Below, one piece after another: positions 1 through 64,000 of a stretch of 64,000 nucleotides of DNA. The position numbers were made by a program, and so were the translations under genes. Source of the stretch: a virus (taxonomy: Duplodnaviria; Caudoviricetes); IMG/VR virus record IMGVR_UViG_2923682817_000001, positions 32,001 through 96,000 of that record; one strand, 5' to 3'. The notes under the pieces were generated by a model. It made no database searches, had not been told where the DNA came from, and saw nothing but the letters and a program-made list of their open reading frames with translations. How positions within the stretch are numbered: position 1 is the first letter of the stretch; each line of letters begins with the position of its first letter.

Positions 1-15
1 TTGACCTTGTATTTG

Positions 16-597
16 ATCTTCCCCACTCTCCGGGGCCGAGAGCCGGGAAGCGCAGGGCGGGGATCTCCCCTCCCCTCGCGCAGACCTGGGCCAAAAAAGG
101 CGGTCTACACGAGGTGAGGGGAGACACGGAACTCTCCGTACGCCGCTTCGCGGTCGCTTGGTTGGTCACTCGTGCCGGACCGGGCATTACCACCGGTCCC
201 AGGGCGAGATGTTGTGCAGATCTAGTACCCGGCCCCATCTCGATGGGTCGTCATCCGTAGTACGACTGGACTGCCAGCCCCAGAGTGAGCCTGTCTTAGC
301 GTGCGCTCCCGGCCTCGCGGCGTTCACCCCAGCCCCGGGCCGAGCTCTACCGAAACGGCGGTCGCACCCGAGTACTGAAGCTAGGGAGCCAACCTCTGGC
401 TGCCTACACATTCAGTAAGACCGTTTACCCCCTCTCGGGGGCTCTCTCTACACCCGGTGGCCAAGCCGGTGGGAGGTTACTCATTCCGCCTTTTCCTCCG
501 CTGGCGGGACTGCCATCCACCGAGCCTCGTACGAGGGGCAGGGACTGCGCAGGGGCATGTTTCAGAGGGTGCCCACTCCCCAAAGTTGTTCGACGCG
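16..597 (-). ncRNA. candidate large structured non-coding RNA (unclassified; may continue off the left edge)
   Basis: No credible ORF. At least 10 adjacent inverted-repeat stems (18-50, 64-124, 126-139, 177-199, 205-242, 247-266, 373-417, 428-441, 484-509, 525-536). GNRA loops (GAGA, GCGA, GUAA) read on the minus strand, and a promoter-like element lies upstream. Confidence 0.55.
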
Positions 598-602
598 GCC
601 GA

Positions 603-631
603 AGTTACCAGGTATGGCCAGGTATGTACAG
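603..631 (-). promoter_or_regulatory. sigma70/HrdB-type promoter for the candidate ncRNA
   Basis: Minus strand reads TGTACA-17 nt-TAACTT with TG extension, downstream of the 729-756 terminator. Confidence 0.5.
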
Positions 632-728
632 CTGTTGCCAGCTGCAAGATCGGGGCAGCCTCGCGAGCGACCGCGGCGCCCGAGCGCATCGGGCCGGCCC
701 CCGCACGCGGCCGTCCGACAGACATGAC

Positions 729-756
729 AAGGCCCCCACCACTCGGCGGGGGCCTT
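729..756 (-). terminator. intrinsic terminator-like hairpin
   Basis: AAGGCCCCC...GGGGGCCTT right after the 773-1015 stop. Confidence 0.65.
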
Positions 757-772
757 GCCTACGTCTCGGGAT

Positions 773-1015
773 CTACCGGCGCCGCTGCGCCTTCCTGTGC
801 CGCTTCTGGGGCGTCTTTGGCTTCTCCTCTGGGTACGGCTCCAACCCCATGGCTATACGCCGGGCGTTGTGCATCTTGTACCGAAACCTGAAACCGCCTT
901 GACCGCGTCCACGCGGCTCACGGCACGGTTCGCCGGCCACCGCGGCGCACTTCTGCGCGGTGCAGAACACCGTGCCCCGCTCGTAAGGCTGCTGCGCCAC
1001 TCGTACCGTTCCCAT
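773..1015 (-). CDS. small zinc-finger protein with basic tail
   Basis: C-x4-C-A-x3-G-x2-C...H-x2-R pattern typical of actinophage Zn-finger proteins. Confidence 0.65.
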   Translation of the reverse strand: MGTVRVAQQPYERGTVFCTAQKCAAVAGEPCREPRGRGQGGFRFRYKMHNARRIAMGLEPYPEEKPKTPQKRHRKAQRRR

Positions 1016-1121
1016 GCGGCGATTCTAGCTGGAAGATCGCGCCGGAGCCACGGGGAAACCTGCTCACGAATACCGGAATGGTGTCCATAGACAGGTATGG
1101 CCAGCCACTAACACCTATAAG

Positions 1122-1715
1122 ATGCACATAACATCCACCAAGAACAGCGGAGTACCCGTGACGCATCACACCGGATCCCACTACACGCCCGGCTACGGCT
1201 ACCCGCCTGCACCGGTTCCGTCCCGCCCGGGATTCAGCGGCTTGACCGTCGTCCTCGTCGCCTCTGGAACGCTCCTGTCCGGCTGCTTCGGCGGATTCAT
1301 CATCGGCAGCGTGAGCGGATCCACCGCGGCGGCTCCCTCCGAGCGCACGACCCTCCCGCGGGCCAGCAAGGCCGCCGTGCCGACCCACAAGTCCACCCAG
1401 CCCCAGGCGGCCGAAGCCGAGGGCGAGCCGCGCAAGCCTCGCCCTGGCGACTTCCAGCTCTCGGTTAAGACCCTGAAGCAGTCCTGTTTCAGCTCGGCCG
1501 GCTGCCTCATCACCTTTCGAGTGGTGCCGTCCTACCGCGGGCCGGCCCTGGGTGACCAGCAGTACACCGTCACCTACAAGGTCACCGGCGGTAAGGAACC
1601 GAAGATCGGATCGTTCACGATGGTCGGCGCCCAGCTCTCCTACGACCGCCAGGATTTCCTCTCCACCAACTCCTCCGCGGACCGGCTCGCTGCCGAGGTG
1701 ACCGAGGTTCTCTGA
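1122..1715 (+). CDS. membrane-anchored protein (TM + Pro/Ala linker + CFxSAGC domain)
   Basis: Hydrophobic segment, linker, QSCFSSAGCLITF motif; followed by a terminator; start may be downstream (GTG near 1138). Confidence 0.75.
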   Translation: MHITSTKNSGVPVTHHTGSHYTPGYGYPPAPVPSRPGFSGLTVVLVASGTLLSGCFGGFIIGSVSGSTAAAPSERTTLPRASKAAVPTHKSTQPQAAEAEGEPRKPRPGDFQLSVKTLKQSCFSSAGCLITFRVVPSYRGPALGDQQYTVTYKVTGGKEPKIGSFTMVGAQLSYDRQDFLSTNSSADRLAAEVTEVL

Positions 1716-1727
1716 CCCCTGGCAGCA

Positions 1728-1762
1728 GGAAGGCCCCGCACCAAGCTGGTGCGGGGCCTTCC
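1728..1762. terminator. bidirectional terminator
   Basis: GGAAGGCCCCGCACC-aagct-GGTGCGGGGCCTTCC between convergent genes. Confidence 0.8.
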
Positions 1763-1772
1763 TCGTTCCTGG

Positions 1773-2333
1773 TCAGATGCGGAAGATCCTCGCGGTGCCG
1801 CGCTGGGCAGAGTAGACCCAGTAGTTGCGGTGGCCGGTTGCCTCTTCGTGGTCGGTCTGCCAGGTGTAGGCGACCTGCTCTTCCTCCGACGCCTCCGACC
1901 GCTCGGGGCAGTGACGACACTCGCTGTAGCAGAACGTCACTACGGCCCGATTGTCGGCCATCTTGTCGACCGGCCGCGCGTGGATCACTTCGCCAGCCGC
2001 GTGCACAAGCTCGCCAGCAGGCTCGGCCCCGGGCTCGGGGGCCGGCGGGGACAAGGTGGCGCCGATGGTGGCGGCGCAGTCGGTGAGGATGGTTTCGGCG
2101 AGCTCCTCCAGGGCAGCCACGTCAGCATGTCGCCACTTGGTGCCGGTCAACCCGGGGAGATCGGCCCGCATGAGGTTTCCCGGGGCGCTTCCGGCCGGGG
2201 CGATGAAGAAGACCGGCGCCTTGCCGACCAGTCCTTCCCGCCGGCCCCGCGGGGTGTTCTTCCACACGATGCGACACCCGGGCTTGGGCAGGCCGTCGAC
2301 CTGGACGGGGCGGCCCTTGTCGTCGGTGATCAC
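1773..2333 (-). CDS. hypothetical protein (C-terminal CxxC/H motif)
   Basis: GC3-biased ORF, GTGA-coupled to the upstream gene. Confidence 0.7.
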   Translation of the reverse strand: MITDDKGRPVQVDGLPKPGCRIVWKNTPRGRREGLVGKAPVFFIAPAGSAPGNLMRADLPGLTGTKWRHADVAALEELAETILTDCAATIGATLSPPAPEPGAEPAGELVHAAGEVIHARPVDKMADNRAVVTFCYSECRHCPERSEASEEEQVAYTWQTDHEEATGHRNYWVYSAQRGTARIFRI

Positions 2334-2626
2334 TTCTGGCTCCCGAACAGCTCGCGGCCGTCGTGGACGGTGTAGACGATGCCGCTCAGCGTGAACTGGG
2401 CGTTGATGATCTGGGCCATGGCGTCCCAGGCCCGGCTGTCCATCACCGCGGATCCGCGCCGCTCGGGGAGGTCGACGTACTCGACAAGGACGGCCTTGTC
2501 GGCGTCCAGGAGGGTGCCGATGTAGGGGCAGTGGATCTCCCTCTCGACGGCGTAGAGCAGCCTCAGACGGGCCAAGGCGGCGTCTGCGTCGGTATCGCCG
2601 ACAATGGCTTCAGTGATCTCGTTCAT
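2330..2626 (-). CDS. hypothetical protein
   Basis: Preceded by the CACCGAAGGGAAAT start motif and the operator/promoter at 2693-2716. Confidence 0.75.
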   Translation of the reverse strand: MNEITEAIVGDTDADAALARLRLLYAVEREIHCPYIGTLLDADKAVLVEYVDLPERRGSAVMDSRAWDAMAQIINAQFTLSGIVYTVHDGRELFGSQK

Positions 2627-2692
2627 CCCGATTTCCCTTCGGTGTTGCGTGGTGCGCCGTTCCTGCTGGCGTGCACCAATACTCTCACGTTA

Positions 2693-2716
2693 AGGAATCC
2701 AGCGCAACTCATTCCT
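2693..2716. promoter_or_regulatory. operator AGGAAT-N12-ATTCCT (copy 1)
   Basis: AGGAAT ccagcgcaactc ATTCCT; minus-strand TTGCGC -35 in the spacer. Confidence 0.75.
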
Positions 2717-2802
2717 CAAAGACGCCGTGACCTGGGAAAATGCGGATAATTTATCGATTTCCTAGACAGTGTCAGAGCTACCGCGCCACGCGAGGCGCGG
2801 CA

Positions 2803-2830
2803 AAAGGCCCCGTCGAAAGACGGGGCCTTT
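2803..2830. terminator. intrinsic terminator
   Basis: AAAGGCCCCGTC-gaaa-GACGGGGCCTTT. Confidence 0.75.
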
Positions 2831-3050
2831 CTTCGTACGCCGTGGCCCCGGGGAGTCCCGTACCCGGAACGGCTCATCCCAGAGCCACGAACCCTGGTTA
2901 CCCTCGGCGGTGGCCGGTCAGGGGAAGCGACCGGAAAAGGCGCACGTTATGGGGATGACACACGCCGCGCACCGCCGAGGGTCCGCCGACCAATCAACCT
3001 GCCTATCCCTCGGGCTCACGGTCACCAACCGGCCGGCGGAGTCTTGTGGG

Positions 3051-3446
3051 TCAGTACATGAACAGGAACCAGACGGTGCGGCCCTTGGCGCCGGCCTCTT
3101 CTCGAACCCCCCAGGCCTCCGACCGATCGCTCAGCAACTTCATGCCTCGGCCGCTCTCGGCGAGCTCGTCGACTTCGAGCACCTGCGGCGCCGACGACTC
3201 CGATCCGTCGTCGCGGACTTCGACGAGCACGTAGTCCGGACCGGTCTCCAGTCCGACGGCGACTTGCCCACCGTTTCCGGAACGCGTGTGGCGAACCGCG
3301 TTGGTAACGAGCTCGGAGACCGCCAGCACGAGGTCATCATGTAACGGGTGTTCGCTGCTGATCAGATCTCGCACCCAGTCGCGCGCCTGGCCGGGGGCCT
3401 GCGTTCCGCCCGGAACCTGGTACTCGGAAAGCAGTCCGATCATCAT
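3051..3446 (-). CDS. ATP-binding protein, HATPase_c/RsbW-like (AbaA-like anti-sigma-type)
   Basis: SELVTNAVRH, VEVRDDG, ESGRGMKL and TVWF GHKL motifs; divergent from the XRE gene. Confidence 0.9.
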   Translation of the reverse strand: MMIGLLSEYQVPGGTQAPGQARDWVRDLISSEHPLHDDLVLAVSELVTNAVRHTRSGNGGQVAVGLETGPDYVLVEVRDDGSESSAPQVLEVDELAESGRGMKLLSDRSEAWGVREEAGAKGRTVWFLFMY

Positions 3447-3654
3447 ACTTCGACCCTTTCGCCAGCCCCGATTTCGCTCAATGGTCAGCCCAAGGAGGCC
3501 CCATCCAGGCGAGAGCGCGAACGCCCAACATGCGGTGGAGGACCCGTTACTCTCGATCGTGACGGTTCGACACGCCCATGTAAAGCCGTTCGATCGGAAC
3601 GGTTCGAGTGACTTACGTTCCAAATCCAGGCAAAGGGTGCAGAAGGGGTGCGGT

Positions 3655-4512
3655 ATGGGTGGTAGATCAAGCCCGACCATCGGGCGGCGGCAGCTCGCTG
3701 GAGAACTCCGCAGGCTACGTACGGCAGCCAAGATGACTCGCGAGGATGTAGCCGAGCAGCTCGACTGCGCGCCGGCCACCGTCACGAAGTTCGAGAACGC
3801 AACGGCCGCGGTCAGCGTGGCCACAGTCGCAATGCTCATGGAGATCTACGGCGTCGCCGGCCCCGCTCGCGACGACATGCTGAAGCTTGCCCGCGAGGCC
3901 CGCCAGCGTGGATGGTGGCACCAGTACAGCCGAGCGATCCCAGCATGGTTTTCCGTCTACGTCGGCCTGGAGGAAGCAGCATCGGAGATCAGCTCCTGGC
4001 ACCCCGAAGTGCTTGACGGCCGACTTCAGACCGAAAGCTACATGCGCGCCCTGATCAGCGCCGAGCTGCCAGTCCCCGACGCCTCGGAGATCGACCGCCG
4101 GGTGGCCGTACGACTCAAGCGCCAGGAACGCCTACACGAATCCGAACCGCTCAGCCTCTGGGTCGTCATCGGCGAGGCCGCGCTGCGCCGGCTGGTCGGC
4201 GGCCCCGAAACCATGCGCGAACAGCTCGAACACCTTGTGCAGCAGTCCCTACTGAACAACGTGACCATTCAGGTTCTTCCGTACAAGACCGGCGCCTACC
4301 CCGGCATGCACGGCGGATTTCACCTGCTCCGCTTCCCAGAAGCCACCGGGGACGCCATCGTGTACGTTGAATACCAGCAGGGGTCCATTTACCTGGAGAA
4401 GAAGCCAGACGTGGCCTCCTATGATCGTCTCTTCGACCACCTCGTGGCCAGGGCTCTCGGCCCGGACGAATCCCGTGCCATGATCACGCAGGTGGCCGAG
4501 GAATACTCGTAG
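3655..4512 (+). CDS. XRE-family HTH regulator with DUF5753 domain (WhiJ/Scr1-like)
   Basis: RRQLAGELRRLR HTH, GWW, LQTESY, LWVVIGEAAL, QVLP and VYVE motifs; about 285 aa. Confidence 0.92.
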   Translation: MGGRSSPTIGRRQLAGELRRLRTAAKMTREDVAEQLDCAPATVTKFENATAAVSVATVAMLMEIYGVAGPARDDMLKLAREARQRGWWHQYSRAIPAWFSVYVGLEEAASEISSWHPEVLDGRLQTESYMRALISAELPVPDASEIDRRVAVRLKRQERLHESEPLSLWVVIGEAALRRLVGGPETMREQLEHLVQQSLLNNVTIQVLPYKTGAYPGMHGGFHLLRFPEATGDAIVYVEYQQGSIYLEKKPDVASYDRLFDHLVARALGPDESRAMITQVAEEYS

Positions 4513-4541
4513 CACTACCAGCAGAAGGGTGCAGGTGACCT

Positions 4542-4796
4542 ATGGCACCGAAGCAGTGGCGTAAGGGCAGTCTCAGCGGCAACGGCGGCGCGGACTGCGT
4601 CGAAGTGGCGGTCGTTCCCGGCAACGACCCCGAGGTGGCCGAGAACAAGGCCGGTGAGCCCATCGTCTACCTCGTCCGCGACTCCAAGAACCCCGAGGCA
4701 GCCCCGCTGTCGTTCGACAAGCGCGAGTGGGCCGCATTCATCGGCTCGGTGAAGCTCGGCGAGTTCGACCCCGAGGCGGAGCCGGCGACCGTCTGA
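4542..4796 (+). CDS. DUF397 (BldB/Scr2-like) protein 1
   Basis: WRKGSLS..CVEVA..VRDSKNP..EWAAFI..GEFD. Confidence 0.9.
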   Translation: MAPKQWRKGSLSGNGGADCVEVAVVPGNDPEVAENKAGEPIVYLVRDSKNPEAAPLSFDKREWAAFIGSVKLGEFDPEAEPATV

Positions 4797-4807
4797 TCAG
4801 CTCGTTG

Positions 4808-4840
4808 ATAGGCCCTCCCCGGGATCCGGGGAGGGCCTAT
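4808..4840. terminator. intrinsic terminator
   Basis: ATAGGCCCTCCCGG/CCGGGAGGGCCTAT stem. Confidence 0.75.
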
Positions 4841-4974
4841 CTATTTGGAACGGAACCTATGTGGGAGATTTCCGGAACGGTTCGATCCGAACTTGTTACC
4901 TTGAACGGATAGTCCGTAGTCGCTCGTGGCCGTAGCGTCATGGGCGACCGATCACCAACACGGAGGTGTGCACC

Positions 4975-5193
4975 ATGTCTGCCAGAGAAGCCGAGGTTAC
5001 TGTTGAGGTCGTCCCGGGAGACCACCCGTCCGTCCCCCCTCACAAGCGCGGAACCGACGCGCAGATCTGGCTCGTCATCGTCGGCAATGAGGGGCTGCTG
5101 GCCTTCAACAAGGCCGAATGGACGGCCTTCATCGGCGGCGTCAAGGACGGCGAGTTCGACATCGAAGACGCTGACGAGCTGACGACCGTCTAA
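4975..5193 (+). CDS. DUF397-like protein 2, lacking the N-terminal WRKS..C motif
   Basis: LAFNKAEWTAFIGGVKDGEFD C-terminal half; GGAGG RBS. Confidence 0.75.
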   Translation: MSAREAEVTVEVVPGDHPSVPPHKRGTDAQIWLVIVGNEGLLAFNKAEWTAFIGGVKDGEFDIEDADELTTV

Positions 5194-5236
5194 CCGCACA
5201 CGTCCGTACACAACCCCATCAGTGAGGAGCAAGACC

Positions 5237-5437
5237 ATGGATCTGACCGGTGCGAAGTGGCGCAAGAGCAGCCGCAGCAACGGCAACGGCGGCGAGTGCG
5301 TCGAAGTGGCCGACAACCTCCCCGGCGTCGTCGGCGTGCGTGACTCCACGGACCCGAGCGGGCCGGCCCTGGCCGTCAGCCGCCCGTCCTGGGGCGCCTT
5401 CATCCGCGCCGCGAAGTCGGGCATGTACGACGCCTGA
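5237..5437 (+). CDS. DUF397 protein 3
   Basis: WRKSSRSNGNGGECVEVA..VRDSTDP..WGAFI. Confidence 0.92.
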   Translation: MDLTGAKWRKSSRSNGNGGECVEVADNLPGVVGVRDSTDPSGPALAVSRPSWGAFIRAAKSGMYDA

Positions 5438-5502
5438 TGACCGATAAGCGGAGACCCTCCCCGATGAAGGCGGGGAGGGTCTCACAGAGCGAGGATACCC
5501 AC

Positions 5503-5700
5503 ATGCACAAGTACGCTGGCGCCCTCTGGCGCAAGAGCCGGCGCAGCACCAACGGCGGAGACTGCGTCGAAGTGGCGGTCGTTCCCGACGCCGTCGGCCT
5601 CCGGGACTCCACGGACCCGCACGGACCTGTGCTGGACCTCACCCGGGAGCAGTGGCACCGCTTCGCCCGTTCCGTGAAGGCCGGCGAGCACGACGTCTGA
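5503..5700 (+). CDS. DUF397 protein 4
   Basis: WRKSRRSTNGGDCVEVA..LRDSTDP..WHRF; hairpin 5450-5482 upstream. Confidence 0.9.
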   Translation: MHKYAGALWRKSRRSTNGGDCVEVAVVPDAVGLRDSTDPHGPVLDLTREQWHRFARSVKAGEHDV

Positions 5701-5718
5701 CCCCGTCTTAAAAGCGGG

Positions 5719-5757
5719 AGACCCCGAGCGAGTGGAATTCCACTCGCTCGGGGTCTT
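5719..5757. terminator. bidirectional terminator
   Basis: AGACCCCGAGCGAGTGGAATTCCACTCGCTCGGGGTCT palindrome between convergent genes. Confidence 0.8.
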
Positions 5758-5763
5758 TTGTTC

Positions 5764-6480
5764 CTACAGTCTCTCCCCGTTCTCCAGCATGCGCCAGACC
5801 GCCTCCAGCTCGGCCGGCGTCTTGGTCGACAGCTCGATCAGCTGGTCAGCATCACGCAGCCGCTGCCAGAGCGGATACGACCGCCGAGCCAGGACCAGGC
5901 GCGGCCTACCCTCATGCCGGCCCATCTCCAGCAGCCACCCGTCCTCACCAACCGGCCGCTCGGCGGCCAGGTAGTAGTACTGAGAGACGGAGTTCCAACC
6001 GACGGTCGCGTCCCAACCGTTCTTCACCACGACCCGCGCCACGGCAGAGACCTCGCCCCACCAGTCCGCGGACACATCGCCCGAGGGAGCCGTCCCCTCC
6101 TCCCCGCGGACCAGCGGCGTGCACCGGCCGTCCTCGTCGATCTCCCACAGCCCCGGGCCGGGAAGGAAGTACTGCCGGTTGTCGGCGGAGAAGGCAACGA
6201 CCAAGCCGAGCTCGTCCTTGATTGCCTGACGGGCCGCGGCCGGCGACGGGATGTGCTGACGCACCCGGGCGATCACCGCTACGCCGAAGTTTCGGATGTC
6301 GCTAAGTTCTTTGTCAGTCAGCTTGGCCGCCTCGGCCACGGTCAGTGCGCCGGCGCCGGCGACCAGCCCGCTAGTCGCCCGATGGCCGATGTTGTCGTGG
6401 CCGAGCAAGTCAGCGAGCTCGCGCGCCACATCCGCTCGGCAGCTGAGGCTCAAGCAACGGGTAACCGTGGTCTCGCTCAC
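5764..6480 (-). CDS. protein with RNA polymerase alpha-CTD-like (HhH) domain + unknown C-terminal domain
   Basis: LTVAEAAKLTDKELSDIRNFGVAVIARV matches the alpha-CTD pattern; GTGA-coupled start. Confidence 0.75.
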   Translation of the reverse strand: MSETTVTRCLSLSCRADVARELADLLGHDNIGHRATSGLVAGAGALTVAEAAKLTDKELSDIRNFGVAVIARVRQHIPSPAAARQAIKDELGLVVAFSADNRQYFLPGPGLWEIDEDGRCTPLVRGEEGTAPSGDVSADWWGEVSAVARVVVKNGWDATVGWNSVSQYYYLAAERPVGEDGWLLEMGRHEGRPRLVLARRSYPLWQRLRDADQLIELSTKTPAELEAVWRMLENGERL

Positions 6481-7025
6481 TCGCCTGCCTCCAGGTCCAG
6501 GCGCTTCGTGTAGTCCTCGATCGCCGCGTCCAGCTCGTTGCCGGCCAGCTCGACTGAGCCGTCCGGGCCAATCACTGACCGAGGGGTCAAGGTCCCGCTG
6601 TCCAGGCCGGCCCACAGCCGCCCCAGTGCCTCGGCGCGCGTGGCGAAGTCGTCTTCGGTCTCCACTTTGTGGTGTCGGAAGTAGGTGACCGACCACGGCC
6701 CCTTGGCCCTACCCGTCTCGACGACCGCGGCCCCGAGCTTCACCCTCTTCTCCCAGATCTGGGCCAGCCGGTCGGAGTCCTTGCCGGCTAGCCGGATCAT
6801 GTCGTAGGTGCCGGTCGCCTTGATGTACCGGCCGCCGGCCAGGTCGACCAGCCGTTCCTCTACCACCGGGACGTCGTCAACCAGCTCCAGCGCCCAGTTC
6901 CCGCGCTCGCCGCGCAGGTAGCACTTGGACCGGTTGCCCGTGATGGTGACGTCCCAACCGTGCTTGACCAGGGCGTCCGCGATCGGGAAGATGCCCGCCC
7001 ACTCGCTCGTCTCGAAGTCGCTCAC
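6477..7025 (-). CDS. hypothetical protein; N-terminal domain paralogous to the C-terminus of 5764-6480
   Basis: LVKHGWDVTI..YLRGERGNWALEL vs VVKNGWDATV..YLAAER..GWLLEM. Confidence 0.75.
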   Translation of the reverse strand: MSDFETSEWAGIFPIADALVKHGWDVTITGNRSKCYLRGERGNWALELVDDVPVVEERLVDLAGGRYIKATGTYDMIRLAGKDSDRLAQIWEKRVKLGAAVVETGRAKGPWSVTYFRHHKVETEDDFATRAEALGRLWAGLDSGTLTPRSVIGPDGSVELAGNELDAAIEDYTKRLDLEAGE

Positions 7026-7744
7026 AGCAGGTCCCCGTCCGTCTCGAAGGTCTCGACGACAAGGCGCGTGCTACCAACGCAGGCACCCATGCCGTCACCC
7101 GACATGTAGACGGCGTCGTCCGGCAGCAGCTCGGCGAAGTGGCGCTCACCGAGCTGTTCGACAGAGCAGTCAGCCATCTGCCGCACTTCCAGGCCCGGCC
7201 AGTTCTTGGAGAAGTACGTCCAGAGCATCTCCCGCAGCCGCGCGGGCGACGACGCGACACCGACCGGCGACAAGATCTCAGGGCCAACGCACCAGCCCTC
7301 GGTCTGCATGATCACGTAAGACTTGCCTGGCTCGCCAGTATGGAGGGCGCTATTGACCGGCTCCTGCTCCCAGGCCCTGATGTCAGAGGATCCCGCCTCG
7401 GCCATGCGCCGCACGAGGTCCAGAGAGTACGTGGCGAGGCGGGGCCGGTCGTCCTTGACGAAGTCGGCGTGCTTCGGCTCCTGCTCAACGACCTCGACCG
7501 GCGGGTAGGTCCTGTGGCCGATCGCGATACGGATCCTCGCCAGATTGTGGGGTCCGAACAGCTTCAGGTCGACCAGCTCGCCGTTGCTGAGGTTGGCCAG
7601 CCGCTGCAGCGTCGTGATCTTTTCGCGAACCAGCTTGTTGAGAATCGTGTGGCCCAGACGGTCGTGTCCGAGGGCCTCGCCGAGCTCAGGAGCCCTCTCG
7701 TACAGGCAGGCCCCGTTAGGGCAGGGGGTGTCGGTGCTGATCAC
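7022..7744 (-). CDS. protein with alpha-CTD-like domain + C-terminal domain shared with 7741-8280
   Basis: ILNKLVREKITTLQRLANLSNGELVDLKLFGPHNLARI. Confidence 0.8.
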   Translation of the reverse strand: MISTDTPCPNGACLYERAPELGEALGHDRLGHTILNKLVREKITTLQRLANLSNGELVDLKLFGPHNLARIRIAIGHRTYPPVEVVEQEPKHADFVKDDRPRLATYSLDLVRRMAEAGSSDIRAWEQEPVNSALHTGEPGKSYVIMQTEGWCVGPEILSPVGVASSPARLREMLWTYFSKNWPGLEVRQMADCSVEQLGERHFAELLPDDAVYMSGDGMGACVGSTRLVVETFETDGDLL

Positions 7745-8280
7745 TGCAGCTCCCCGTCCATCTCGTAGCCGATGATGTGGAAGGCGCTGTAGCCGACGAA
7801 GGCCGCCATGCCGTCGGCCGACAGGGTGATGACGTCGATGGGACGCCGGCCCTTGAGGTGCTGGGCGTGCAGCTCCTGCTCCTTGTCCGCGGTCTGCACG
7901 ATGGTCTTGCCCGGGTACTCGCGCAGGAGGTACTCGCCGAGCCGCTCCTTGGCCTTCTGCCGGGAGCTGGCGACGCCGATCACGTAGTCCCTGAGCGACT
8001 CGTCGGAGTCAGGACTGCTCTCGCCGAAGACGATGACGTAGGCCTTCGTGGAGTCGTCGATCTCCTGCTCGATCCCGTACTCAGCCACGAGCCGCTGCGT
8101 GTAGACGCTCTGCCTTGCGAGCACGTCGGGGTTGGCGCGCAGGTACTCGACGACCTGCCGGTAGGCGACCTGGTCCCGGGAGCTCGTCGTGGAGGCCGGC
8201 GGGTTGTAGAGCAGGACGGGGACGTCGGCGCACGGGTTGCTGGAGTAGGTGGGGGGATCGTTGTTCTCGGTGGATCTCAT
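7741..8280 (-). CDS. hypothetical protein (possibly leaderless)
   Basis: GC3 bias begins at ATG 8280; AATAAT ends 6 nt upstream; C-terminal VIGVASS..ADGM..VG..DG domain. Confidence 0.7.
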   Translation of the reverse strand: MRSTENNDPPTYSSNPCADVPVLLYNPPASTTSSRDQVAYRQVVEYLRANPDVLARQSVYTQRLVAEYGIEQEIDDSTKAYVIVFGESSPDSDESLRDYVIGVASSRQKAKERLGEYLLREYPGKTIVQTADKEQELHAQHLKGRRPIDVITLSADGMAAFVGYSAFHIIGYEMDGELQ

Positions 8281-8299
8281 GGGGCCATTATTCCGTGTC

Positions 8300-9450
8300 C
8301 CAGCGCCCCAGGCACCCATTTTCGGACGTTTTTTCTCGTATTTTCGTGCTTGTCGACTCCCCCGTCGGTGACTTGCTGCGTCAGGCCACTGTGCGCCTTT
8401 TTCGAGCATTTTTCCCATATTTTTTATGGTCTGACCTGCAGTGCTAGCAGCCTTGCTCGCGAGCCCGGGAACACTGAATGTCCATGCATGGCGGCTTAGG
8501 CCACTGTTATGTAAATATCCCTGTCAGCTACCTGATTTACCAGGCCGGCGACCTCCGGGCAAGATCATTTAAGGGTGGGGGGTCTCGCCATTTGTCAAGC
8601 CCCTGGGGGAAGTTGCACGAAACCTACAACATGCACACAAAGTTACACTGTGACACGCTGTGTAATACGGACAAGGTAGACATACCTCTTGCCGTGCGGA
8701 ACGTGCCCATTTTGTGCCCCCGCAAGCCTGTGACCTGCGCATATACCCCAATGCCTGAGAACTAAGAGTTGTGGGGCGCAATGTGCCCGACCCCCTGACC
8801 TGCGCATATACAGGGGCGCCCAGAGGGCCAGACGGCACGCATTGGCGCTCACGCACGGCGACGAGGCGGCGCACCTGTTGTCACTTGTCGCCAGCGCCCT
8901 TGACTTTTTGAGGCCACTGCTATATAGGGCCGGCCGCGCGTCTGGCCCCACGCCCCGGAAATGAACATGATGACCATATCGCCTACCCACTGCATACTCA
9001 TGCGCTGCCCTGCATGTCTTACCCCTGCTTGCATGTGCAAGCGTGCTGCAAGCGCCCATGAATACCAATCACAAAATAAAATACCGCAGATAAATACACG
9101 GTAACGACGCGCTATTTATTGAGACCATGCCGCACGGCGCCCGGCGCCCACTGGCGCCCACGCTGACCACGGCGCACCGACCACGCTACCCGGGGGAATG
9201 GGTGGCTGTATCCCTATGTATCTGTAGGGCTCTCAGAGCCACCGAGCGGGCCGATTTTGTGGACAGGTACAGACAGGTATGCCCAGCCTTGATACGCTCC
9301 CCCACAGCGCAGACAGACAAGCGGCGGTTCCCCAGGGTCGGGGATCGTGTGGCCCTGTCTGCGTACGTCGGGCAGTAGTGCGCGCATGCTGCCTGGCGGT
9401 CGGTGCTCTCGTATGGCCGATACCCGAGGGCGCCGATTTTCGCCCGCAAC
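8300..9450. other. long non-coding region, candidate genome terminus or packaging region
   Basis: No GC3-biased ORF, lower GC, T-tracts spaced about 10-11 bp (8319-8344, 8398-8425), TGACCTGC motifs. Confidence 0.4.
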
Positions 9451-9457
9451 ACGAAGG

Positions 9458-9486
9458 AGCCCCCCGGCACTACGGCCGGGGGGCTC
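9458..9486 (-). terminator. terminator of the leftward early arm
   Basis: GAGCCCCCCGG...CCGGGGGGCTC. Confidence 0.7.
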
Positions 9487-9505
9487 AGGTGGTTCTGTGG
9501 GCTGG

Positions 9506-10075
9506 CTACAGGTGGGGATACCGCATGTTGACGACCAGGGCGCCGCGCGGCATACCGTGGGCGGCTGCAACGTCCTCGGCCGCCGCGGAGATGCTGTATC
9601 GCTGCGGGAGGTGGGGCATCCCGGGGCGGCTACGCGCGGCCCAGGTCCCGCCGGTAACGGTGTTGTTGCTCCACAGCGTGCCGCCGGTCTGGTGGATCAC
9701 GGCGTGAAAGCCGTTCGGACCGTGCACCGCGGCGCGGCGTCCCTGGTATCGCTTGGTCATGGTGACAGTGAGCGTGATCATGGTGGCCGGTTCTTGGACC
9801 GGTGCCCACTGGACATGGTGGTGGTACATCTCGCTTGTCACCTGCGCGCCGTTCTCATACCGGGCGCCCAGGACGTAGCGGCCGGTGTTCTCGCCCCCAT
9901 ACATCCGGTCACGCTCGGCCTGGCGGACGCGGGTCTCAGCAACGCCCATGGCGGCCAGTGCTTCGAGCAACTCGGCGCGGTCGGCCACGTGGGTCACGTT
10001 CCAGACGGGCGCGGGCGCGAGCTTGCTCGTGGTGCTGTAGTAGATGTGGACATCGGCGGTGCGGAGCTCGATCAT
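9506..10075 (-). CDS. hypothetical protein
   Basis: Preceded by a hairpin + CACCGAAGGGAAAT unit. Confidence 0.8.
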   Translation of the reverse strand: MIELRTADVHIYYSTTSKLAPAPVWNVTHVADRAELLEALAAMGVAETRVRQAERDRMYGGENTGRYVLGARYENGAQVTSEMYHHHVQWAPVQEPATMITLTVTMTKRYQGRRAAVHGPNGFHAVIHQTGGTLWSNNTVTGGTWAARSRPGMPHLPQRYSISAAAEDVAAAHGMPRGALVVNMRYPHL

Positions 10076-10153
10076 GGCTGATTTCCCTTCGGTGCTGTGT
10101 GGTGGTGGGGAGCGGCGCCCGGCGCCGTGGTGGTGACGCCGGGCGGCCGGTGG

Positions 10154-10660
10154 CTAGATCAGGCTGGCGGGCTGAGCGCTCATGCTCACCAACAGGCCGT
10201 GAGTCGACCCGTTGTAGATCTTGCGGATTTCGCTCTGCGCGCTGATCTCACATCGGCCGCACGCCAGCACGTAAAACATGACCTCGGCCCGCATGTCGTA
10301 AGCCGCGTACCAGTCGGTGAGGGTGACCATTCGGACCGTGATTCGCGGGGCGAAACACAACCACGCTTCCAGGCTGGCGGCGTCGACGTCACGACGGCTC
10401 ATGTTGTAGACACGGGCGGCGAGGATCTTTGCAGCCTCAGTGATCACAGAGGGCGCGCAGGTCTCGCCGTTTTCGTCGGTGGCCAGCACCGGCACGACGA
10501 ACCCGGGGAGACGGCCCGCGGCGGTGGGCGCGTGGGCAGCCTCGCCGGGGTAGACGCCGGTCACGGCAACGGCGGCGTAAGACGGGCGGGTCTCGCGGTA
10601 GTAGCTGTGCATGGTGCGGACTGCCAGGGAGAGAACGTCGGGGGCGGTCGTGATGTCCAT
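10154..10660 (-). CDS. hypothetical protein
   Basis: Preceded by a hairpin + CACCGAAGGGAAAC unit. Confidence 0.8.
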   Translation of the reverse strand: MDITTAPDVLSLAVRTMHSYYRETRPSYAAVAVTGVYPGEAAHAPTAAGRLPGFVVPVLATDENGETCAPSVITEAAKILAARVYNMSRRDVDAASLEAWLCFAPRITVRMVTLTDWYAAYDMRAEVMFYVLACGRCEISAQSEIRKIYNGSTHGLLVSMSAQPASLI

Positions 10661-10738
10661 GGGGCGGTTTCCCTTCGGTGCTGTGTGATGGGGGGTGGCG
10701 CCCCGGGCGCGGTGGTGGTCACGCCCGGGGCGAGAAGG

Positions 10739-11932
10739 TCAGGCGTCGGCGAAGCTGAAGGAAACGGCGTCGGCCGGGAGGCTCCAGTACTCGGCGAGCA
10801 TCTCGGCGGCGTGCTCGGGCCGGGCCAGGCAAGAGAACCCCTGAGCGTCCGGGCGCAGCTGGCCGTCTTGCTTGAGCAGCTTGCGGCCCGAACCAAGCTG
10901 AGCGATGGCGGACCATCCCGCGGTCTCCCGCCACACAACGCCCGTGCTCATGGGACCGATCACGCGGAACAGGCGGCCGTTGCCCTCCTCGTGCAGGAAC
11001 AGGAGGGTCTTAGGCCCGCCGTCGCTGATGGTGTGGCGCTGGCGCTTGATGTCAGAGAGCAGGGACGCGGCGGCGTCAATGGCGTACTGCTCTACGGTGA
11101 ACCAACGGACCGGGGCGGGGGTGTCGTAGGTGGTGGGAGCGCCGGGGACGCGGCCGTGAACGATGCCGTACCACGTGCAACGGTGGTCGGAGTACGTGAT
11201 CACCCAGATACGCCCGGCGCGCGGGTGCTTGTCGGTGGGGTCAGCCGGGACCACGGTCTCGCCCGTAATCGTCGCGGCCACGTTGCCGCCGGTGAACCCG
11301 GGCGCCTTCGTGTGGATCGTCTCGCCCACGGTGGGGTAAGGGCGCTCTTCCTCGGTGGCCGGGGTCAGGTAGGCCTCAAACCAGGTCAAGATGTCGTCGG
11401 CGGCGTCGTCGACCGGCGCCGATTCCTGCGCGGCCTTAACCCGGGCGACGGTGGCAGCCAGAACCGGGACCATCTCGGCGAGCTCGGCGAGGCGGTCGAC
11501 CGGGGCGGGGGTCTCCTCCCCCTCCCCCTGCTCAATCTCGGCCGGGGTAGTCGCCGGCGACTCCTCAAGGGCGGCTACCTTGCACTCTCGGCAATTGGTG
11601 CTAGTCATGGCCCTACGCTCCACCGTGCCGTCTTTCGAGCCCTCGGTGGTGATCCACGCCGTGATCATGTGGCCGCACTGGTGGGTGATCACGCAGACGT
11701 GAAGATCATTGGCGGCGATGGTCTCGGCGTTGTCGGCGACAAGCTGCGTGTGCTCCCTGGAACCCAGGTGGCCGACCACGTACATGGGCTCCATGAAAGA
11801 CCGCTTCTTTCCCTGCCCGTCTTCGTAGTGGCGACGCACAGAGTGGGTCTTGGTGCTGATCTCGGAGCGCTTGATGCCGAACTGGGCGAGCGTGTCCTTG
11901 ATGCGCTTGGCGTTGGGGCTGAGGTAACCCAT
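10739..11932 (-). CDS. hypothetical multidomain protein
   Basis: ATG after the AAGGGAGCACGAAA leader of an operator cassette. Confidence 0.8.
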   Translation of the reverse strand: MGYLSPNAKRIKDTLAQFGIKRSEISTKTHSVRRHYEDGQGKKRSFMEPMYVVGHLGSREHTQLVADNAETIAANDLHVCVITHQCGHMITAWITTEGSKDGTVERRAMTSTNCRECKVAALEESPATTPAEIEQGEGEETPAPVDRLAELAEMVPVLAATVARVKAAQESAPVDDAADDILTWFEAYLTPATEEERPYPTVGETIHTKAPGFTGGNVAATITGETVVPADPTDKHPRAGRIWVITYSDHRCTWYGIVHGRVPGAPTTYDTPAPVRWFTVEQYAIDAAASLLSDIKRQRHTISDGGPKTLLFLHEEGNGRLFRVIGPMSTGVVWRETAGWSAIAQLGSGRKLLKQDGQLRPDAQGFSCLARPEHAAEMLAEYWSLPADAVSFSFADA

Positions 11933-12066
11933 TTTCGTGCTCCCTTGCGGTTGTTCTTGGTGGACTACTTGGAGCCTAGCACGCATGAGGAATGTACAGC
12001 AACATATTCCTCAAATTGGCCTCTGGGCAGCAGAAAACCCCCGCACCATGCGCGGTACGGGGGTTT
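11930..12066 (-). promoter_or_regulatory. early expression cassette: terminator (12034-12066) + operator (11988-12011) + promoter + conserved leader
   Basis: TTGCTG-18-TAGGCT; leader CCACCAAGAACAACCGCAAGGGAGCACGAAAATG. Confidence 0.8.
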
Positions 12067-12115
12067 GCTGGCGGCCCTGTAAGGGCCTCAGAGGGCGCTG
12101 TCGGCCAGCAGGGGG

Positions 12116-13516
12116 TCAGACATGCGCGGGGGCGGTACCGGTGGGGCTGAGACGCCACACCGACGCCTGGAAGGGCTCCGCGTACTCGTAAAACGCCTCG
12201 ACCATCGCCGTCTGCGTGACCGGGTCGACGGACAGGACACGGCGCGCAAAGCGGCTGCCCTCAAGAGTGAACGTCTGAGCAGAGGGGACGTTGGGACCGG
12301 TCACCTTGACGGGCGCCGATTCCCGCTCGGTCACCTTGTCACCCCACGGGAAGACTTCGGCCTGAACATCGCTCATGGCGTGGGCGGCAGACTTCCAATC
12401 GGCGTGGTAGCTGCGCACGTCGCGAGTGACGTACGTTTCTCCGGCGGGGTCGACCGGCACCGACGGCCAGAAGACCGCCACAACGAACGGCGTGACGCCG
12501 TGCGAGGGGTCGTAAGTGGATCGCTCGACCACGGCCACGACGCCATCACGGGCGCGTCCCTTGCCCCAGGACACGGCCTTTACGGTGCCCGTGATCGTGT
12601 TGAAGGGCGCGTACACGAGTACGCGCGTGTTGGGCACGGGAACCCCGAGCGTCTCCGGCCCCCTGGTCGTCTTCACGACTTCGCGCGACAGGTCGAAGGC
12701 TGAGACCGTCGTCAGCATCTTGCCCTCCAGGGTGGACACGTTGACCTCGGCATAGACGCCGTGCACATACATCACGCGAACACGCTTGGTTTCGCCGTTT
12801 TCGTCGGTGAGGGTGAACCGTTCGGCGGCGAACAGCTCGGGGGCCAGCTGCCACGCGGACACCGTCTCGGCCCGGCCAGCACCAAATACGGTGATGCTGC
12901 CGTCAGGGTAGGCACACAGCGCGCGAACGGTCTCGGTCTGGCCGTTCTCGGCGGTCAGGGTGAAGCTGTCGGCGGATTCAGTGAGCCAGTTGTGGCGCGC
13001 GTCATCCTCGGGGCGCTCATCCTCAGTCGTGCGCTCAGTCTCGGCCTGCTCAGCCAGGTACTCGGCCGACGGCACCCGCACGTAAGGCTCAGGGCTCAGA
13101 GCGTCGGCGGAAACCGTGGTCTCCAGGCCGTCACAGTAGATGTCGGCGAGCGTGGCCGGGGCTCCGAGTTCGTCCAGCACAACCCGGACACTCCACACGT
13201 CGGCGCTGTCGGTGGTGCCCTCGTCGTTGGTGTAGGTGATGCCATCCATTCCCGCGGCGACGGTGGCCGGGGCGGTTACGGCAATCACAGTAGCGGCCTT
13301 GTCGTTGAGCTCGATCGTGTACGCCTTACCCTCCACATGCTCAATCAGACGCGCGGCCTTGATCTGCTTGAGCATCTCCCAAACCGGTTCCTGCCAAGTA
13401 ACGGGCTGGCCGAGACGGCGGCCGTTCTCGTCGCAGCCAGACACGAAGCCCGTCACGACGGTGCAAGCGGCCTTGATCTCGTCGACCCTCTTGGAGTTGC
13501 GGGCGATGGTTCGCAT
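12116..13516 (-). CDS. hypothetical protein with about 4 internal repeats of a small beta domain
   Basis: (F/Y)TLT-x-ENG-x-T...VSAxxL units. Confidence 0.8.
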   Translation of the reverse strand: MRTIARNSKRVDEIKAACTVVTGFVSGCDENGRRLGQPVTWQEPVWEMLKQIKAARLIEHVEGKAYTIELNDKAATVIAVTAPATVAAGMDGITYTNDEGTTDSADVWSVRVVLDELGAPATLADIYCDGLETTVSADALSPEPYVRVPSAEYLAEQAETERTTEDERPEDDARHNWLTESADSFTLTAENGQTETVRALCAYPDGSITVFGAGRAETVSAWQLAPELFAAERFTLTDENGETKRVRVMYVHGVYAEVNVSTLEGKMLTTVSAFDLSREVVKTTRGPETLGVPVPNTRVLVYAPFNTITGTVKAVSWGKGRARDGVVAVVERSTYDPSHGVTPFVVAVFWPSVPVDPAGETYVTRDVRSYHADWKSAAHAMSDVQAEVFPWGDKVTERESAPVKVTGPNVPSAQTFTLEGSRFARRVLSVDPVTQTAMVEAFYEYAEPFQASVWRLSPTGTAPAHV

Positions 13517-13651
13517 TTTCGTGCTCCCTTGCGGTTGTTCTTGGTGGACTACGTGGAGCCTAACACGTCTAAGGAATCTACGTAAACACATTCCTCAGAT
13601 AGGGCTGTGAGCAGCAGCGAACCCCCACCCCATGCGCGTTGCAGGGGTTCG
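13514..13651 (-). promoter_or_regulatory. early expression cassette (operator 13572-13595; terminator 13619-13651)
   Basis: TTTACG-18-TAGGCT; leader identical to the 11930 copy over about 39 bp. Confidence 0.8.
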
Positions 13652-13663
13652 CTGGCAGGGCGG

Positions 13664-15214
13664 TCAGGAAGTGGTCAGCGTGCGGCGCTCGGCCTCGGCC
13701 CAGAGCGCAGAGTCGTCGGGCGCAGCCTCCAAGCGCTCCCAGAGCTCCGCGTCAGGCAGGCTGGCCAACGTCGCGGCGATCATCTCGGCCAGCTCGGCCG
13801 CCCAACGCACGTCGATCTCTGCGCGGACCTGCGCGAGGCGGGCGGCGACCGACGGGGCGAACCGGTCGCCCTCGCAATCCAAGACCCCCGACTCTTCCTC
13901 AAGGGCTTCAGTGGTCATGGAGGCGACGTCGGGCCGCGGGGCGATGGCCACCAGTACGGCCGGGCGCGGCGCGCGTCGCTGGGCGGGCACCGGCGGGGCG
14001 GCGGGCGCTTCGACGGCGGGCGCCTCGGGCGCGGCCTGGTCGACGTCGGCGGGCGCGGTCTCGGGCTCGGACTCGACGGCCGGGGCGGTCTCGGCGGGCG
14101 CCTCGGGCGCGGCCTGGTCGACGTCGGCGGCCGGGAGCATCGCGGCCTTGGTCGGGCGCTTGAAGTACCCAAAACACGGATCGTCTTCGGAGACTTCCAC
14201 GGCCGCCGTGAACTCCAGCCGGTCGCCCTTGTCGACACTGAGGGCGGACGGGCACGTTCCCCAGACCATAAAGCCGCGGTCGTCCTTGACGGTGATCTTC
14301 ACCGAACCGCCGCGCCCGTACCCATAGTTATTGTCTCGCCATTCGGCCTTGAGAACCGTTCCCGCGATCTTGATGCGCTTGTCAGTCACCGGGACCGGGG
14401 AGGCCTCGGACTGCTCACGGGCGCGCTTGGCCGCGCGCTCGTCGGCCTGGTCGACGATCTTCGCCAGGGTGGCCGACTGCTTAGGGGTCAGGTAGCCGTA
14501 CCGGTTGAAGGCGCGCACCATGTCGTCAGTGAAGCGGCCCGCCCAGTCAGACAGCACGCGGTAAAGGCGGTGCTGTCGCTGGCTCCCCCGCGCGGGGAGG
14601 CCGTTTTCCCGCACGTAGTCCAAGCGGTAGTAGCCCGTGCACGTGGAGACGGGGATCTGTCGCGGGTCAACGTCGGCGTTGTGGTTGGCCGCGGCGAATT
14701 CGGCGTCTTCCAGCGCTTCGGCGTTGCGCTCCGCGTGCTCCTCCTCGGTCTTGCACAGAGAGCACATGCGGTCGAATTCCTGCCACTCGTCCAGGAAGGC
14801 CAGCAGGCGCGCGTTCTCCTCCCCCTGGGCCAGGAACGCGGCCCGCTTCTCGGCCCGCTCGGCCTCTATGCGCAGCTGCTCGCGGCGGTTGGTCGACTGG
14901 ACCTGAAGGAAACGGATCTTCCCGGCGGCCTCGGCCGCGATCTCCATTTTCTCGGCGCAGTCCTGGCCGATGGTGATCCACTTGCCGGTAGGGGCGTAGA
15001 GGAAAACCGCGATGTAGCGCATACGCGAGCCGCAGATGTCGCACTTCGTGGCCGCGCGGCTGGTCTCGGCGTTGGGCCGGTAGGTCTCACGCTCCCACTT
15101 GATGAACTCGTGGGAGTAGTCCTTACGCTCTTCGTCCCAGCAGTCCACCGCGTCCATGAAGTGGTAGGCGGTGGCGTCGATGACGCTCGGTCGGTGGTCG
15201 TCGGTGCGGATCAT
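13664..15214 (-). CDS. hypothetical protein: Zn-binding CxxC N-domain, OB-fold-like domain, Pro/Ala linker
   Basis: CDICG..IGQDC; RIKIAGTVLK..GDRLEFTA..FKRP. Confidence 0.8.
   Translation of the reverse strand: MIRTDDHRPSVIDATAYHFMDAVDCWDEERKDYSHEFIKWERETYRPNAETSRAATKCDICGSRMRYIAVFLYAPTGKWITIGQDCAEKMEIAAEAAGKIRFLQVQSTNRREQLRIEAERAEKRAAFLAQGEENARLLAFLDEWQEFDRMCSLCKTEEEHAERNAEALEDAEFAAANHNADVDPRQIPVSTCTGYYRLDYVRENGLPARGSQRQHRLYRVLSDWAGRFTDDMVRAFNRYGYLTPKQSATLAKIVDQADERAAKRAREQSEASPVPVTDKRIKIAGTVLKAEWRDNNYGYGRGGSVKITVKDDRGFMVWGTCPSALSVDKGDRLEFTAAVEVSEDDPCFGYFKRPTKAAMLPAADVDQAAPEAPAETAPAVESEPETAPADVDQAAPEAPAVEAPAAPPVPAQRRAPRPAVLVAIAPRPDVASMTTEALEEESGVLDCEGDRFAPSVAARLAQVRAEIDVRWAAELAEMIAATLASLPDAELWERLEAAPDDSALWAEAERRTLTTS
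14014..14130. repeat. 39-bp perfect direct repeat in the linker (ADVDQAAPEAPA x2)
   Basis: 14014-14052 equals 14092-14130. Confidence 0.85.
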
Positions 15215-15348
15215 TTGGGGCTCCTTGCGGTCGTTCTTGGTGGATTACGTGGAGCCTAGCACAGATGAGGAATATACGTAAACATATTCCTCAACATGAG
15301 CCTGAACAGCAGAAACCCCCAACACCACATGAGGCGTTGGGGGTTTCT
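15212..15348 (-). promoter_or_regulatory. early expression cassette (operator 15268-15291; terminator 15312-15348)
   Basis: TTTACG-18-TAGGCT; CCACCAAGAACGACCGCAAGGAG leader. Confidence 0.8.
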
Positions 15349-15367
15349 GTGTGGGGCTGTGGGGGCC

Positions 15368-15796
15368 TCAGTCCTCACCGGGCTGCATGAGGGTGAGAAC
15401 GGGTTCCCCCTTGTCCCCGGGGCCGAGGTGGACCACCAGGGAGACGCGGCGGGCCATCCTCCCGCGGCCACCGCGCGGCACCCGGTAGAGCTCCACCGGG
15501 GCCTTGCCACCACGACGACGGACGGCGTTGATGGCAAGGCGGGTCATCCAGACCACGTCCCACAGGCGCCCGGCCTGGTCCTGTACGGTCCCCTTGCGGT
15601 TGTTGTCGGCGTCGGTCCACTCCACGCAGTCGGCCCACACGGCCGCCGTCATGGCCAGCGGGATCACAATCCCGGCGTTCTCCAACAGGTCGGCCGGGAC
15701 TTCTCGGAGCAACTCATCTGCGATCAGGTCCGCCCGGGTGATTACGTCGATGTCATCGCCGAAAAGCTCGTTCATCTCGTCTTTGGTCATGCTCAT
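15368..15796 (-). CDS. DUF6573-like protein
   Basis: TRADLIAD..PLAMTAAVWADCVEW..QDQAGRLWDV..GPGDKGEPVLTLMQPGED. Confidence 0.8.
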   Translation of the reverse strand: MSMTKDEMNELFGDDIDVITRADLIADELLREVPADLLENAGIVIPLAMTAAVWADCVEWTDADNNRKGTVQDQAGRLWDVVWMTRLAINAVRRRGGKAPVELYRVPRGGRGRMARRVSLVVHLGPGDKGEPVLTLMQPGED

Positions 15797-15876
15797 GATC
15801 CGATTTCCCTTCGGTGGTGTGTGGTGGTGGTGGTCCGATCCGCCCCCGGACATCGCGCCCGGGGGCGGATCCGATG

Positions 15877-17151
15877 TCATGCGGCCAGCGCGGCGGCGTC
15901 CTGGTCGGTGGGGCTCTTGGCGTCGAATCCGAGGGCCGACAGGATCTCGTTAGAGACCTGAAGGACGCGGGCGGCGCTGTCCTTCACGGCCTTGACGTCC
16001 TTCCCCCAGCCGGCCACGTAGGGGACCGCGTACTGAGCCGATTCGATGCCCGCGACAGTGGCGACCACGAACGACACCGACTCGGCCTCAACCTCCTGGG
16101 CCTCCCGGCTCATGCCTCGCGTGTTGTGCTCGCACATGATGTGCGCCAGCTCATGCGTGAGGGACGTCACGGCCTGCGCGTCGACCTGGTGGCCCTTGAC
16201 CACAACGCGCCGTTCGGCGAAGTTCACGAAAGCCTCAGCGCTCCCGGCGTCGCCACGCTCCAAGGTGTACCCGCGGGCCTCAACCTGCGCGGCCAGCGCA
16301 TCCCACAGCCACGCCGGAGCATCGCCGGTCAGATCCTGGGGAATCGGCGCGGCGGCCGTCGGCACTGGCTCCCCCTCGGTCTGGGAGATGTCGAACACCG
16401 GGACCAGGAAGAACCGCGTGGAGTCGAACCCGGAGATAAGGGTGATCTCGGTTTCCTGACCGGTCGCGGCGTCGGTCTCCGTAACGGTCATGGTGTCGGC
16501 CTTCTTGGTGCGGGGCGCCCAGACCTTGAGAGACTTGCTTCCCTTGATCACCGTTCGTCCAAGCTTGTTCCACTCCGAAAGCGGGCGGACGTCGGTTGCT
16601 TCGGGCATCTGGGTCCGCAGAAAAAGCGTGTTGTTCAGGCTGTACTTACGCAGGGACGCCCGGAATCGGAGCATCTCGGCCCAACCCTCCGCGGTGGTCA
16701 GGGTCTCTACCGCGGCCGTCAGTGCCTCGTGGGCTTCCTGCATGCGCTTGGCGCGCTCCTCCGGGGTGAGACTGAACCGACCGGACTTCTTCTTGCCGGT
16801 CTTCTTCTTGCCGTTCTTCGCGGTGGTGGACTTCTTGGCCGGTGCGGCGGCGGCCTTGACGGGCTCGGGCTTGGGCTCAGGCTTGACCGGCTCGGGCTGC
16901 TGGCCGTCGATCTCAGCGAGGGCCGCCCGCCCAAGGTCGGTGATCACATAGGCCCAGTTGCTGCGGTCGGTCGGGGTGTTCTTCTCGACCAGACCGCGCC
17001 GCTTGAGAGCCTGCACCGAGTTGGCGTTAACGCCAGCCCTGCGCATGTCGTCCAGGAAGGCGGCCACGCTGCCGCCGGCGACTGCGAGATTCCGGAGGCT
17101 GGTGATCATCAGGGCGGAGAGGCCGCGGACGTTGTCGAGAGTGTTCGCCAT
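15877..17151 (-). CDS. ardC: ArdC-family ssDNA-binding/anti-restriction protein with an extra N-terminal wHTH
   Basis: YSLNNTL, WNKLGRTV.KG, PVFDISQTEG, HELAH zincin motif, EAESVSF. Confidence 0.85.
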   Translation of the reverse strand: MANTLDNVRGLSALMITSLRNLAVAGGSVAAFLDDMRRAGVNANSVQALKRRGLVEKNTPTDRSNWAYVITDLGRAALAEIDGQQPEPVKPEPKPEPVKAAAAPAKKSTTAKNGKKKTGKKKSGRFSLTPEERAKRMQEAHEALTAAVETLTTAEGWAEMLRFRASLRKYSLNNTLFLRTQMPEATDVRPLSEWNKLGRTVIKGSKSLKVWAPRTKKADTMTVTETDAATGQETEITLISGFDSTRFFLVPVFDISQTEGEPVPTAAAPIPQDLTGDAPAWLWDALAAQVEARGYTLERGDAGSAEAFVNFAERRVVVKGHQVDAQAVTSLTHELAHIMCEHNTRGMSREAQEVEAESVSFVVATVAGIESAQYAVPYVAGWGKDVKAVKDSAARVLQVSNEILSALGFDAKSPTDQDAAALAA

Positions 17152-17287
17152 TTTCGTGCTCCCTTGTGGTTGTTCTTGGTGGATGTGAAGACCGTAGCAC
17201 GTCCAAGGAATCTAGTGCAACACATTCCTTAAAAATGCCTCTGAGCAGCAGAGAGCCCCAACGCCATGCATGGTGTTGGGGCTCTCT
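17149..17287 (-). promoter_or_regulatory. early expression cassette (operator 17206-17229; terminator 17251-17287)
   Basis: TTGCAC-18-TACGGT; CCACCAAGAACAACCACAAGGGAGCACGAAAATG. Confidence 0.8.
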
Positions 17288-17297
17288 GGTGGGGTGA

Positions 17298-17606
17298 TCA
17301 GTGGTCGCAGGTGACCGTCTTGCACTTGGCGAGCATCTCGTCAGCCCTGTCGTAACCCACGGTTGGCGACGACTCCCCCAGGCCGAGCAGTGCGGCAAGG
17401 CCGACGCGGAAGGCGTGCGCCTCGCCGTTGTAGAGCACCCACAGCATTGCGTCGCCGCCCTGGGTGAAATCCGGGTGGTGGTACTTGGCGGCCTGCCGGT
17501 ACGCGCCACACGCGTTGTAGGTGAGGCTGCGCGCCGCCTTGGTGATGTGCTCGCGCAGCTGGTCGGCCGGGGAAATGTCCGTGACAGGGGCGTTCTTGAT
17601 TCGCAT
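17298..17606 (-). CDS. hypothetical protein
   Basis: GGAG RBS; ORF fills the gap. Confidence 0.7.
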   Translation of the reverse strand: MRIKNAPVTDISPADQLREHITKAARSLTYNACGAYRQAAKYHHPDFTQGGDAMLWVLYNGEAHAFRVGLAALLGLGESSPTVGYDRADEMLAKCKTVTCDH

Positions 17607-17638
17607 ATGAGGCTCCGAGCGCTTGGTGTGGGGGGTGA

Positions 17639-18016
17639 TCAGGCGGCGGCCGAAGTGCGGCCGTAGTTGCGGCTGTAGCTCTCGGCCTCGGCCATGCCGT
17701 TCTCGAAGTGCTTGGAGCCGTGCAGCATGCCGTACCAGCCGAGAATGCGGTAAGCGTCCACGACAAGCGGGTTCATCTCGGCCTCCTCCCGCATGCCAAG
17801 CTGCTCGTACATACCGAGGAGGTAAGCGCAGGTCTGGCGGGTGGCGCGGGCGCCGGTGAAAACGACCTGCCAGCTACCCGGGATCAGCCAGCGGCTACCC
17901 CGACCGGTGCGCAGGTCGGCCCCCTGAATGACGTTGCCGATTCCTCCCTCCGTGAGCGCCTCAACCTCCGCGGCGACGGCGTGAACGATCGTTCCCGTAA
18001 TGATCATGCGGCGCAT
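17639..18016 (-). CDS. hypothetical protein
   Basis: First gene of the leftward arm, behind a cassette leader. Confidence 0.75.
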   Translation of the reverse strand: MRRMIITGTIVHAVAAEVEALTEGGIGNVIQGADLRTGRGSRWLIPGSWQVVFTGARATRQTCAYLLGMYEQLGMREEAEMNPLVVDAYRILGWYGMLHGSKHFENGMAEAESYSRNYGRTSAAA

Positions 18017-18055
18017 GTGGTGCTCCCTGCGGTGCGTTGTTCTTGGTGGTGTGCA

Positions 18056-18184
18056 CAGCTAACCACAGTTGAGGAATACACCGCAAGTCATTCCTTAAAA
18101 CTCTCTAGATCTCTCACATAAGGCCAGGTCACAGCCTTTTTTGAGGAATGAGTTGCAATACATTCCCCAGCTGTGGTTAGCTGA
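18056..18184. promoter_or_regulatory. divergent promoter pair with two operators (18072-18095, 18144-18167)
   Basis: Inverted duplication CAGCTAACCACAG..GGAAT / ATTCC..CTGTGGTTAGCTG at the strand switch. Confidence 0.8.
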
Positions 18185-18236
18185 TGCCACGCCGGAAACG
18201 GCAGCGCCACGCAGCACCACCGAAGGGAATCGAATC

Positions 18237-18491
18237 ATGATCCACTACCACGTCATCAGGCCCGGCGAGTCCGGGGGCGGCAAGCTCGGCGGCCGTACCT
18301 TCGAGAAGCTGGACCACGCCCGCGCCGAATTTCTCCTGCTCGCCCCCCACCACGCACAGGGGATCACCGCGGAGTACTGCCGCCAGGTTTTCGCTAACGG
18401 CAACGTGGTTCGGCTGCGCGACGGAGACGAACACGGGGGCGCCCCAATCGCCTATTTCGCCGAGTGCAAGCGAGACGGCGTCTCCTGCTGA
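18237..18491 (+). CDS. hypothetical protein
   Basis: CACCGAAGGGAAT start motif. Confidence 0.75.
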   Translation: MIHYHVIRPGESGGGKLGGRTFEKLDHARAEFLLLAPHHAQGITAEYCRQVFANGNVVRLRDGDEHGGAPIAYFAECKRDGVSC

Positions 18492-18593
18492 TCTGCCTGA
18501 CGGGTCCTCCGCTCACCGCGCCGGCGATCCGGCGCGGCCGGGCGGGGCGTCCGCCTGGACGATCCACCACGCACCACTGAAGGGAATCCGATC

Positions 18594-18893
18594 GTGAACA
18601 AGCCGCTGACGCTTTCCACGCCCGAACTGCAGGCCGGGGACGTCGTCTTGACATACGGGATGCGCGTACGTCTCTCCCCTGAGCCGCGGATCTACCAGAA
18701 CAGGGGGACGGTCTACGCCTGGAACGGCACCGTCGAGAACCTGGACGAAGTCAAGGCGGACGGATTCGTGCCCATGTCGTTCCTGTCCGAAGGGCATTGG
18801 GTCGACGGCAAGGGGTGGGTGTACGAAGTGACCGGCCGCTGGGTCATTCAGGGAAACGACCTTGCTACCTGGGCTGTGATGCGGTCGGCCTAG
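18594..18893 (+). CDS. hypothetical protein
   Basis: Hairpin + CACTGAAGGGAAT unit. Confidence 0.8.
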   Translation: MNKPLTLSTPELQAGDVVLTYGMRVRLSPEPRIYQNRGTVYAWNGTVENLDEVKADGFVPMSFLSEGHWVDGKGWVYEVTGRWVIQGNDLATWAVMRSA

Positions 18894-18985
18894 TGGGTCT
18901 GTCCGGGGACAAGCGGGCAGCTGCTCGCCGGTCCTCGCGTGGATCCACCCACGCCACCACCACGCACCACCGAAGGGAATCCGAC

Positions 18986-19579
18986 ATGAGTTGGTACCAG
19001 GATCAGGCGGCCATGCTGCAGCTCGCCCACGACATCGCCGAGCACCTGAAAGACTTCACGGTCGAGCTGTACCCCGTGCCCTTTGACGGCCACAGCAAGA
19101 TCAGTCTTGTAAACGGAGCGTTCCGCCTCGTGCTCCACCAGGACAGCGCGATGCACCGGAAGGGCAAGGTCACGTTCCTGACCGACTTGCCCTATGGCGA
19201 CAGGGTCAACGACCGTACGGTTACCTCCCCCGATCTCACCCTGAGCGCTCACCGGACCGGTAAGTCACTCGCCGGCGACATCACCCGGCGCCTGCTTCCC
19301 GAATACGTCCAGGCCATGCGCCAGGCGCGCGAGCAGATCGACGCGGCGCGCAGCCGGCGAGCCGAAACGAAGAACATGGCCCAGGCAATCGCCGCCATGC
19401 TGCCTGACGGCTACGCCAGGAACAGCGACGACAACGGCACCAACCAGCGCATCACGTGGCGCGGCTCCAAGGGACAGATTGACCTGTGGTCTGGTCGATC
19501 CGCGGTGGTCTCTCTGAACGTCGAGAGTCCCGAATTCCTCACCGAGCTGGTTGAGCTGATCGCCAAGCACTCCGCCTGA
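18986..19579 (+). CDS. hypothetical protein
   Basis: Hairpin + CACCGAAGGGAAT unit; DITRRLLPEY. Confidence 0.8.
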   Translation: MSWYQDQAAMLQLAHDIAEHLKDFTVELYPVPFDGHSKISLVNGAFRLVLHQDSAMHRKGKVTFLTDLPYGDRVNDRTVTSPDLTLSAHRTGKSLAGDITRRLLPEYVQAMRQAREQIDAARSRRAETKNMAQAIAAMLPDGYARNSDDNGTNQRITWRGSKGQIDLWSGRSAVVSLNVESPEFLTELVELIAKHSA

Positions 19580-19670
19580 CGGGTCCTCACCTACCGGGCC
19601 GGCGATCCGGTCCGGTAGGTGAGATGTCCGCCTGGACGAGTCCACCATGCACCACCGAAGGGGATCCGAT

Positions 19671-20024
19671 ATGACCATCAGGGACATGTCCAAGAAAGAC
19701 CTGGTCCACGTCGCGAACGGCGCTTTCACTAAGATCTACGAGCAGCGTACGGCCGTCCCCTCCTGGGGATCCGACGGCGCTATGACTAACTCGATGAGGG
19801 CCAACAACGAGGGCGACTCCGCAACCCTCTTCGCCGAATCCCGGACCTCTGGAATCTGGGCGCCGGACATGCGCGCGGAGATCGGCGTGCGGCTGCCGCT
19901 GTCCGAGCTGCGCCAGTACATTGCCGAGCTGACCGCGATTGCCGACGACCTCGAACAGCAGCAGGAGCAGCGCAAGGCCGATAACCGGGCCTTGATGCGC
20001 CTGTGCAACAACGGGAACGGCTGA
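19671..20024 (+). CDS. hypothetical protein
   Basis: Hairpin + CACCGAAGGG unit. Confidence 0.8.
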   Translation: MTIRDMSKKDLVHVANGAFTKIYEQRTAVPSWGSDGAMTNSMRANNEGDSATLFAESRTSGIWAPDMRAEIGVRLPLSELRQYIAELTAIADDLEQQQEQRKADNRALMRLCNNGNG

Positions 20025-20025
20025 C

Positions 20026-20373
20026 ATGGCGATCTCGTGGCGCAAGTACCGGAACACTGGTGAGATCTTCGGCCGGGTGTACATCGAGCACCGCTACGGG
20101 CTGTACGACTTGGTCAACATCCTCGCGAAGTACGCTCACGAAAACAACGACGCCGGCCCCTTCGACGAGCTCGACGTCACGAAACCCCTGTCGAAGACGT
20201 CGGCGGAGAAGTACATCCGCGAGCAGCTCCACGAATATGGACATCACGCGTCGTGGCTCTGGCGCGACAACACCGACGAGGACATGATCGAAATGTGCTT
20301 CGCGTGGGGTCGCGAAACCGCGATCCGAATCTGGCCGGAGTTCGCCGACCAGTTCGCCGAGGTGTCCGGGTGA
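20026..20373 (+). CDS. hypothetical protein
   Basis: Directly follows the upstream stop; GC3 bias. Confidence 0.8.
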   Translation: MAISWRKYRNTGEIFGRVYIEHRYGLYDLVNILAKYAHENNDAGPFDELDVTKPLSKTSAEKYIREQLHEYGHHASWLWRDNTDEDMIEMCFAWGRETAIRIWPEFADQFAEVSG

Positions 20374-20415
20374 AGTCCGATCATCTCTGATCATGGTCGG
20401 GCCGATTTTGGTCCG

Positions 20416-20475
20416 TTGGCGGATTGTGCCTCGCATCCCAACTGTGTTTGGCGGATTGCGCCCCGTATCCCAATT
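20416..20475. repeat. imperfect 28-bp direct repeat containing the ATCCCAAYT motif
   Basis: TTGGCGGATTGTGCCTCGCATCCCAACT / TTGGCGGATTGCGCCCCGTATCCCAATT; the second copy overlaps a terminator stem. Confidence 0.7.
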
Positions 20476-20512
20476 AGGATGCGGGGCTTTTCGCTGTTCA
20501 AAGGTGCTTTTA

Positions 20513-20551
20513 AGGAATATATTGTGTTTCATTCCTCACGCTGCCATACTG
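20513..20551 (+). promoter_or_regulatory. operator (20513-20536) + promoter
   Basis: AGGAAT atattgtgtttc ATTCCT; TTGTGT -35 with a CATACT-like -10. Confidence 0.7.
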
Positions 20552-20590
20552 AGCACACACCACAGCAGTACCGAAGGGAACCCCCGCCCC

Positions 20591-20821
20591 ATGAGCAAGC
20601 ACGACATGACCGAGCTCACCAAGGCCCTTACAGACCAAGGGTTCGAGGTGGTCACCAAAGGCGTCCGACACCCCAAGGTCTACAAGGTGACGACCAACCC
20701 CGACGGCGGTGAACGGCGCCGGCTGATCACTACGCTCCCGTCGTCGTCTTCATCAGGTCGGAACCTGGACAACACACTTCCCTACCTGCGCAGGGCTGGG
20801 TTCGTGTGGAAGAACCGCTAA
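20591..20821 (+). CDS. HicA-like (dsRBD-fold) toxin-type protein
   Basis: L..QGFEV..GVRHPKV..TLPSS.S.GRNL.N....LRRAGFVW. Confidence 0.65.
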   Translation: MSKHDMTELTKALTDQGFEVVTKGVRHPKVYKVTTNPDGGERRRLITTLPSSSSSGRNLDNTLPYLRRAGFVWKNR

Positions 20822-20896
20822 AAGTGACATCCCCCGCCCCGTCCTCAATACTGAGGGCGGGGCTTCCCCGTGCAATAACGACGACGAGGTGACGCG

Positions 20897-21226
20897 ATGG
20901 CCGAGAAGCAATGGTCGGTCCAGGTCGACTGGGGAAACGTCCCCAGCGAGCGCGAGATAGACACCATGCTGGACTACCTGAACGAGCACCGGCCGGACAC
21001 GCTCCCCGCTCTGGGCATCCTGGAGAACGGCCTGATGTCGGCTCGGCTGATGATCGCGACCCATGAGGGCTGGGACGCCGAGGCGGCCCTGTCGAGCGCT
21101 CGAAGGGCTCTCCAGCGCGCCCAGGGGGTCAGAGACCTGAGTATCCGACGGGTGGAGGTCATGCCCTGGGCGGAGTTCCTGGAGCGTGAGGAGGCGTTTG
21201 CGGACGGGGCGATGATCTCGACCTGA
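20897..21226 (+). CDS. HicB-like partner N-domain without the usual C-terminal HTH
   Basis: Position after the HicA-like gene; WSV..D..AEAAL..RVEVMPWAEFLER ends where an HTH would normally begin. Confidence 0.45.
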   Translation: MAEKQWSVQVDWGNVPSEREIDTMLDYLNEHRPDTLPALGILENGLMSARLMIATHEGWDAEAALSSARRALQRAQGVRDLSIRRVEVMPWAEFLEREEAFADGAMIST

Positions 21227-21240
21227 CCGGCGCCCTTTAG

Positions 21241-21375
21241 GCCCCCGTTCCCCCTATGGGATCGGGGGCTTTTTGCTGCTCACAGTCTTTTTTGAGGAAT
21301 GTATTGCGCTGCATTCCTTGTCGGTGCTACGGTATTCACATCCACCAAGAACAACCGACAAGGAGCCACCACATG
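21241..21375 (+). promoter_or_regulatory. early expression cassette (terminator 21241-21273; operator 21295-21318)
   Basis: TTGCGC-18-TACGGT; CCACCAAGAACAACCGACAAGGAG leader. Confidence 0.8.
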
Positions 21376-21636
21376 GCCCGCAACCTTCTCGCCAGCACCG
21401 ACTACCGGGTGCGCCTTCAGATGGCACTCACCCTGCGCGCCGACCGGCTGGCCGACCTTCAGGGCCTTGAGACCGAGCTGACGGAGGCGGCCGACGGCTT
21501 CACCCGCGGAATCCTGCGGACCCGCATTCGCGCCACGTCCAACCACATCGCGGGCTGGGAGGACTACATCAACGACGGCTGCCCCTACGAGCCGCGCGCC
21601 CAGGTCACCCGCTCCACCTACCGCCGTACCGCCTGA
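21373..21636 (+). CDS. hypothetical protein
   Basis: Cassette leader and RBS. Confidence 0.8.
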   Translation: MARNLLASTDYRVRLQMALTLRADRLADLQGLETELTEAADGFTRGILRTRIRATSNHIAGWEDYINDGCPYEPRAQVTRSTYRRTA

Positions 21637-21645
21637 GGGGACGAC

Positions 21646-21813
21646 ATGACCGACGGTGAATTTCCCACGCTCCCCATCCTGTGCCCCGCCTGCTTTTTCA
21701 ACCTCAAGGACGACGGCTACCCCAGAGCACACCAGAACGCCACGGACGGGAAGACCTGCTCCTACGAGCTCAGCCCCGCATTGCTGGACTTCTGGTCCGA
21801 CCCTGACGCCTGA
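21646..21813 (+). CDS. 55-aa CxxC..H..C small protein (not in the ORF track)
   Basis: MTDGEFPTLPILCPACFFNL..H..KTC; GAGGGG RBS. Confidence 0.6.
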   Translation: MTDGEFPTLPILCPACFFNLKDDGYPRAHQNATDGKTCSYELSPALLDFWSDPDA

Positions 21814-21824
21814 AGGGAGCTGTT

Positions 21825-22106
21825 ATGCGTACCTGTCTCACCCCTGATCAGTTGGCAAGCCTCGCCGCGCAGGGATTCGCCGAGTCACAGCGCAGCCGCT
21901 TCGTTGACCCTGACGCAGTCGCCAAGTCCAAGCGGATTCTTTGCGAACGCGGAGAGGAATGGGCCGCAAGCGTTCTCATGCGCGACCTTTCCCGCCGGTC
22001 TCTCCTGCTTCCCCATCTTCCGTACCTGGAGAACGGCGAGTTGGAAACGCTCATCCTTGCCGACCGCGCCGAATGGGATCAGCTCGCGGCGCTGGCTCAG
22101 GCATAA
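21825..22106 (+). CDS. hypothetical protein
   Basis: AAGGGAG RBS. Confidence 0.7.
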   Translation: MRTCLTPDQLASLAAQGFAESQRSRFVDPDAVAKSKRILCERGEEWAASVLMRDLSRRSLLLPHLPYLENGELETLILADRAEWDQLAALAQA

Positions 22107-22135
22107 CCACCCTGAAAATACGAGAGGAACCGATC

Positions 22136-22492
22136 ATGGAACAGACCACCGTAGACCAGCAGATTTCCGAGGCCGAGCAGCGTGCGGCGCTGGCCCAGAC
22201 CCGCGCGGACTGGGAGAAGTTCGACGGCATCCGCCAGCGGGTGAACGCCATGGACATCATGGTCGACGCCTTGCGCGGCAAGACGGCCGACGGCCCGTGG
22301 CTGATCACGGCCGGAGCCATCCGCGTGAAGGACCTGGAGAAGCTCGTCACCCTGGCCGAAATCGCGCTCCGGGTCCACCGCGAGATCCAGTCGTGCGCGG
22401 ACCAGCAGATCCCCCTTGAGGGCCGCGAATCTGAGCTGGCATTCGACCTCTGGAACCGCGTCAACACCTTGAACGCCCAGCAGTCCGAGTAA
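22136..22492 (+). CDS. hypothetical protein, paralog family member (C-domain only)
   Basis: FDGIRQRVNAM..DLEKLVTLAE..LWNRVNTLNA. Confidence 0.8.
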   Translation: MEQTTVDQQISEAEQRAALAQTRADWEKFDGIRQRVNAMDIMVDALRGKTADGPWLITAGAIRVKDLEKLVTLAEIALRVHREIQSCADQQIPLEGRESELAFDLWNRVNTLNAQQSE

Positions 22493-22578
22493 CCCTCACC
22501 GTAGGCGGGCCGATTTGGTCCGGTCCGCCTGCGGGCAAGGCCACTCGGCCGAGTCTGTTCGCACTGAAGGGAACCCCC

Positions 22579-23277
22579 GTGAAGAAGTCCGGCATCAAGC
22601 CTGGCGAGTTCTACGCCCTGAACAATCGCTACAGCACCGACCTGGTACGCGTGATCAATCTCGACCAGCTGGTGGTCAACGTTGACCGGAGCTGGGACCG
22701 CACCGTTCGAGCGTGCTTCGAGACCTCCCGCGACAAGCGGCCGACCCGCTGGAACTACGCGCAGGCCTCGGGATTCGCCGCGGTGAAGCTGGCGAGCGAC
22801 ACCCCCGAGCTGCGCGAGGCCGCGGCCAAGCTGACCCTTGACGACTTTCTGGCCGCCACGAATTCCGAGCCGGCTGACGGTCTGGAATTCGTGATCGTGA
22901 CGACCCTGGCCAAGATCCTCGGCCCGTACACGGAGGTTATGGCCGCCAAGGAGGCCGAGGAGGAGCGGGCGAGGCTTGCCCGCGAGCAGTCCGAGAAGAA
23001 GGCCGCGGAAGTGGCTGAACGGTTCAACGGCATTCGCGGGCGGCTCAACGCGATGGGCGTCACCGTCTTCCCCGAGCGCGTTGGCGGGACCATGTCAGGA
23101 AGGGCCTACATGGACGACTTGGAGCGGCTCGCCGCGCTGGCCGAACTCGCGGTTGATCTGCACACCAAGATTGACCAGGGCGCCGGATCCTTCGAGATGG
23201 CGTCGATCGAAGCGCATAGGTACGGCGCGGGATACGCGTTTGGGGTCTGGGAGAAGGTCCAGGCTCTGAACGCCTAG
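22579..23277 (+). CDS. hypothetical protein, paralog family member
   Basis: MKKSGIKPG.FYA; FNGIRGRLNAM..DLERLAALAE..VWEKVQALNA. Confidence 0.8.
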   Translation: MKKSGIKPGEFYALNNRYSTDLVRVINLDQLVVNVDRSWDRTVRACFETSRDKRPTRWNYAQASGFAAVKLASDTPELREAAAKLTLDDFLAATNSEPADGLEFVIVTTLAKILGPYTEVMAAKEAEEERARLAREQSEKKAAEVAERFNGIRGRLNAMGVTVFPERVGGTMSGRAYMDDLERLAALAELAVDLHTKIDQGAGSFEMASIEAHRYGAGYAFGVWEKVQALNA

Positions 23278-23381
23278 TTGTCCCAGTGGTCCTGTTCGCC
23301 GGCGGGCCGATTTGGTCCGACCCGCCGGCGGGCAAGGCCGCTCGGCCAGCTCCGCTACGCACCACCGAAGGGAATCCGATC

Positions 23382-24074
23382 ATGAAGCGCTCCGAGATCG
23401 TACTTGGCTCCGTCTACGCACACCAGCGCACTGGTGGACACGCTGAACCGATCATGTTCGTGTCGACGAGCTCCATCTACGAGCAGTGCTCGCGCGCTAA
23501 CTCCCCCGTCGGCGGTGTTTTCCGCCAGACGAGCGATGTTCGGCCGCGGTCCCGCTACGGCGTCGCCCTGTCCGGCTACCCCGTGGTGCGGCTGATCGTC
23601 GACACGCCGGAGAACCGCAAGCGCGCCGCCGAGGTCTCCATGGAGGACTTCGAGCACGCCACCACGGCTGACCTCGGGGACGGTCTGTGGCTCGATGTCG
23701 TGGCCCGTACGCAGCTAATCACGGGCCTGTATGACGTGCTGAAGGCCGAGACCGCCGCACGCGACGAGCGCAGCCGGGCCGCCCTCTCAGAGCACGAGGC
23801 GAAGGCCGCCGCCAGCCGCCAGCACTACAACGACACGCGCAACAGCCTGTCCGTCTACGGGGTCAAGCTGCGCGAGCTGAGCCCCTACGACGACGACATC
23901 ATCACTCACGCGAAGGTCAAGCTGGAGGACCTGGACAAGCTGCGCGGCATCCTGGACACCGTGCGCAACCTGGAGATGCTCGTCAAGGAGTGGGACACGG
24001 GCGGCCAGACGGAAACCGCGGCTGAGATCGTTCTGATTCTCCGCAACCTGCAGCGCGGTCTCGTCTCCGAGTAG
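23382..24074 (+). CDS. hypothetical protein, paralog family member
   Basis: MKRSEIVLGSVYA; DTPE.R..AA; LEDLDKL. Confidence 0.8.
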   Translation: MKRSEIVLGSVYAHQRTGGHAEPIMFVSTSSIYEQCSRANSPVGGVFRQTSDVRPRSRYGVALSGYPVVRLIVDTPENRKRAAEVSMEDFEHATTADLGDGLWLDVVARTQLITGLYDVLKAETAARDERSRAALSEHEAKAAASRQHYNDTRNSLSVYGVKLRELSPYDDDIITHAKVKLEDLDKLRGILDTVRNLEMLVKEWDTGGQTETAAEIVLILRNLQRGLVSE

Positions 24075-24163
24075 CCATGGTGGGGAGCGGCGCGGAGTAA
24101 TCTGATCCGTTCCCGGCCACGGCCGCTCGGCCGATTCCGTTCGCACCGCGCGAGGAGTTTGCG

Positions 24164-24832
24164 ATGTTGATCACTGAACTGATCCCCGAGGGTATGTCGG
24201 GACCTGGCCGGCAGACGGTCGAGCTCGACGGCGTGACGTATGAGCTCGTCGCCTGGGGACATCTCCGTTCCGGCGACCCGGTTAGCTGGGACGTGGTCCG
24301 CTTGGCTGGAGAGGATCGCGTCAGGTTTGCGCACATCATCCAGCACCAGCCGACAGAGCGTGTGTTCGACGTTCGGCCGGTTTCGTGGTTCATGCCCACG
24401 GTGACGACCAGCGTGACTGGTGACCTGGCCGAGATCGTGGCCGAGGTTCGCAAGCACAACGAGGCCGACGACAGGCTGTTTGCCGAGGAGGTAGGCGATC
24501 TGCGCGGGTTCGCTGCGCTGGTCTGGGCGGTCAGGCACTCGCCGATCAAGTCGGAGTTCAGCAAGCGGTACGACACCTACCGGATCCCTGTGTACGACGC
24601 GTTGCCACTGGTCTGGGTGACTCTGCGGTTCGAGACCGAGTCGCGGACCGTGCCTTACTACGATGCCGAGACGAACGAGATGACGACCAGGCTGCTGGAG
24701 TTCGGCCCCAACGGCAAGTACACGGTGCAGGTGCGCAACCCGGAATACCAGGATGAAGACGTCCGGCTGTTCGACGACCCGCGCGAAGCGGTCCGCAGCG
24801 CTGCGGAAGCGGCGAACTCTGCCTACACCTGA
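24164..24832 (+). CDS. hypothetical protein
   Basis: GAGGAG RBS behind a hairpin unit. Confidence 0.8.
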   Translation: MLITELIPEGMSGPGRQTVELDGVTYELVAWGHLRSGDPVSWDVVRLAGEDRVRFAHIIQHQPTERVFDVRPVSWFMPTVTTSVTGDLAEIVAEVRKHNEADDRLFAEEVGDLRGFAALVWAVRHSPIKSEFSKRYDTYRIPVYDALPLVWVTLRFETESRTVPYYDAETNEMTTRLLEFGPNGKYTVQVRNPEYQDEDVRLFDDPREAVRSAAEAANSAYT

Positions 24833-24844
24833 TCCGGTCATGAC

Positions 24845-24877
24845 GAAGGCCCCCCGGCTTGCGCTGGGGGGCCTTCG
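24845..24877. terminator. bidirectional terminator at the early/core convergence
   Basis: CGAAGGCCCCC...GGGGGCCTTCG. Confidence 0.8.
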
Positions 24878-24957
24878 CGTTTATCCACCACGGGCGGCAC
24901 CGAAGGGAATTCCGTACCACCGCGGCATCAACGGTAGCAGGCTGCCGGACGGTCCGG

Positions 24958-26451
24958 TCAGTCTCCGATCACCTCGGCCTCAACAATGCCGGCGTCAGCG
25001 AAGACGTGGTCCGACTGCACCGGGGCCGCCAGTGCCCGAGCCGATTCCGACGCGTCTTTGCCGAACAGTCTGGCGATCATTCCGGACTGGGCCTGAGCTC
25101 GGGACGAGGCCTTGACCGAGATGGACAGCGTTTCCGATTCCGACTCGCGGTGCTTGGCGATGCTGCGGTCCCATCCGTCCAGCTCCTTAGTCAGGTTCGG
25201 GTCGGCGTATCCGCCTTCCATCTGCTCGACCATGTGCATGAACGCGATTCGCTGGAATCTGATGGCTCGGATTGCGTCGTCGGCGGCGTCGATCTGCTCG
25301 CGCGTCCGCAACGTGATGGGCACCTCATAGGCGCAGCCGGCGTCAGGGCGAAATGCCTTGCAGTGGGAGGCGATATAGCAACTATTGCACTGGCGTAGGG
25401 ACGTGCCGGCGATGCTCGGCAGGTTGTCGGTGCGGCTGATCTGCTCGCCGTTTTCTCCCAGCTCAGAGCGTGAAACCTGGCGGAGCGAGAGGCCCGGGAG
25501 GAGCTCGCGTTCGCTCTCGTCGCGGGCGACCGCAGTTGTGGTTTTGGTCCGAGCTTCTGGGGTGTCCATCCCAACTACGGCAGGGGTGGTTTCCCCATTT
25601 ACGTCCGTGACCGGTTCAGGCGACATAGTAAGTGTTTTCTTTCGCGAGTTGAGATGTCCGACCAGCTGGCGCCACGACCAGACGGCGACCTTCAGGACCT
25701 CGGTGGAGTCGTCGCCCTCGAACAGGTCCGTGTCGAATCCCTCACGGTCCAGGTGCGCGCGGTGACGCTTGCGGCCCTGCGCCTTGTAGGCCTTGGGGTA
25801 GCGCTTCAACGTGTGGCCGGTCCAGATCTGGGAGTCGCCGTACTGGGCCGGCGACAGCCAGCTGGTGGATGCGACCGAGTCCCAGGCGATCGACTCCATG
25901 AGGTCCGGCTTGGTCATTGCGATGCCGTGCAGACGAACCCCGCGGCGGGCGATCCGGTTGAGGACGCCGGCGATGTCTCGGCCGGAGATCGACGTCTGCG
26001 GCACCCCGACGCGGCCGTAAGAGTCCGCCAGGCGCTCCAGCTCGGGCAGGCCGGCGGCTGCGTCCCAGATCGGGAGGAATTTCTCCCCCAGGTCGCCGTA
26101 GAAGTCCGATCGCTGGCGCTCGATCCAGTCCGGTCCCATGGCGCGGGCGTCCAACTCGGAGACCATCTCGACCCTGTCCAGGTTCGCCAGGACGAAAGCC
26201 TGATAGCGGTCCGACAGGGTCTCGATGTCCTCGCGGCTGTAGGAATCCGGTTTGCTGTTGACGGTGTAGGCGCCGGAGTCCAGGAAGACGCGTTGTCCGT
26301 CTGGGTATTTGTCGCTGATGAGCCATGGCCGGGCGAATTTCGTCCGGCGGGACAGACCGACGAAGGACAAGCCAACGTCGGTCACGTCCTGCTCGGCGAG
26401 GAGCTTGCGCCAGCCTGGGATCTCCGACCCACCGAAGTAGAGGGTCAGCAC
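24958..26451 (-). CDS. tRNA-guanine transglycosylase (TGT/DpdA)-like domain fused to a Cys-rich C-terminal domain
   Basis: VFLDSGAYT, ELD, FLPIW, RLHGIA, DSVASTSW; C-terminal CNSC..C..C. Confidence 0.6.
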   Translation of the reverse strand: MLTLYFGGSEIPGWRKLLAEQDVTDVGLSFVGLSRRTKFARPWLISDKYPDGQRVFLDSGAYTVNSKPDSYSREDIETLSDRYQAFVLANLDRVEMVSELDARAMGPDWIERQRSDFYGDLGEKFLPIWDAAAGLPELERLADSYGRVGVPQTSISGRDIAGVLNRIARRGVRLHGIAMTKPDLMESIAWDSVASTSWLSPAQYGDSQIWTGHTLKRYPKAYKAQGRKRHRAHLDREGFDTDLFEGDDSTEVLKVAVWSWRQLVGHLNSRKKTLTMSPEPVTDVNGETTPAVVGMDTPEARTKTTTAVARDESERELLPGLSLRQVSRSELGENGEQISRTDNLPSIAGTSLRQCNSCYIASHCKAFRPDAGCAYEVPITLRTREQIDAADDAIRAIRFQRIAFMHMVEQMEGGYADPNLTKELDGWDRSIAKHRESESETLSISVKASSRAQAQSGMIARLFGKDASESARALAAPVQSDHVFADAGIVEAEVIGD

Positions 26452-28091
26452 TAGAAAAGCCGCTTCATGCTGTCCGGGTCGTTGCCCGGCTTGATCTTGT
26501 TGATGTAGGCCCGGTGCTTCTTCAGCTCCGTGTCAGTAAGGGTGTCGACATTCTTGCCGTCGTCGCCCCACTTGCGGCCACGCCCGCGGAGGTTCCGCCA
26601 CACCTCGGAGTCCTTGTCCCTGGGGGGCAGTACGGGACCATGCAAGGTCTGTCCGAGGACGCGCATCTCGTCGTCAGCAGTGGCGGGCCTGGAGAGGTTC
26701 CACTTGACCGTTTCCCGGCCGTGTACGTCCGTGCCGTTGTACTCGGCGCTGATGAGATCCGGGTGATTGGCGAACTTCTCCGAGACCTTGCGCACGGCCG
26801 CCGCGGTGTCCTTGGACACAGGGATCTTCCGGACGGACTTCCACTGGTCGATGGAGGAACGGTCGGAAAGGTCGGCGAGCTGCGTCGGCTGCTGCGCCGG
26901 GGCAGCTGCAGTCGCGGCGGCGGCGGCCGGCTTCTTGGTGCGCCGCTTGCGTGCGGGCTTAGCAGCCGGCGCGGCGGCCGGCGCCGGGGCCGAGGCGGTC
27001 AGTGAAGGCTTCGCCGCGGGCGCCTCGATGGCGGCCAGGGTGCTCGGAGCCGCGGGCGAAGAGGTGGGGGCCGGCGAGCTGGTCGGCGCGGCGTACGGAT
27101 TACGCAGCACGGACCCGCGGACGACGGTGGGCGGCGCAGCGGCGGCAGGCGTCGCGACGGGCCGGGGTTTCGGTGTCGCCGAGCCGCGCAGGGTCGGGGT
27201 GAACTGCGGTCCGGTCAGCGGTCCGTGCATACCAACGGCTTCGCGCGATGCGGGGTGTGCCGCCAGCGGGTTTCGGCGCGTCGCCGATTCCGGGGCGCCG
27301 TAGGGGTTCGGGCCGGCCTTGCGCGCGGCGGGTGCCGCGGTGGTGGGCGTCGGCGCGTACGGGTTGCGGCCGGCCTTGGACGCGGGGGTGGTGGACCTCT
27401 GGGTGAAGTCGGCCGGGCGGCTGATCTGCGCCATGGCCTGCTGACGGGCGGCTGCCAGGCGGTCGTAGGAGCCGCTGAGGTGCGCGCCGGCCGCGGTGCC
27501 CTGCAGCGACTGCGGAGTCCCGTGAATGCTCTGTCGGGCGTTGCTGATCGTCTGCTGGAGGCGAGCCTGGCCCTGGTCGGCGATCTCCTGCCAGCTGCGG
27601 TTAGGCGTCGGGGCCGATGCGCTGGGGCGCGCGGATACGAACGAGTTGCCGTCGTTGCCAACGCGGTGGGAGGAAGAGGCCACCAGCTTGTCAGGGCGCG
27701 CGGCCGGCCTACTGGGAGCTGCGGGAGAGGCTGCGGGGCCGCGGGCTACGAGCTGGTCAGGGCGGACGTTACGGGGGGCGCTGGTGAACTGGGCTCCAAG
27801 GTGCGGCGCCGGGGCGGGCTGCGGCCTGTCGTACTTCGACAGGTCCGCCGTCGACCTGGCCGGCAGGGTGTGGGAGTCGATGTCTCCGGGCGCGGCCGGC
27901 GGGCCGTTCTTCGGCTTGGGCGAGGCCTCGGGGGTTCGGCCGGGCTTGGCGCCGGGCTTGGCGGTGACGCGCTTGCGGTCGATGTAGGCGGCGCGGCGCT
28001 CGGCGTAGGGGTTCTTCAGCTGCCCGATGCCCTGGGAGACCCGTAGGCGCTGCTCGTGGTTGATGTTGTGGAGGGCGTTGAAGTCGATCAT
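26451..28091 (-). CDS. Pro/Ala-rich disordered protein with repeated NPY motifs
   Basis: Start MIDFNAL coupled to the HAD stop; NPY x4, QFT x2. Confidence 0.75.
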   Translation of the reverse strand: MIDFNALHNINHEQRLRVSQGIGQLKNPYAERRAAYIDRKRVTAKPGAKPGRTPEASPKPKNGPPAAPGDIDSHTLPARSTADLSKYDRPQPAPAPHLGAQFTSAPRNVRPDQLVARGPAASPAAPSRPAARPDKLVASSSHRVGNDGNSFVSARPSASAPTPNRSWQEIADQGQARLQQTISNARQSIHGTPQSLQGTAAGAHLSGSYDRLAAARQQAMAQISRPADFTQRSTTPASKAGRNPYAPTPTTAAPAARKAGPNPYGAPESATRRNPLAAHPASREAVGMHGPLTGPQFTPTLRGSATPKPRPVATPAAAAPPTVVRGSVLRNPYAAPTSSPAPTSSPAAPSTLAAIEAPAAKPSLTASAPAPAAAPAAKPARKRRTKKPAAAAATAAAPAQQPTQLADLSDRSSIDQWKSVRKIPVSKDTAAAVRKVSEKFANHPDLISAEYNGTDVHGRETVKWNLSRPATADDEMRVLGQTLHGPVLPPRDKDSEVWRNLRGRGRKWGDDGKNVDTLTDTELKKHRAYINKIKPGNDPDSMKRLF

Positions 28092-28567
28092 GGATTCTCC
28101 AGGGGGCGGTGCGCTGCCCGAAGGGCTCGGGTGCGGTCGAGCTCGGAAACCATCTGGTCCCAGGGGGTGACGTGCTTGTCGTAGTCGGGCCGAAATTCCG
28201 GCCGGGAGAACGGGGCGTCCACGTAGTGGAGGCAGGCGACACCCATGTGGGAGATGACGGCGACGACGCCGGGGTCTGGGTCGACCAGCAGGTCCACGGT
28301 GGCGCCCATGCCGCGCAGCCGTTCGATCTGGCGCAGCCGTCGAATGGCGTTGTCGCTGGGGTCTTCTGGCCGCCGCTCGACCAGCACCTGGTGCTTGGTG
28401 TAGCCGTTGATGCCCAGCCACATGTCGTCCAGGGGCGAGTCAGCGATGACGGCCAGCCGGTAGATCTCGGACAGCCCGTGGTAGAGGGCGCGGCCGACGG
28501 GGATGGTGCCATCGGTGGACTCGTCGCGCAGGACTCCGTCCAGGGTGATGACGGCTAGCGTGCTCAT
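28088..28567 (-). CDS. HAD-superfamily-like protein
   Basis: VITLDGVL motif I variant; LLVDPDP motif IV. Confidence 0.65.
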   Translation of the reverse strand: MSTLAVITLDGVLRDESTDGTIPVGRALYHGLSEIYRLAVIADSPLDDMWLGINGYTKHQVLVERRPEDPSDNAIRRLRQIERLRGMGATVDLLVDPDPGVVAVISHMGVACLHYVDAPFSRPEFRPDYDKHVTPWDQMVSELDRTRALRAAHRPLENP

Positions 28568-29568
28568 CGGACCCCCCGGGCGCTGGTCCAACTCAGGGCC
28601 TCGCGTAAGGCCGTTTTGTGGTCGGCGATCGATTGGCCGTACAGGCCGAGCTCAGCGGCCTTGTGGGCGCTTCTGGCCACCGCGGCGGCCTCGGCCAGGG
28701 CCGGCCCCACGCCGTTAGCCTTGAAGGCCTGCCACCGGAAATTGGCGTAGTCGCCGTAGCCGGATCCGCCGGGGCCGAAGGCTGCTTTGCGGCCCAAGTG
28801 GATGTCGTCGAACAGGGCCGCGGCCTGGGCGGCGGCCAACCGCAGCTCGGTGGACGCGTTGGTTTCGCCCGGGGATCCAGGGAGGGCGCCGGCCAGGCGT
28901 GCGTGTGCGTTGTTGAAGCGGGCCAGGATTTCGCGGGCGACGTCGGCCTGGCGGTCGATCTGCTGCCACCACTCGCGCGGGTACAGCGAGCGCGGGTTGG
29001 CCGGCAGCTGAGGCGGTCGGATGGTCCAGGCACCCGCGGTGAGGTCATAGGCGGCGTAGGGGTTGATGTTGCGCACCCCGCCGAGGTCGGCCGAACACGC
29101 GGGGTTCCAGAAGAACGTCAGCTCGAAGGTCTTGCTGGCGAAGGTGGTCGACGCCGTGGCGGGCCACAGCGCTGTTTTGAGCTCGCCGTTGATGTGGTCG
29201 GCCAGCTCGGCGTCGGTGTAGGCGCCGTAGCCTGGGTTGTGCTGGCGGAACACGGCCGCGGTGATGCCGACCATGACGTCCAGGTCGCCGTTTCCGCGGT
29301 CTCCGGACCACTGGTAGGAAATCCCGGAGCCGGCCAGCCACAGACGCGACCAGGCGCTCTGGGAGTTGTAGCGTCCGCTCCAGAATCGGGAGATTTCCCC
29401 GATGATGTGGGCGCGGATTTCCGGCTTCAGGTGCTCGCCGGCGAACAGGGACGGATCAAGATCCGAATCCGGGGACGCGAAATAGCCGCTGTGGCCTGGT
29501 TCCGGGATGATTTCCGGTGTGACCTTCACAGCATGCCTTAAATAAAATGCATCGGATTCATAGCCCAT
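28564..29568 (-). CDS. Pol-beta-superfamily nucleotidyltransferase
   Basis: LAGSGISYQW..GDLDV; PYAAYDL..W. Confidence 0.75.
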   Translation of the reverse strand: MGYESDAFYLRHAVKVTPEIIPEPGHSGYFASPDSDLDPSLFAGEHLKPEIRAHIIGEISRFWSGRYNSQSAWSRLWLAGSGISYQWSGDRGNGDLDVMVGITAAVFRQHNPGYGAYTDAELADHINGELKTALWPATASTTFASKTFELTFFWNPACSADLGGVRNINPYAAYDLTAGAWTIRPPQLPANPRSLYPREWWQQIDRQADVAREILARFNNAHARLAGALPGSPGETNASTELRLAAAQAAALFDDIHLGRKAAFGPGGSGYGDYANFRWQAFKANGVGPALAEAAAVARSAHKAAELGLYGQSIADHKTALREALSWTSARGVR

Positions 29569-29610
29569 GGTCCGATTCTAGTTTCGTGTGTTCTTTTTAA
29601 GTTAAATGCG

Positions 29611-29643
29611 AAAAGCCCCCACAAGTTACTGTGGAGGCTTTTC
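29611..29643 (-). terminator. terminator
   Basis: AAAAGCCCCCAC...GTGGAGGCTTTT. Confidence 0.7.
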
Positions 29644-29654
29644 TAGTTGGGTTA

Positions 29655-30008
29655 TTAGGCGTGCGGCTTGATGCGGTTCATGATGGCGGCGTTGGCGGCC
29701 TGTTCCTGAACGAGGCGGGCGGCCTCGCGCATCCTGCGCTCAACCTCAATGGCGGTCTTCTGGGCCTGAATGTCGGAGCGCACGGCCGCGCAGCCGGCGT
29801 CCATCTCGTCGGGGTGGGCGATCTTGTCGATGCTGAGCTTGTCGCTGATCAGGCTGATGTCGTTGTGGGCGACCCACTGGCCGTCGTAGTCCTGGAAAAG
29901 GACGAACGCGACACGGACCGGCAGTCCGGGCGTCTTCTCCGGCGTGGGCTCGTCGCCGGCGGGGGCTGCGGGGGGCTGGCCAAGGGCGGCTGCGCCGGAA
30001 CCGTTCAC
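29655..30008 (-). CDS. hypothetical protein
   Basis: GTGA-coupled ORF. Confidence 0.75.
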   Translation of the reverse strand: MNGSGAAALGQPPAAPAGDEPTPEKTPGLPVRVAFVLFQDYDGQWVAHNDISLISDKLSIDKIAHPDEMDAGCAAVRSDIQAQKTAIEVERRMREAARLVQEQAANAAIMNRIKPHA

Positions 30009-30313
30009 TGGGAGGTCTCCTTGTCGTTGTTCTTGGTGAGGTCGACTTCCAGCGCGTTGATGCCGGACTGGAGCCAGCCTAAAAACTGGTGTCGGGCCTG
30101 GTTGTGGCCTCGCAGGAAAGCGGCCTCGGTGTCGGCCTTGACCTCGGGGGTGGCCAGCACCCGCTCCAGGCGGTCGCGCATCTCGTTAGCGGCGCTCTCG
30201 ACATCGGCGCGGCGGCGGCGTTCCAGCGCGACCTCACGCTGGGCGTATTCGAGCTGCTGGCGCGCGGCCTTGAGCTCCCGCTTGAGCGTCTTCTTGGTCC
30301 TCTTGTGGTCCAC
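30005..30313 (-). CDS. coiled-coil hypothetical protein
   Basis: GC3 bias, coupled. Confidence 0.7.
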   Translation of the reverse strand: MDHKRTKKTLKRELKAARQQLEYAQREVALERRRRADVESAANEMRDRLERVLATPEVKADTEAAFLRGHNQARHQFLGWLQSGINALEVDLTKNNDKETSQ

Positions 30314-30316
30314 GGC

Positions 30317-30823
30317 TCAGTCCTTGAAGCTGTAGTCGCCGCGGCCGGCGCGCATGCGCTGCATCGCGATGGAGAAATACGGGCAGAACTCGCACAAGAA
30401 CCTGTTGGACTTGACCGGTGACAGGCCGAGGTCTTTTCGCTCGGCCTTGGTGTCGGGGATCAGGCGCTTCTTCTCGCTCTTGAAGTCGCCGCAGTTCTTG
30501 GTTCTGTTGCGGGATTTCCAGCAGGTGAAGGCGTCTTCCTTGAAGGTTGCCTTGACCTCGTAAAACTTGTCGCCCAGGCCCTTGCCGGTGCGGGCGTTGA
30601 TCTGCTCGATGATCATCTGCCGGGCGTTGGGGTCTTTCCAGTGCTTCTCGGGCACGTCGAACAGGGCGCCGCCGCGGTGGCGGTTTCCGTCGGGGTACTG
30701 GTGTCGGGAAGCCAGATAGTCCAGCAGGTGGTCACCCCGGACGTCCCCCTCATACCAAGGGAGCTCCTCAATGGACTTGCACTCGCCGCACAGCAGTAGC
30801 CGCAGCTTGGAATCGTCAGACAT
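30317..30823 (-). CDS. Cys-rich conserved phage protein
   Basis: LLLCGEC..CW..C..LCEFCP. Confidence 0.8.
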   Translation of the reverse strand: MSDDSKLRLLLCGECKSIEELPWYEGDVRGDHLLDYLASRHQYPDGNRHRGGALFDVPEKHWKDPNARQMIIEQINARTGKGLGDKFYEVKATFKEDAFTCWKSRNRTKNCGDFKSEKKRLIPDTKAERKDLGLSPVKSNRFLCEFCPYFSIAMQRMRAGRGDYSFKD

Positions 30824-30855
30824 GCGCCAGGTCTTTCTGCAGATCAGGGGGTCAA

Positions 30856-31638
30856 TTAGGAAATCGGAGCGTTCCAGAGCGCTGCCCAGGTGAGCCGGCC
30901 CACGGCGCCGTCGACAGACAGGCGGTGCTCGTCCTGGAAGGCCCGGACCACCTGCGCCGTCTTAGGGCCGTAGCGGCCGTCGACCTCGATGGACCAACCG
31001 CGTTCCTTCAGCCGGGCCTGCAGCCGCCGGACACCGTTGTTGGGCTTGGTCTTGCCGCTGTTACGTGCCTGGGAGAACCAGTCGTCGGGGGCCAGCGGGA
31101 ACTTCGGTGCGCTGTCGCCGGCGGCGGGGCGGCCGACGGGCTTGGTGGCCACCGGCGGCGGGATCGGGGCGCCGGCCTTGGCGTACTTGGGGTAGCCGAA
31201 GCCGACGAACAGGCTGCGGTCGCGGTAGCGGATGGCCACCTGGTCGGCGGTGTTGCCCTCGATGGTGACGACCCGACCCCGGGCGTCAGTGCCTAGGACG
31301 ATGACCACGTGGTCGATCGCGGAGATGATCTTGGTGCCCGACCAGTCGATGAAGCCGATGGCACCTAGGGTGGGCTTGGCGCCCCAGCGGCCGTTGCGGG
31401 CGAACCAGGCGGCGTGGTGGGGGGTGTATGCGTACTCGCCGACGATGTCGACGGCTTCCTCGCCGCCGGCCTCGTGCGCGCAGTAGACCACGAACATGTC
31501 GCACCAGGCGGCCTTGTCGAACGCGCTGTTCTTCTGGCGGTCGCCGTACCACTGGCCGAACTTCGTCGCGCCGTTCTTCTCGGCGTAGCCCTCGTAGGAC
31601 TTGGCTACCCTGATCAGCTGCTCAGCAGTGAAGCTCAT
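30856..31638 (-). CDS. endolysin: CHAP peptidase + peptidoglycan-binding domain
   Basis: WCDMFV, DHV, TIEGNT; VRRLQ..VDGRYGPKT..FQ..DGAVGRLTW. Confidence 0.9.
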   Translation of the reverse strand: MSFTAEQLIRVAKSYEGYAEKNGATKFGQWYGDRQKNSAFDKAAWCDMFVVYCAHEAGGEEAVDIVGEYAYTPHHAAWFARNGRWGAKPTLGAIGFIDWSGTKIISAIDHVVIVLGTDARGRVVTIEGNTADQVAIRYRDRSLFVGFGYPKYAKAGAPIPPPVATKPVGRPAAGDSAPKFPLAPDDWFSQARNSGKTKPNNGVRRLQARLKERGWSIEVDGRYGPKTAQVVRAFQDEHRLSVDGAVGRLTWAALWNAPIS

Positions 31639-31787
31639 GCCACACCGCCGCTCAGCTCGTCGAAGGTTGGCAGCCCGAGCACCTCGCCGCCCTGCGCGCC
31701 GTCGCTATCGCGCACCGGCGCCATACCAGGGACGTTGACCGGGACCGGGGAGACATACACAGCGGGGGCATACTCGTACTCGCTCAC
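31635..31787 (-). CDS. 50-aa hypothetical protein
   Basis: GTG after AAGGGGAG; overlap-coupled at both ends. Confidence 0.55.
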   Translation of the reverse strand: MSEYEYAPAVYVSPVPVNVPGMAPVRDSDGAQGGEVLGLPTFDELSGGVA

Positions 31788-31954
31788 GCCAGACTCCCCT
31801 TGGTTCCAAGCAGCCCGACCATGACGTGGCCCGGGTAGGTGTTGGAGGGGGAGGCGTCCGGGCCGCTGCGGTCAACGCGGGGCTTGCGGATGGCGCCGTC
31901 GGTCATGCCTTCGTGCAGCTCGTCCTTACAGCTGCGGGGGGTTGCATAAGCCAT
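31784..31954 (-). CDS. 56-aa hypothetical protein (EGMTDG motif)
   Basis: MAYATPRSCKDELHEGMTDGAIRKPRV; coupled. Confidence 0.6.
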   Translation of the reverse strand: MAYATPRSCKDELHEGMTDGAIRKPRVDRSGPDASPSNTYPGHVMVGLLGTKGSLA

Positions 31955-32116
31955 TTACGCGATCCGCTTTCCGGTACCGTTGGGCTTCCGCCTGTCATTG
32001 AAAATGTCAGCCAGCGGAGGCCCCGCACCGTCGGTGTCCTGGACGGTGAACTTCACGTTGTCGCCAATTCCACCGCGCCGCCGGTCGGTGGCCTTCATCG
32101 GCCTCTTCGTGCCCAT
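31955..32116 (-). CDS. 53-aa hypothetical protein
   Basis: GGAGG RBS; stop abuts the next ATG. Confidence 0.55.
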   Translation of the reverse strand: MGTKRPMKATDRRRGGIGDNVKFTVQDTDGAGPPLADIFNDRRKPNGTGKRIA

Positions 32117-32163
32117 TCAGGTACCTCCGAGAAATTGGGGGAAATCAACTCACCCCAGGGTAT

Positions 32164-32436
32164 TTAACCCGCGCTGAATCCTGGTAATGCCGTGGCCGAG
32201 TAACCAGGCCGCGCAGATAGTGGGTCGGCATTCGGACCCGGATATCTTTCGTTCACGGAAATAACATCGTCGATGGATAATGCGCCTGTTCGATATCCGA
32301 ATCGGGGAGCTACTTTCCCGATGTTGGGGATCGGTGGCCGTATGGACGCCATCGCCTCAGCGTTGGCGTCCATGAGCTCGGCCAGCCGGTCGGTGACCAG
32401 CCGCTCGGGCAGGGACGCCCAGGGACTTGCAGTCAT
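32164..32436 (-). CDS. hypothetical protein
   Basis: MTASPWASL; GAGGGG RBS. Confidence 0.65.
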   Translation of the reverse strand: MTASPWASLPERLVTDRLAELMDANAEAMASIRPPIPNIGKVAPRFGYRTGALSIDDVISVNERYPGPNADPLSARPGYSATALPGFSAG

Positions 32437-32471
32437 GGGTTTCGTCACCCCTCGGAGGTAGGATTTTCGGC

Positions 32472-32630
32472 ATGAGCGATTCCCTGGACCACGCGGTTGA
32501 GCAGCTGATCGACGGCTACCTGGAGCACGACAGCCCTGGTACGTCGCTGGAGCCCGCCGACATGACCCGCGAAGAATTTCTGGCGGCCGGCGGCGACGAG
32601 GACACCGCGGACTTCTACTACGGCGAGTAA
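32472..32630 (+). CDS. 52-aa highly acidic protein, lone plus-strand gene, probably leaderless
   Basis: TAGGAT 7 nt before the ATG; GC3-biased; fills the gap exactly. Confidence 0.6.
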   Translation: MSDSLDHAVEQLIDGYLEHDSPGTSLEPADMTREEFLAAGGDEDTADFYYGE

Positions 32631-32633
32631 GGG

Positions 32634-34193
32634 CTACTCCCCCGGCATGATCGGGTAGGGCTTGGCCTTGCTCGCGTTGACGTTGGTCTTGGTGTTGGGG
32701 TTCTCCCGGAACTGCTCGCCCATATGCATGCGCGCGTTTTCCCCGAAATGTGCCTGCCACTCCGGAGCCAGTGACCGTTGCCCCTCCGAACCCCAGTCCC
32801 GCACGACCGGATACTGGTCGGCGTGAGAGACGTGTACGTCCGCCCGGCGCATCTGCTGTGACCCCCAGGCCGCGGCCTGGATGGTGTGCACGTTGTCGGC
32901 GTGGTCGACTGACCGCGAGATTCCGTAGCGCGAGGCCACCTGACGGGTAGCGCGGTCGTTGAGGGCGTGTACGTAGCTCTTTCCCTCACCCAGCATCTGC
33001 TCGGGACGGGAAAACCCGGTCTCCTGGTTCCCCGCGCGGCCCGATGTCTTTCCCTCCTTGACGATCGGCGCGGCCCCCTTGAGCGCGCTCTTGGGCTGGT
33101 CGGGGTAGTGGCTGAACGCCTTACCGTCAGAGCTCGTGTAGCGCAACGACTTACCCGTGGGCAGGCCCGGGGCGATCACCGACGCCTCGTGGATGTCGCT
33201 GACCTTGTAGGCGTCGGCGGCGTCCTTGTCGGCCAGTGCCCCGCGGAACGCTACGGTTTTTGCCGCTTCCTTCGGGTTGCCGAAATGGTGCGTGGACGGG
33301 TCGGCGCTGGCCAGAGCATCCTTCGCTCGGCCGTGGGCCTTGTCGACGTTCTGGATTCGGCCGGCAATGAACTTCGGATCACGCCCCTCCACCGCGGCCA
33401 CCGTGGACTCCTCGGCCTGCTCGATGTTGGGCCACCGGCTGCCCTGACGCCACTTGGAGTTCGGCGAGGTGTCGGCCACCGACTGGTTGACCGCCGCACG
33501 TGCCACGCTCGCCGCATGATCACTCGGAAGGTGCGCGGTCGCGGCCTGAAACTGCGGGTGGTTCAGTACCGATGCGTGCGCCTGCTCCAGCCGGCCGTAG
33601 GCGGCCATGACGCCCTCGTTGTGCGTCTTTTGCAGGTGCCCGGGGATACGCGTGGTCGGGCGCCCGCCGTAGAACAACTGGCTGGACGACTCGTTGACGC
33701 CGGCCTGGGTGTGCTCGGCCATCACCCGGTCCAGCGCAACCGAATGGGTGCGGTCCAGCGACTTCAGAGGATCCCGGGTGTCGTGGCCGAAATGCTTGAG
33801 GGTGGCGGCGCCGTGCTCGTACTCGCCCTTGGACAGGTCCTCGGCCCGGCGCTGCACGGTCACCTCGGGGTGCGCAGCGTGGGGAACGTTGATCGCCGAG
33901 GTCCCGCGGGCGGCGGCCGTGTTCGGCATCATACGGTGGCCGCCCATGAGCCAGGAGAAGTGCTCGTCGGCCATGCCTTCAGGCCGGCGATACCCAAGCG
34001 GTGCGTCTGCGCTTCCGCCCGGGGCGACGGCCTCGCGGTGGAGCTTGCGCAGGCTCGCGCCCTCCTTCGCGTCGAACGCCTTGGGCTTGACGTTCGTTGG
34101 TCTGGGAAGCTCGCGGTTGGTCGACTTGGTGTAGGAGTTCGGCGGCTGACCGGTCAACGGGTTACGGTCGTCGGGGGTGGGGGTCTTGGACAT
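32634..34193 (-). CDS. hypothetical protein (possibly virion-associated)
   Basis: 519-aa GC3-biased ORF in the late-type block. Confidence 0.8.
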   Translation of the reverse strand: MSKTPTPDDRNPLTGQPPNSYTKSTNRELPRPTNVKPKAFDAKEGASLRKLHREAVAPGGSADAPLGYRRPEGMADEHFSWLMGGHRMMPNTAAARGTSAINVPHAAHPEVTVQRRAEDLSKGEYEHGAATLKHFGHDTRDPLKSLDRTHSVALDRVMAEHTQAGVNESSSQLFYGGRPTTRIPGHLQKTHNEGVMAAYGRLEQAHASVLNHPQFQAATAHLPSDHAASVARAAVNQSVADTSPNSKWRQGSRWPNIEQAEESTVAAVEGRDPKFIAGRIQNVDKAHGRAKDALASADPSTHHFGNPKEAAKTVAFRGALADKDAADAYKVSDIHEASVIAPGLPTGKSLRYTSSDGKAFSHYPDQPKSALKGAAPIVKEGKTSGRAGNQETGFSRPEQMLGEGKSYVHALNDRATRQVASRYGISRSVDHADNVHTIQAAAWGSQQMRRADVHVSHADQYPVVRDWGSEGQRSLAPEWQAHFGENARMHMGEQFRENPNTKTNVNASKAKPYPIMPGE

Positions 34194-34196
34194 GTG

Positions 34197-34721
34197 CTAC
34201 TTCCACGTCGGCAGGTGGCCGCGCATCTGGGCGGCGAAATTCGGGTCGGTCTCACGCCGGGCCGCGGGGTCGTAGGCCGATACGCCGTACTTGGCGGCCA
34301 GCCGGCCGAGCTCCTCGGGGGAGGTGAACGCGTGCTTGCCTCCGTGGGCCAGGCGCTCGATGTCGGAGCCCTTGGCGGTCCACCGTCGGCCCTGCGCTTG
34401 GGCCTGCAGACCGGACTGCGGGCCGAATTCCTTGGTCCAGAAGTAGTCGCTGGCCTCGGTCTTTTCGCCCTTGTGCACGCCGCGCTGGTAGGAGCGGTCG
34501 TTGGTCTTGGTCTTGATGGCGTCCAGGAGACGGTCTTCGCGGCGGGAGTTGACCGTGCCGAGGTAGCCGTCCGGATACTGGGCGGAAGGAACGCCGGGGA
34601 CACGGCCGGACCGGCGGGCGTCCATCAGGTCGCGGAAGCCGGTACCGGCCCCACCCCCGCCGCCGGCGGTGACCGGTGCGCCCGGCTGGTCGACGGGCGG
34701 AAGGTAGGACCAGTTAGCCAT
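34197..34721 (-). CDS. conserved hypothetical phage protein
   Basis: PSAQYPDGYLGT..RREDRLL..YQRGVHKGE. Confidence 0.8.
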   Translation of the reverse strand: MANWSYLPPVDQPGAPVTAGGGGGAGTGFRDLMDARRSGRVPGVPSAQYPDGYLGTVNSRREDRLLDAIKTKTNDRSYQRGVHKGEKTEASDYFWTKEFGPQSGLQAQAQGRRWTAKGSDIERLAHGGKHAFTSPEELGRLAAKYGVSAYDPAARRETDPNFAAQMRGHLPTWK

Positions 34722-34909
34722 CAGTACCCCTGTCGGTGGGGGGCCTGCTCCTGCTGCGGAGCCTGATGGTTGGCCAGGTGGGATACAGCGCCCTCCGCCA
34801 TGTGCGTTGCCGCGCCGCGCGCTGCACTGGTGGCGGCCGTACGCAGCAGCGCGCTACCGCCGACGCGCGCCACCGTGCCGAGCGCCGCAGCAATGAGAGG
34901 GATAGGCAT
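34721..34909 (-). CDS. small Ala-rich protein
   Basis: Coupled at both ends. Confidence 0.6.
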   Translation of the reverse strand: MPIPLIAAALGTVARVGGSALLRTAATSAARGAATHMAEGAVSHLANHQAPQQEQAPHRQGY

Positions 34910-35223
34910 TACTGCGCCGTCTGTCCGTACTGCCGCTTGTCCCAGAACTGGCGGTTGCCGGTCGACGGGGGAAGCAGGTACACGTTGCGCCCGGTCGCGG
35001 CGGACTCGGGGCTGTTGGGGTAGGAGTAGCGGACCTGCACGGCGCCCTTGTGGCCGAGCCGCTCCAGGATGTTGCGCCGGGAGCCAGCCAGCGAATCGTT
35101 CACCATGGAGTAGGCCTGGCGCGGGGTCCTCAGACCCTGTGACGCCCTGGACGAGACGTTGGACCAGGTGGTCGCAGCCTCGGTGCCCATCTTCGGAAAA
35201 TTGGTCGTGGTCTTGTCTGCCAC
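34909..35223 (-). CDS. hypothetical protein
   Basis: AAGGAG RBS; FPKMGTEA. Confidence 0.7.
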   Translation of the reverse strand: MADKTTTNFPKMGTEAATTWSNVSSRASQGLRTPRQAYSMVNDSLAGSRRNILERLGHKGAVQVRYSYPNSPESAATGRNVYLLPPSTGNRQFWDKRQYGQTAQ

Positions 35224-35240
35224 GGGGGACTCCTTGCTCG

Positions 35241-35522
35241 TTAGTACGCGCTCAGCCAGGTGCGCCGGTCATAGGTCTCAGCCGAGGAGCCGTTGGGGGT
35301 CGGCAGCATCTGGCCGCCGGGCAGGATGCGGGAGGAGTCCGAGGAGCCATATCCGATAGAGCTTCGAGTAATGGGTTCGAGCACCGAATGGGGCCTGTAG
35401 CCACCCGATCCAGTTCCGACCTGTCGACTGTGGAACAGCGCAGTATTGCGGCGCGCAGAATCGGTGAACGCTGTGGGTCGGTCGCCTCCAGGCATCCTTC
35501 CCGCCTTTCCGATGCTCGCCAT
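35241..35522 (-). CDS. hypothetical protein
   Basis: ORF after a TACTCT promoter-like element. Confidence 0.6.
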   Translation of the reverse strand: MASIGKAGRMPGGDRPTAFTDSARRNTALFHSRQVGTGSGGYRPHSVLEPITRSSIGYGSSDSSRILPGGQMLPTPNGSSAETYDRRTWLSAY

Positions 35523-35569
35523 TGGTCTCTATCAGAGTAGGTTTTTCTTGGACGAAAAATGTAATTCCG

Positions 35570-35866
35570 TCAGGCGACCAAGACCTTGAAAACCAGCGCG
35601 GTGACTTCGCCCTCGGGCATCTTCACGGTGGTAAATCCGATCCGGGCCGACAGGGTAATGCCACGGGGTCCTACGAATCCCTGCGCGATGGCCAGAGACT
35701 TTGAGGTCTGGTTGACTGCGCCGGCGCCGATCGCCCGTAGGGAGACGTTCTTGCCCGCGTAGATGGCGTGTGCGACTGCCGCGCCCAGGGCCGACGCGTT
35801 GGAGGAGGACTTCACACGCAGGACGACGTCATCGCCGGTGGTGTCGGTGGGGGCGTTTTCACTCAT
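35570..35866 (-). CDS. spoVS: SpoVS (Alba-like) protein
   Basis: LRVKSSSNASALGAAVA..RAIGAGAVNQ..K.LAIAQGF..G..L....GF. Confidence 0.9.
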   Translation of the reverse strand: MSENAPTDTTGDDVVLRVKSSSNASALGAAVAHAIYAGKNVSLRAIGAGAVNQTSKSLAIAQGFVGPRGITLSARIGFTTVKMPEGEVTALVFKVLVA

Positions 35867-35873
35867 ATTGAGC

Positions 35874-35916
35874 TCCTACTGGATTTACGTTTTGGGTACG
35901 TAAGTCCAGATTAGGA
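35874..35916. promoter_or_regulatory. imperfect inverted repeat covering the spoVS RBS and putative promoter
   Basis: TCCTA-CTGGA-TTACGT / ACGTAA-GTCCAG-TAGGA. Confidence 0.45.
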
Positions 35917-35940
35917 GCGAGGCTTTTTTGGATGGTAAAA

Positions 35941-35983
35941 GTGAAAAGCCCCAGTGCCTTGTGGGCGCCTGAGGCTTTTCACT
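35941..35983 (-). terminator. terminator
   Basis: GTGAAAAGCC..CAG / CTG..GGCTTTTCAC. Confidence 0.7.
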
Positions 35984-36023
35984 TCATGGATAGCGATGCG
36001 CATCCGTCCGTGTCCTGCCCCCA

Positions 36024-36593
36024 TTATGCCGCAGGTGGCGCCTCGGTGTGTAGTTTCAGTTCCTGGAGTACGGATTTCTCGTACGGATAGTTGGTATTTC
36101 CCGTATCGATGGCCTCCGCAATGCGGGCCAGCGCGTAGGCGTCGGCGGCGTTATCGTTGGTGAACGCTCTGCCCCACCGTTCATTGACGGCCTTAACCAT
36201 TTTCTTCTTATCAGCGGAGCCGGAACCGGTGGTGAAAAGCTTGACCTGGTTCGGGGTAACGATCGTCGGGTACCGCGCTCGGCCGGGGATCAGGTCGTGA
36301 AGCAGGCCCTTGACCGCGTAACCGAGCTCGCCGGCCTTCTCCCGGCCGTTGCTTGAGCCGTAGGAGTAGCCCTCCATCGCCACGTGGGCGATCCCCAGCC
36401 GGTCATCGCGCAGCGAGATAGTCAGCCAGTATTCGATCGCCTTGAGCACATCCACGCCGGGAGTGACCTTGAGCTGCTTGGCGTCGAACTTCCTCACGAT
36501 CGTGCTGTCACAGCTCCGGGCGCCATCCACGTAGAGCTTGCTCAGGCCGAACCCTCCACGCGACTGGTCAATGCCGACATACAGCTTCACCAT
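36024..36593 (-). CDS. ruvC: RuvC-like Holliday junction resolvase
   Basis: YVGIDQS, MEGYS, GELG, VKLFTTG.G.ADK, DNAADAY. Confidence 0.85.
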   Translation of the reverse strand: MVKLYVGIDQSRGGFGLSKLYVDGARSCDSTIVRKFDAKQLKVTPGVDVLKAIEYWLTISLRDDRLGIAHVAMEGYSYGSSNGREKAGELGYAVKGLLHDLIPGRARYPTIVTPNQVKLFTTGSGSADKKKMVKAVNERWGRAFTNDNAADAYALARIAEAIDTGNTNYPYEKSVLQELKLHTEAPPAA

Positions 36594-36811
36594 GCGAATT
36601 CGCCGGTTTCGGTGACGAACTCGCGGGTGACGTCGTGCCATACGATCTCACCGTTGACGTTGCCGAACGCCTGGTAGATCCGGATCCGCTGACGCTCGTG
36701 CGAGTACCGGCCGTTGAGCGCGAGCTTCACGTGACCTCGCTGGGCGTACGGCCGATCCCGCCTACCGCCCTTGATGAAGTAGATCTCCTTGGGGAGGTTC
36801 GGCGTCTTCAC
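36587..36811 (-). CDS. hypothetical protein, paralog of 36808-37080
   Basis: EIYF..Y.QRGHVK.AL..WHDVT.EFV. Confidence 0.7.
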   Translation of the reverse strand: MKTPNLPKEIYFIKGGRRDRPYAQRGHVKLALNGRYSHERQRIRIYQAFGNVNGEIVWHDVTREFVTETGEFAW

Positions 36812-37080
36812 CAGGCCCACTTCCCGTCCTTGACGAAGGTCTCGGTGACGTTGGTCCAGCCCTCGGCTGCGCCGATTTCTGACCGCAGGATCTTCAGCTT
36901 CGGGTGGGGGATGTAGCTTGGCGGCTGACCGATGTGATCTTCCGGAACGTAGGTCTGCCACGACGTGTTGTTCTTCAACGCGCCCTTGACGGATGCACGC
37001 GTCCAATACGCACCGTGGTAACAGCCGGTGCTGACGTAGTAGACCTCAGACGGAGGCTTGTCATTGAACATGGGACTCAC
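36808..37080 (-). CDS. hypothetical protein
   Basis: EVYY..YWTRASVK.AL..WTNVT.TFV. Confidence 0.7.
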   Translation of the reverse strand: MSPMFNDKPPSEVYYVSTGCYHGAYWTRASVKGALKNNTSWQTYVPEDHIGQPPSYIPHPKLKILRSEIGAAEGWTNVTETFVKDGKWAW

Positions 37081-37646
37081 TGGGGGGCCGTCCTCTGTAC
37101 GTTGATGCGGTGCATGACCATGTCGGCGCGGGCGTGCAGGTCGGTCAGGTCGCCGTCGTTGCGGACCACGAAGTCGAGCAGCTGCGGGGGCAGGGTGGCC
37201 TGCTCCTGGGAGTTGGCCGGGCCGACGCCGGGGCGAAGGAGGTTGACCAGCTGGGCGCCGAGGGTGGCCTTGAGGACCATGGCCTCATTGAGCTGGCGGA
37301 CGTCGGAGAAGACCACCCGCTGGGCCTCCCCCATCCGATCGATCGCTGCGTTGATCCAGATTCGGGAGTCGACCCGCTGACGCATTGACTGTCCAAGGGC
37401 GACCATCATCCGGCGGATTTCCGGGTAGAGGATCTTGGCCTCGCCCCAGCCGATGGTGTCGATGACCTCGCGCAGGTGCACCGGCCGGCCGTCGTCGACC
37501 ATCAGGACGGGGTTGGTGTCGAGCAAGACGTCGCGCAGCGGGTCAGCGAAAGCGATCTTCTTGAAGCCATACCAGTGCACCAGGGTGTCGGCAAAGGCGT
37601 CCTTGCCGGAGCCGGCGAAGCCGTGCACGCCGAGAACAACGATCAT
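37077..37646 (-). CDS. deoxynucleoside monophosphate kinase
   Basis: GFAGSGKD P-loop, AFADPL, SDVR..NEA, V.NDG. Confidence 0.9.
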   Translation of the reverse strand: MIVVLGVHGFAGSGKDAFADTLVHWYGFKKIAFADPLRDVLLDTNPVLMVDDGRPVHLREVIDTIGWGEAKILYPEIRRMMVALGQSMRQRVDSRIWINAAIDRMGEAQRVVFSDVRQLNEAMVLKATLGAQLVNLLRPGVGPANSQEQATLPPQLLDFVVRNDGDLTDLHARADMVMHRINVQRTAPQ

Positions 37647-37801
37647 TCGTCGGCCTCCTCTTCAGGAGTGGTAATCGAGATCCGAACCACCAGCTTTCCC
37701 ATGCCCCACAGAAAAAGGACCGAGCCCATGACAGCCAGGGCGAACAGGCCCAGCACGGCGACCAGAAACTCCATGAATCCGGCAATCGTCATAACGTCCA
37801 T
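37643..37801 (-). CDS. 52-aa membrane protein
   Basis: FLVAVLGLFALAVMGSVLFLWG; coupled at both ends. Confidence 0.6.
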   Translation of the reverse strand: MDVMTIAGFMEFLVAVLGLFALAVMGSVLFLWGMGKLVVRISITTPEEEADE

Positions 37802-38493
37802 CAGGCCTCCACCTCGATGTCCTGGAAGGTGTTGGGGGCCAGTTCCTTGAGCGGCTCCAGGAAGAGCCTGGCCAGCTGGCGGATTTCCCTGTTGGCGCCC
37901 TCGGCCGCGCGCAGCTTGATCACATCGCGCCAGGCCCGCAGGTTGGCGGAGACGACCAGGTCAGTGGACGTCATCAGCGGCAGCACCTGGGCGCACGCCT
38001 CGCGGATTTCCTTCTTACTCAGGTCGCCGCGGTCCGACAGCCGCTCGGACAGAAACTCGTACTCCTCCTCAGCGCTGAGCCAGGCACGTTCCAACGCCTC
38101 GTAGATTTCCCGGTCGTCCTCGGCGGCCTCTTCCAGGGTGGGGTGGACGACGAATTCCCGGGGCGGACAAAAGCGCAGGCTCTCCACGCTGAACTGGTGG
38201 AAGCGGTGGCGAGTGAACTCCCCCAGCAGGTGTCGGGAGACGCCCTGGACCAGGAACGGGAACGACACGTGTTCGTAGATGTTGAAGTGCCGGCGTGCCT
38301 GAATGTTGGCGTGGTAGCCGCGGCTGGTGCGGGTCTCCTCCCGCGGCCGGTCGAAGGACCGATAGCAGCCGCGGCCGGCGAACTCGCCGATACGGTCGGC
38401 CGCGGTCGGCATCTCGTCCTCGAACTCCAGCGGCTGGAGCATCTCGTCAACGATCGGCGTGGTCTGAATGGTGTAGAGCAGGGAAATCTTCAC
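37801..38493 (-). CDS. thyX: flavin-dependent thymidylate synthase
   Basis: H.NIYEH, GVSR, RHR-x7-S-LR, N.RAWR, EIR. Confidence 0.92.
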   Translation of the reverse strand: MKISLLYTIQTTPIVDEMLQPLEFEDEMPTAADRIGEFAGRGCYRSFDRPREETRTSRGYHANIQARRHFNIYEHVSFPFLVQGVSRHLLGEFTRHRFHQFSVESLRFCPPREFVVHPTLEEAAEDDREIYEALERAWLSAEEEYEFLSERLSDRGDLSKKEIREACAQVLPLMTSTDLVVSANLRAWRDVIKLRAAEGANREIRQLARLFLEPLKELAPNTFQDIEVEA

Positions 38494-38822
38494 GGGGCAT
38501 CTCCGGTAGTGGCGGGGGCGAGGCAGCAGCCGTCACAGGTGTGGACGGCCATGTAGTCCATGCCGGCGGTGCGGTAGTAGGCCAGCGAGTCAGGGTCGGG
38601 GTGGTTGGCTCCGTGCTCGCAGGTCCGCTCGGCGAGGAACTGCTTATCGGCCCTGTAGGTGATCGGCCAGCGCCGCATGTGGTGGTCGGTCGGCTTGTGG
38701 ATCACGCAGCGGTCGCCGACGCAGGTCCGCACACCGTGGGTGCGAAGCAGCGTCGGAGGCTGGCCCGGGACCGGCTCGACGGAAAACAGCTCGTAGGTGT
38801 CGGGGTCGGTCAGGTGGTCCAT
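38490..38822 (-). CDS. Cys/His-rich hypothetical protein
   Basis: C.IH.P.DH.M..ER.C.HG..HPDPD..H.CDGCC. Confidence 0.8.
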   Translation of the reverse strand: MDHLTDPDTYELFSVEPVPGQPPTLLRTHGVRTCVGDRCVIHKPTDHHMRRWPITYRADKQFLAERTCEHGANHPDPDSLAYYRTAGMDYMAVHTCDGCCLAPATTGDAP

Positions 38823-39319
38823 TTGGCTGCTCTTCCTTCACGGTCTGATCGGGCGGTTCGTCGGGTGAGTTCGCGAGACAGGAAACGCTCCAGGCGCTCG
38901 GCGTTGAGGTAGCCGGTTTCCTCGCGTTTGCGGTCGGCGTAGGCGTCCAGGTAGGTGTCATTGGCCTGCTGCACCTCGTCGTCTGCGTAGGCGCCGGCCT
39001 TGGCCGCGGTGACGGACTTGGCGGCCTTACCGAGGACTGCCTGAGCTCGGCGGATCTCCAGCACGCTTTCGGCGTACTTTTCGGCTACCTGAGCTCGGGA
39101 GTGCTTCGCGCTGTGGTAGTTCACCCACTGAGACATCTCGCCGAACAGGCGCATCAGCTCGCCGTCGTCCAGGCCGGTTACGTCCTTCGGGATCCGCGGT
39201 GGCGCGTCGTCGGGTTCCTCGGGGTCGTACAGGCTTGCCAGCTGACGCTCGGCCTTCTGCTCCAGCCGCTTCTCCTCGGCGGCGGCGACCACGTTGCGGC
39301 TGCGTCGAATCGTCCGCAT
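38810..39319 (-). CDS. coiled-coil hypothetical protein
   Basis: P.DVT.LDD.ELM.L..LSRELTRR. Confidence 0.75.
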   Translation of the reverse strand: MRTIRRSRNVVAAAEEKRLEQKAERQLASLYDPEEPDDAPPRIPKDVTGLDDGELMRLFGEMSQWVNYHSAKHSRAQVAEKYAESVLEIRRAQAVLGKAAKSVTAAKAGAYADDEVQQANDTYLDAYADRKREETGYLNAERLERFLSRELTRRTARSDREGRAAKWTT

Positions 39320-40283
39320 CGCTTCCCTTCCAGCATTCGGTAGCCCAGCTGCAGGAGCTGCACGGCTTCTTGTCGGACTTGTCGAAAGCGCGCGGCGGGA
39401 CCGGTCCCCCGTGCAGCGCGTCGGCGACGGATTCGGCCTTGGCCAGCAGCGGCTCGATCACGCGGGGGCTGATCTTGATCGTGAACGATTTGGTCTGCTG
39501 ATTCGGCTTGAACTCGTACAGGAAGACCATTTCGTCTACGTCGATGCCCATGAGCTGGGCGATTTTCAGGTAGACGTTCGCCTGCTTGACGTGGGGCTTC
39601 AGAGGCCTCTGAAGGTCGGCCCACAGGCCGTCCAGGTCGACCAGGTTCTTTCCGTTGACCGTGGCGTGGGTGTGCTTCTTCAGCAGCTCCGGCTCGTCCA
39701 TCCGGACGGTTCCCTTGCCGATGGACTTGATCTCGATCAGGCGGCGGCCCACCTTGCCGTCGGCGTGGCCGCAGATCAGCAGCTCCTTCTCGGCGTCCAG
39801 CGGGACCTCGCCGTAGGTGAGGCCTGTCACGCTGTCGCACTTGGTGCAGGAGAGCGGGTCGGTACCGAAGTCGACGCCGCGCCGGCCGCAGTCCAGGCAG
39901 TCCCAGCGGCCTTCCAGCACCCCCATCTCCCGCAGCCAGCCCTGCCACTTGCGGTGGATGTCGTGCCCCTCCTCGAAGATGGACAAGGTGCCGACGGCGA
40001 ACTGTTCACCCGCGTACGGTTTGCCGTCCCGAACGTCGCGGATGCGGTAGTAGGTGGCCCTGGGGCACCAGTCGTGGGCGGCCATTTCGGAGGGGTGGAT
40101 GATGTCTTGGCGCCGGTCTGAGGGGGCGTCGGCCTTCTTGATCAGGTGGGCCTGAATGTCTCCCATCAGGCCGCCGGTTTTCCGGGTGTTGGCCAGGTCT
40201 GCCAGGCGTCCCTGAAGCTTCAGTCGAGCAGGAGAAGGTCGTCCTCGTCGAAGTCGCTTGGCTTTGGTGTCGGCGGGTGCCAC
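39027..40283 (-). CDS. Cas4-like PD-(D/E)xK exonuclease
   Basis: HPSE..WCPR, GH.IH, GHADG..IEIKS, Q..Y, C-x2-C-x5-C; the 3' end overlaps the next gene by about 290 nt. Confidence 0.8.
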   Translation of the reverse strand: MAPADTKAKRLRRGRPSPARLKLQGRLADLANTRKTGGLMGDIQAHLIKKADAPSDRRQDIIHPSEMAAHDWCPRATYYRIRDVRDGKPYAGEQFAVGTLSIFEEGHDIHRKWQGWLREMGVLEGRWDCLDCGRRGVDFGTDPLSCTKCDSVTGLTYGEVPLDAEKELLICGHADGKVGRRLIEIKSIGKGTVRMDEPELLKKHTHATVNGKNLVDLDGLWADLQRPLKPHVKQANVYLKIAQLMGIDVDEMVFLYEFKPNQQTKSFTIKISPRVIEPLLAKAESVADALHGGPVPPRAFDKSDKKPCSSCSWATECWKGSDADDSTQPQRGRRRRGEAAGAEGRASAGKPVRPRGTRRRATADPEGRNRPGRRRADAPVRRDVSVGELPQREALPSSGSRKVRRKRAGDPPSSGSPR

Positions 40284-40594
40284 TTCAGCTCCAGGTAGGG
40301 ATCGGCCCGGCGGGCGAGGCGGAGGTTGCGTCGGTCGTGTGGGAGCATTCCGCCCCATACGCCGCCCGTCTCGTTGTTGATCAGCGCGAAGTCCAGGCAG
40401 GTGTCTCGCATGGGGCACCGGCGGCCGTCGGATTCGCCGTTGCAGATGTCCAGGCAGTCGATCTCGTATTCGACGTCGAACCAGGGGTCGTAGCCGCGCG
40501 AGAGGTCCGGCGGGAACTTGAGGCACTTGGCGGCTTTGGTGTCGTTGCCGGCTGCTCTCCAGTCCGGGGCCTTCACCCGCGGCTTGAGGACCAC
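40220..40594 (-). CDS. whiB: WhiB-family transcription factor
   Basis: 4 Cys, CPMRDTC, GVWGG. Confidence 0.88.
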   Translation of the reverse strand: MVLKPRVKAPDWRAAGNDTKAAKCLKFPPDLSRGYDPWFDVEYEIDCLDICNGESDGRRCPMRDTCLDFALINNETGGVWGGMLPHDRRNLRLARRADPYLELKWHPPTPKPSDFDEDDLLLLD

Positions 40595-40902
40595 TAGCCG
40601 GCCTCCTGTACCAGCGTCAGGTAGTCCTCTTCGGACATCACCAGCCAGTTCCGCCCGCCCATCTGGATGCCGAAGAGCATCGACCTGCCGTTGTCGAGCA
40701 GGGCTTGGCGCTCGGCGGCCAGCAGCTCGGCCAGCTTCAGCGGATACTGCTTGGCTGAGGTGACCTTGTATTCGATCGACGTGGTCGGGGTGCGGACATC
40801 GTTCTTACGCCAGGGGCCGTTTCCGGAGCCGCTGTTGACGGTCCCACCGTGAAGTGCCGCGCCGCGGCGCTCCTGCTGGCGGGAGTCCTTGAGGCTGCTC
40901 AC
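40594..40902 (-). CDS. PD-(D/E)xK Holliday-junction-resolvase-like nuclease
   Basis: QQE..A..GSG..KNDV..IEYK.T. Confidence 0.7.
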   Translation of the reverse strand: MSSLKDSRQQERRGAALHGGTVNSGSGNGPWRKNDVRTPTTSIEYKVTSAKQYPLKLAELLAAERQALLDNGRSMLFGIQMGGRNWLVMSEEDYLTLVQEAG

Positions 40903-41228
40903 TTCGGAACCTCCCCGAGCTCCTTGGCGCGCTTCACGACCGCCCCGAGGGTGTCGTAGAAGTCGCGTGCCAGCCCCTTGCCGAACTCGTCGCTGTTGAT
41001 CCAGTCACTGAACGCGCGCAGGCGGCGGATCTCGGCCACCAGCTGCGGCGCGTACTCGCGCATCACCAGGTAGAAGGTCAGGTCTCGGCCGCGGTCGTCG
41101 TCGGTCAGGCGTAGGCCGTCGGGGAAGCGGCGGCGAGTGAATTCCGGGTCTCCGGGACGGCCGGGCCAGAAGTCGGTGACGACCTCGTTGGAGAGCTTCT
41201 CCAGGTAGTCGAGCGTCTCGGGGGTCAT
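40899..41228 (-). CDS. hypothetical protein
   Basis: APQLVAEIRRLR; coupled. Confidence 0.7.
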   Translation of the reverse strand: MTPETLDYLEKLSNEVVTDFWPGRPGDPEFTRRRFPDGLRLTDDDRGRDLTFYLVMREYAPQLVAEIRRLRAFSDWINSDEFGKGLARDFYDTLGAVVKRAKELGEVPK

Positions 41229-41344
41229 GCGAATAGTCCGTTCAGTGCTATGACGAGTAGGCCAGCGGCGAGCATGGTCAGGCCGATAAAGATGAGCAGC
41301 AGACCTTTTTCGGCGCCGGTCGCGGGCCTGCGGTGGGCGGCCAT
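41225..41344 (-). CDS. 39-aa membrane peptide
   Basis: GLLLIFIGLTMLAAGLLVIALNGLFA; coupled at both ends. Confidence 0.55.
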   Translation of the reverse strand: MAAHRRPATGAEKGLLLIFIGLTMLAAGLLVIALNGLFA

Positions 41345-41907
41345 CAAAACAGCGTCCGCTGGTCGGGGTGCACGGCCGGCGGATGTGCGGCGCCGGTGAG
41401 GAAGTCGTGGATCTGCTTGTCATGGTGGGCATCGGACAGCGCATGGTGCGGCCGGCCGATCTGCTTGGGCAGGCGCGGCTTTCCCATCCGGACGATTTCC
41501 TGCTGGAGCTCGTTGGTGTACTTCGGGCAGTGCTGCGGGAGGTCGAGCATCCGGCCGAACAGCTGCGCGAGGGCCACGTGATCGTAGGCGGCGTAGTAGG
41601 CCCACAACTCCGGATCGGGGGTCTCCCCGATGAAGGCAGAGACATCATCGGCAATGTTGTGAGGACGCCGGACGGCTCCGTACTCCGGGTGCTCGTAGTC
41701 CCAGTCCCAGATTTTCGTGGTGCCGGTGTATCGAACGGGCAGGTGCGGAAAGACGTTGTCCATCAACCAGGGGTTGCCGAGCATCCTGGGGATGTTGGCC
41801 GGGCTGACCCGGTAGAGCTCGCGGCCGTCCTCGGCCACCATGCCTATGGAGATGAACAGGATCCGGTCCCCGGTATCCACGAACTCGGTGTCGTACCAGA
41901 TTTTCAC
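41344..41907 (-). CDS. DEDD 3'-5' exoribonuclease (Rv2179c/DUF5051-like)
   Basis: YDTEF, ISIGMV, WAYYAAYDHV, HHALSDA. Confidence 0.88.
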   Translation of the reverse strand: MKIWYDTEFVDTGDRILFISIGMVAEDGRELYRVSPANIPRMLGNPWLMDNVFPHLPVRYTGTTKIWDWDYEHPEYGAVRRPHNIADDVSAFIGETPDPELWAYYAAYDHVALAQLFGRMLDLPQHCPKYTNELQQEIVRMGKPRLPKQIGRPHHALSDAHHDKQIHDFLTGAAHPPAVHPDQRTLF

Positions 41908-42008
41908 TGGGGGTCCTCTCGGTCCTGCTCGAACTGTGCCGCGATGGCGTCGGCGAGCAGGACCACGATCAGGAAGGCGAAGAAGATCGCCGCGAAGGTG
42001 TGCTTCAC
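41904..42008 (-). CDS. 34-aa membrane peptide
   Basis: FAAIFFAFLIVVLLA; GTGA overlaps at both ends. Confidence 0.55.
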   Translation of the reverse strand: MKHTFAAIFFAFLIVVLLADAIAAQFEQDREDPQ

Positions 42009-42097
42009 TTCTTGCCGCGCTCCCGCCAGGCGCTGATGGCCTGGGTGAGGGTGAAGTAGGTGAGGATCATGGCCATGCCGATCAGGAAGTCACTCAC
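42005..42097 (-). CDS. 30-aa membrane peptide
   Basis: FLIGMAMILTYFTL; GTGA overlaps at both ends. Confidence 0.5.
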   Translation of the reverse strand: MSDFLIGMAMILTYFTLTQAISAWRERGKK

Positions 42098-42312
42098 TGG
42101 GCCGCTTTCTTCGCGTTGGCCCAGTCGCAGCTAGGGCCGCCCTTACTGGCGCCGCTCCAGACCAGGCACAGAACCCTGCGGCCGTCCTGGGTCTGGACCT
42201 GTACCTCGGACCAGCTCTGCGGGCTTTCGGGAGACCGGTTGAGCTCAGCGCAGCCGGAAGTTGCCAGGACCAGGCCAGCCAGGGCGGTGAGAAGAAGTCC
42301 GCGGCGCTTCAC
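42094..42312 (-). CDS. small lipoprotein
   Basis: LATSGC lipobox; DGR.V.C..SCDW. Confidence 0.7.
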   Translation of the reverse strand: MKRRGLLLTALAGLVLATSGCAELNRSPESPQSWSEVQVQTQDGRRVLCLVWSGASKGGPSCDWANAKKAAQ

Positions 42313-42605
42313 TGGACACCGTCCTGCGGGCACTTCGAGTCGCGCTCGACCCAGATCTGAGAGGCGTACTCGGTCTTGTCGTCACTAGACCCGTGGGTGG
42401 TCGACCAGACGCGGAACCCGTGGGAGCACTTGGTGGCGAGGTTGCCGAAGGTGTCGGGCATGTTGATGATCTCGGCGCCGGAGTTGTCGACCTTGCCGAT
42501 CGGGGTGTCCCCGCGGCCGTTTTTCTGGTTGAACTCCGAGCAGCCGGTCAGCAGCAGAGCGGCGGCCACTGAGCCGGCGACCAGGAAGAGGGTATGGCTA
42601 CGCAT
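42309..42605 (-). CDS. lipoprotein
   Basis: LLTGC lipobox; MPDTFGN.ATKC. Confidence 0.75.
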   Translation of the reverse strand: MRSHTLFLVAGSVAAALLLTGCSEFNQKNGRGDTPIGKVDNSGAEIINMPDTFGNLATKCSHGFRVWSTTHGSSDDKTEYASQIWVERDSKCPQDGVQ

Positions 42606-43674
42606 CAGCGGTGTCCTTGAGGTTTTCGTGGTCGGGGCGGGCCGCGGCGGCGAGGATGTCGGCGCGCAGCTGGCCCTGCAGCTCGGCGTCTTCGCGCAGG
42701 TCGTCCAGGAGTTTTTCCTTGCCCGGACCCCACCGGCGTTCGCCGACGGTGTAGTAGGCGCCGCGGCGGACGATCAGGTCGTAGAGCAGGCCGTAGGTGA
42801 GCAGTTCCTTGACGGTGTCGTAGTCGCCGCGCGAGAAGCCCAGCACCGGGGCGTCGCGGAAGAAAAAGTCCACGGTCGCGACCTGCTGGGGCGGGCCGGC
42901 CTTGTGCTTGATGGTGCGCACCTTGATGACTTGGCCGACGCGCGTCTTGCCCTTGCCGGGGCGGGACTCGTCGATGAACTCGTCTCGCTTGACTTCGACG
43001 CGGGTGTAGAAAAAGTAGTTCTTGGCCTTGCCGCCGGGCGTGGTCTGGGGCACCCCGTGGGGGCTGAATCCGCCGATCTGGTCGCGGTACTGGTTGATGA
43101 TGATGCCGAGGATCGGGCGCTCTTCGCCGTTCATGGCGCGCTTGGTGGCGGCGCCGGCTTTTCTGAAGAACTTGCCGGTGAGCCTGGCGCCGAGTGCGAC
43201 CACGGCGTCTTCCATCGTCTTCTCGGCCTCTTCCGACGGGATCAGGGCCGGGTAGGAGTCGAGCACAATCGCGTCGACCGACTTGGATTCGGCGAAGCGG
43301 AGCATGGTTTCGTAGGCGAATTCCATGTCCTGGGTCGGGACCACGATGACGCGGGAGTTGTCGACGCCGAGGGCCTTGGCCTGGTCGGCGTCGTAGTGCT
43401 CGGCGGCGATCCACAAGGCCACGAACGCCGGATTGAGGCGCTGATTGGCCGCGATGGTCTTGAGGACGATCGCCGTCTTGCCCTGGCTCTCCTTGCCGAT
43501 CACCTCGACCCACTGGTTACCGGGCCAGCCGCCCCCGAGGATCACGTCTAGGCCGAGAGATCCGGTCGTGAATCGGGCTCCGAGCACCATGTCAGTGCCG
43601 GCGACGATGGCGCCTTCCCCGTGCTCCTTATTGATCTTCGCGATGAGGGCGGCGGCCTCGGGGGCGAGGGTCAC
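42598..43674 (-). CDS. recA: RecA/UvsX-like recombinase
   Basis: TGSLGLDVILGGG.P, GKESQGKT, VLDS, INQ.R, TTPGG. Confidence 0.93.
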   Translation of the reverse strand: MTLAPEAAALIAKINKEHGEGAIVAGTDMVLGARFTTGSLGLDVILGGGWPGNQWVEVIGKESQGKTAIVLKTIAANQRLNPAFVALWIAAEHYDADQAKALGVDNSRVIVVPTQDMEFAYETMLRFAESKSVDAIVLDSYPALIPSEEAEKTMEDAVVALGARLTGKFFRKAGAATKRAMNGEERPILGIIINQYRDQIGGFSPHGVPQTTPGGKAKNYFFYTRVEVKRDEFIDESRPGKGKTRVGQVIKVRTIKHKAGPPQQVATVDFFFRDAPVLGFSRGDYDTVKELLTYGLLYDLIVRRGAYYTVGERRWGPGKEKLLDDLREDAELQGQLRADILAAAARPDHENLKDTADA

Positions 43675-43883
43675 AGTCCGTTCCTGCGGTCGGCTACGGC
43701 CTTCTTGGCACGGGCCTTGGGCGGCAGGTCCTTGGCGACCGGCGGGAGCGTGCGGATCGCGTTGTAGTCAACGGCGTCCATGCCTTCGCCGGATTTCGCG
43801 CCGGCGCGGGAGAGCGCGGACTTTCCGTCCAGAATGCGGCCGTCGGCGGCGAGGGCCTTGGGGGTGCTGCAGGGGCCGGGCAA
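43671..43883 (-). CDS. small hypothetical protein
   Basis: AGGAG RBS, TTG start, coupled to recA. Confidence 0.6.
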   Translation of the reverse strand: MPGPCSTPKALAADGRILDGKSALSRAGAKSGEGMDAVDYNAIRTLPPVAKDLPPKARAKKAVADRRNGL

Positions 43884-44038
43884 TTCAGGCTCCTAACTTG
43901 GACAAACGGAAATGGTGTGGGTGAAACGCTAAGGAATCACCCACACCATCACCAGTTAGGACCCAACTACTGAAAGCGTTTAATTTCCGGCGGCCACTGT
44001 CTTTTTTGATTACCCCTCGGCGGGGGTAGGGCTGTTTG

Positions 44039-44176
44039 TCAGTGCGGCGAGCAGACGTGCTCGCCGGCCGCCTCGTCCATCTCCGAAAGGGCGGTGCCCG
44101 CAACCACTTCCATGAGTGCGTCCTGGCAGGTATCGCAGGTCAGCCAGTAGTAGCCGCTGTCGCCGTTGATGTACAT
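44039..44176 (-). CDS. 45-aa CxxC..HxC small protein
   Basis: WLTCDTC..EHVC; TGATG-coupled to RNR. Confidence 0.55.
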   Translation of the reverse strand: MYINGDSGYYWLTCDTCQDALMEVVAGTALSEMDEAAGEHVCSPH

Positions 44177-46311
44177 CACGCGGTGACCAGGTCGACCACG
44201 TCACAGGCACCGGCCACGCAGGCGAGTTCCTGGGCTCCGGTGGTGGAGTCGGTGAGCTCGTAGAACGGGAGGTCAGCCCATCTGATCTCGGGGAAGGCCG
44301 CGGCCAGGCGCTGGTACTCCTTGCGGGTGATCTCCTGGTAGGGCGCCTGCTTGTAGACGTGGTCGCTGTGCGGCAGGAAGGAGACGCCGCTCAGCTCGTC
44401 CAGGTGGGCGAAGACCCAGTCTCCGACCTTGTCCCACTCCCCCGATTCCCAGTCGATCAGGTCGCGCAGGGCGTCGCAGAGACTTCCCCAGTCGCCGTCG
44501 GGAGCGGTGAGCTCGGGGTGGGTTACCAGCCACTGGTCAAGCTCAGCCGGGATGTTGGCCAGCAGTTCGCCATCGTCGCCGGCGACGAGCCGCATTGCGA
44601 GCTCTTCAGAGAAAGGCCCGGGGTTGGTGATGCGCGGACCGCGGACGGAGATGGTCACGCTCGGCTTGTGCTCACACCAGGCCCGCTGATAGTCCAACCA
44701 GAGCTCCAGGTGCTGGATCGCGGTGATGCTGTCCCTGGTCACGGCGAAGTTCGGGGCCTTGATCGGGAAGGAGAAGACCCACGTGCTGTCGGGCTGCATG
44801 ACGTCGTCCTCGCACGGCACGCCGCTGTCCTTCATCAGCTGGGCGAGCGGGTCCTTCTTGTCTGCACGGACGGTGCGCAGGTAATGCTTTGCGTGCCAGG
44901 GGTGGATGCCGGAGGAGACTCCGGCCAGCTGGGATACGGTTCCCGACGGCTTCACGCACGTGACCGCGTGCGAGCTCGGGATGCCGATCGCCCGGGCCTC
45001 CTTCATGTTGGTCACCCGGGCGAACCGCTTGATTCGCCCGAGGTATTCGGCCCGGTTTTCGTCGGTGGAGACGAGCGGGTTTCCGAAGACACCGGTCAGG
45101 GAGACGCCCAGCAGGCGCTCCTCGCGGGCGTTGGCGGCCCACTGCGGGCGCAGAAAAGGAAAGTCGGTCAGGGTGCTCTGCCAGGTGCCGAGGATCGTCG
45201 CGAGCCGGACCTTCCGGCCGATGGACTCCAGAGAATCCTCAGGTCGGACAATTACCTCAGAAAGGTTACAAAAGGAAAAAGGACGCATAATGATCTCCGA
45301 GCACGGATTAGTCCCATACTCGACAAATCGGTCACGACGGCCATTCTTGGCCGCCTGATTCTGGGCCGCGGTCCGGTTGAAGATTCCGCGCTCACCACTC
45401 CCCGAGGCGACCAGCGAACCCCATTCGGCGTCGAACTGCTCCCGGGTGATCTTGCCTTCATACACTGCGCTGTTGTTGGCCAGCGCGCGATGCGGCGCCG
45501 CCGTCCACCACTCCCCTGACTTAGCGGCTGCCATCTCCGGGTCGTTCAGGTCTGACAGGCTGATCATCGCCGAGCGCCGCACGCCGCCGACGACCACCAC
45601 GCTGGCGATCTTGCAGACCAGGTCGTGGACCTCCAGCGAGGTCAACTGGCGCCCCTGGGCGGCCTTCAGCGCCGTGACGGTGTACTCGAACAGCTCGCGC
45701 AGCGGCTCCGGCCCCGAGGCCCTGCCTCCGAACGTCTGCAGCCGGGCGCCGGCCGGCCGGACGGCCGACAGGTCATAGCGGGGAATCCAACCCTCCAGCC
45801 ACAGCTCCTCGATCAGCATCCGGTAGGCATGCGCCCAGCCGAGCTTGGAGTCCCCCACCACGATGAGCTCCTGAGGAGCGTCGACCAGGCGCGGCACCGG
45901 CGGCAGCTCGTCGATGTAGCGCTTTTCCACGCTGAAGCCCACACCGGTGCCGTTGAGCAGGATGAACAGCACCTCGGAGAACGCTGCCAGGTCATCGATG
46001 GGCAGATAGCTGCAGTTGTAGCCGGCGATGTTGGAACGTTCCAGGGCTTCACCGGCGGTCATGACGGCCCGCATCGACGGGACGATCTCCAGATTGGCGA
46101 TGGCGTCGCGCACTTCGGCCACGAGCTCGGGGTCGGGCTCGTAGGCGTGGTTGTCCGACAGGTGGCCAGTCATGAAGTCCATGAATCGGTCCACGGACTC
46201 GGTCCAGGTCTCGCGCCGATTCTCGGCGTCGATGTATCGGGCGTACCGGGAGGTGGCGATGAAATTCTGGTAGGGGTCGCTGATGGACCCGTCAGCGGCA
46301 AGCATGCTCAC
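44176..46311 (-). CDS. nrdJ: class II (B12-dependent) ribonucleotide reductase
   Basis: PSMRA, YNC, GTGVG, GGVRRSA, TNPCSE, CNLSE, TCVKPSGT, C-terminal CxxGxC. Confidence 0.93.
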   Translation of the reverse strand: MSMLAADGSISDPYQNFIATSRYARYIDAENRRETWTESVDRFMDFMTGHLSDNHAYEPDPELVAEVRDAIANLEIVPSMRAVMTAGEALERSNIAGYNCSYLPIDDLAAFSEVLFILLNGTGVGFSVEKRYIDELPPVPRLVDAPQELIVVGDSKLGWAHAYRMLIEELWLEGWIPRYDLSAVRPAGARLQTFGGRASGPEPLRELFEYTVTALKAAQGRQLTSLEVHDLVCKIASVVVVGGVRRSAMISLSDLNDPEMAAAKSGEWWTAAPHRALANNSAVYEGKITREQFDAEWGSLVASGSGERGIFNRTAAQNQAAKNGRRDRFVEYGTNPCSEIIMRPFSFCNLSEVIVRPEDSLESIGRKVRLATILGTWQSTLTDFPFLRPQWAANAREERLLGVSLTGVFGNPLVSTDENRAEYLGRIKRFARVTNMKEARAIGIPSSHAVTCVKPSGTVSQLAGVSSGIHPWHAKHYLRTVRADKKDPLAQLMKDSGVPCEDDVMQPDSTWVFSFPIKAPNFAVTRDSITAIQHLELWLDYQRAWCEHKPSVTISVRGPRITNPGPFSEELAMRLVAGDDGELLANIPAELDQWLVTHPELTAPDGDWGSLCDALRDLIDWESGEWDKVGDWVFAHLDELSGVSFLPHSDHVYKQAPYQEITRKEYQRLAAAFPEIRWADLPFYELTDSTTGAQELACVAGACDVVDLVTA

Positions 46312-46349
46312 GGTGAGGGGGTTCCTTACGAGGAGGAGGGAGGAGAAGG

Positions 46350-46787
46350 TCAGCCGATGCGGCCGATGATGTTCCCGGAGTTGTATTGCGAGGTGCCGTC
46401 GTGGACCTGCGTGGCGGGGGTGGCCGGCCCGCCCTGTCCGGACGGCAGTCCGCCGCCGCCGGATCCTGCCTGGACCAGCGGGTAGCCGCAGTCGTAGCAG
46501 CGCTTACGCGCGCTGGTGCCAGGAGGCGCCATGTAGTTCACCGAACCGCAGGTGACGTCGGGGCAGGTTTCGGTCAGCTTGGCGCTCTGCGCCTGGCGAG
46601 GCGCCACGTACGGGGCCGGATCGACTTCGGCGGCCGGGTTGCTCTGGGGCTGCTGGGGCGTCGGCGGGTAGGGCGGGGTCGGATCCCACCATGGCCGGGA
46701 CGCGCTCGCCTGCGGTGCGTACGCCGGCGTCTGAGGGGCCTGCGGTCGGGCGTTGGGATTGAGCTTGCGCTCCCAGAAACTACTCAT
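46350..46787 (-). CDS. Pro-rich Zn-ribbon protein
   Basis: CPDVTCGS.NY..RCYDCGYP. Confidence 0.8.
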   Translation of the reverse strand: MSSFWERKLNPNARPQAPQTPAYAPQASASRPWWDPTPPYPPTPQQPQSNPAAEVDPAPYVAPRQAQSAKLTETCPDVTCGSVNYMAPPGTSARKRCYDCGYPLVQAGSGGGGLPSGQGGPATPATQVHDGTSQYNSGNIIGRIG

Positions 46788-47152
46788 TTGGTGGTCCTCG
46801 AATACGTCAGGATTCCGGCGTCCAGGAGCTGGGCTGCGCTTACCAGCGATCCCACGCGGATGACTTCGCCGTGCTGTTTCACCAAAAGAGCTACGAGTTC
46901 CGAATCGAGTTCGTCGACCGCACCACCAAGCATAGTGCGGATCATGATTTCGGCACTCATATGCGACATTTTGGCGAAATCCGCCTTCAGTGGCTCCACT
47001 CGCTTGAGGCGCCGGTGGCTATCGGCGCATGACAGGGTGGCCACGTCAGGTCCGGGCGCGGTCATGCCTAGGAGCTTGAGCACCTCCGGGACCTCGTGGT
47101 GCGGGGTCAGGTCCCACACGAGACGCGCCCGGAGCAGCGGTTTCATATCCAT
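46784..47152 (-). CDS. hypothetical protein
   Basis: TGATG-coupled to polA. Confidence 0.7.
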   Translation of the reverse strand: MDMKPLLRARLVWDLTPHHEVPEVLKLLGMTAPGPDVATLSCADSHRRLKRVEPLKADFAKMSHMSAEIMIRTMLGGAVDELDSELVALLVKQHGEVIRVGSLVSAAQLLDAGILTYSRTTK

Positions 47153-49098
47153 CACTTGGCCTCCGCCCAGTTGTCGGCTACAGAAATATCCGCGGTCAGA
47201 GGGACGCACAGCAGCTTCTGGATGCCTTCGCCCAGCATCGCCTCGCGTAGCGCTGCCTCGATCAGCGACACCTGATCCTCGGGGCCGTGACAGACGAGTT
47301 CGTCGTGCACCGTCATGAGCAGCTCGGCGCGGTCGGGCAGCAGCGGCAGCAACCGGACCATGGACTTCTTCACAACGTCGGCTCCAGACCCCTGGATCTT
47401 GGCGTTGAAGATCTGTCGTTCGGCGCTGGAGCGCTTGAAGTCGTCGGCGCTGCGCAGCTCGGGGATACGTCGGATGCGTCCCAGCAGAGTCGCGGTGTGC
47501 GGCGGGCGCTGGCGGCGAGCGGTCTCGATGACGTGCGCCCGGTACTTGTAGATCTCCGGGAACATTTCCCGGTGTACCTTCATGTGGCGCTTGGCCTCGG
47601 CCACGCTGATGCCGGCCATTTCCGCCACGGTCGTCGGGCCGGCTCCGTACACGATCGCGAAGTTAAGTCCCTTTGCTACAGCTCTGTACGCTTTTGTCAC
47701 ATCATCGAATGGGACGCCGAAGACGAGTGACGCGGTCATGGTGTGCGCGTCGATTCCCTGATGGAAACCGTCGTAAAGCGCCCCATAGCCGATGAAGTGG
47801 GCCAAAAGCACCAGTTCGATCTGGCCATAGTCGGCCACGACCAGTTTGTGGCCGGGCAGCGCCCGGTATGCAGTGCGGATCTTCTTGCCTTCGACACCAC
47901 GGGAGGGGATGTTTTGCAGGTTGGGGCCGGCCGAGGAGAACCGCCCGGTGCGGGCGCCCATCTGTTTGAACGCGCCGTGGACACGGCCGTCCACGATCAG
48001 ACAGGGCTTCTCGTCCGGGTCCTCGGGGTCGCCCAGGACGCCGGTGACGTAGGTCCCCTTCAGCTTGGCGTCGCGCTGGTAGTCCAGGAACCGTGCGACG
48101 ACCAGGTGCTTCTTGTGCGGCTCCAACGAGTCGGCGTCCGTGCTGTAGTCGGTGATCAGCAGTTTCTCGCCGCGCCCTGCTTTGGCCTTACCTCCCTTGG
48201 TCAGGGTGGTCGGACGAAGTCCCAGGTTTCCCTCAGCCTTCGGCCCGTACAGAGCCACCGCTTTCTGCTGGGGAGAGTTGAGATTGACCTTCTTGCCCAG
48301 GCCCTTGTAGATCGCGGCCTCGGTCTCCACCAGGCGGGCGTCCAGCTGCACGCCGAGCTCGGCCAAGACTGCGCCGTCGACCGGCGCCCCGGCCAGGGCC
48401 ATGGAGATTACGGTCTCCAGGACGCCGAGCTCCAGGTCCAACAGCGCTGACAGGCCCGCGTGGCCGATCAGGTCGCGCTCGCGCTGGTACAGCAGCCAGG
48501 TGTATTTGGCGTCCATGTACGCGTAGCGAGCAACCCGGCTGAAGGCGTAGGTCTCGACCTTCTTGCCGACGTTGTCTTTGTCGTAGTCGAGCTTGTACAG
48601 CTGCTTGATGCGGGGCTTCAGACCGTTCAGCCGGTTTTCGTCCAGCAGGACGGAGCTGATGAAGGTGTCATGCCAGGGCTTGGACGGCACGGCGCCGTCG
48701 TAGTACTTGGCCACTGACGCGATGTCGAATGCTGCGTTGTGGCAGACCTTCAGCCGATCAGAGAACAGCAGCGGCTCGATGGCCTCGAACACCTGGCTCG
48801 GGCGGAGCTGTTCGGGGGCATTCGACCAGACGGGGACGGTGCGGTTGCGGACCTTACCGCTGGGGCCGATCGTGGGCTCTTTCCGCTCACCGATGATCTT
48901 CCCGCGTTCGTGGCCCATGGGGATGGACACGGTCATGCCGTGGGTTGCCATGGACAACCAGGTGATGGTGTTGTGCGCGGGGACGCCCCGCAGCGGCGGC
49001 ACCGTCTCCACGTCGTAGGTCAACTCACCAAAACGGCTGAAGTGGGCGACGACGTGGTCCAGGTGCTCGGCGTCCAAAACGGTGGTGCTGCTCAGCAC
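47152..49098 (-). CDS. polA: family A DNA polymerase (3'-5' exo + polymerase)
   Basis: YDVET, HNAAFD, YAYMDA, TGRFSS.GPNLQNIP, ADYGQIE, K.LNFAIVYG, IQGSGAD, VHDEL. Confidence 0.95.
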   Translation of the reverse strand: MLSSTTVLDAEHLDHVVAHFSRFGELTYDVETVPPLRGVPAHNTITWLSMATHGMTVSIPMGHERGKIIGERKEPTIGPSGKVRNRTVPVWSNAPEQLRPSQVFEAIEPLLFSDRLKVCHNAAFDIASVAKYYDGAVPSKPWHDTFISSVLLDENRLNGLKPRIKQLYKLDYDKDNVGKKVETYAFSRVARYAYMDAKYTWLLYQRERDLIGHAGLSALLDLELGVLETVISMALAGAPVDGAVLAELGVQLDARLVETEAAIYKGLGKKVNLNSPQQKAVALYGPKAEGNLGLRPTTLTKGGKAKAGRGEKLLITDYSTDADSLEPHKKHLVVARFLDYQRDAKLKGTYVTGVLGDPEDPDEKPCLIVDGRVHGAFKQMGARTGRFSSAGPNLQNIPSRGVEGKKIRTAYRALPGHKLVVADYGQIELVLLAHFIGYGALYDGFHQGIDAHTMTASLVFGVPFDDVTKAYRAVAKGLNFAIVYGAGPTTVAEMAGISVAEAKRHMKVHREMFPEIYKYRAHVIETARRQRPPHTATLLGRIRRIPELRSADDFKRSSAERQIFNAKIQGSGADVVKKSMVRLLPLLPDRAELLMTVHDELVCHGPEDQVSLIEAALREAMLGEGIQKLLCVPLTADISVADNWAEAK

Positions 49099-49173
49099 GC
49101 GAGGGACCTTTCCTAGACACAGCGGCCCGCCCCTGCCGTTGGCAGCTCGGCAGGGGCGGGCCTTGAAGGAGGG

Positions 49174-49977
49174 CTAGGAGAGCTCGTCCACGAGCTCTTC
49201 GAGATCCTCGCGAGAGTCCTGCTTGACGGTCTCGGGGCCGGCGGCCTGCGCGGCGAACTCGGCCAGCTCCTCTTCGTCCAGCGGCTCGATGTCCTCTTCG
49301 TCGGCGAGGCTATGCGCGCGGACCGGGCGAAGGTTGTACTCGGTCTTGGTGCCCTTACCACTCTTGGAGACGACCCAGTAGGTGTCGTCGCGGTTCAGCG
49401 GGCCGGTCTTCTTGTTCTCCGACAGGCCCTCCAGCTTCTGCGCCACCCGGACGCCGCACGCCCAGACCTTGACCGTGGGCTTCTCGGGGTTGGAGAAGTC
49501 CACGACGTTGAACAGGATCTGATACCTAGGCTCGTCGCCCAGGTCGTCGCACAGCGGGCAGTCCTCTTCGAGACAGACGTAGGACTTGCGGCCCTCGGCT
49601 TCCTTGAGCCAGTGCTGCTGGTAGACCGCGAAGGGGCCTTCCTCCAGGAACTTGATGACGATTTCGTCATTGTCGATCTTGAAGTTTTCGGCGAACTTGC
49701 CGCTCTTGGCCTTGTTCCGGAAGGTCTCCCATCCGCCTTCGGCGGAGCCGGCGGAGGACTTACGTCGGGCGGGCTTGGCGTCGTCCCGGGTGCGGGAGTT
49801 GGCACGGCCGGCGGGGCGGGTGCTCTCGCGGCCGGAGCGGCCGGCCGGGCGCCGGCCTGCGGTACGAGTTCGGCGCGGGGCCTCCTCTTCGTCCTCGTAG
49901 TCCTCCTCAGGCTCGGAGTCGTGGTTGCTGGCGGGGGCAGTGCTCTCAGAGGAGCGGCGGCGCAGGGTGCGGCCCAT
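49174..49977 (-). CDS. single-stranded DNA-binding protein (gp32-like)
   Basis: IKFL..Y.QHW..C....CPLC; acidic C-tail; adjacent to polA. Confidence 0.75.
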   Translation of the reverse strand: MGRTLRRRSSESTAPASNHDSEPEEDYEDEEEAPRRTRTAGRRPAGRSGRESTRPAGRANSRTRDDAKPARRKSSAGSAEGGWETFRNKAKSGKFAENFKIDNDEIVIKFLEEGPFAVYQQHWLKEAEGRKSYVCLEEDCPLCDDLGDEPRYQILFNVVDFSNPEKPTVKVWACGVRVAQKLEGLSENKKTGPLNRDDTYWVVSKSGKGTKTEYNLRPVRAHSLADEEDIEPLDEEELAEFAAQAAGPETVKQDSREDLEELVDELS

Positions 49978-50019
49978 ACAGAAGGTCCGTTCAGTCAGTC
50001 AGTCAGTGAGGGGCGGGAA

Positions 50020-50328
50020 TTACCTGCTGCGGCGTACGAGGCGGCGGGGGGCCACGCGGCGGCGGCGGCGGGGGACCACGTGGCGAGGACCGTCCAGCAG
50101 GTGGTTGACGTAGGTGTCGTCCTCGGCCGTGAGCGTTCGAGCCAGGTCCAGGTCGTCGCGGAGCCGATTTTCGACGATCTCCTTGGCACGTTCCATGAGG
50201 GCCTCGGGCCGCTCATGGTCAGCGGCGGCGGTCGCCTTGACCGTGGCTGTGGCGGAGAGCTCGACCCACTCGAAGGAGCCCATGTTGACGTGGTGGGTCT
50301 GGCTGTAGGTGGCCGATTCGACGATCAC
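50020..50328 (-). CDS. hypothetical protein
   Basis: HHVNMGSFEW. Confidence 0.7.
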   Translation of the reverse strand: MIVESATYSQTHHVNMGSFEWVELSATATVKATAAADHERPEALMERAKEIVENRLRDDLDLARTLTAEDDTYVNHLLDGPRHVVPRRRRRVAPRRLVRRSR

Positions 50329-50798
50329 TGCTGGCGCCCGTCGGCCTCGGCGCGCTGCTGGCGCTCGTGCGCGGCGTGGTCAGCAAACAGCTTGGTGACC
50401 CGAGCGGTGAACTGGGTCTCTTGGATCGGCCGTGCGTGGGGCTCCAAGATGCCCTCTTCGCGGGCGATCTGGTAGATGCCGATGATCAGGGCTTTGGTGT
50501 ACAGCCGGCGGCGGCCGTGCTTGGCGCTGGCGGCGTTACGCGGGTCGCGGCCGGGGAATGCCGCCGGCGGGCGCGGGAGCCAGCCCTGCTCCTCCCAACC
50601 GCGGATCGTGTCCGACTTGCGGTTGAGGACGCGGGCCAAGGCGCCGATCTTGTAGAAGGCGACCTTCCGGCCGCGGACGTCGTAGATCTGGGGCTTCTCG
50701 CCGGCCAGCGGGTCAGTGGTGAATGCGGTGGCAGGGCGGCGGTCGGGCCGCCACGGCAGAGCTACGTCAGCGGTGATTTCGGGGGTGGAGCTGCTCAC
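50325..50798 (-). CDS. MerR/BldC-like HTH protein
   Basis: YKIGALA..LNRK..TIRGWE..GWLP..RRLYT. Confidence 0.8.
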   Translation of the reverse strand: MSSSTPEITADVALPWRPDRRPATAFTTDPLAGEKPQIYDVRGRKVAFYKIGALARVLNRKSDTIRGWEEQGWLPRPPAAFPGRDPRNAASAKHGRRRLYTKALIIGIYQIAREEGILEPHARPIQETQFTARVTKLFADHAAHERQQRAEADGRQQ

Positions 50799-50827
50799 AG
50801 CGCGGCGCCCTTCTTGTCGATGTTGAA

Positions 50828-51319
50828 CTAGTACGCCTTGAGGGCGTACATGGTGTGGGTGTCGACAAGCGCGTCCAGTTCTTCGACGGTGAGCAGGCCT
50901 TCCTGCTCACACGCATACAGCTCGTTTTGGTCCAGGACCTCGATGATCTGCTTCTTGAAGATCCGGTCGGTGAGGCCCTTGGCCTCGGCCAGCTCACGGA
51001 CCCTGTCCTCAGACAGGGACTGGCTGACGCGCTTCTCACGCACCCACCCGGCGTATGCCTTGCCTCCGGGCACCGTGAACTCCGCGGGGAGATCGACGGT
51101 GTGGTGTCCCTTGGCGTTGGCTTCGCCGTACTGCTCGGCCCAGGCCAGGAGCTCCGCTCGGAGAGACTCCTTGCGGCCCTTCAGCTCCTGCTCCTGGGTC
51201 GAGACAGCTGCCCACTGATGAAATTTTTTGGTGATGCTTTGGAGATCCGCGGAGGACGGTTGGTATGGGCCGTCAACTTTAGGATCGGACATTGGTGATG
51301 TCCGTGACACTCTTCGCAT
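50828..51319 (-). CDS. hypothetical protein
   Basis: Coiled-coil N-half; G...KGH; G.LT.EELD. Confidence 0.75.
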   Translation of the reverse strand: MRRVSRTSPMSDPKVDGPYQPSSADLQSITKKFHQWAAVSTQEQELKGRKESLRAELLAWAEQYGEANAKGHHTVDLPAEFTVPGGKAYAGWVREKRVSQSLSEDRVRELAEAKGLTDRIFKKQIIEVLDQNELYACEQEGLLTVEELDALVDTHTMYALKAY

Positions 51320-51428
51320 CGTTGATCTTTCGTGCCGAGAAGTTGGTATTTCCCCCTCGGGGTCACGAACAGTACTCCTGATTTGGGTCCGTCCGCAACC
51401 ATTCTATGGAGAAATAGTTTCTCGACTT

Positions 51429-51464
51429 CCAACTAGTTGGGATGTGCTCTGACCAGTTGGGATG
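51429..51464. promoter_or_regulatory. tandem AGTTGGGATG boxes
   Basis: 51435-51444 and 51455-51464; palindrome CCAACTAGTTGG. Confidence 0.6.
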
Positions 51465-51547
51465 TAGTCAGCAAGCGCCTATTGAGCGGCCATAGTGTGA
51501 GGGTTTAAAAGGACTATGGGACGCACATAGTTAGTGCCCGAAAAGAG

Positions 51548-51760
51548 CAGTCGTCACTATTCGTAGTCATGCGGCATCACTTCGGTGGTCAATGTCGCAG
51601 CGGTGACCGACTGCGGACACACCGACAACAAGACACCTCTGCTGGAGGCGTCGGGAAACGAAGCGACCGCGCCAGCGGCAAAGGGTTTCTTCACTGCTGA
51701 CACGGTCGAGTAAACCTGCTCAGCTGTCCCGGGGGCAACTCTGGTAACGGCCGGGTTTTT
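51548..51760 (+). ncRNA. candidate ~210-nt structured RNA
   Basis: Multibranch stem 51548-51613 with two UUCG loops, further stems, a GCAA-capped hairpin and a T-run. Confidence 0.5.
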
Positions 51761-51807
51761 GCATGTTGCAAAAGAAAGAAACGAAGATCGTTATTGCAAC
51801 ATGCAAT
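51759..51807. terminator. 13-bp inverted repeat
   Basis: TTGCATGTTGCAA...TTGCAACATGCAA after the 51823 stop. Confidence 0.6.
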
Positions 51808-51822
51808 GCCCCTGACCTGCGA

Positions 51823-53442
51823 TTATGCGTCCTCTGTCACGAAGGCCGTCAGGGACGGCTCGGCCTGCTGGCCGGGCGCGTACGGAGACTGCGTGGGCTC
51901 CGCAGAAGGCACCGGTTCGGGTTCGGCGGTGGGATCAGCCGGCTGGCCCGAGGTCGACGCGGTGGGTTCGCTGGACGCGGTCGGATCCGGTGGCCGCGTC
52001 GGAGATTCATGGGAGCCGTCGCTGGGCTCCGGGGCCTTCGGAGCGGTTTCGGAGACGCTGGGGGTGGGCGCCGGCGTGGTCGGGATCGGCGACGGCGCGG
52101 GAGCGGTCGGGCTGGAACTTTGGATCGGCGACGGGGCAGGCTCTGCCGACCGTGTCGGATGGGGTGATGGCTGTTTCGGGGCCTCGGTGGTCGTGGGCGC
52201 CGGAGCAGCGGGGGACACTTCCGGCTGCGGACGATTGGTGCTCTGCGATACGGGGCCGGACAGGGTAGTCGTCCGCACTGCGGTGGGACTGGTGGTGGTC
52301 GTATGTGCGGGCGTGGGCGAGACGCTGGTGGTAGGGGTGCTTTCCACAGGACTCGGGGGGACGACGAAGACCGGATTGCTGGGGGATGGCATCTGAGCCG
52401 GCTCCGAGAACGTGGGTGTGGGCAGCCCCTCGAAAAAGGACGGTGCGGGGCTCGCCGTCACCTGGTCGGCATAGGCCCTGGGAGGGCTGGCCCGCTGCTC
52501 AACGACGCTGACACCGATCACTCCGGCAACCGCAATCGCCCCGCTGACTCCGAGCGCGACCGGGCTAGCGACCAGTGCTGCAAGGACTCCCCCACCGGTC
52601 GCCGCCGCGGTGACTCCGGCGGTGGCGGTGACAGCCACGGCGCCGCCGGCGGCGACTGTTCCAGTAGCCGCCACGGTGCCCACACCGGCCGCTGCTGCCG
52701 CGGTACCTCCTCCTGCAGCCGTGCCGACGCCGACGAGCTTGTGGACCAGTGGCCAGGCAAGGACGATCGCTCCGACCTTGGAGGCCTGCTCCCGGTCCTG
52801 GAAAAATCTCCGCCACAGGCGGCTGATCAGCGTGATGTGTAGGGCGGCCTGGGTTCGTACCTCCGGCGCGGTGGCCGGGTCAGCTACCACTTCGGCCGAT
52901 TCCTGGGCGGCGTCCTGAAGCAGGTGTATCAGCCTCGCGTTGCGCCGGTCGGCGATGGCCGCCCCGCTGTCGTAAGCCCGCGCGTCGGCCTTGAGCCTTT
53001 CCCATTTCTTCAGGATTCTGGTGATTGTGGAAGGGTCCGGCTTGTCTTCGGGCCGCTTCATATGGCGGGATATGCGAGCGTAGATGACGCCTCTGGCGGT
53101 GAGCTCGTCGATGAAGGGCACCAGCGCCATCTCGTAGATAGCCTGCTTGTCCTCCAGCTCGTGGACGGTGTGGCTGAACTGCCCGACGACCGTCAGCAGC
53201 TCATCGGTGGTGAATTCGTGCAGATCCTCGCACGTGGTCAGTCGTGTCGTGTCGCTCACATCGGCGATGGCATCGGCGATGTGGCGGTGAGGCGAGTGAT
53301 ACACCCCCCGTGCCTTCCTGTGAGCAGACCGTAAGTCCACTTTCGTAGCAAAAGCGGACAAACGACCCAAAGGTGGTAAATGTGACACCAACGGCCCCGG
53401 CTGTTGGTTATGCGTCACATCGGTATGCGCCTGAAGATTCAA
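51823..53442 (-). CDS. membrane-tethered protein: HTH-like cytoplasmic region, Ala/Gly TM, Pro/Thr/Ser-rich tail
   Basis: RGVIYARISRHM..PSTITRIL; hydrophobic stretch; PT-rich C-terminus; start uncertain. Confidence 0.7.
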   Translation of the reverse strand: MNLQAHTDVTHNQQPGPLVSHLPPLGRLSAFATKVDLRSAHRKARGVYHSPHRHIADAIADVSDTTRLTTCEDLHEFTTDELLTVVGQFSHTVHELEDKQAIYEMALVPFIDELTARGVIYARISRHMKRPEDKPDPSTITRILKKWERLKADARAYDSGAAIADRRNARLIHLLQDAAQESAEVVADPATAPEVRTQAALHITLISRLWRRFFQDREQASKVGAIVLAWPLVHKLVGVGTAAGGGTAAAAAGVGTVAATGTVAAGGAVAVTATAGVTAAATGGGVLAALVASPVALGVSGAIAVAGVIGVSVVEQRASPPRAYADQVTASPAPSFFEGLPTPTFSEPAQMPSPSNPVFVVPPSPVESTPTTSVSPTPAHTTTTSPTAVRTTTLSGPVSQSTNRPQPEVSPAAPAPTTTEAPKQPSPHPTRSAEPAPSPIQSSSPTAPAPSPIPTTPAPTPSVSETAPKAPEPSDGSHESPTRPPDPTASSEPTASTSGQPADPTAEPEPVPSAEPTQSPYAPGQQAEPSLTAFVTEDA

Positions 53443-55019
53443 CCACTTAGCACCACAGACAGATGTTCCGTCAAGGAGGTCACATCATCTATGATCGTGC
53501 CCGTCTCATCAGCACCAACTCCGTCTACGACGGCACTTCCGACACGTGCCCGCAGGTCGAGACGCTGATACGAGCGCTCCTCGACGGAATCCCGCGTGAT
53601 CAAGTCCGAGACCATCACGATTTTGTTACGGGATCCAGCTCTCACGTGGCGGTGGTTGATCTGCGCACGCTGTCCCGCGCTTCTGGCCGGGTCCAGATTG
53701 ATTAGGTGCGTAGCCGCCGGGATGTCGACACCGTAGGCACCAGCGTGGGACATAAGAAACAAGCGCGCTTCCGGCCGATCTTGGAACCGGTTGACCGAAG
53801 CTTGTTTCTCACTCGGGTTCATCCCTCCGTGGTAGAACACGTGTTCGTGTTCCTCGAAGATACGCCCCAACTTCGCCAAAAGCGAGCGGAAACGCGTCAC
53901 AAGAATCACCTTTTCGGACGGGTCCGAAAGAATCGCTTCAACCTCGGCGCGCAGCCGGACCAACTTGGCCGACTCCGGTAGCCCTTCCAGCACTCCGGAG
54001 GCGACCAGATTTCGGACATAAGACGACTCGCTATCGACCATCATCTCGGGGTCGGTAATGAGCTGCTGAGCAGCCAAGTGCACGGCCATCACACGACCGG
54101 CGGGGGTGTTTTCATCGGTGCCGGAGTAGTGCGCTCCGACGTCGAACCCTGTCTTGGTCGGCATCTGCGCCAGCTCGGCCGCCAAGTCCGCGGCGATCAA
54201 CTTGTAGACCGCGGCCGTGGCCGGCTCCATGGTGACCGACCAGGTCCGGTGGTCGATCTTCGGCATGTACGGCGCAACGTCAGGGTCCGTGGTCCGCTTG
54301 CGGATCAGCGCCGGCGAGACTTTGGCGTGCAGGGTCGGGGTGTTGCGATACCCCTTGACCGAGCCCCAGTCGTCGCGGTCGATGTAGGCCTGGTCGAAGA
54401 TCCTCGCGGCGTCGGGGTCGTCGGGGTCGCCCAGCACGCTCTGGTCGACCCACCCCATCAGCTGGAACAGCTCTTCCAACCGGTTGTCCACCGGCGTCCC
54501 GGTCAGCGCCAGCCGATAGCCGGCGTCCAGCTGACGGACGGCCTGGGTGATGTCAGCCGACGGGTTTTTGATCGCCGTGGCCTCGTCCAAGATGATCAGG
54601 CCCGGCCGCATCCGGCGGATCGTGCGCAGCTCCGCGACCACGGTCTTGTAGCCGGCGATGACGTACTGCGGGCGCAGCTCTTTGATGAGTCCGTACTGCT
54701 CGCGCCGCTTGGCCGGGCCGCCGTCGATCACCACGGCGTAGCGCTCTTCGGGGATCTGGAAGACCTCGCCCTTGGCGGTGATCTCCCGGGTGGCTACGTC
54801 GGTGCGCGCGGCCAACGCGACCGCCCACTGAATTTTCAGCCCCGATGGCACGACGATCAGGGCTTGGTCGATCTCCCCGGAGCCCAGCAGCTCCTCGGCC
54901 GCGGCGATGCTCGTGATCGTCTTGCCCAGGCCCATGTCGTAGGCCAGCAGCAGGGAACGACGCTCCAGCAGGCGGTCGACGGCGACATCCTGATACGGAT
55001 GCAAGGGGATCGTCAGCAC
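53439..55019 (-). CDS. SNF2-family helicase
   Basis: DMGLGKT, ILDEAT.IKN, ALTGTP.DN, helicase C domain. Confidence 0.9.
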   Translation of the reverse strand: MLTIPLHPYQDVAVDRLLERRSLLLAYDMGLGKTITSIAAAEELLGSGEIDQALIVVPSGLKIQWAVALAARTDVATREITAKGEVFQIPEERYAVVIDGGPAKRREQYGLIKELRPQYVIAGYKTVVAELRTIRRMRPGLIILDEATAIKNPSADITQAVRQLDAGYRLALTGTPVDNRLEELFQLMGWVDQSVLGDPDDPDAARIFDQAYIDRDDWGSVKGYRNTPTLHAKVSPALIRKRTTDPDVAPYMPKIDHRTWSVTMEPATAAVYKLIAADLAAELAQMPTKTGFDVGAHYSGTDENTPAGRVMAVHLAAQQLITDPEMMVDSESSYVRNLVASGVLEGLPESAKLVRLRAEVEAILSDPSEKVILVTRFRSLLAKLGRIFEEHEHVFYHGGMNPSEKQASVNRFQDRPEARLFLMSHAGAYGVDIPAATHLINLDPARSAGQRAQINHRHVRAGSRNKIVMVSDLITRDSVEERSYQRLDLRARVGSAVVDGVGADETGTIIDDVTSLTEHLSVVLSG

Positions 55020-55058
55020 ACCCCTTACCAGCAGCGCATCCGAACTGCGGGTATTCCC

Positions 55059-56078
55059 TCAGCGCAGCAGGTAGGGCATCAACGAGGCCGGGACGGTCAG
55101 ATCAGTCAGGCGGATCAGCTCGGCGTCCGACAGGTCGCCCGGGTCCAGGCCTTCGGGGTCGTCGCAGTCGAGCAGGTTGCGGTAGTCGACGGAGGAGATC
55201 CCGATTCGGTGGCGCCAAGCGGCGGCGGCCTTGTCGCGGTACTGGCGGCCGGGGCCGTCGTTGTCCAGGAACAGCACCACGTGCTGGGTGCGCTCCAGCA
55301 TCAGCTGCATCTGTGCGTCCGAGATCGACGCGCCGTAGCTGGCCACCACGTTCTCAATGCCGGCCGATGCCAACCGTACGGCGTCCAGGGGCGACTCCAC
55401 CACGATGATGCGCGAGCACCCGTAGGTGATGGTGTGCAGGCCGAACAGGGTGTGTGACTTCTTCAGACCCTTAGGCCGGTTACGGAAGTAGCGGGCGTTC
55501 TTCTCCTGCCAGCCAAGCAGAACGTCGTTTTCGTCGCGGACCGGGGTAATCCACAGCTCCTCGGTCGGCTCCCACAGCACGCCGTAGCTGGCGCACGCCT
55601 TGGCGGTCAGGTTGCGGTCGTCCAGGGCCTCGCGCGGCGGTGGGATGTACAGCGCCAGCGACGCCTCGTTGATCTGCTGGGTGGTGTCGATGGTCGCCGG
55701 CGTCTTCTTCGCCATGAGCCGCTCGACCTGGCGGATTGTGCCCCGGGCGCGGATCCAGGACACGGCCTCGGCTCTGTCGACCTTGAGCACGTAGGCCACC
55801 AGGTCACCGAAGGTGCCCTTGAATCCGCAGCTGAAGCAGGCGAACAGCCCTGATCCGATGTTCACCGAAAACGACGGGTGGCGGTCCTCGCGGCCGAGAA
55901 ACTCCATGTGCGCCGGGCACCGGCACGTCGCCTCTCCCGAATCGTCCACGCGCAGCACGTCCAGGCCAAGCTCCTCCATACAGGCCACAGGGTCGCCGGG
56001 CACGACGTTCGTGACGTGGCCCCAGCCGGATCTGATCGCCGGCCCGGCTGGGCGGCGGCGCGGTCGCCTACCAGCCAT
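55059..56078 (-). CDS. dnaG: DNA primase (Zn finger + TOPRIM)
   Basis: CPAH..PSFS..CFSC; VVES.LD; LDNDGPG; DPGD. Confidence 0.88.
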   Translation of the reverse strand: MAGRRPRRRPAGPAIRSGWGHVTNVVPGDPVACMEELGLDVLRVDDSGEATCRCPAHMEFLGREDRHPSFSVNIGSGLFACFSCGFKGTFGDLVAYVLKVDRAEAVSWIRARGTIRQVERLMAKKTPATIDTTQQINEASLALYIPPPREALDDRNLTAKACASYGVLWEPTEELWITPVRDENDVLLGWQEKNARYFRNRPKGLKKSHTLFGLHTITYGCSRIIVVESPLDAVRLASAGIENVVASYGASISDAQMQLMLERTQHVVLFLDNDGPGRQYRDKAAAAWRHRIGISSVDYRNLLDCDDPEGLDPGDLSDAELIRLTDLTVPASLMPYLLR

Positions 56079-57321
56079 CGCTGCCGCCCTCGTATCCGTC
56101 GCCGCCAAACGGGTTGTACTCCAGCTCCTCAAACTTCACCGGCTCCCACGTCCACGTGTAATAGGCCTCCATCGGGGAGGCGTTACGGCCGGCAAGGAGC
56201 TTCATCAAGGTGATGTTCGGGTCGTCGGTCTGCTGCACGCCGATGACCGCGTCCGAGTCCTGAACGAAGCTGGAGCTGTAGCCGATGGAGTAGGTCGTCA
56301 GCTTCTTGCCGTTCATCTTGCTTTCCAGGGCCTGGGTCGCGATGACGATGGGCTTTTCGAGCTGCTGGGCCAGGCGTTTCATGCCGCGGGTGATGTTGGT
56401 CAGCGCCTGCGATGATCCGCTGGGCTCTCCTTCCTCGTCCTGCATCATGTAGACGCCGTCCACGTAGACGATGTCCGGGTCCAATTTTTCGATCTTGGTT
56501 CGCAGGCCGGTCAGGGTGGTGACCGAGCTCGTGTCCTGGGACATGTGGAAGCTCGGCAGGTTCTGACTTGCTCGGACGGAACGTTCCAACAGCTTCCACT
56601 CGGCCGGCTTGAGTGTGCCGTTGCGCAGCCGCTTGTGGGAGATGCCGGCGCGGATGGCGTCCAGGCGCTCCCACTGCTCACGGTTGCTCATCTCGAACCC
56701 GACGAACAAGGGCTCCTTGCCCGAGTCGTTGGCGGCCTTGGCCATCAGCAGCATGGACGTCGACTTGCCGGTTTTCGGCGGGCCGACGAACGTGATCAGC
56801 TGTCCCGGCTCGAACCCCTGTAGCGCAAGATCGATCGCCGGGAACCCGCTGGGGATGCCACGCAGCCGGCCGTCCAGTGCATCCAGCTCCCGGTAGTGGG
56901 TCAGGCGCTCGTCACCATTGGTCGACAGGTCGATGTCGTAGGCGGTCGGCGTGGTCCGGGCGATCTCGGCCAGCACGGCCGCCAGCCGGGCAGTGGTCGC
57001 CGCGGTGTCGCGCCGGATATGGGACTGGGCCGCATCCGTGATCGCGGCCTCCAGCATGACCAGCTGGCGGTGCTCGCGCATCTGGTCGACCAGGTACGGC
57101 AGCCCCTCGGGCGTCGCCAAAAGCTTGTAAGTCGGATAGTCCCGCTTGACCGCGGCGAGGGTGGGCACGTTGCCGTAGCGGCCCTTGTGGTCCACGATCA
57201 TCGACCAGACCCTCGCCGAGGACGGGTCGGCGAACCACCCGGGGGTGATCCCGGCTTCTGCGGCCGGCGCGAGGTCTGCTGACTCGATGACCTTGGAGAT
57301 CAGCAGGCGCTCGGTGTCCAT
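56068..57321 (-). CDS. dnaB: replicative helicase
   Basis: GPPKTGKS, FEMS, YVDG, QDSD. Confidence 0.9.
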   Translation of the reverse strand: MDTERLLISKVIESADLAPAAEAGITPGWFADPSSARVWSMIVDHKGRYGNVPTLAAVKRDYPTYKLLATPEGLPYLVDQMREHRQLVMLEAAITDAAQSHIRRDTAATTARLAAVLAEIARTTPTAYDIDLSTNGDERLTHYRELDALDGRLRGIPSGFPAIDLALQGFEPGQLITFVGPPKTGKSTSMLLMAKAANDSGKEPLFVGFEMSNREQWERLDAIRAGISHKRLRNGTLKPAEWKLLERSVRASQNLPSFHMSQDTSSVTTLTGLRTKIEKLDPDIVYVDGVYMMQDEEGEPSGSSQALTNITRGMKRLAQQLEKPIVIATQALESKMNGKKLTTYSIGYSSSFVQDSDAVIGVQQTDDPNITLMKLLAGRNASPMEAYYTWTWEPVKFEELEYNPFGGDGYEGGSDGW

Positions 57322-57764
57322 CAGTAGCGTCCTATCTGGGTGATCGTCTCGGGGGTGATCACGCGGCCCCTGCTGCCGTACATCAGCGCGTGCTTGGGGT
57401 CGGGGGTGTATACGGCCGTGACGTACGGCATGGAGATCAGCCGGCGGGCCAGGTAGCGGGGGTCGTAGGTCCAGACCCGGCGCACGGGCACCTGTTCGTT
57501 GTCCAGCCGATCGCCGAGCGCGCGGGCGAACTCCCGCGGCCCGGTGGTGACCACGTCGATCTCCTGATGCAGCCGCCACGTCAAGTCGATGATCACCTTG
57601 ATCACCAGGTCATCGAGGTCCCATAGGTCCGCAGCCTGTTCCCAACGGCGGAGCCTGCGGGCCACCAGATACATGCGCCGTGAGGTCAACTTGGCGCCCA
57701 ACAGCCCCTCAAACTCGATCAGCAGGCGCGGGGAAACCTCGTTGGAGATGTCGCCGTTTTTCAT
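57321..57764 (-). CDS. HAD-like conserved phage protein
   Basis: MKNGDISN..RLLIEFEGLL; ATGA-coupled. Confidence 0.65.
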   Translation of the reverse strand: MKNGDISNEVSPRLLIEFEGLLGAKLTSRRMYLVARRLRRWEQAADLWDLDDLVIKVIIDLTWRLHQEIDVVTTGPREFARALGDRLDNEQVPVRRVWTYDPRYLARRLISMPYVTAVYTPDPKHALMYGSRGRVITPETITQIGRY

Positions 57765-58255
57765 CGGATCCACGTCCTGCCAAGCTTGATCTCGCCGATG
57801 GTCAGGCGGTGGACGCCGTAGCGCGCGGCCAGTGCGGTGTTGGTCTCCGAGCTGGCGCGGATGGCTTCGACCTCGGGCCAGCCGAGCTTGGCTCCGCCGC
57901 GGTTTTTCGCGAAGCGGCCTCGGGCGACGCACTCGCGGATGTTGTCGGACTGGGTGCCGATGCTCAGGTGCAGCGGGTTGACGCAGTTGCGGACGTCGCA
58001 GGCGTGGCGAACGACCAGCCCCGCGGGGATCGGGCCGTGGAAAGCCCGGTAACTCCAGCGGTGGGTAAGGTCGCGCTCGTGGTCCACCATCATCTGGCCG
58101 TAGCCGTTGCGGGTCATGCCGACCTGGACCAGCCAGCAGCCACGGACGTGGTCGACGCGCATGTAGTCGAGCAGCTTGCGGCGGGCCTTGGCCAGCTTCC
58201 CGGTCTCCTCCACCAGCTCGGTGGCGACCATGGCGGCGGTCACCGGGTCACCCAC
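57761..58255 (-). CDS. HNH endonuclease with C-terminal HTH
   Basis: CW..GYG..HRWSY..GPIP..VRHACD...CVNPLHL..GT..DN; AKL..LA.RYGV. Confidence 0.9.
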   Translation of the reverse strand: MGDPVTAAMVATELVEETGKLAKARRKLLDYMRVDHVRGCWLVQVGMTRNGYGQMMVDHERDLTHRWSYRAFHGPIPAGLVVRHACDVRNCVNPLHLSIGTQSDNIRECVARGRFAKNRGGAKLGWPEVEAIRASSETNTALAARYGVHRLTIGEIKLGRTWIR

Positions 58256-58707
58256 GACTTGAAGGAACGGACGTCGCGGATGGTGACGCGGTGCACGCCG
58301 TACTCCTCGGCCAGCGCGGTGTCAGTGTTCGTGCTGGCGCGGATCAGCGCGACGGACTCCCAGGTGAGCTTGGCCCGGGGCCGGTTGGTGCGGCGCCGGT
58401 CGAACGCTACGCGCGTGCGGGGCTCGGCCTTGCGGGCGTACAGGTGCTCCGGCGCCACGCAGTTGTCGGTTCGGCAGGTGCGGAAAACGCGGTGGCCGGC
58501 GGGGATCGGGCCGAAGTAGATCCGGTAAGACCATCGGTGGGCCAGGTCGTAGTCGCGATTGACCATCAGCCGGCCGTAGGCGCGGCTGGCCCCGGTCGGC
58601 TTGACCAACCAGCAGCCGGTCGGGGTGCGCCTGTTGACCAGGTGCATTAGCCGGTTACGTGCCTTGCTGAGCAGGGGGTCGGTGGGGTCGAATTCGACGA
58701 TGTCCAT
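58240..58707 (-). CDS. HNH-like paralog, predicted catalytically dead
   Basis: Same scaffold but FRTCRTDNCVAPEHL (catalytic H and N replaced) and no DN helix. Confidence 0.75.
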   Translation of the reverse strand: MDIVEFDPTDPLLSKARNRLMHLVNRRTPTGCWLVKPTGASRAYGRLMVNRDYDLAHRWSYRIYFGPIPAGHRVFRTCRTDNCVAPEHLYARKAEPRTRVAFDRRRTNRPRAKLTWESVALIRASTNTDTALAEEYGVHRVTIRDVRSFKSWVTR

Positions 58708-58773
58708 CAGCAGAACTCCTTGGCGGGGGTGGTGAGGGGGTATGCGCGGGCGGTGACGGTGGTGTGGATGTGG

Positions 58774-59457
58774 TCAGCAGCCACGGCGCAGGTCCTTGCC
58801 GCCCAGGACGACCTCGTCAAACGCCTCGGAGGCGAACGAGGCCATTGACGGGTTGTAGAGCTTGGACCACCGTTCGAGCGGTTCGTTGGACGTGACGACG
58901 TTCAGCAGGCCGTTGCGGAAGCGCTGGCGCAGAAGTCGGTCCACCTCGTCGACCGCCATGTTGGAGGCGGTTCTGTGCTCCTTGCCGACGTCGTCGAAGA
59001 CGACCAGCGGGCTCTTGTAGACCCGCTGCTTGAGCTCGTGGATCTTCCAGTAGCGCTCGACGGCTTCCGGCACTCCGCGGTCGGCCTGCGGCTTGATGGA
59101 GTGCTGCTCGGCCAACACCGCGATGTAGTCGGCCATGGCGACGAAGAAGATGGCCGGGTTGTGCTGAATGTGGATTTCACTGGCCGTGGCGCAGGCCAAG
59201 GTGGTCTTGCCGCCGCCCCACGGGCCGATCAGGGCCAGTCCGCGGCCAATGAGGGGGCCGGCGGGCTCGTCCATGGGTTCGACCGCGAGGCGCTCGGGGA
59301 CGGTGGCCACGAAGTTGACCGCGGCGGTGTAGGCCTTGGCCGCGAGGTCGTTGTAGGGCTGCCAGTCAGCCAGGCGCAGGTGGCGGTACTTCATCGGGAT
59401 GCCGGCCACCGCCAGACGACGCCGGTAGAGCTCGGTGATGTACGGGGGGTGTGTCAC
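58774..59457 (-). CDS. DnaC/IstB-like AAA+ helicase loader
   Basis: GPWGGGKTT, VVFDDVGKE, VTSN. Confidence 0.85.
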   Translation of the reverse strand: MTHPPYITELYRRRLAVAGIPMKYRHLRLADWQPYNDLAAKAYTAAVNFVATVPERLAVEPMDEPAGPLIGRGLALIGPWGGGKTTLACATASEIHIQHNPAIFFVAMADYIAVLAEQHSIKPQADRGVPEAVERYWKIHELKQRVYKSPLVVFDDVGKEHRTASNMAVDEVDRLLRQRFRNGLLNVVTSNEPLERWSKLYNPSMASFASEAFDEVVLGGKDLRRGC

Positions 59458-60521
59458 TGGGAACTCCAGTCGTCCGGATTGAAGTCGTAAGTGCCGTCTG
59501 AGGCGCTGTGAGGCTCCTGGGAGGTCCAGGCGGCCGGATTGAAGGTTTCGGGCCGGCCCGCATCTACGGCAGCGGCTCCGGCTGCGTGGGCGGCCAGCAG
59601 AGCCCGCTTGGCGAGGAAGTCGACCCAAGGGATTGCCCGGGGGTTGCGGAAGCCGGCCACGGAGACGTAGGCGTCGACCATCCGGCGGATTTCGTCGGGG
59701 CTGATCCCTTGGTTCTTCCACCGGTTGAGGGTGGCCGCGAGCTTGGTCCGGTTGGCCACGTCGGTGAACAGCAGGCGGCTAACGCCTCCCCCGCCGCTCT
59801 CGGCGCGGCCGAGGTCGACAACGGCCTTGGCGAAGTACGTCGCCAGGCCCATACCGGTGTCGGGGCCAGGCTCACGGAGCTGGCGCGCAGGCTTGTCTCG
59901 GCGTGCGCCTTCGGGGAGCTCGTCGTCGGTGAAGAGGAACCGGGCAGGGTCGAGCTCGGCGTCGGCCGCGTCGGCCTTGCGTGCGGCTTCGGCCTTGGTC
60001 GTCTTCCCGTTCCGCCGAGCCGAAGGCGCGGCGCTATAGGAGTACGAAGTACTCCTATAGGTAGTTATCTTTCTATTGGGTCCAGATTCTGGACTAGTTC
60101 GGATTTCACCGGCCTCTGGATCCGAACTCTGTGCAGCCTCCTCCCCAACAGGTCCAGATTCTGGACTAGTTGGGATTTCCCCGCCGCCGACGGGGGTCCG
60201 GTACTCCGGCGCCGGGCAATTCTCGTCCCAGAACTCCACCGGCGTGATCCGACGGACGACCGACATATAACCGTCGGCCGCGGCCGGCCACTCGGTCTGG
60301 GCCACTTCCTGAATGACTCCCCTGTCGGCCAGCTTGGCCAGGGCTCCGTAGACCGCGGACCGGGAGGCCCGAACCTGCTTGGCCAGGGCGTCCACGCCGA
60401 GCCAGGTCATCCGGTGGTCGTAGCCGGCGGAGTTGGCCAGCCGCAGCAGGACTAGCAGTTCAACGCCTTTGATTTCCCGCGGCGCTTTATGCCAGACCTC
60501 GGATTCGATTTCATTTGCCAA
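59454..60521 (-). CDS. replication initiator (N-terminal wHTH)
   Basis: LLRLAN..LA.....SRSAV..AL.KL...G; upstream of loader/helicase/primase; internal iterons. Confidence 0.75.
   Translation of the reverse strand: MANEIESEVWHKAPREIKGVELLVLLRLANSAGYDHRMTWLGVDALAKQVRASRSAVYGALAKLADRGVIQEVAQTEWPAAADGYMSVVRRITPVEFWDENCPAPEYRTPVGGGEIPTSPESGPVGEEAAQSSDPEAGEIRTSPESGPNRKITTYRSTSYSYSAAPSARRNGKTTKAEAARKADAADAELDPARFLFTDDELPEGARRDKPARQLREPGPDTGMGLATYFAKAVVDLGRAESGGGGVSRLLFTDVANRTKLAATLNRWKNQGISPDEIRRMVDAYVSVAGFRNPRAIPWVDFLAKRALLAAHAAGAAAVDAGRPETFNPAAWTSQEPHSASDGTYDFNPDDWSSQ
60040..60180. repeat. putative origin: two 29-bp iterons + adjacent AT-rich tract
   Basis: GGTCCAGATTCTGGACTAGTTSGGATTTC at 60079-60107 and 60151-60179; AT-rich 60040-60078. 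Confidence 0.7.
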
Positions 60522-60663
60522 CTGCGGGTCCTTCTACTTGCTACGGAATTCGCGTTATTCAAGGGGTTCCGGTATGTTCTTCATCACCGGCGCTGCTACG
60601 GGCGCCGAACCCCTCGCGGTGGGTTTCCCGGTTCCCGCCCACTCGCGAGCGCGTGGTGGTGAT

Positions 60664-60704
60664 GAAAGGCCCTGGCCGTGCCCCTTCCCTCGGCCAGGGC
60701 CTTT
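60664..60704 (-). terminator. terminator
   Basis: GAAAGGCCCTGGCCG...CGGCCAGGGCCTTTC. Confidence 0.75.
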
Positions 60705-60709
60705 CTCTG

Positions 60710-61768
60710 TTACTCCATCTCGGCGAATTCCTTCTTGATCCGCTCGAATTCCGAACGCGGGATCGTGTCCTTCGCCTCGCCCTTGCGCGGACGGCCGCGG
60801 CCACTGATCAGGCGGATGGACCCCTTGGCCTCGTCGATGTAGACATCGACCATGTCCGCGTCGATGTCGCGGGCCTTGCCGCGCCGCCTGGCCGCGGGAG
60901 CGGGCTCCTCCTGGGCGGGCTCAGGGTCGGGCGTCGGAGCCTCGCCCAGCGCGTTGACCAGCTTCTGCATGTGGTAGCGGACGGCCTTGGTGAGGGGCCT
61001 GTAGACAACGCCGGTCAGGTGGTTGGCGGCGTTGGCGCGGTCCTGGTAGGTGAGGAGCTCGAAGACGAACGCGAGCGTGACCTGAAGGTCGGGAATGTTC
61101 TGCTCGTCGTCGGCCGGCTGCGGGTCGACGTAGCCGGGCAGTTCGGCCTGAGCCTCGTCGCCGGCACCGAGCTCGATCTCCGGCTCGGTGAGCTCGATCT
61201 GCTCGGCGTCCTTCTTCTTCTTCTTCTTGGCCGGCGGCTCGTCCTCCTCCTCGTCGTCCTCCTCCTCGTCGTCGTCGTCGAAGCCGAGGTCGTCCAGGCC
61301 CATGGTGAGGTCCTTGGCCTTCACCCCAGCGGCGGCGGCCAGGTCCAGCAAACGCTGGGTGTGCTCGTCGGGGGCGTCGTCACTGTCGCCCCAGGCCAGC
61401 AGCAGGTACGCCTCGTGGCCGTCCGCGACGGCATCGGCCAGGATCTTGACCAGGTGCTCGGCAACGTCCTGGCCGTCCTCGCCGATCTCGTCGTCAGCGT
61501 CGGACAGGATCGGCTTTCCCTTGCGGCCGGGGTTGCCGCCGGTGACGGCGATGTAGCCCACGTCCTCGAACTCCTCCAGCCACTTGGCGGTCTCCAGGAC
61601 GGCCGTGGTGGTCAGCGCGCGGTCGGCCGGGAGGTAGACGGCGAACTCGCGGGCCTCGTCGGTGTCGACCAGCAGGAAATCGGACAGGAGATCGTCGATG
61701 TGGCTGCCGGTAATGGGAGCAGCGCCGGCCACAGCCAGAATGACCATCGGTTCCTCATCAGATGCCAC
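60710..61768 (-). CDS. acidic protein with C-terminal AT-hook (GRGRPRK)
   Basis: AAGGA RBS + GTG; poly-D/E then poly-K; RGRPR. Confidence 0.8.
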   Translation of the reverse strand: MASDEEPMVILAVAGAAPITGSHIDDLLSDFLLVDTDEAREFAVYLPADRALTTTAVLETAKWLEEFEDVGYIAVTGGNPGRKGKPILSDADDEIGEDGQDVAEHLVKILADAVADGHEAYLLLAWGDSDDAPDEHTQRLLDLAAAAGVKAKDLTMGLDDLGFDDDDEEEDDEEEDEPPAKKKKKKDAEQIELTEPEIELGAGDEAQAELPGYVDPQPADDEQNIPDLQVTLAFVFELLTYQDRANAANHLTGVVYRPLTKAVRYHMQKLVNALGEAPTPDPEPAQEEPAPAARRRGKARDIDADMVDVYIDEAKGSIRLISGRGRPRKGEAKDTIPRSEFERIKKEFAEME

Positions 61769-61819
61769 GTAAAGGTCCTTTTCGCGGGGTCGTTTTCGGG
61801 GTGACCAAAGCATCCGATG

Positions 61820-61853
61820 CATCCCAACTAGGGGCGCAACTCATATCCCAACT
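61820..61853. promoter_or_regulatory. tandem ATCCCAACT boxes upstream of the replication operon
   Basis: 61821-61829 and 61845-61853. Confidence 0.55.
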
Positions 61854-61893
61854 GCGAACGAGAAATAATCTGGGAAAATGTGAACTTGGGAGG

Positions 61894-62196
61894 CTACGGG
61901 AGGTCGGGGATCCGCGACGGCTTGGCCGGTCGGGACGCGCGCAGACGCTCCAGCAGCGACGGCGAAGGCGCCGTCTGGATCCGCTCGGGGACAGCGAGCC
62001 GGGCGAACAGCAGCCGGACGGCCGCGACCACGGCCGCGGCGTTCAGCGCGAGCAGGGCGACCGGCGGGGCGAAGGTGAGCCCGTAGCAGACGGCGATGAC
62101 GAGCAGCGGCTGGAGCGCAGCGACCACGGCCGTGACCGCGCGAATGGCTTCGTACACCATCCACGCGGCCACGCCGACCTGCAGAATCTGAATCAC
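61894..62196 (-). CDS. membrane protein
   Basis: Hydrophobic N-half; GTGA-coupled to the holin. Confidence 0.65.
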   Translation of the reverse strand: MIQILQVGVAAWMVYEAIRAVTAVVAALQPLLVIAVCYGLTFAPPVALLALNAAAVVAAVRLLFARLAVPERIQTAPSPSLLERLRASRPAKPSRIPDLP

Positions 62197-62519
62197 GCGG
62201 CCAGGTCCACGCGGTCCTTGACCAGCGCGCCCTGAGCGGCGGCGGTCAGGCCCGAGGGCTTCCACACCCGGTCGTGGGCGGCCTGCGCGGCCAGGAAAGC
62301 ACCCACGGCGACCAGGAGAGCGGTCCGCCAGTCGAAGCTCTGCCCGGCGCCGGCAGCCTGCTCCCAGGCGACCAGGAAGCCATCCAGGGCGGACAGGGCG
62401 GTCAGCAGCAGGCCCTTGGTGGTGCCGCTCCAGGACGCCTTGGTGACCAGGCCGACGACCAGGGAAAGGGCCGGGCCGACGACTAAGCCGAGAATGAGAA
62501 CGAGATCAAAACCAGCCAC
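62193..62519 (-). CDS. holin-like protein
   Basis: 3 TM segments; LVVGLVTKASW..K..LL..FDW..WKP. Confidence 0.7.
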   Translation of the reverse strand: MAGFDLVLILGLVVGPALSLVVGLVTKASWSGTTKGLLLTALSALDGFLVAWEQAAGAGQSFDWRTALLVAVGAFLAAQAAHDRVWKPSGLTAAAQGALVKDRVDLAA

Positions 62520-62619
62520 TGCAATAACTCCTCGCGAGAGAGTTGGTATTTCCCCCAGAGAATTCCGGGGGTACCAATAGACGCTAGGAGATAATGCGAT
62601 CCGATTTGTAATTGAGCAT

Positions 62620-64000
62620 TTAATCCAGGTGGGGGATGTCGCCGAATCGGGGGGTTCCGATGCGGACTCCCAAGGGGGCGTGCTCTTCCAGAGCCGCCAT
62701 CAGCGCAGGCGTGCGCTCTTCAATGTTGGGGTACCAGAAGACGCCCTTGGTCGGGTCGCCGCCGTTGCCGCGGTAGTAGTAGTCCTTGGATCCGGCCACC
62801 AGGTGGAAGTAGCTGCCGGCCTTGGTCGCCTGCTCGACCATGACTCCCGCGGCCCAGAACGTCGCCGGCCGCGGCAGGTTCGCCGGCGGGCTGACGAATT
62901 CCAGGAAAACGCCAGCAACGACGGACCTGAACGGCACTTCGATCCGCTTCCAGCCGGCCGTCATCGGCACCGTCAGCTGGCCGAGGGTCGTGTACGGCGG
63001 CCCGTTCAAGGTGACCTTGAGCACGATCTCGGGAAGGCTGCCGTCGCTGTGCACATACAGCGACAGGACGCAGTCGGCGCCCGGCGGCGGGGTGACGATG
63101 GATCCGCCGACGAACCCTGTCGAGCCGGCACCGTAGGTGATCTTACGGGCGGGGAAGACGTCGCCGGCGACGGGCGAGACGCCGTCTTCGGTAACGGTGA
63201 GGTTGGTCGCGTCGCCTGAGGTCCACAGCACGCCCTCGGCGTAGTTCGCCCTGTCGGCGATCACCAGCGGGACCAGGGTCTGCGCGGTGGTGTAGGGACG
63301 CGGGCCGGGCGACGTCGCGGTGCCGGACGGCTCGACCTGCACGCAAGCGACCTCGTGGAAGTTGGCGGCCGGGACGGCGTTGAAGCGGAAGCCCACGGCA
63401 GCGTAGGCGGCGCGGCGCCAGACGTACTTGCCGGAGCCGGCCGGCTGGTCGGCGGGGGCGATGAATTCGGCGTGCACGCGGTTCCACGGCTGGCCGTTGG
63501 CGCCGGAGGTGATGCCGGCGTTGGTCGCGCCGGTGCCGAACTGGAGCGGGTCGTTTTCGGTGGGGGCCGCTCCCCAGATCGCGAAATCCGTGAACGCACC
63601 GTCGGGGGTGCCGTCGGTCAGGTCCGCGGAGCCGACGGAGACGCCGTATCCGGTGGCGACCAGCTGCAGGCCGATTCCCAGCTGCGCACTGCCGCCGCCG
63701 ACGCCTGCGCCGGACATGGAGATCGGTTGGGGCGGGGACAGTGACGCGCTGCCGCCGCCGACGCCGTGGCCGTCAGCGAAGGTCGGCCACGCCTTGAACA
63801 TGATCACCCGCGGCGCGTCCAGGCCGGTGCCGGGGCCGCCTTCGCCGGAGGCGGATATGGGCACGATGCGATACAGGTAGGCCGAGCCGAGGCTACCGCC
63901 GACGCCGGAGGCCGAGAACGCCCCCGAGCTCCACAGTCTGGCTCTTCCGGTTCCCTTACCTGTGCCGGAGGCCTTGACGGTGCCTTCGGCGCTCAGCTGC
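62620..64000 (-). CDS. tail/receptor-binding-type protein (5' end off window)
   Basis: Gly-rich G.G.G.A repeats, CBM-like domains (LSLYV..W.RI.V..GVMVE..SYF); frame open to the window edge. Confidence 0.65.
   Translation of the reverse strand, partial: QLSAEGTVKASGTGKGTGRARLWSSGAFSASGVGGSLGSAYLYRIVPISASGEGGPGTGLDAPRVIMFKAWPTFADGHGVGGGSASLSPPQPISMSGAGVGGGSAQLGIGLQLVATGYGVSVGSADLTDGTPDGAFTDFAIWGAAPTENDPLQFGTGATNAGITSGANGQPWNRVHAEFIAPADQPAGSGKYVWRRAAYAAVGFRFNAVPAANFHEVACVQVEPSGTATSPGPRPYTTAQTLVPLVIADRANYAEGVLWTSGDATNLTVTEDGVSPVAGDVFPARKITYGAGSTGFVGGSIVTPPPGADCVLSLYVHSDGSLPEIVLKVTLNGPPYTTLGQLTVPMTAGWKRIEVPFRSVVAGVFLEFVSPPANLPRPATFWAAGVMVEQATKAGSYFHLVAGSKDYYYRGNGGDPTKGVFWYPNIEERTPALMAALEEHAPLGVRIGTPRFGDIPHLD

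What the first reader, a model, noticed from the sequence alone, without database searches (positions are those of the whole stretch)
16..631. Candidate ~600-nt highly structured phage ncRNA with its own promoter
Seen: no GC3-biased ORF over 600 nt, and nearly every base falls in a stem (e.g. 64-124 TCTCCCCTC..CCTCG/CGAGG..GAGGGGAGA; 373-417 TACTGAA..TAGG..AGCC/GGCT..CCTA..TTCAGTA; 177-199; 205-242). On the minus strand, stems are capped by GNRA loops (CCCCC-GAGA-GGGGG, GCC-GCGA-GGC, GGTG-GTAA-TGCC), and GCAGUCC recurs three times. The region lies downstream of a terminator and a TGTACA-17-TAACTT promoter. Inference: a large ncRNA in the size class of GOLLD/ROOL/OLE-type phage RNAs, or an RNA partner of a protein encoded left of the window. 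I could not match it to tmRNA, RNase P, tRNA or a complete intron.
Basis: partly seen in the sequence, partly recalled or inferred. Interest (0 to 1): 0.8.

Follow-up and report, generated by a model that had tools for sequence, protein, structure and literature searches.

The report
New large structured phage RNA candidate
A roughly 580-base stretch of a large actinomycete phage codes for no protein, folds into an elaborate conserved shape and looks like a gene for a previously undescribed large RNA, whose job is still unknown.

Summary
Window 16-596 lies in a 1,119-nt gap without any GC3-biased ORF, inside a 105.5-kb phage-like contig. It folds better than shuffled controls on both strands. 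No Rfam family, tRNA or tmRNA matches it.

One homolog was found, in a 110-kb phage contig of another genus (G088:C45). The two phages share only 51% PolA identity and one weakly similar neighbouring protein. The element nevertheless keeps near-identical blocks separated by helices with compensatory changes, including helices whose arms lie about 110-190 nt apart. Of 15 internal indels, 13 are not multiples of three.

The consensus fold favours the minus strand (-158 kcal/mol, z -8.9, against -128, z -3.9). GNRA-capped hairpins are also enriched on the minus strand.

Best reading: a stand-alone, leftward-transcribed structured ncRNA of a new family, similar in kind to GOLLD and ROOL but not a member of either.

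Limits: only two sequences, no expression data, and function unknown. Sequence and structure models found nothing in 21 related phage records. Several of those relatives carry a tRNA cluster in the same neighbourhood. A ColE1-like or mycobacteriophage-like RNA-based replication origin remains a live alternative.

The parts
16..596 (-). Candidate structured ncRNA, about 580 nt. The core conserved with the homolog is about 16-530, plus a conserved 5' block at 586-595.
   Evidence: Alignments A1, A5, A7-A9. Consensus folds and shuffles. No GC3-biased ORF. No conserved ORF.
602..630 (-). Possible weak promoter: TGTACA (625-630), a 17-nt spacer, then TAACTT (602-607).
   Evidence: Read. It matches 7 of 12 consensus positions and was not reported by the scan. 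The homolog has TAAACT at a comparable place upstream of the shared GTCGAACAA block. This part is inference only.
586..595 (-). Conserved block, GTCGAACAA on the minus strand, near the presumed 5' end.
   Evidence: TTGTTCGACG is present in both copies, at window 586-595 and L027 8893-8902.
472..499 (-). A 5-bp covarying stem (499-495 / 476-472) that closes an invariant loop, AAGGCGGAAUGAGUA.
   Evidence: 2 compensatory pairs. The block is 86% identical by mean column identity (A8).
427..442 (-). Hairpin capped by GAGA (loop 433-436). The homolog has a shorter stem capped by GAAA.
403..410 (-). 5' arm of the long-range helix that pairs with 213-220.
   Evidence: 8 pairs: 3 compensatory, 1 one-sided, and one G-U kept in both copies (helix 1).
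213..220 (-). 3' arm of the long-range helix that pairs with 403-410.
   Evidence: helix 1.
280..399 (-). Inner domain. It is closed by helix 399-395 / 284-280. It contains helix 391-384 / 310-302, helix 373-367 / 332-326, and the invariant GCC-GCGA-GGC hairpin at 312-321.
   Evidence: helices 2-6.
225..279 (-). Two hairpin arms. The first is 263-255 / 232-225, enclosing 247-242 / 239-234. The second is 279-275 / 268-264. The invariant single-stranded block CUACGGAUGAC (249-260) lies here.
   Evidence: 2, 3 and 2 compensatory pairs respectively (helices 7-9).
174..205 (-). Hairpin 199-193 / 183-177, extended by 205-203 / 176-174. Its loop holds the conserved GUAA (187-190).
   Evidence: 1 compensatory pair. 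The loop-closing G-U here corresponds to A-U in the homolog.
63..125 (-). Long hairpin, about 23 bp here and about 28 bp in the homolog.
   Evidence: Its sequence is almost wholly different between the copies, yet the pairing is kept. 10 compensatory pairs. The two C-A mismatches seen on the plus strand read as G-U on the minus strand.
18..50 (-). 3'-terminal G+C-rich stem-loop, a possible terminator without a U tract.
   Evidence: The terminator role is inference.
727..760 (-). Terminator-like hairpin of the upstream leftward gene (773-1015, zinc-finger-like). It separates that gene from the element.
1..15 (.). Right edge of the most A+T-rich 200 nt of the whole contig (C4:31851-32050, 47.5% G+C). 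The tract holds three TTTGATC(T/G)T repeats and mostly lies left of the window.
   Evidence: The tract is not conserved in the homolog.

Best explanation
Window ~16-596 is a gene for a stand-alone, highly structured non-coding RNA of about 580 nt. It belongs to a family that has not been described.

The RNA is most likely transcribed leftward, on the minus strand. It would start just right of the conserved GTCGAACAA block and end at the G+C-rich stem-loop at 18-50.

The fold has several parts:
- a long 3' hairpin (63-125);
- a GUAA-containing hairpin (177-199);
- a central multi-branch domain closed by two nested long-range helices (403-410 / 213-220 and 395-399 / 280-284);
- a 5' region with an invariant 15-nt loop.

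Conserved GNRA tetraloops and invariant single-stranded blocks suggest a compact tertiary fold. The RNA would then work as a folded particle, either an RNA-only assembly or the RNA part of an RNP, rather than by simple antisense pairing.

It sits in the accessory, lysogeny and counter-defence part of a ~105-kb temperate-type actinophage. Several related phages carry a tRNA cluster in that neighbourhood.

Shown here: non-coding character, conservation above that of the flanking genes, and compensatory changes. Inferred: transcription, strand, ends, tertiary fold and mode of action.
For: NON-CODING.
- There is a 1,119-nt gap with no GC3-biased ORF.
- 13 of 15 internal indels between the copies are not multiples of three, and no ORF is conserved.

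PHAGE CONTEXT.
- C4 is a 105,521-bp contig with 65.5% G+C, against 71-72% for the two large contigs, C1 and C2.
- It encodes PolA, RNR, a DnaB-like helicase, a DpdA-like protein, Lsr2, MazG and an integrase.

HOMOLOG.
- G088:C45 matches at 85% over query 441-508 and 70% over 14-224, colinear.
- Mean column identity is 79% over window 128-500.
- By contrast, the two PolA proteins are 51% identical.
- Of all GC3-biased ORFs in the 16-kb and 18-kb loci fetched around the two copies, only one protein pair matches: DUF397, 41% over 59 aa.

STRUCTURE.
- Consensus fold on the alignment with the long hairpin re-registered: minus -158.4 kcal/mol against shuffles -95.6 +/- 7.1 (z -8.9); plus -128.4 (z -3.9).
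- 39 compensatory pairs against a mean of 21 and a maximum of 29 in shuffles. 0 of 60 shuffles reach the observed count.
- Central domain on an untouched MAFFT alignment: 51 pairs, 99% of cells paired. 13 pairs changed on both sides, against 6.6 +/- 1.8 in shuffles (0 of 500) and 0-2 when the partners are slid.

STRAND.
- GNRA loops closed by at least 3 pairs: 4 on minus against 0 on plus here, and 4 against 1 in the homolog.
- GCGA, GUAA and GAGA/GAAA lie at matching places in the two copies.

NOT A KNOWN FAMILY. No Rfam family reaches threshold. The only weak hits are miRNA-hairpin models on the long stem.
Against: - Only two sequences are known, so covariation rests on one comparison. The tested structure was derived from those same sequences.
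- The alignment of the long hairpin was re-registered by me.
- No RNA data exist, and no consensus promoter or terminator was reported by the scans in either copy.
- Single-sequence folding of the homolog favours the plus strand (z -7.71 against -5.12).
- G-U counts do not discriminate the strands: 15-17 in the minus-derived structure, 13-16 in the plus-derived one.
- A plus-strand alternative helix (286-297 / 317-326) is also kept in both copies.
- Models found nothing in 21 related phage records, 4 of them CheckV-complete IMG/VR genomes and 4 more deposited as complete genomes. The element is therefore rare and dispensable for that phage type.
Confidence: 0.6

Rival explanations
1. RNA-based replication or maintenance origin. 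The transcript, or the act of transcribing it, primes or opens DNA replication at the adjacent A+T-rich tract. This would let the phage persist as an episome without a Rep protein. ColE1 RNA II works this way, and so, by proposal, do the ~400-500-bp non-coding 'ori' regions of non-RepA parABS mycobacteriophages.
For: - Wetzel et al. 2020 (PMC7157519; I read sections 7, 10 and 15 and passages). A 400-497-bp transcribed non-coding region is needed for stable lysogeny of phages Alma and LadyBird. [quoted passage not shown]
- Both carriers of our element are separate ~105-110-kb contigs in genome assemblies that the genome search rates 99.6-100% complete, apparently of single organisms.
- BLAST of C4 against the other contigs shows no integrated copy and no att-like exact match.
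- The lowest-G+C 200 nt of the contig abuts the RNA's 3' end in the minus sense.
- The phage encodes its own family-A polymerase.
- The element was not found in 21 relatives, which are isolated phages or metagenome contigs.
Against: - No ParB_N or AAA_31 (ParA) match lies on C4 or C45.
- Both contigs carry tyrosine integrases, and C4 also has an excisionase-like HTH_17 protein. That fits integration rather than plasmid maintenance.
- The A+T-rich tract is not conserved in the homolog.
- blastn against 50,697 phage records gave no match, so there is no similarity to cluster A phages.
- Conserved GNRA loops and nested long-range helices are more than a primer needs.
Confidence: 0.2
2. The same structured RNA, but transcribed rightward on the plus strand from the A+T-rich tract to its left.
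For: - The homolog's plus strand folds better on its own (-313.2 against -306.6 kcal/mol; z -7.71 against -5.12).
- Helix 286-297 / 317-326 uses G-U pairs that are valid only on the plus strand in both copies.
- The plus-strand consensus fold also beats shuffles: z -3.9, and 38 compensatory pairs against 20.
Against: - The consensus energy is 30 kcal/mol worse than for the minus strand.
- GNRA-capped hairpins number 0 and 1 on plus, against 4 and 4 on minus.
- The long-range helix 213-221 / 402-410 and the long hairpin carry internal C-A mismatches on plus that read as G-U on minus.
- The A+T-rich upstream tract is absent from the homolog.
Confidence: 0.15
3. A cis-acting DNA element that works as DNA, not as RNA. 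Candidates are a protein-bound regulatory or operator region, a packaging site, or a single-strand initiation site.
For: - The operator-like motif CCTGTCTATGG flanks the region: twice in C4 and once beside the homolog. These are the only matches on the two phage contigs; all other 1-mismatch matches lie on other contigs at control frequency.
- Direct repeats CCGGTGG lie 12 nt apart at 454-471.
- G-U and A-C counts are balanced between the strands.
Against: - Compensatory changes in helices whose arms lie 110-190 nt apart need a single-stranded fold.
- Duplex DNA sites do not explain conserved tetraloops or the 30 kcal/mol strand asymmetry.
- There is no integrase or terminase gene next to the element.
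Confidence: 0.1
4. A non-functional remnant that looks conserved only because of recent lateral transfer between the two phages.
For: The flanking genes differ between the two phages, so the segment has moved as a module.
Against: Divergence is uneven. Near-identical blocks alternate with stems that are fully resubstituted but still pair, and compensatory pairs exceed all shuffles.
Confidence: 0.05

Closest known systems
ROOL and GOLLD RNAs (large ornate bacterial and phage ncRNAs)
   Same: Same size class: ROOL averages 581 nt. They are elaborate multi-junction folds found in prophages or phages, often near tRNA genes, with unknown function. Source: Weinberg et al. 2017, PMC5737381, passages read. 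In our case, related phages carry a tRNA cluster in the same neighbourhood.
   Different: The element gives no match to any Rfam model, even at E <= 5. The host is an actinomycete phage with ~65% G+C. Only two copies are known, whereas those families are widespread. No tRNA lies on this contig.
Non-coding 'ori' RNA regions of non-RepA parABS cluster A mycobacteriophages, and ColE1 RNA II
   Same: A 400-550-nt non-coding transcribed region in an actinophage that is carried extrachromosomally (PMC7157519). Here an A+T-rich tract lies next to the element.
   Different: There is no parABS on the contig. Integrases are present. There is no sequence similarity. Replication function is untested.
Phage tRNA clusters and the Ro/Y-RNA module of related Streptomyces phages
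   Same: The element occupies the same accessory neighbourhood, between the Lsr2-like and the HTH-DUF5753 genes. Relatives G428 and G430 have tRNA genes there. In phage GiJojo the tRNA cluster holds a Ro-like RNA-binding protein.
   Different: ARAGORN finds no real tRNA or tmRNA in the element or on the contig. There is no TROVE (Ro) protein on C4 or C45. The element is far larger than a Y RNA; that size comparison is recalled, not tested.

Membership tests
GOLLD / ROOL / OLE / raiA / HEARO and all other Rfam 15 families | A match to the family covariance model at its gathering score. | tested here: not met
   0 matches at gathering over the whole window. At E <= 5 the only hits on either copy of the element are miRNA-precursor models on the long hairpin, at 17-25 bits against gathering scores of 60-168. 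The one exception is a 16-bit hit to sRNA P17 (gathering 45) in the homolog.
tRNA / tmRNA | A cloverleaf, or a tRNA-like domain plus a tag reading frame, detected by ARAGORN. | tested here: not met
   Nothing in 1-700. The only call on the contig is a 91-nt 'tRNA-Cys(aca)' inside a coding ORF.
Group I / group II intron, RNase P RNA | A match to the Rfam catalytic-core models. For introns, also interruption of a reading frame. | tested here: not met
   No Rfam hit. The flanks are a terminated Lsr2 gene and a terminated zinc-finger gene, not split exons.
RNA-based prophage origin (non-RepA parABS mycobacteriophage type) | The element lies next to a parABS partition cassette. | tested here: not met
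   No ParB_N (PF02195) or AAA_31 (PF13614) match on C4 or G088:C45.
RNA-based prophage origin (non-RepA parABS mycobacteriophage type) | [quoted passage not shown] | not testable with these tools
   This needs cloning and deletion experiments and RNA-seq. No RNA run was listed.
Ro / Y-RNA module | A TROVE-domain Ro-like protein encoded beside the RNA. | tested here: not met
   PF05731 finds nothing on C4 or C45. The only hit in G088 lies on another contig.
Structured ncRNA gene (generic) | No coding potential, and no ORF conserved between copies. | tested here: met
Structured ncRNA gene (generic) | Helices maintained by compensatory substitutions, beyond what controls give. | tested here: met
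   This rests on two sequences only, and the structure was derived from those same sequences.
Structured ncRNA gene (generic) | A discrete transcript. | not testable with these tools
   No RNA holder was listed.

The most novel reading that the evidence does not exclude
This is the founding member of a new class of ornate, ~580-nt phage RNA in actinomycete phages. It would fold into a GNRA-stabilised tertiary structure and act on its own: as a ribozyme, as an RNA-only assembly, or as a Rep-protein-free replication or maintenance RNA that lets a 105-kb phage persist as an episome.
Probability: 0.3. Interest if true: 0.8.

Novelty: new variant of a known kind. Interest (0 to 1): 0.65.

Why it matters
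Large, intricately folded bacterial and phage RNAs are rare. Past examples (ribosomal RNA, RNase P, group I/II introns, and more recently GOLLD, ROOL and OLE) turned out to do unusual chemistry or to form unusual assemblies.

I found no description of such an RNA for high-G+C actinomycete phages. Four literature searches and Rfam 15 turned up nothing like it.

This candidate is better conserved than the phage's own DNA polymerase, so it is under strong selection. It comes with a concrete, testable secondary structure.

If it proves to be an RNA-based replicon, it would also give a compact plasmid origin for genetically difficult actinomycetes.

Tried and rejected
SEARCHES FOR MORE COPIES. Apart from the one hit in G088, all came back empty or with chance hits only.
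- blastn 'distant' against plasmids and phages, with both copies as query.
- 40 genomes of the window's genus. 3 of 39 gave only 34-58-nt G+C-rich matches at E ~1e-4.
- 400 genomes of the family. 33 of 400 matched at E <= 0.01. All but G088 were 22-60-nt matches at E >= 3e-5.
- 7 genomes of G088's genus.
- A second family draw, centred on G088: 1 of 401, G088 itself.
- Relatives of the flanking proteins in IMG/VR: none.
- Three IMG/VR pattern scans: only the G088 phage, plus two chance matches inside coding sequence.
- The genome contigs pattern scan: the G088 record plus two chance hits.
- The metagenome pattern scan: 21 loci. BLAST showed that none shares anything beyond the pattern.
- Sequence-only model R1 and structured models R2 and R3 on 4 Streptomyces phage genomes and 17 IMG/VR relatives: only noise at 10-15 bits. 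One further record, L082, was not held and so was not searched. The positive control scored 96-317 bits.

EXPRESSION. No RNA holder was listed. Laying three DNA runs showed no variant or joint.

IDEAS CONSIDERED AND DROPPED.
- The three GCAGUCC repeats as an RNase-P-like motif: they are not conserved.
- A small ORF starting at the conserved AUG in the 15-nt loop: the peptides differ and the frame shifts.
- A degenerate tRNA array: no T-loop-like blocks.
- attP: there is no adjacent integrase and no host match.
- G-U against A-C counting to assign the strand: it does not discriminate.
- RNAalifold on raw MAFFT alignments mis-registers the long hairpin.
- A brute-force stem search was too noisy to use.

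OTHER LIMITS.
- Supplementary files of the papers were not seen. Table S1 and the supplementary figures of PMC7157519 might bear on ori RNA sizes.

Full report
WHERE THE FINDING LIES.
The window is C4:32001-96000 of a 5-contig, 10.5-Mb genome. C4 is a separate 105,521-bp contig with 65.5% G+C, against 71-72% for the two large contigs, C1 and C2.

C4 encodes a family-A DNA polymerase, ribonucleotide reductase, a DnaB-like helicase, a DpdA-like transglycosylase, Lsr2, MazG, an RNA ligase, an Acb2/Tad1-like protein and a tyrosine integrase. Its polymerase is 46% identical to that of the ~112-116-kb Streptomyces phages GiJojo, Alone3, LuckySocke, pSt2308 and BRock. C4 is therefore a large actinophage genome, or a phage-like episome.

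GC3-based gene calling leaves a 1,119-nt gap without a credible ORF at C4:31654-32772, which is window -346..772. To the left lie an Lsr2 gene, its terminator hairpin, and the most A+T-rich 200 nt of the whole contig (47.5% G+C) with three TTTGATC(T/G)T repeats. To the right lie a strong hairpin (727-760) and a leftward zinc-finger-like ORF at 773-1015.

CHECK OF THE OBSERVATION.
The stems and the three minus-strand GNRA loops are in the sequence.

Folding energy beats dinucleotide shuffles:
- Own sequence, minus: -288.4 kcal/mol against -269.0 +/- 4.4, z -4.40.
- Own sequence, plus: z -2.73.
- 0 of 20 shuffles are as good in either case.

The 'promoter' is weak (7 of 12 consensus positions) and the scan did not report it. 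GCAGUCC occurs three times on the minus strand here, but 0 times in the homolog.

NOT A KNOWN RNA.
Rfam 15 gives nothing at gathering thresholds over the whole window. At E <= 5 the only hits on the element are generic miRNA-hairpin models on the long stem, in both copies, apart from a 16-bit hit to sRNA P17 in the homolog. ARAGORN finds no tRNA or tmRNA in the element.

A HOMOLOG.
A DNA search of 400 genomes of the same family gave one real match, G088:C45. It has two colinear pieces: 85% over query 441-508 (E 1.5e-12) and 70% over 14-224 (E 1.7e-8).

C45 is a 110,447-bp contig. The same sequence is an IMG/VR virus record that CheckV rates 100% complete. It is also a genome contigs record whose title the tool printed as Herbidospora galbida NEAU-GS14 Scaffold33.

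The two phages are distant:
- PolA is 51% identical.
- Among all GC3-biased ORFs in the 16-kb and 18-kb loci fetched around the two copies, only a DUF397 protein pair matches, at 41% over 59 aa.

The element, by contrast, aligns at 79% mean column identity over window 128-500, with several blocks of 10-25 identical bases. The non-coding element is thus the best-conserved feature of this part of the two genomes. It sits between unrelated genes, so it behaves as an independent module.

Coding is excluded. 13 of 15 internal indels are not multiples of three. The best six-frame match is 35% over 72 aa in a single frame pair and does not extend further.

STRUCTURE.
The long hairpin (63-125 here; L027 8384-8449 in the homolog) has almost no sequence in common between the copies, yet it pairs perfectly in both.

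I re-registered that hairpin from its base and kept MAFFT for the rest. RNAalifold then gives:
- Minus strand: -158.4 kcal/mol, against -95.6 +/- 7.1 for 60 conservation-preserving column shuffles (z -8.9).
- Plus strand: -128.4 kcal/mol (z -3.9).

On the raw MAFFT alignment the z-scores were -4.7 for minus and -2.5 for plus.

The minus consensus has 131 pairs. 126 are paired in both sequences and 39 are changed on both sides. Shuffles give a mean of 21 and a maximum of 29, so 0 of 60 reach the observed count.

On an untouched MAFFT alignment of the central domain (window 205-418), the structure has 51 pairs in 9 helices:
- 99% of cells are paired.
- 13 pairs are changed on both sides.
- Shuffles give 6.6 +/- 1.8 (0 of 500 reach 13).
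- Sliding the partners by 1-3 columns gives 0-2.

Key helices, 5' arm / 3' arm on the minus strand:
- 410-403 / 220-213: 8 bp, 3 compensatory, one G-U kept in both copies.
- 399-395 / 284-280.
- 391-384 / 310-302.
- 373-367 / 332-326.
- 279-275 / 268-264.
- 263-255 / 232-225.
- 247-242 / 239-234.
- 499-495 / 476-472, which closes the invariant loop AAGGCGGAAUGAGUA.
- 199-193 / 183-177.

Covarying helices whose arms lie 110-190 nt apart need a single-stranded fold. That argues for RNA rather than a duplex DNA site.

Caveats: there are only two sequences, the structure was derived from them, and RNAalifold rewards covariation. The shuffled controls answer the last point only in part.

STRAND.
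For minus:
- The 30 kcal/mol better consensus fold.
- GNRA loops closed by at least 3 pairs: 4 on minus against 0 on plus here, 4 against 1 in the homolog.
- GCGA, GUAA and GAGA/GAAA lie at matching places.
- Internal C-A mismatches on plus read as G-U on minus in the long hairpin and in helix 403-410 / 213-220.
- A -10-like TAACTT (TAAACT in the homolog) lies upstream of the shared GTCGAACAA block.

Against minus:
- The homolog alone folds better on plus.
- G-U counts are balanced between the strands.
- A plus-only alternative helix, 286-297 / 317-326, exists in both copies.

I put the minus strand at roughly 70-75%, given that the element is an RNA.

DISTRIBUTION AND CONTEXT.
A protein search with a PolA alignment found 28 related IMG/VR loci. 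Models R1 (sequence only), R2 and R3 (structured) found nothing above noise in 17 of those records or in 4 named Streptomyces phages. The control record scored 96-317 bits. The element is therefore rare within this phage group.

In relatives G428 and G430, the neighbourhood between the HTH-DUF5753 gene and the Lsr2-like gene holds tRNA genes: His, Asn, Leu, Phe and Pro in G428. GiJojo has a cluster of more than 20 tRNA genes with a Ro-like RNA-binding protein. C4 has no real tRNA and no TROVE protein. [quoted passage not shown]

FUNCTION (INFERENCE).
The general reading is a stand-alone folded RNA of a new family.

One specific alternative with a precedent is an RNA-based origin. In non-RepA parABS mycobacteriophages, a 400-497-bp transcribed non-coding region is needed for stable lysogeny, and such regions support autonomous replication (PMC7157519; sections 7, 10 and 15 and passages read).

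For that alternative:
- Both carriers are separate contigs in genome assemblies that appear to be of single organisms.
- BLAST shows no integrated copy and no att-like match.
- The A+T-rich tract abuts the RNA's 3' end.

Against it:
- There is no ParB or ParA on either contig.
- Integrases are present.
- The A+T-rich tract is not conserved.
- There is no similarity to cluster A phages.

WHAT COULD NOT BE DONE.
Supplements of the papers were not seen.

VERDICT.
This is a real, selected, non-coding structured element. It is most likely a new large phage ncRNA on the minus strand. Its function is open, and the evidence rests on two copies.

Noticed in passing
window 1085-1096 (-); also C4:30770-30781 (left of the window) and G088:C45:14105-14116; a partial copy at window 609-622: The 12-mer ACCTGTCTATGG occurs exactly twice on the phage contig, in the two divergent-promoter gaps that flank the element. 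Its 11-base core CCTGTCTATGG also occurs beside the homologous element in the other phage. All other 1-mismatch matches in both genomes lie on other contigs, at control frequency. It looks like an operator or promoter motif of a shared phage regulator.
   Followed up: partly
window 1-50, and 150 nt to the left (C4:31851-32050): This is the lowest-G+C 200 nt of the 105-kb contig (47.5%). It has three TTTGATC(T/G)T repeats and a TTGACCTGGTCAA palindrome, right after an Lsr2 gene. It is not conserved in the homolog. It could be a DNA-unwinding element or an Lsr2-binding tract.
   Followed up: partly
window 1541-1631 (+): ARAGORN calls a 91-nt tRNA-Cys(aca) inside the GC3-biased ORF 1122-1715 (PHROG 30705/6812, unknown function). 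It is most likely a false positive.
   Followed up: no
left of the window: C4:27147-27365 (-), 23182-24018 (-), 21043-22395 (+); window 15877-17151 (-), 24958-26451 (-): An accessory and counter-defence gene set: an Acb2/Tad1 hairpin-domain protein, an RNA ligase, a tyrosine integrase with an HTH_17 excisionase-like neighbour, an ArdC-like anti-restriction protein, and a DpdA-like transglycosylase (7-deazaguanine DNA modification).
   Followed up: partly
whole contig C4 (the window is C4:32001-96000): The phage is a separate 105.5-kb contig. BLAST against the other contigs found no integrated copy and no att-like exact match, although the contig encodes an integrase. No ParA or ParB was found on it. 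Whether it is an episome, an induced phage or a carrier-state phage remains open.
   Followed up: partly
L109 (Streptomyces phage GiJojo 5.7-12.4 kb); L096 (G428 101.7-103.3 kb): Related phages carry tRNA clusters in the corresponding accessory region. In GiJojo the cluster includes a Ro-like RNA-binding protein, which hints at a Y-RNA module there.
   Followed up: no
window 3286-4512 (+), and C4:30503-30742 (-) left of the window: The phage encodes an HTH_31-DUF5753 regulator and a DUF397 protein, a pair typical of actinomycete developmental regulators. Both are also present near the element in the homologous phage.
   Followed up: no
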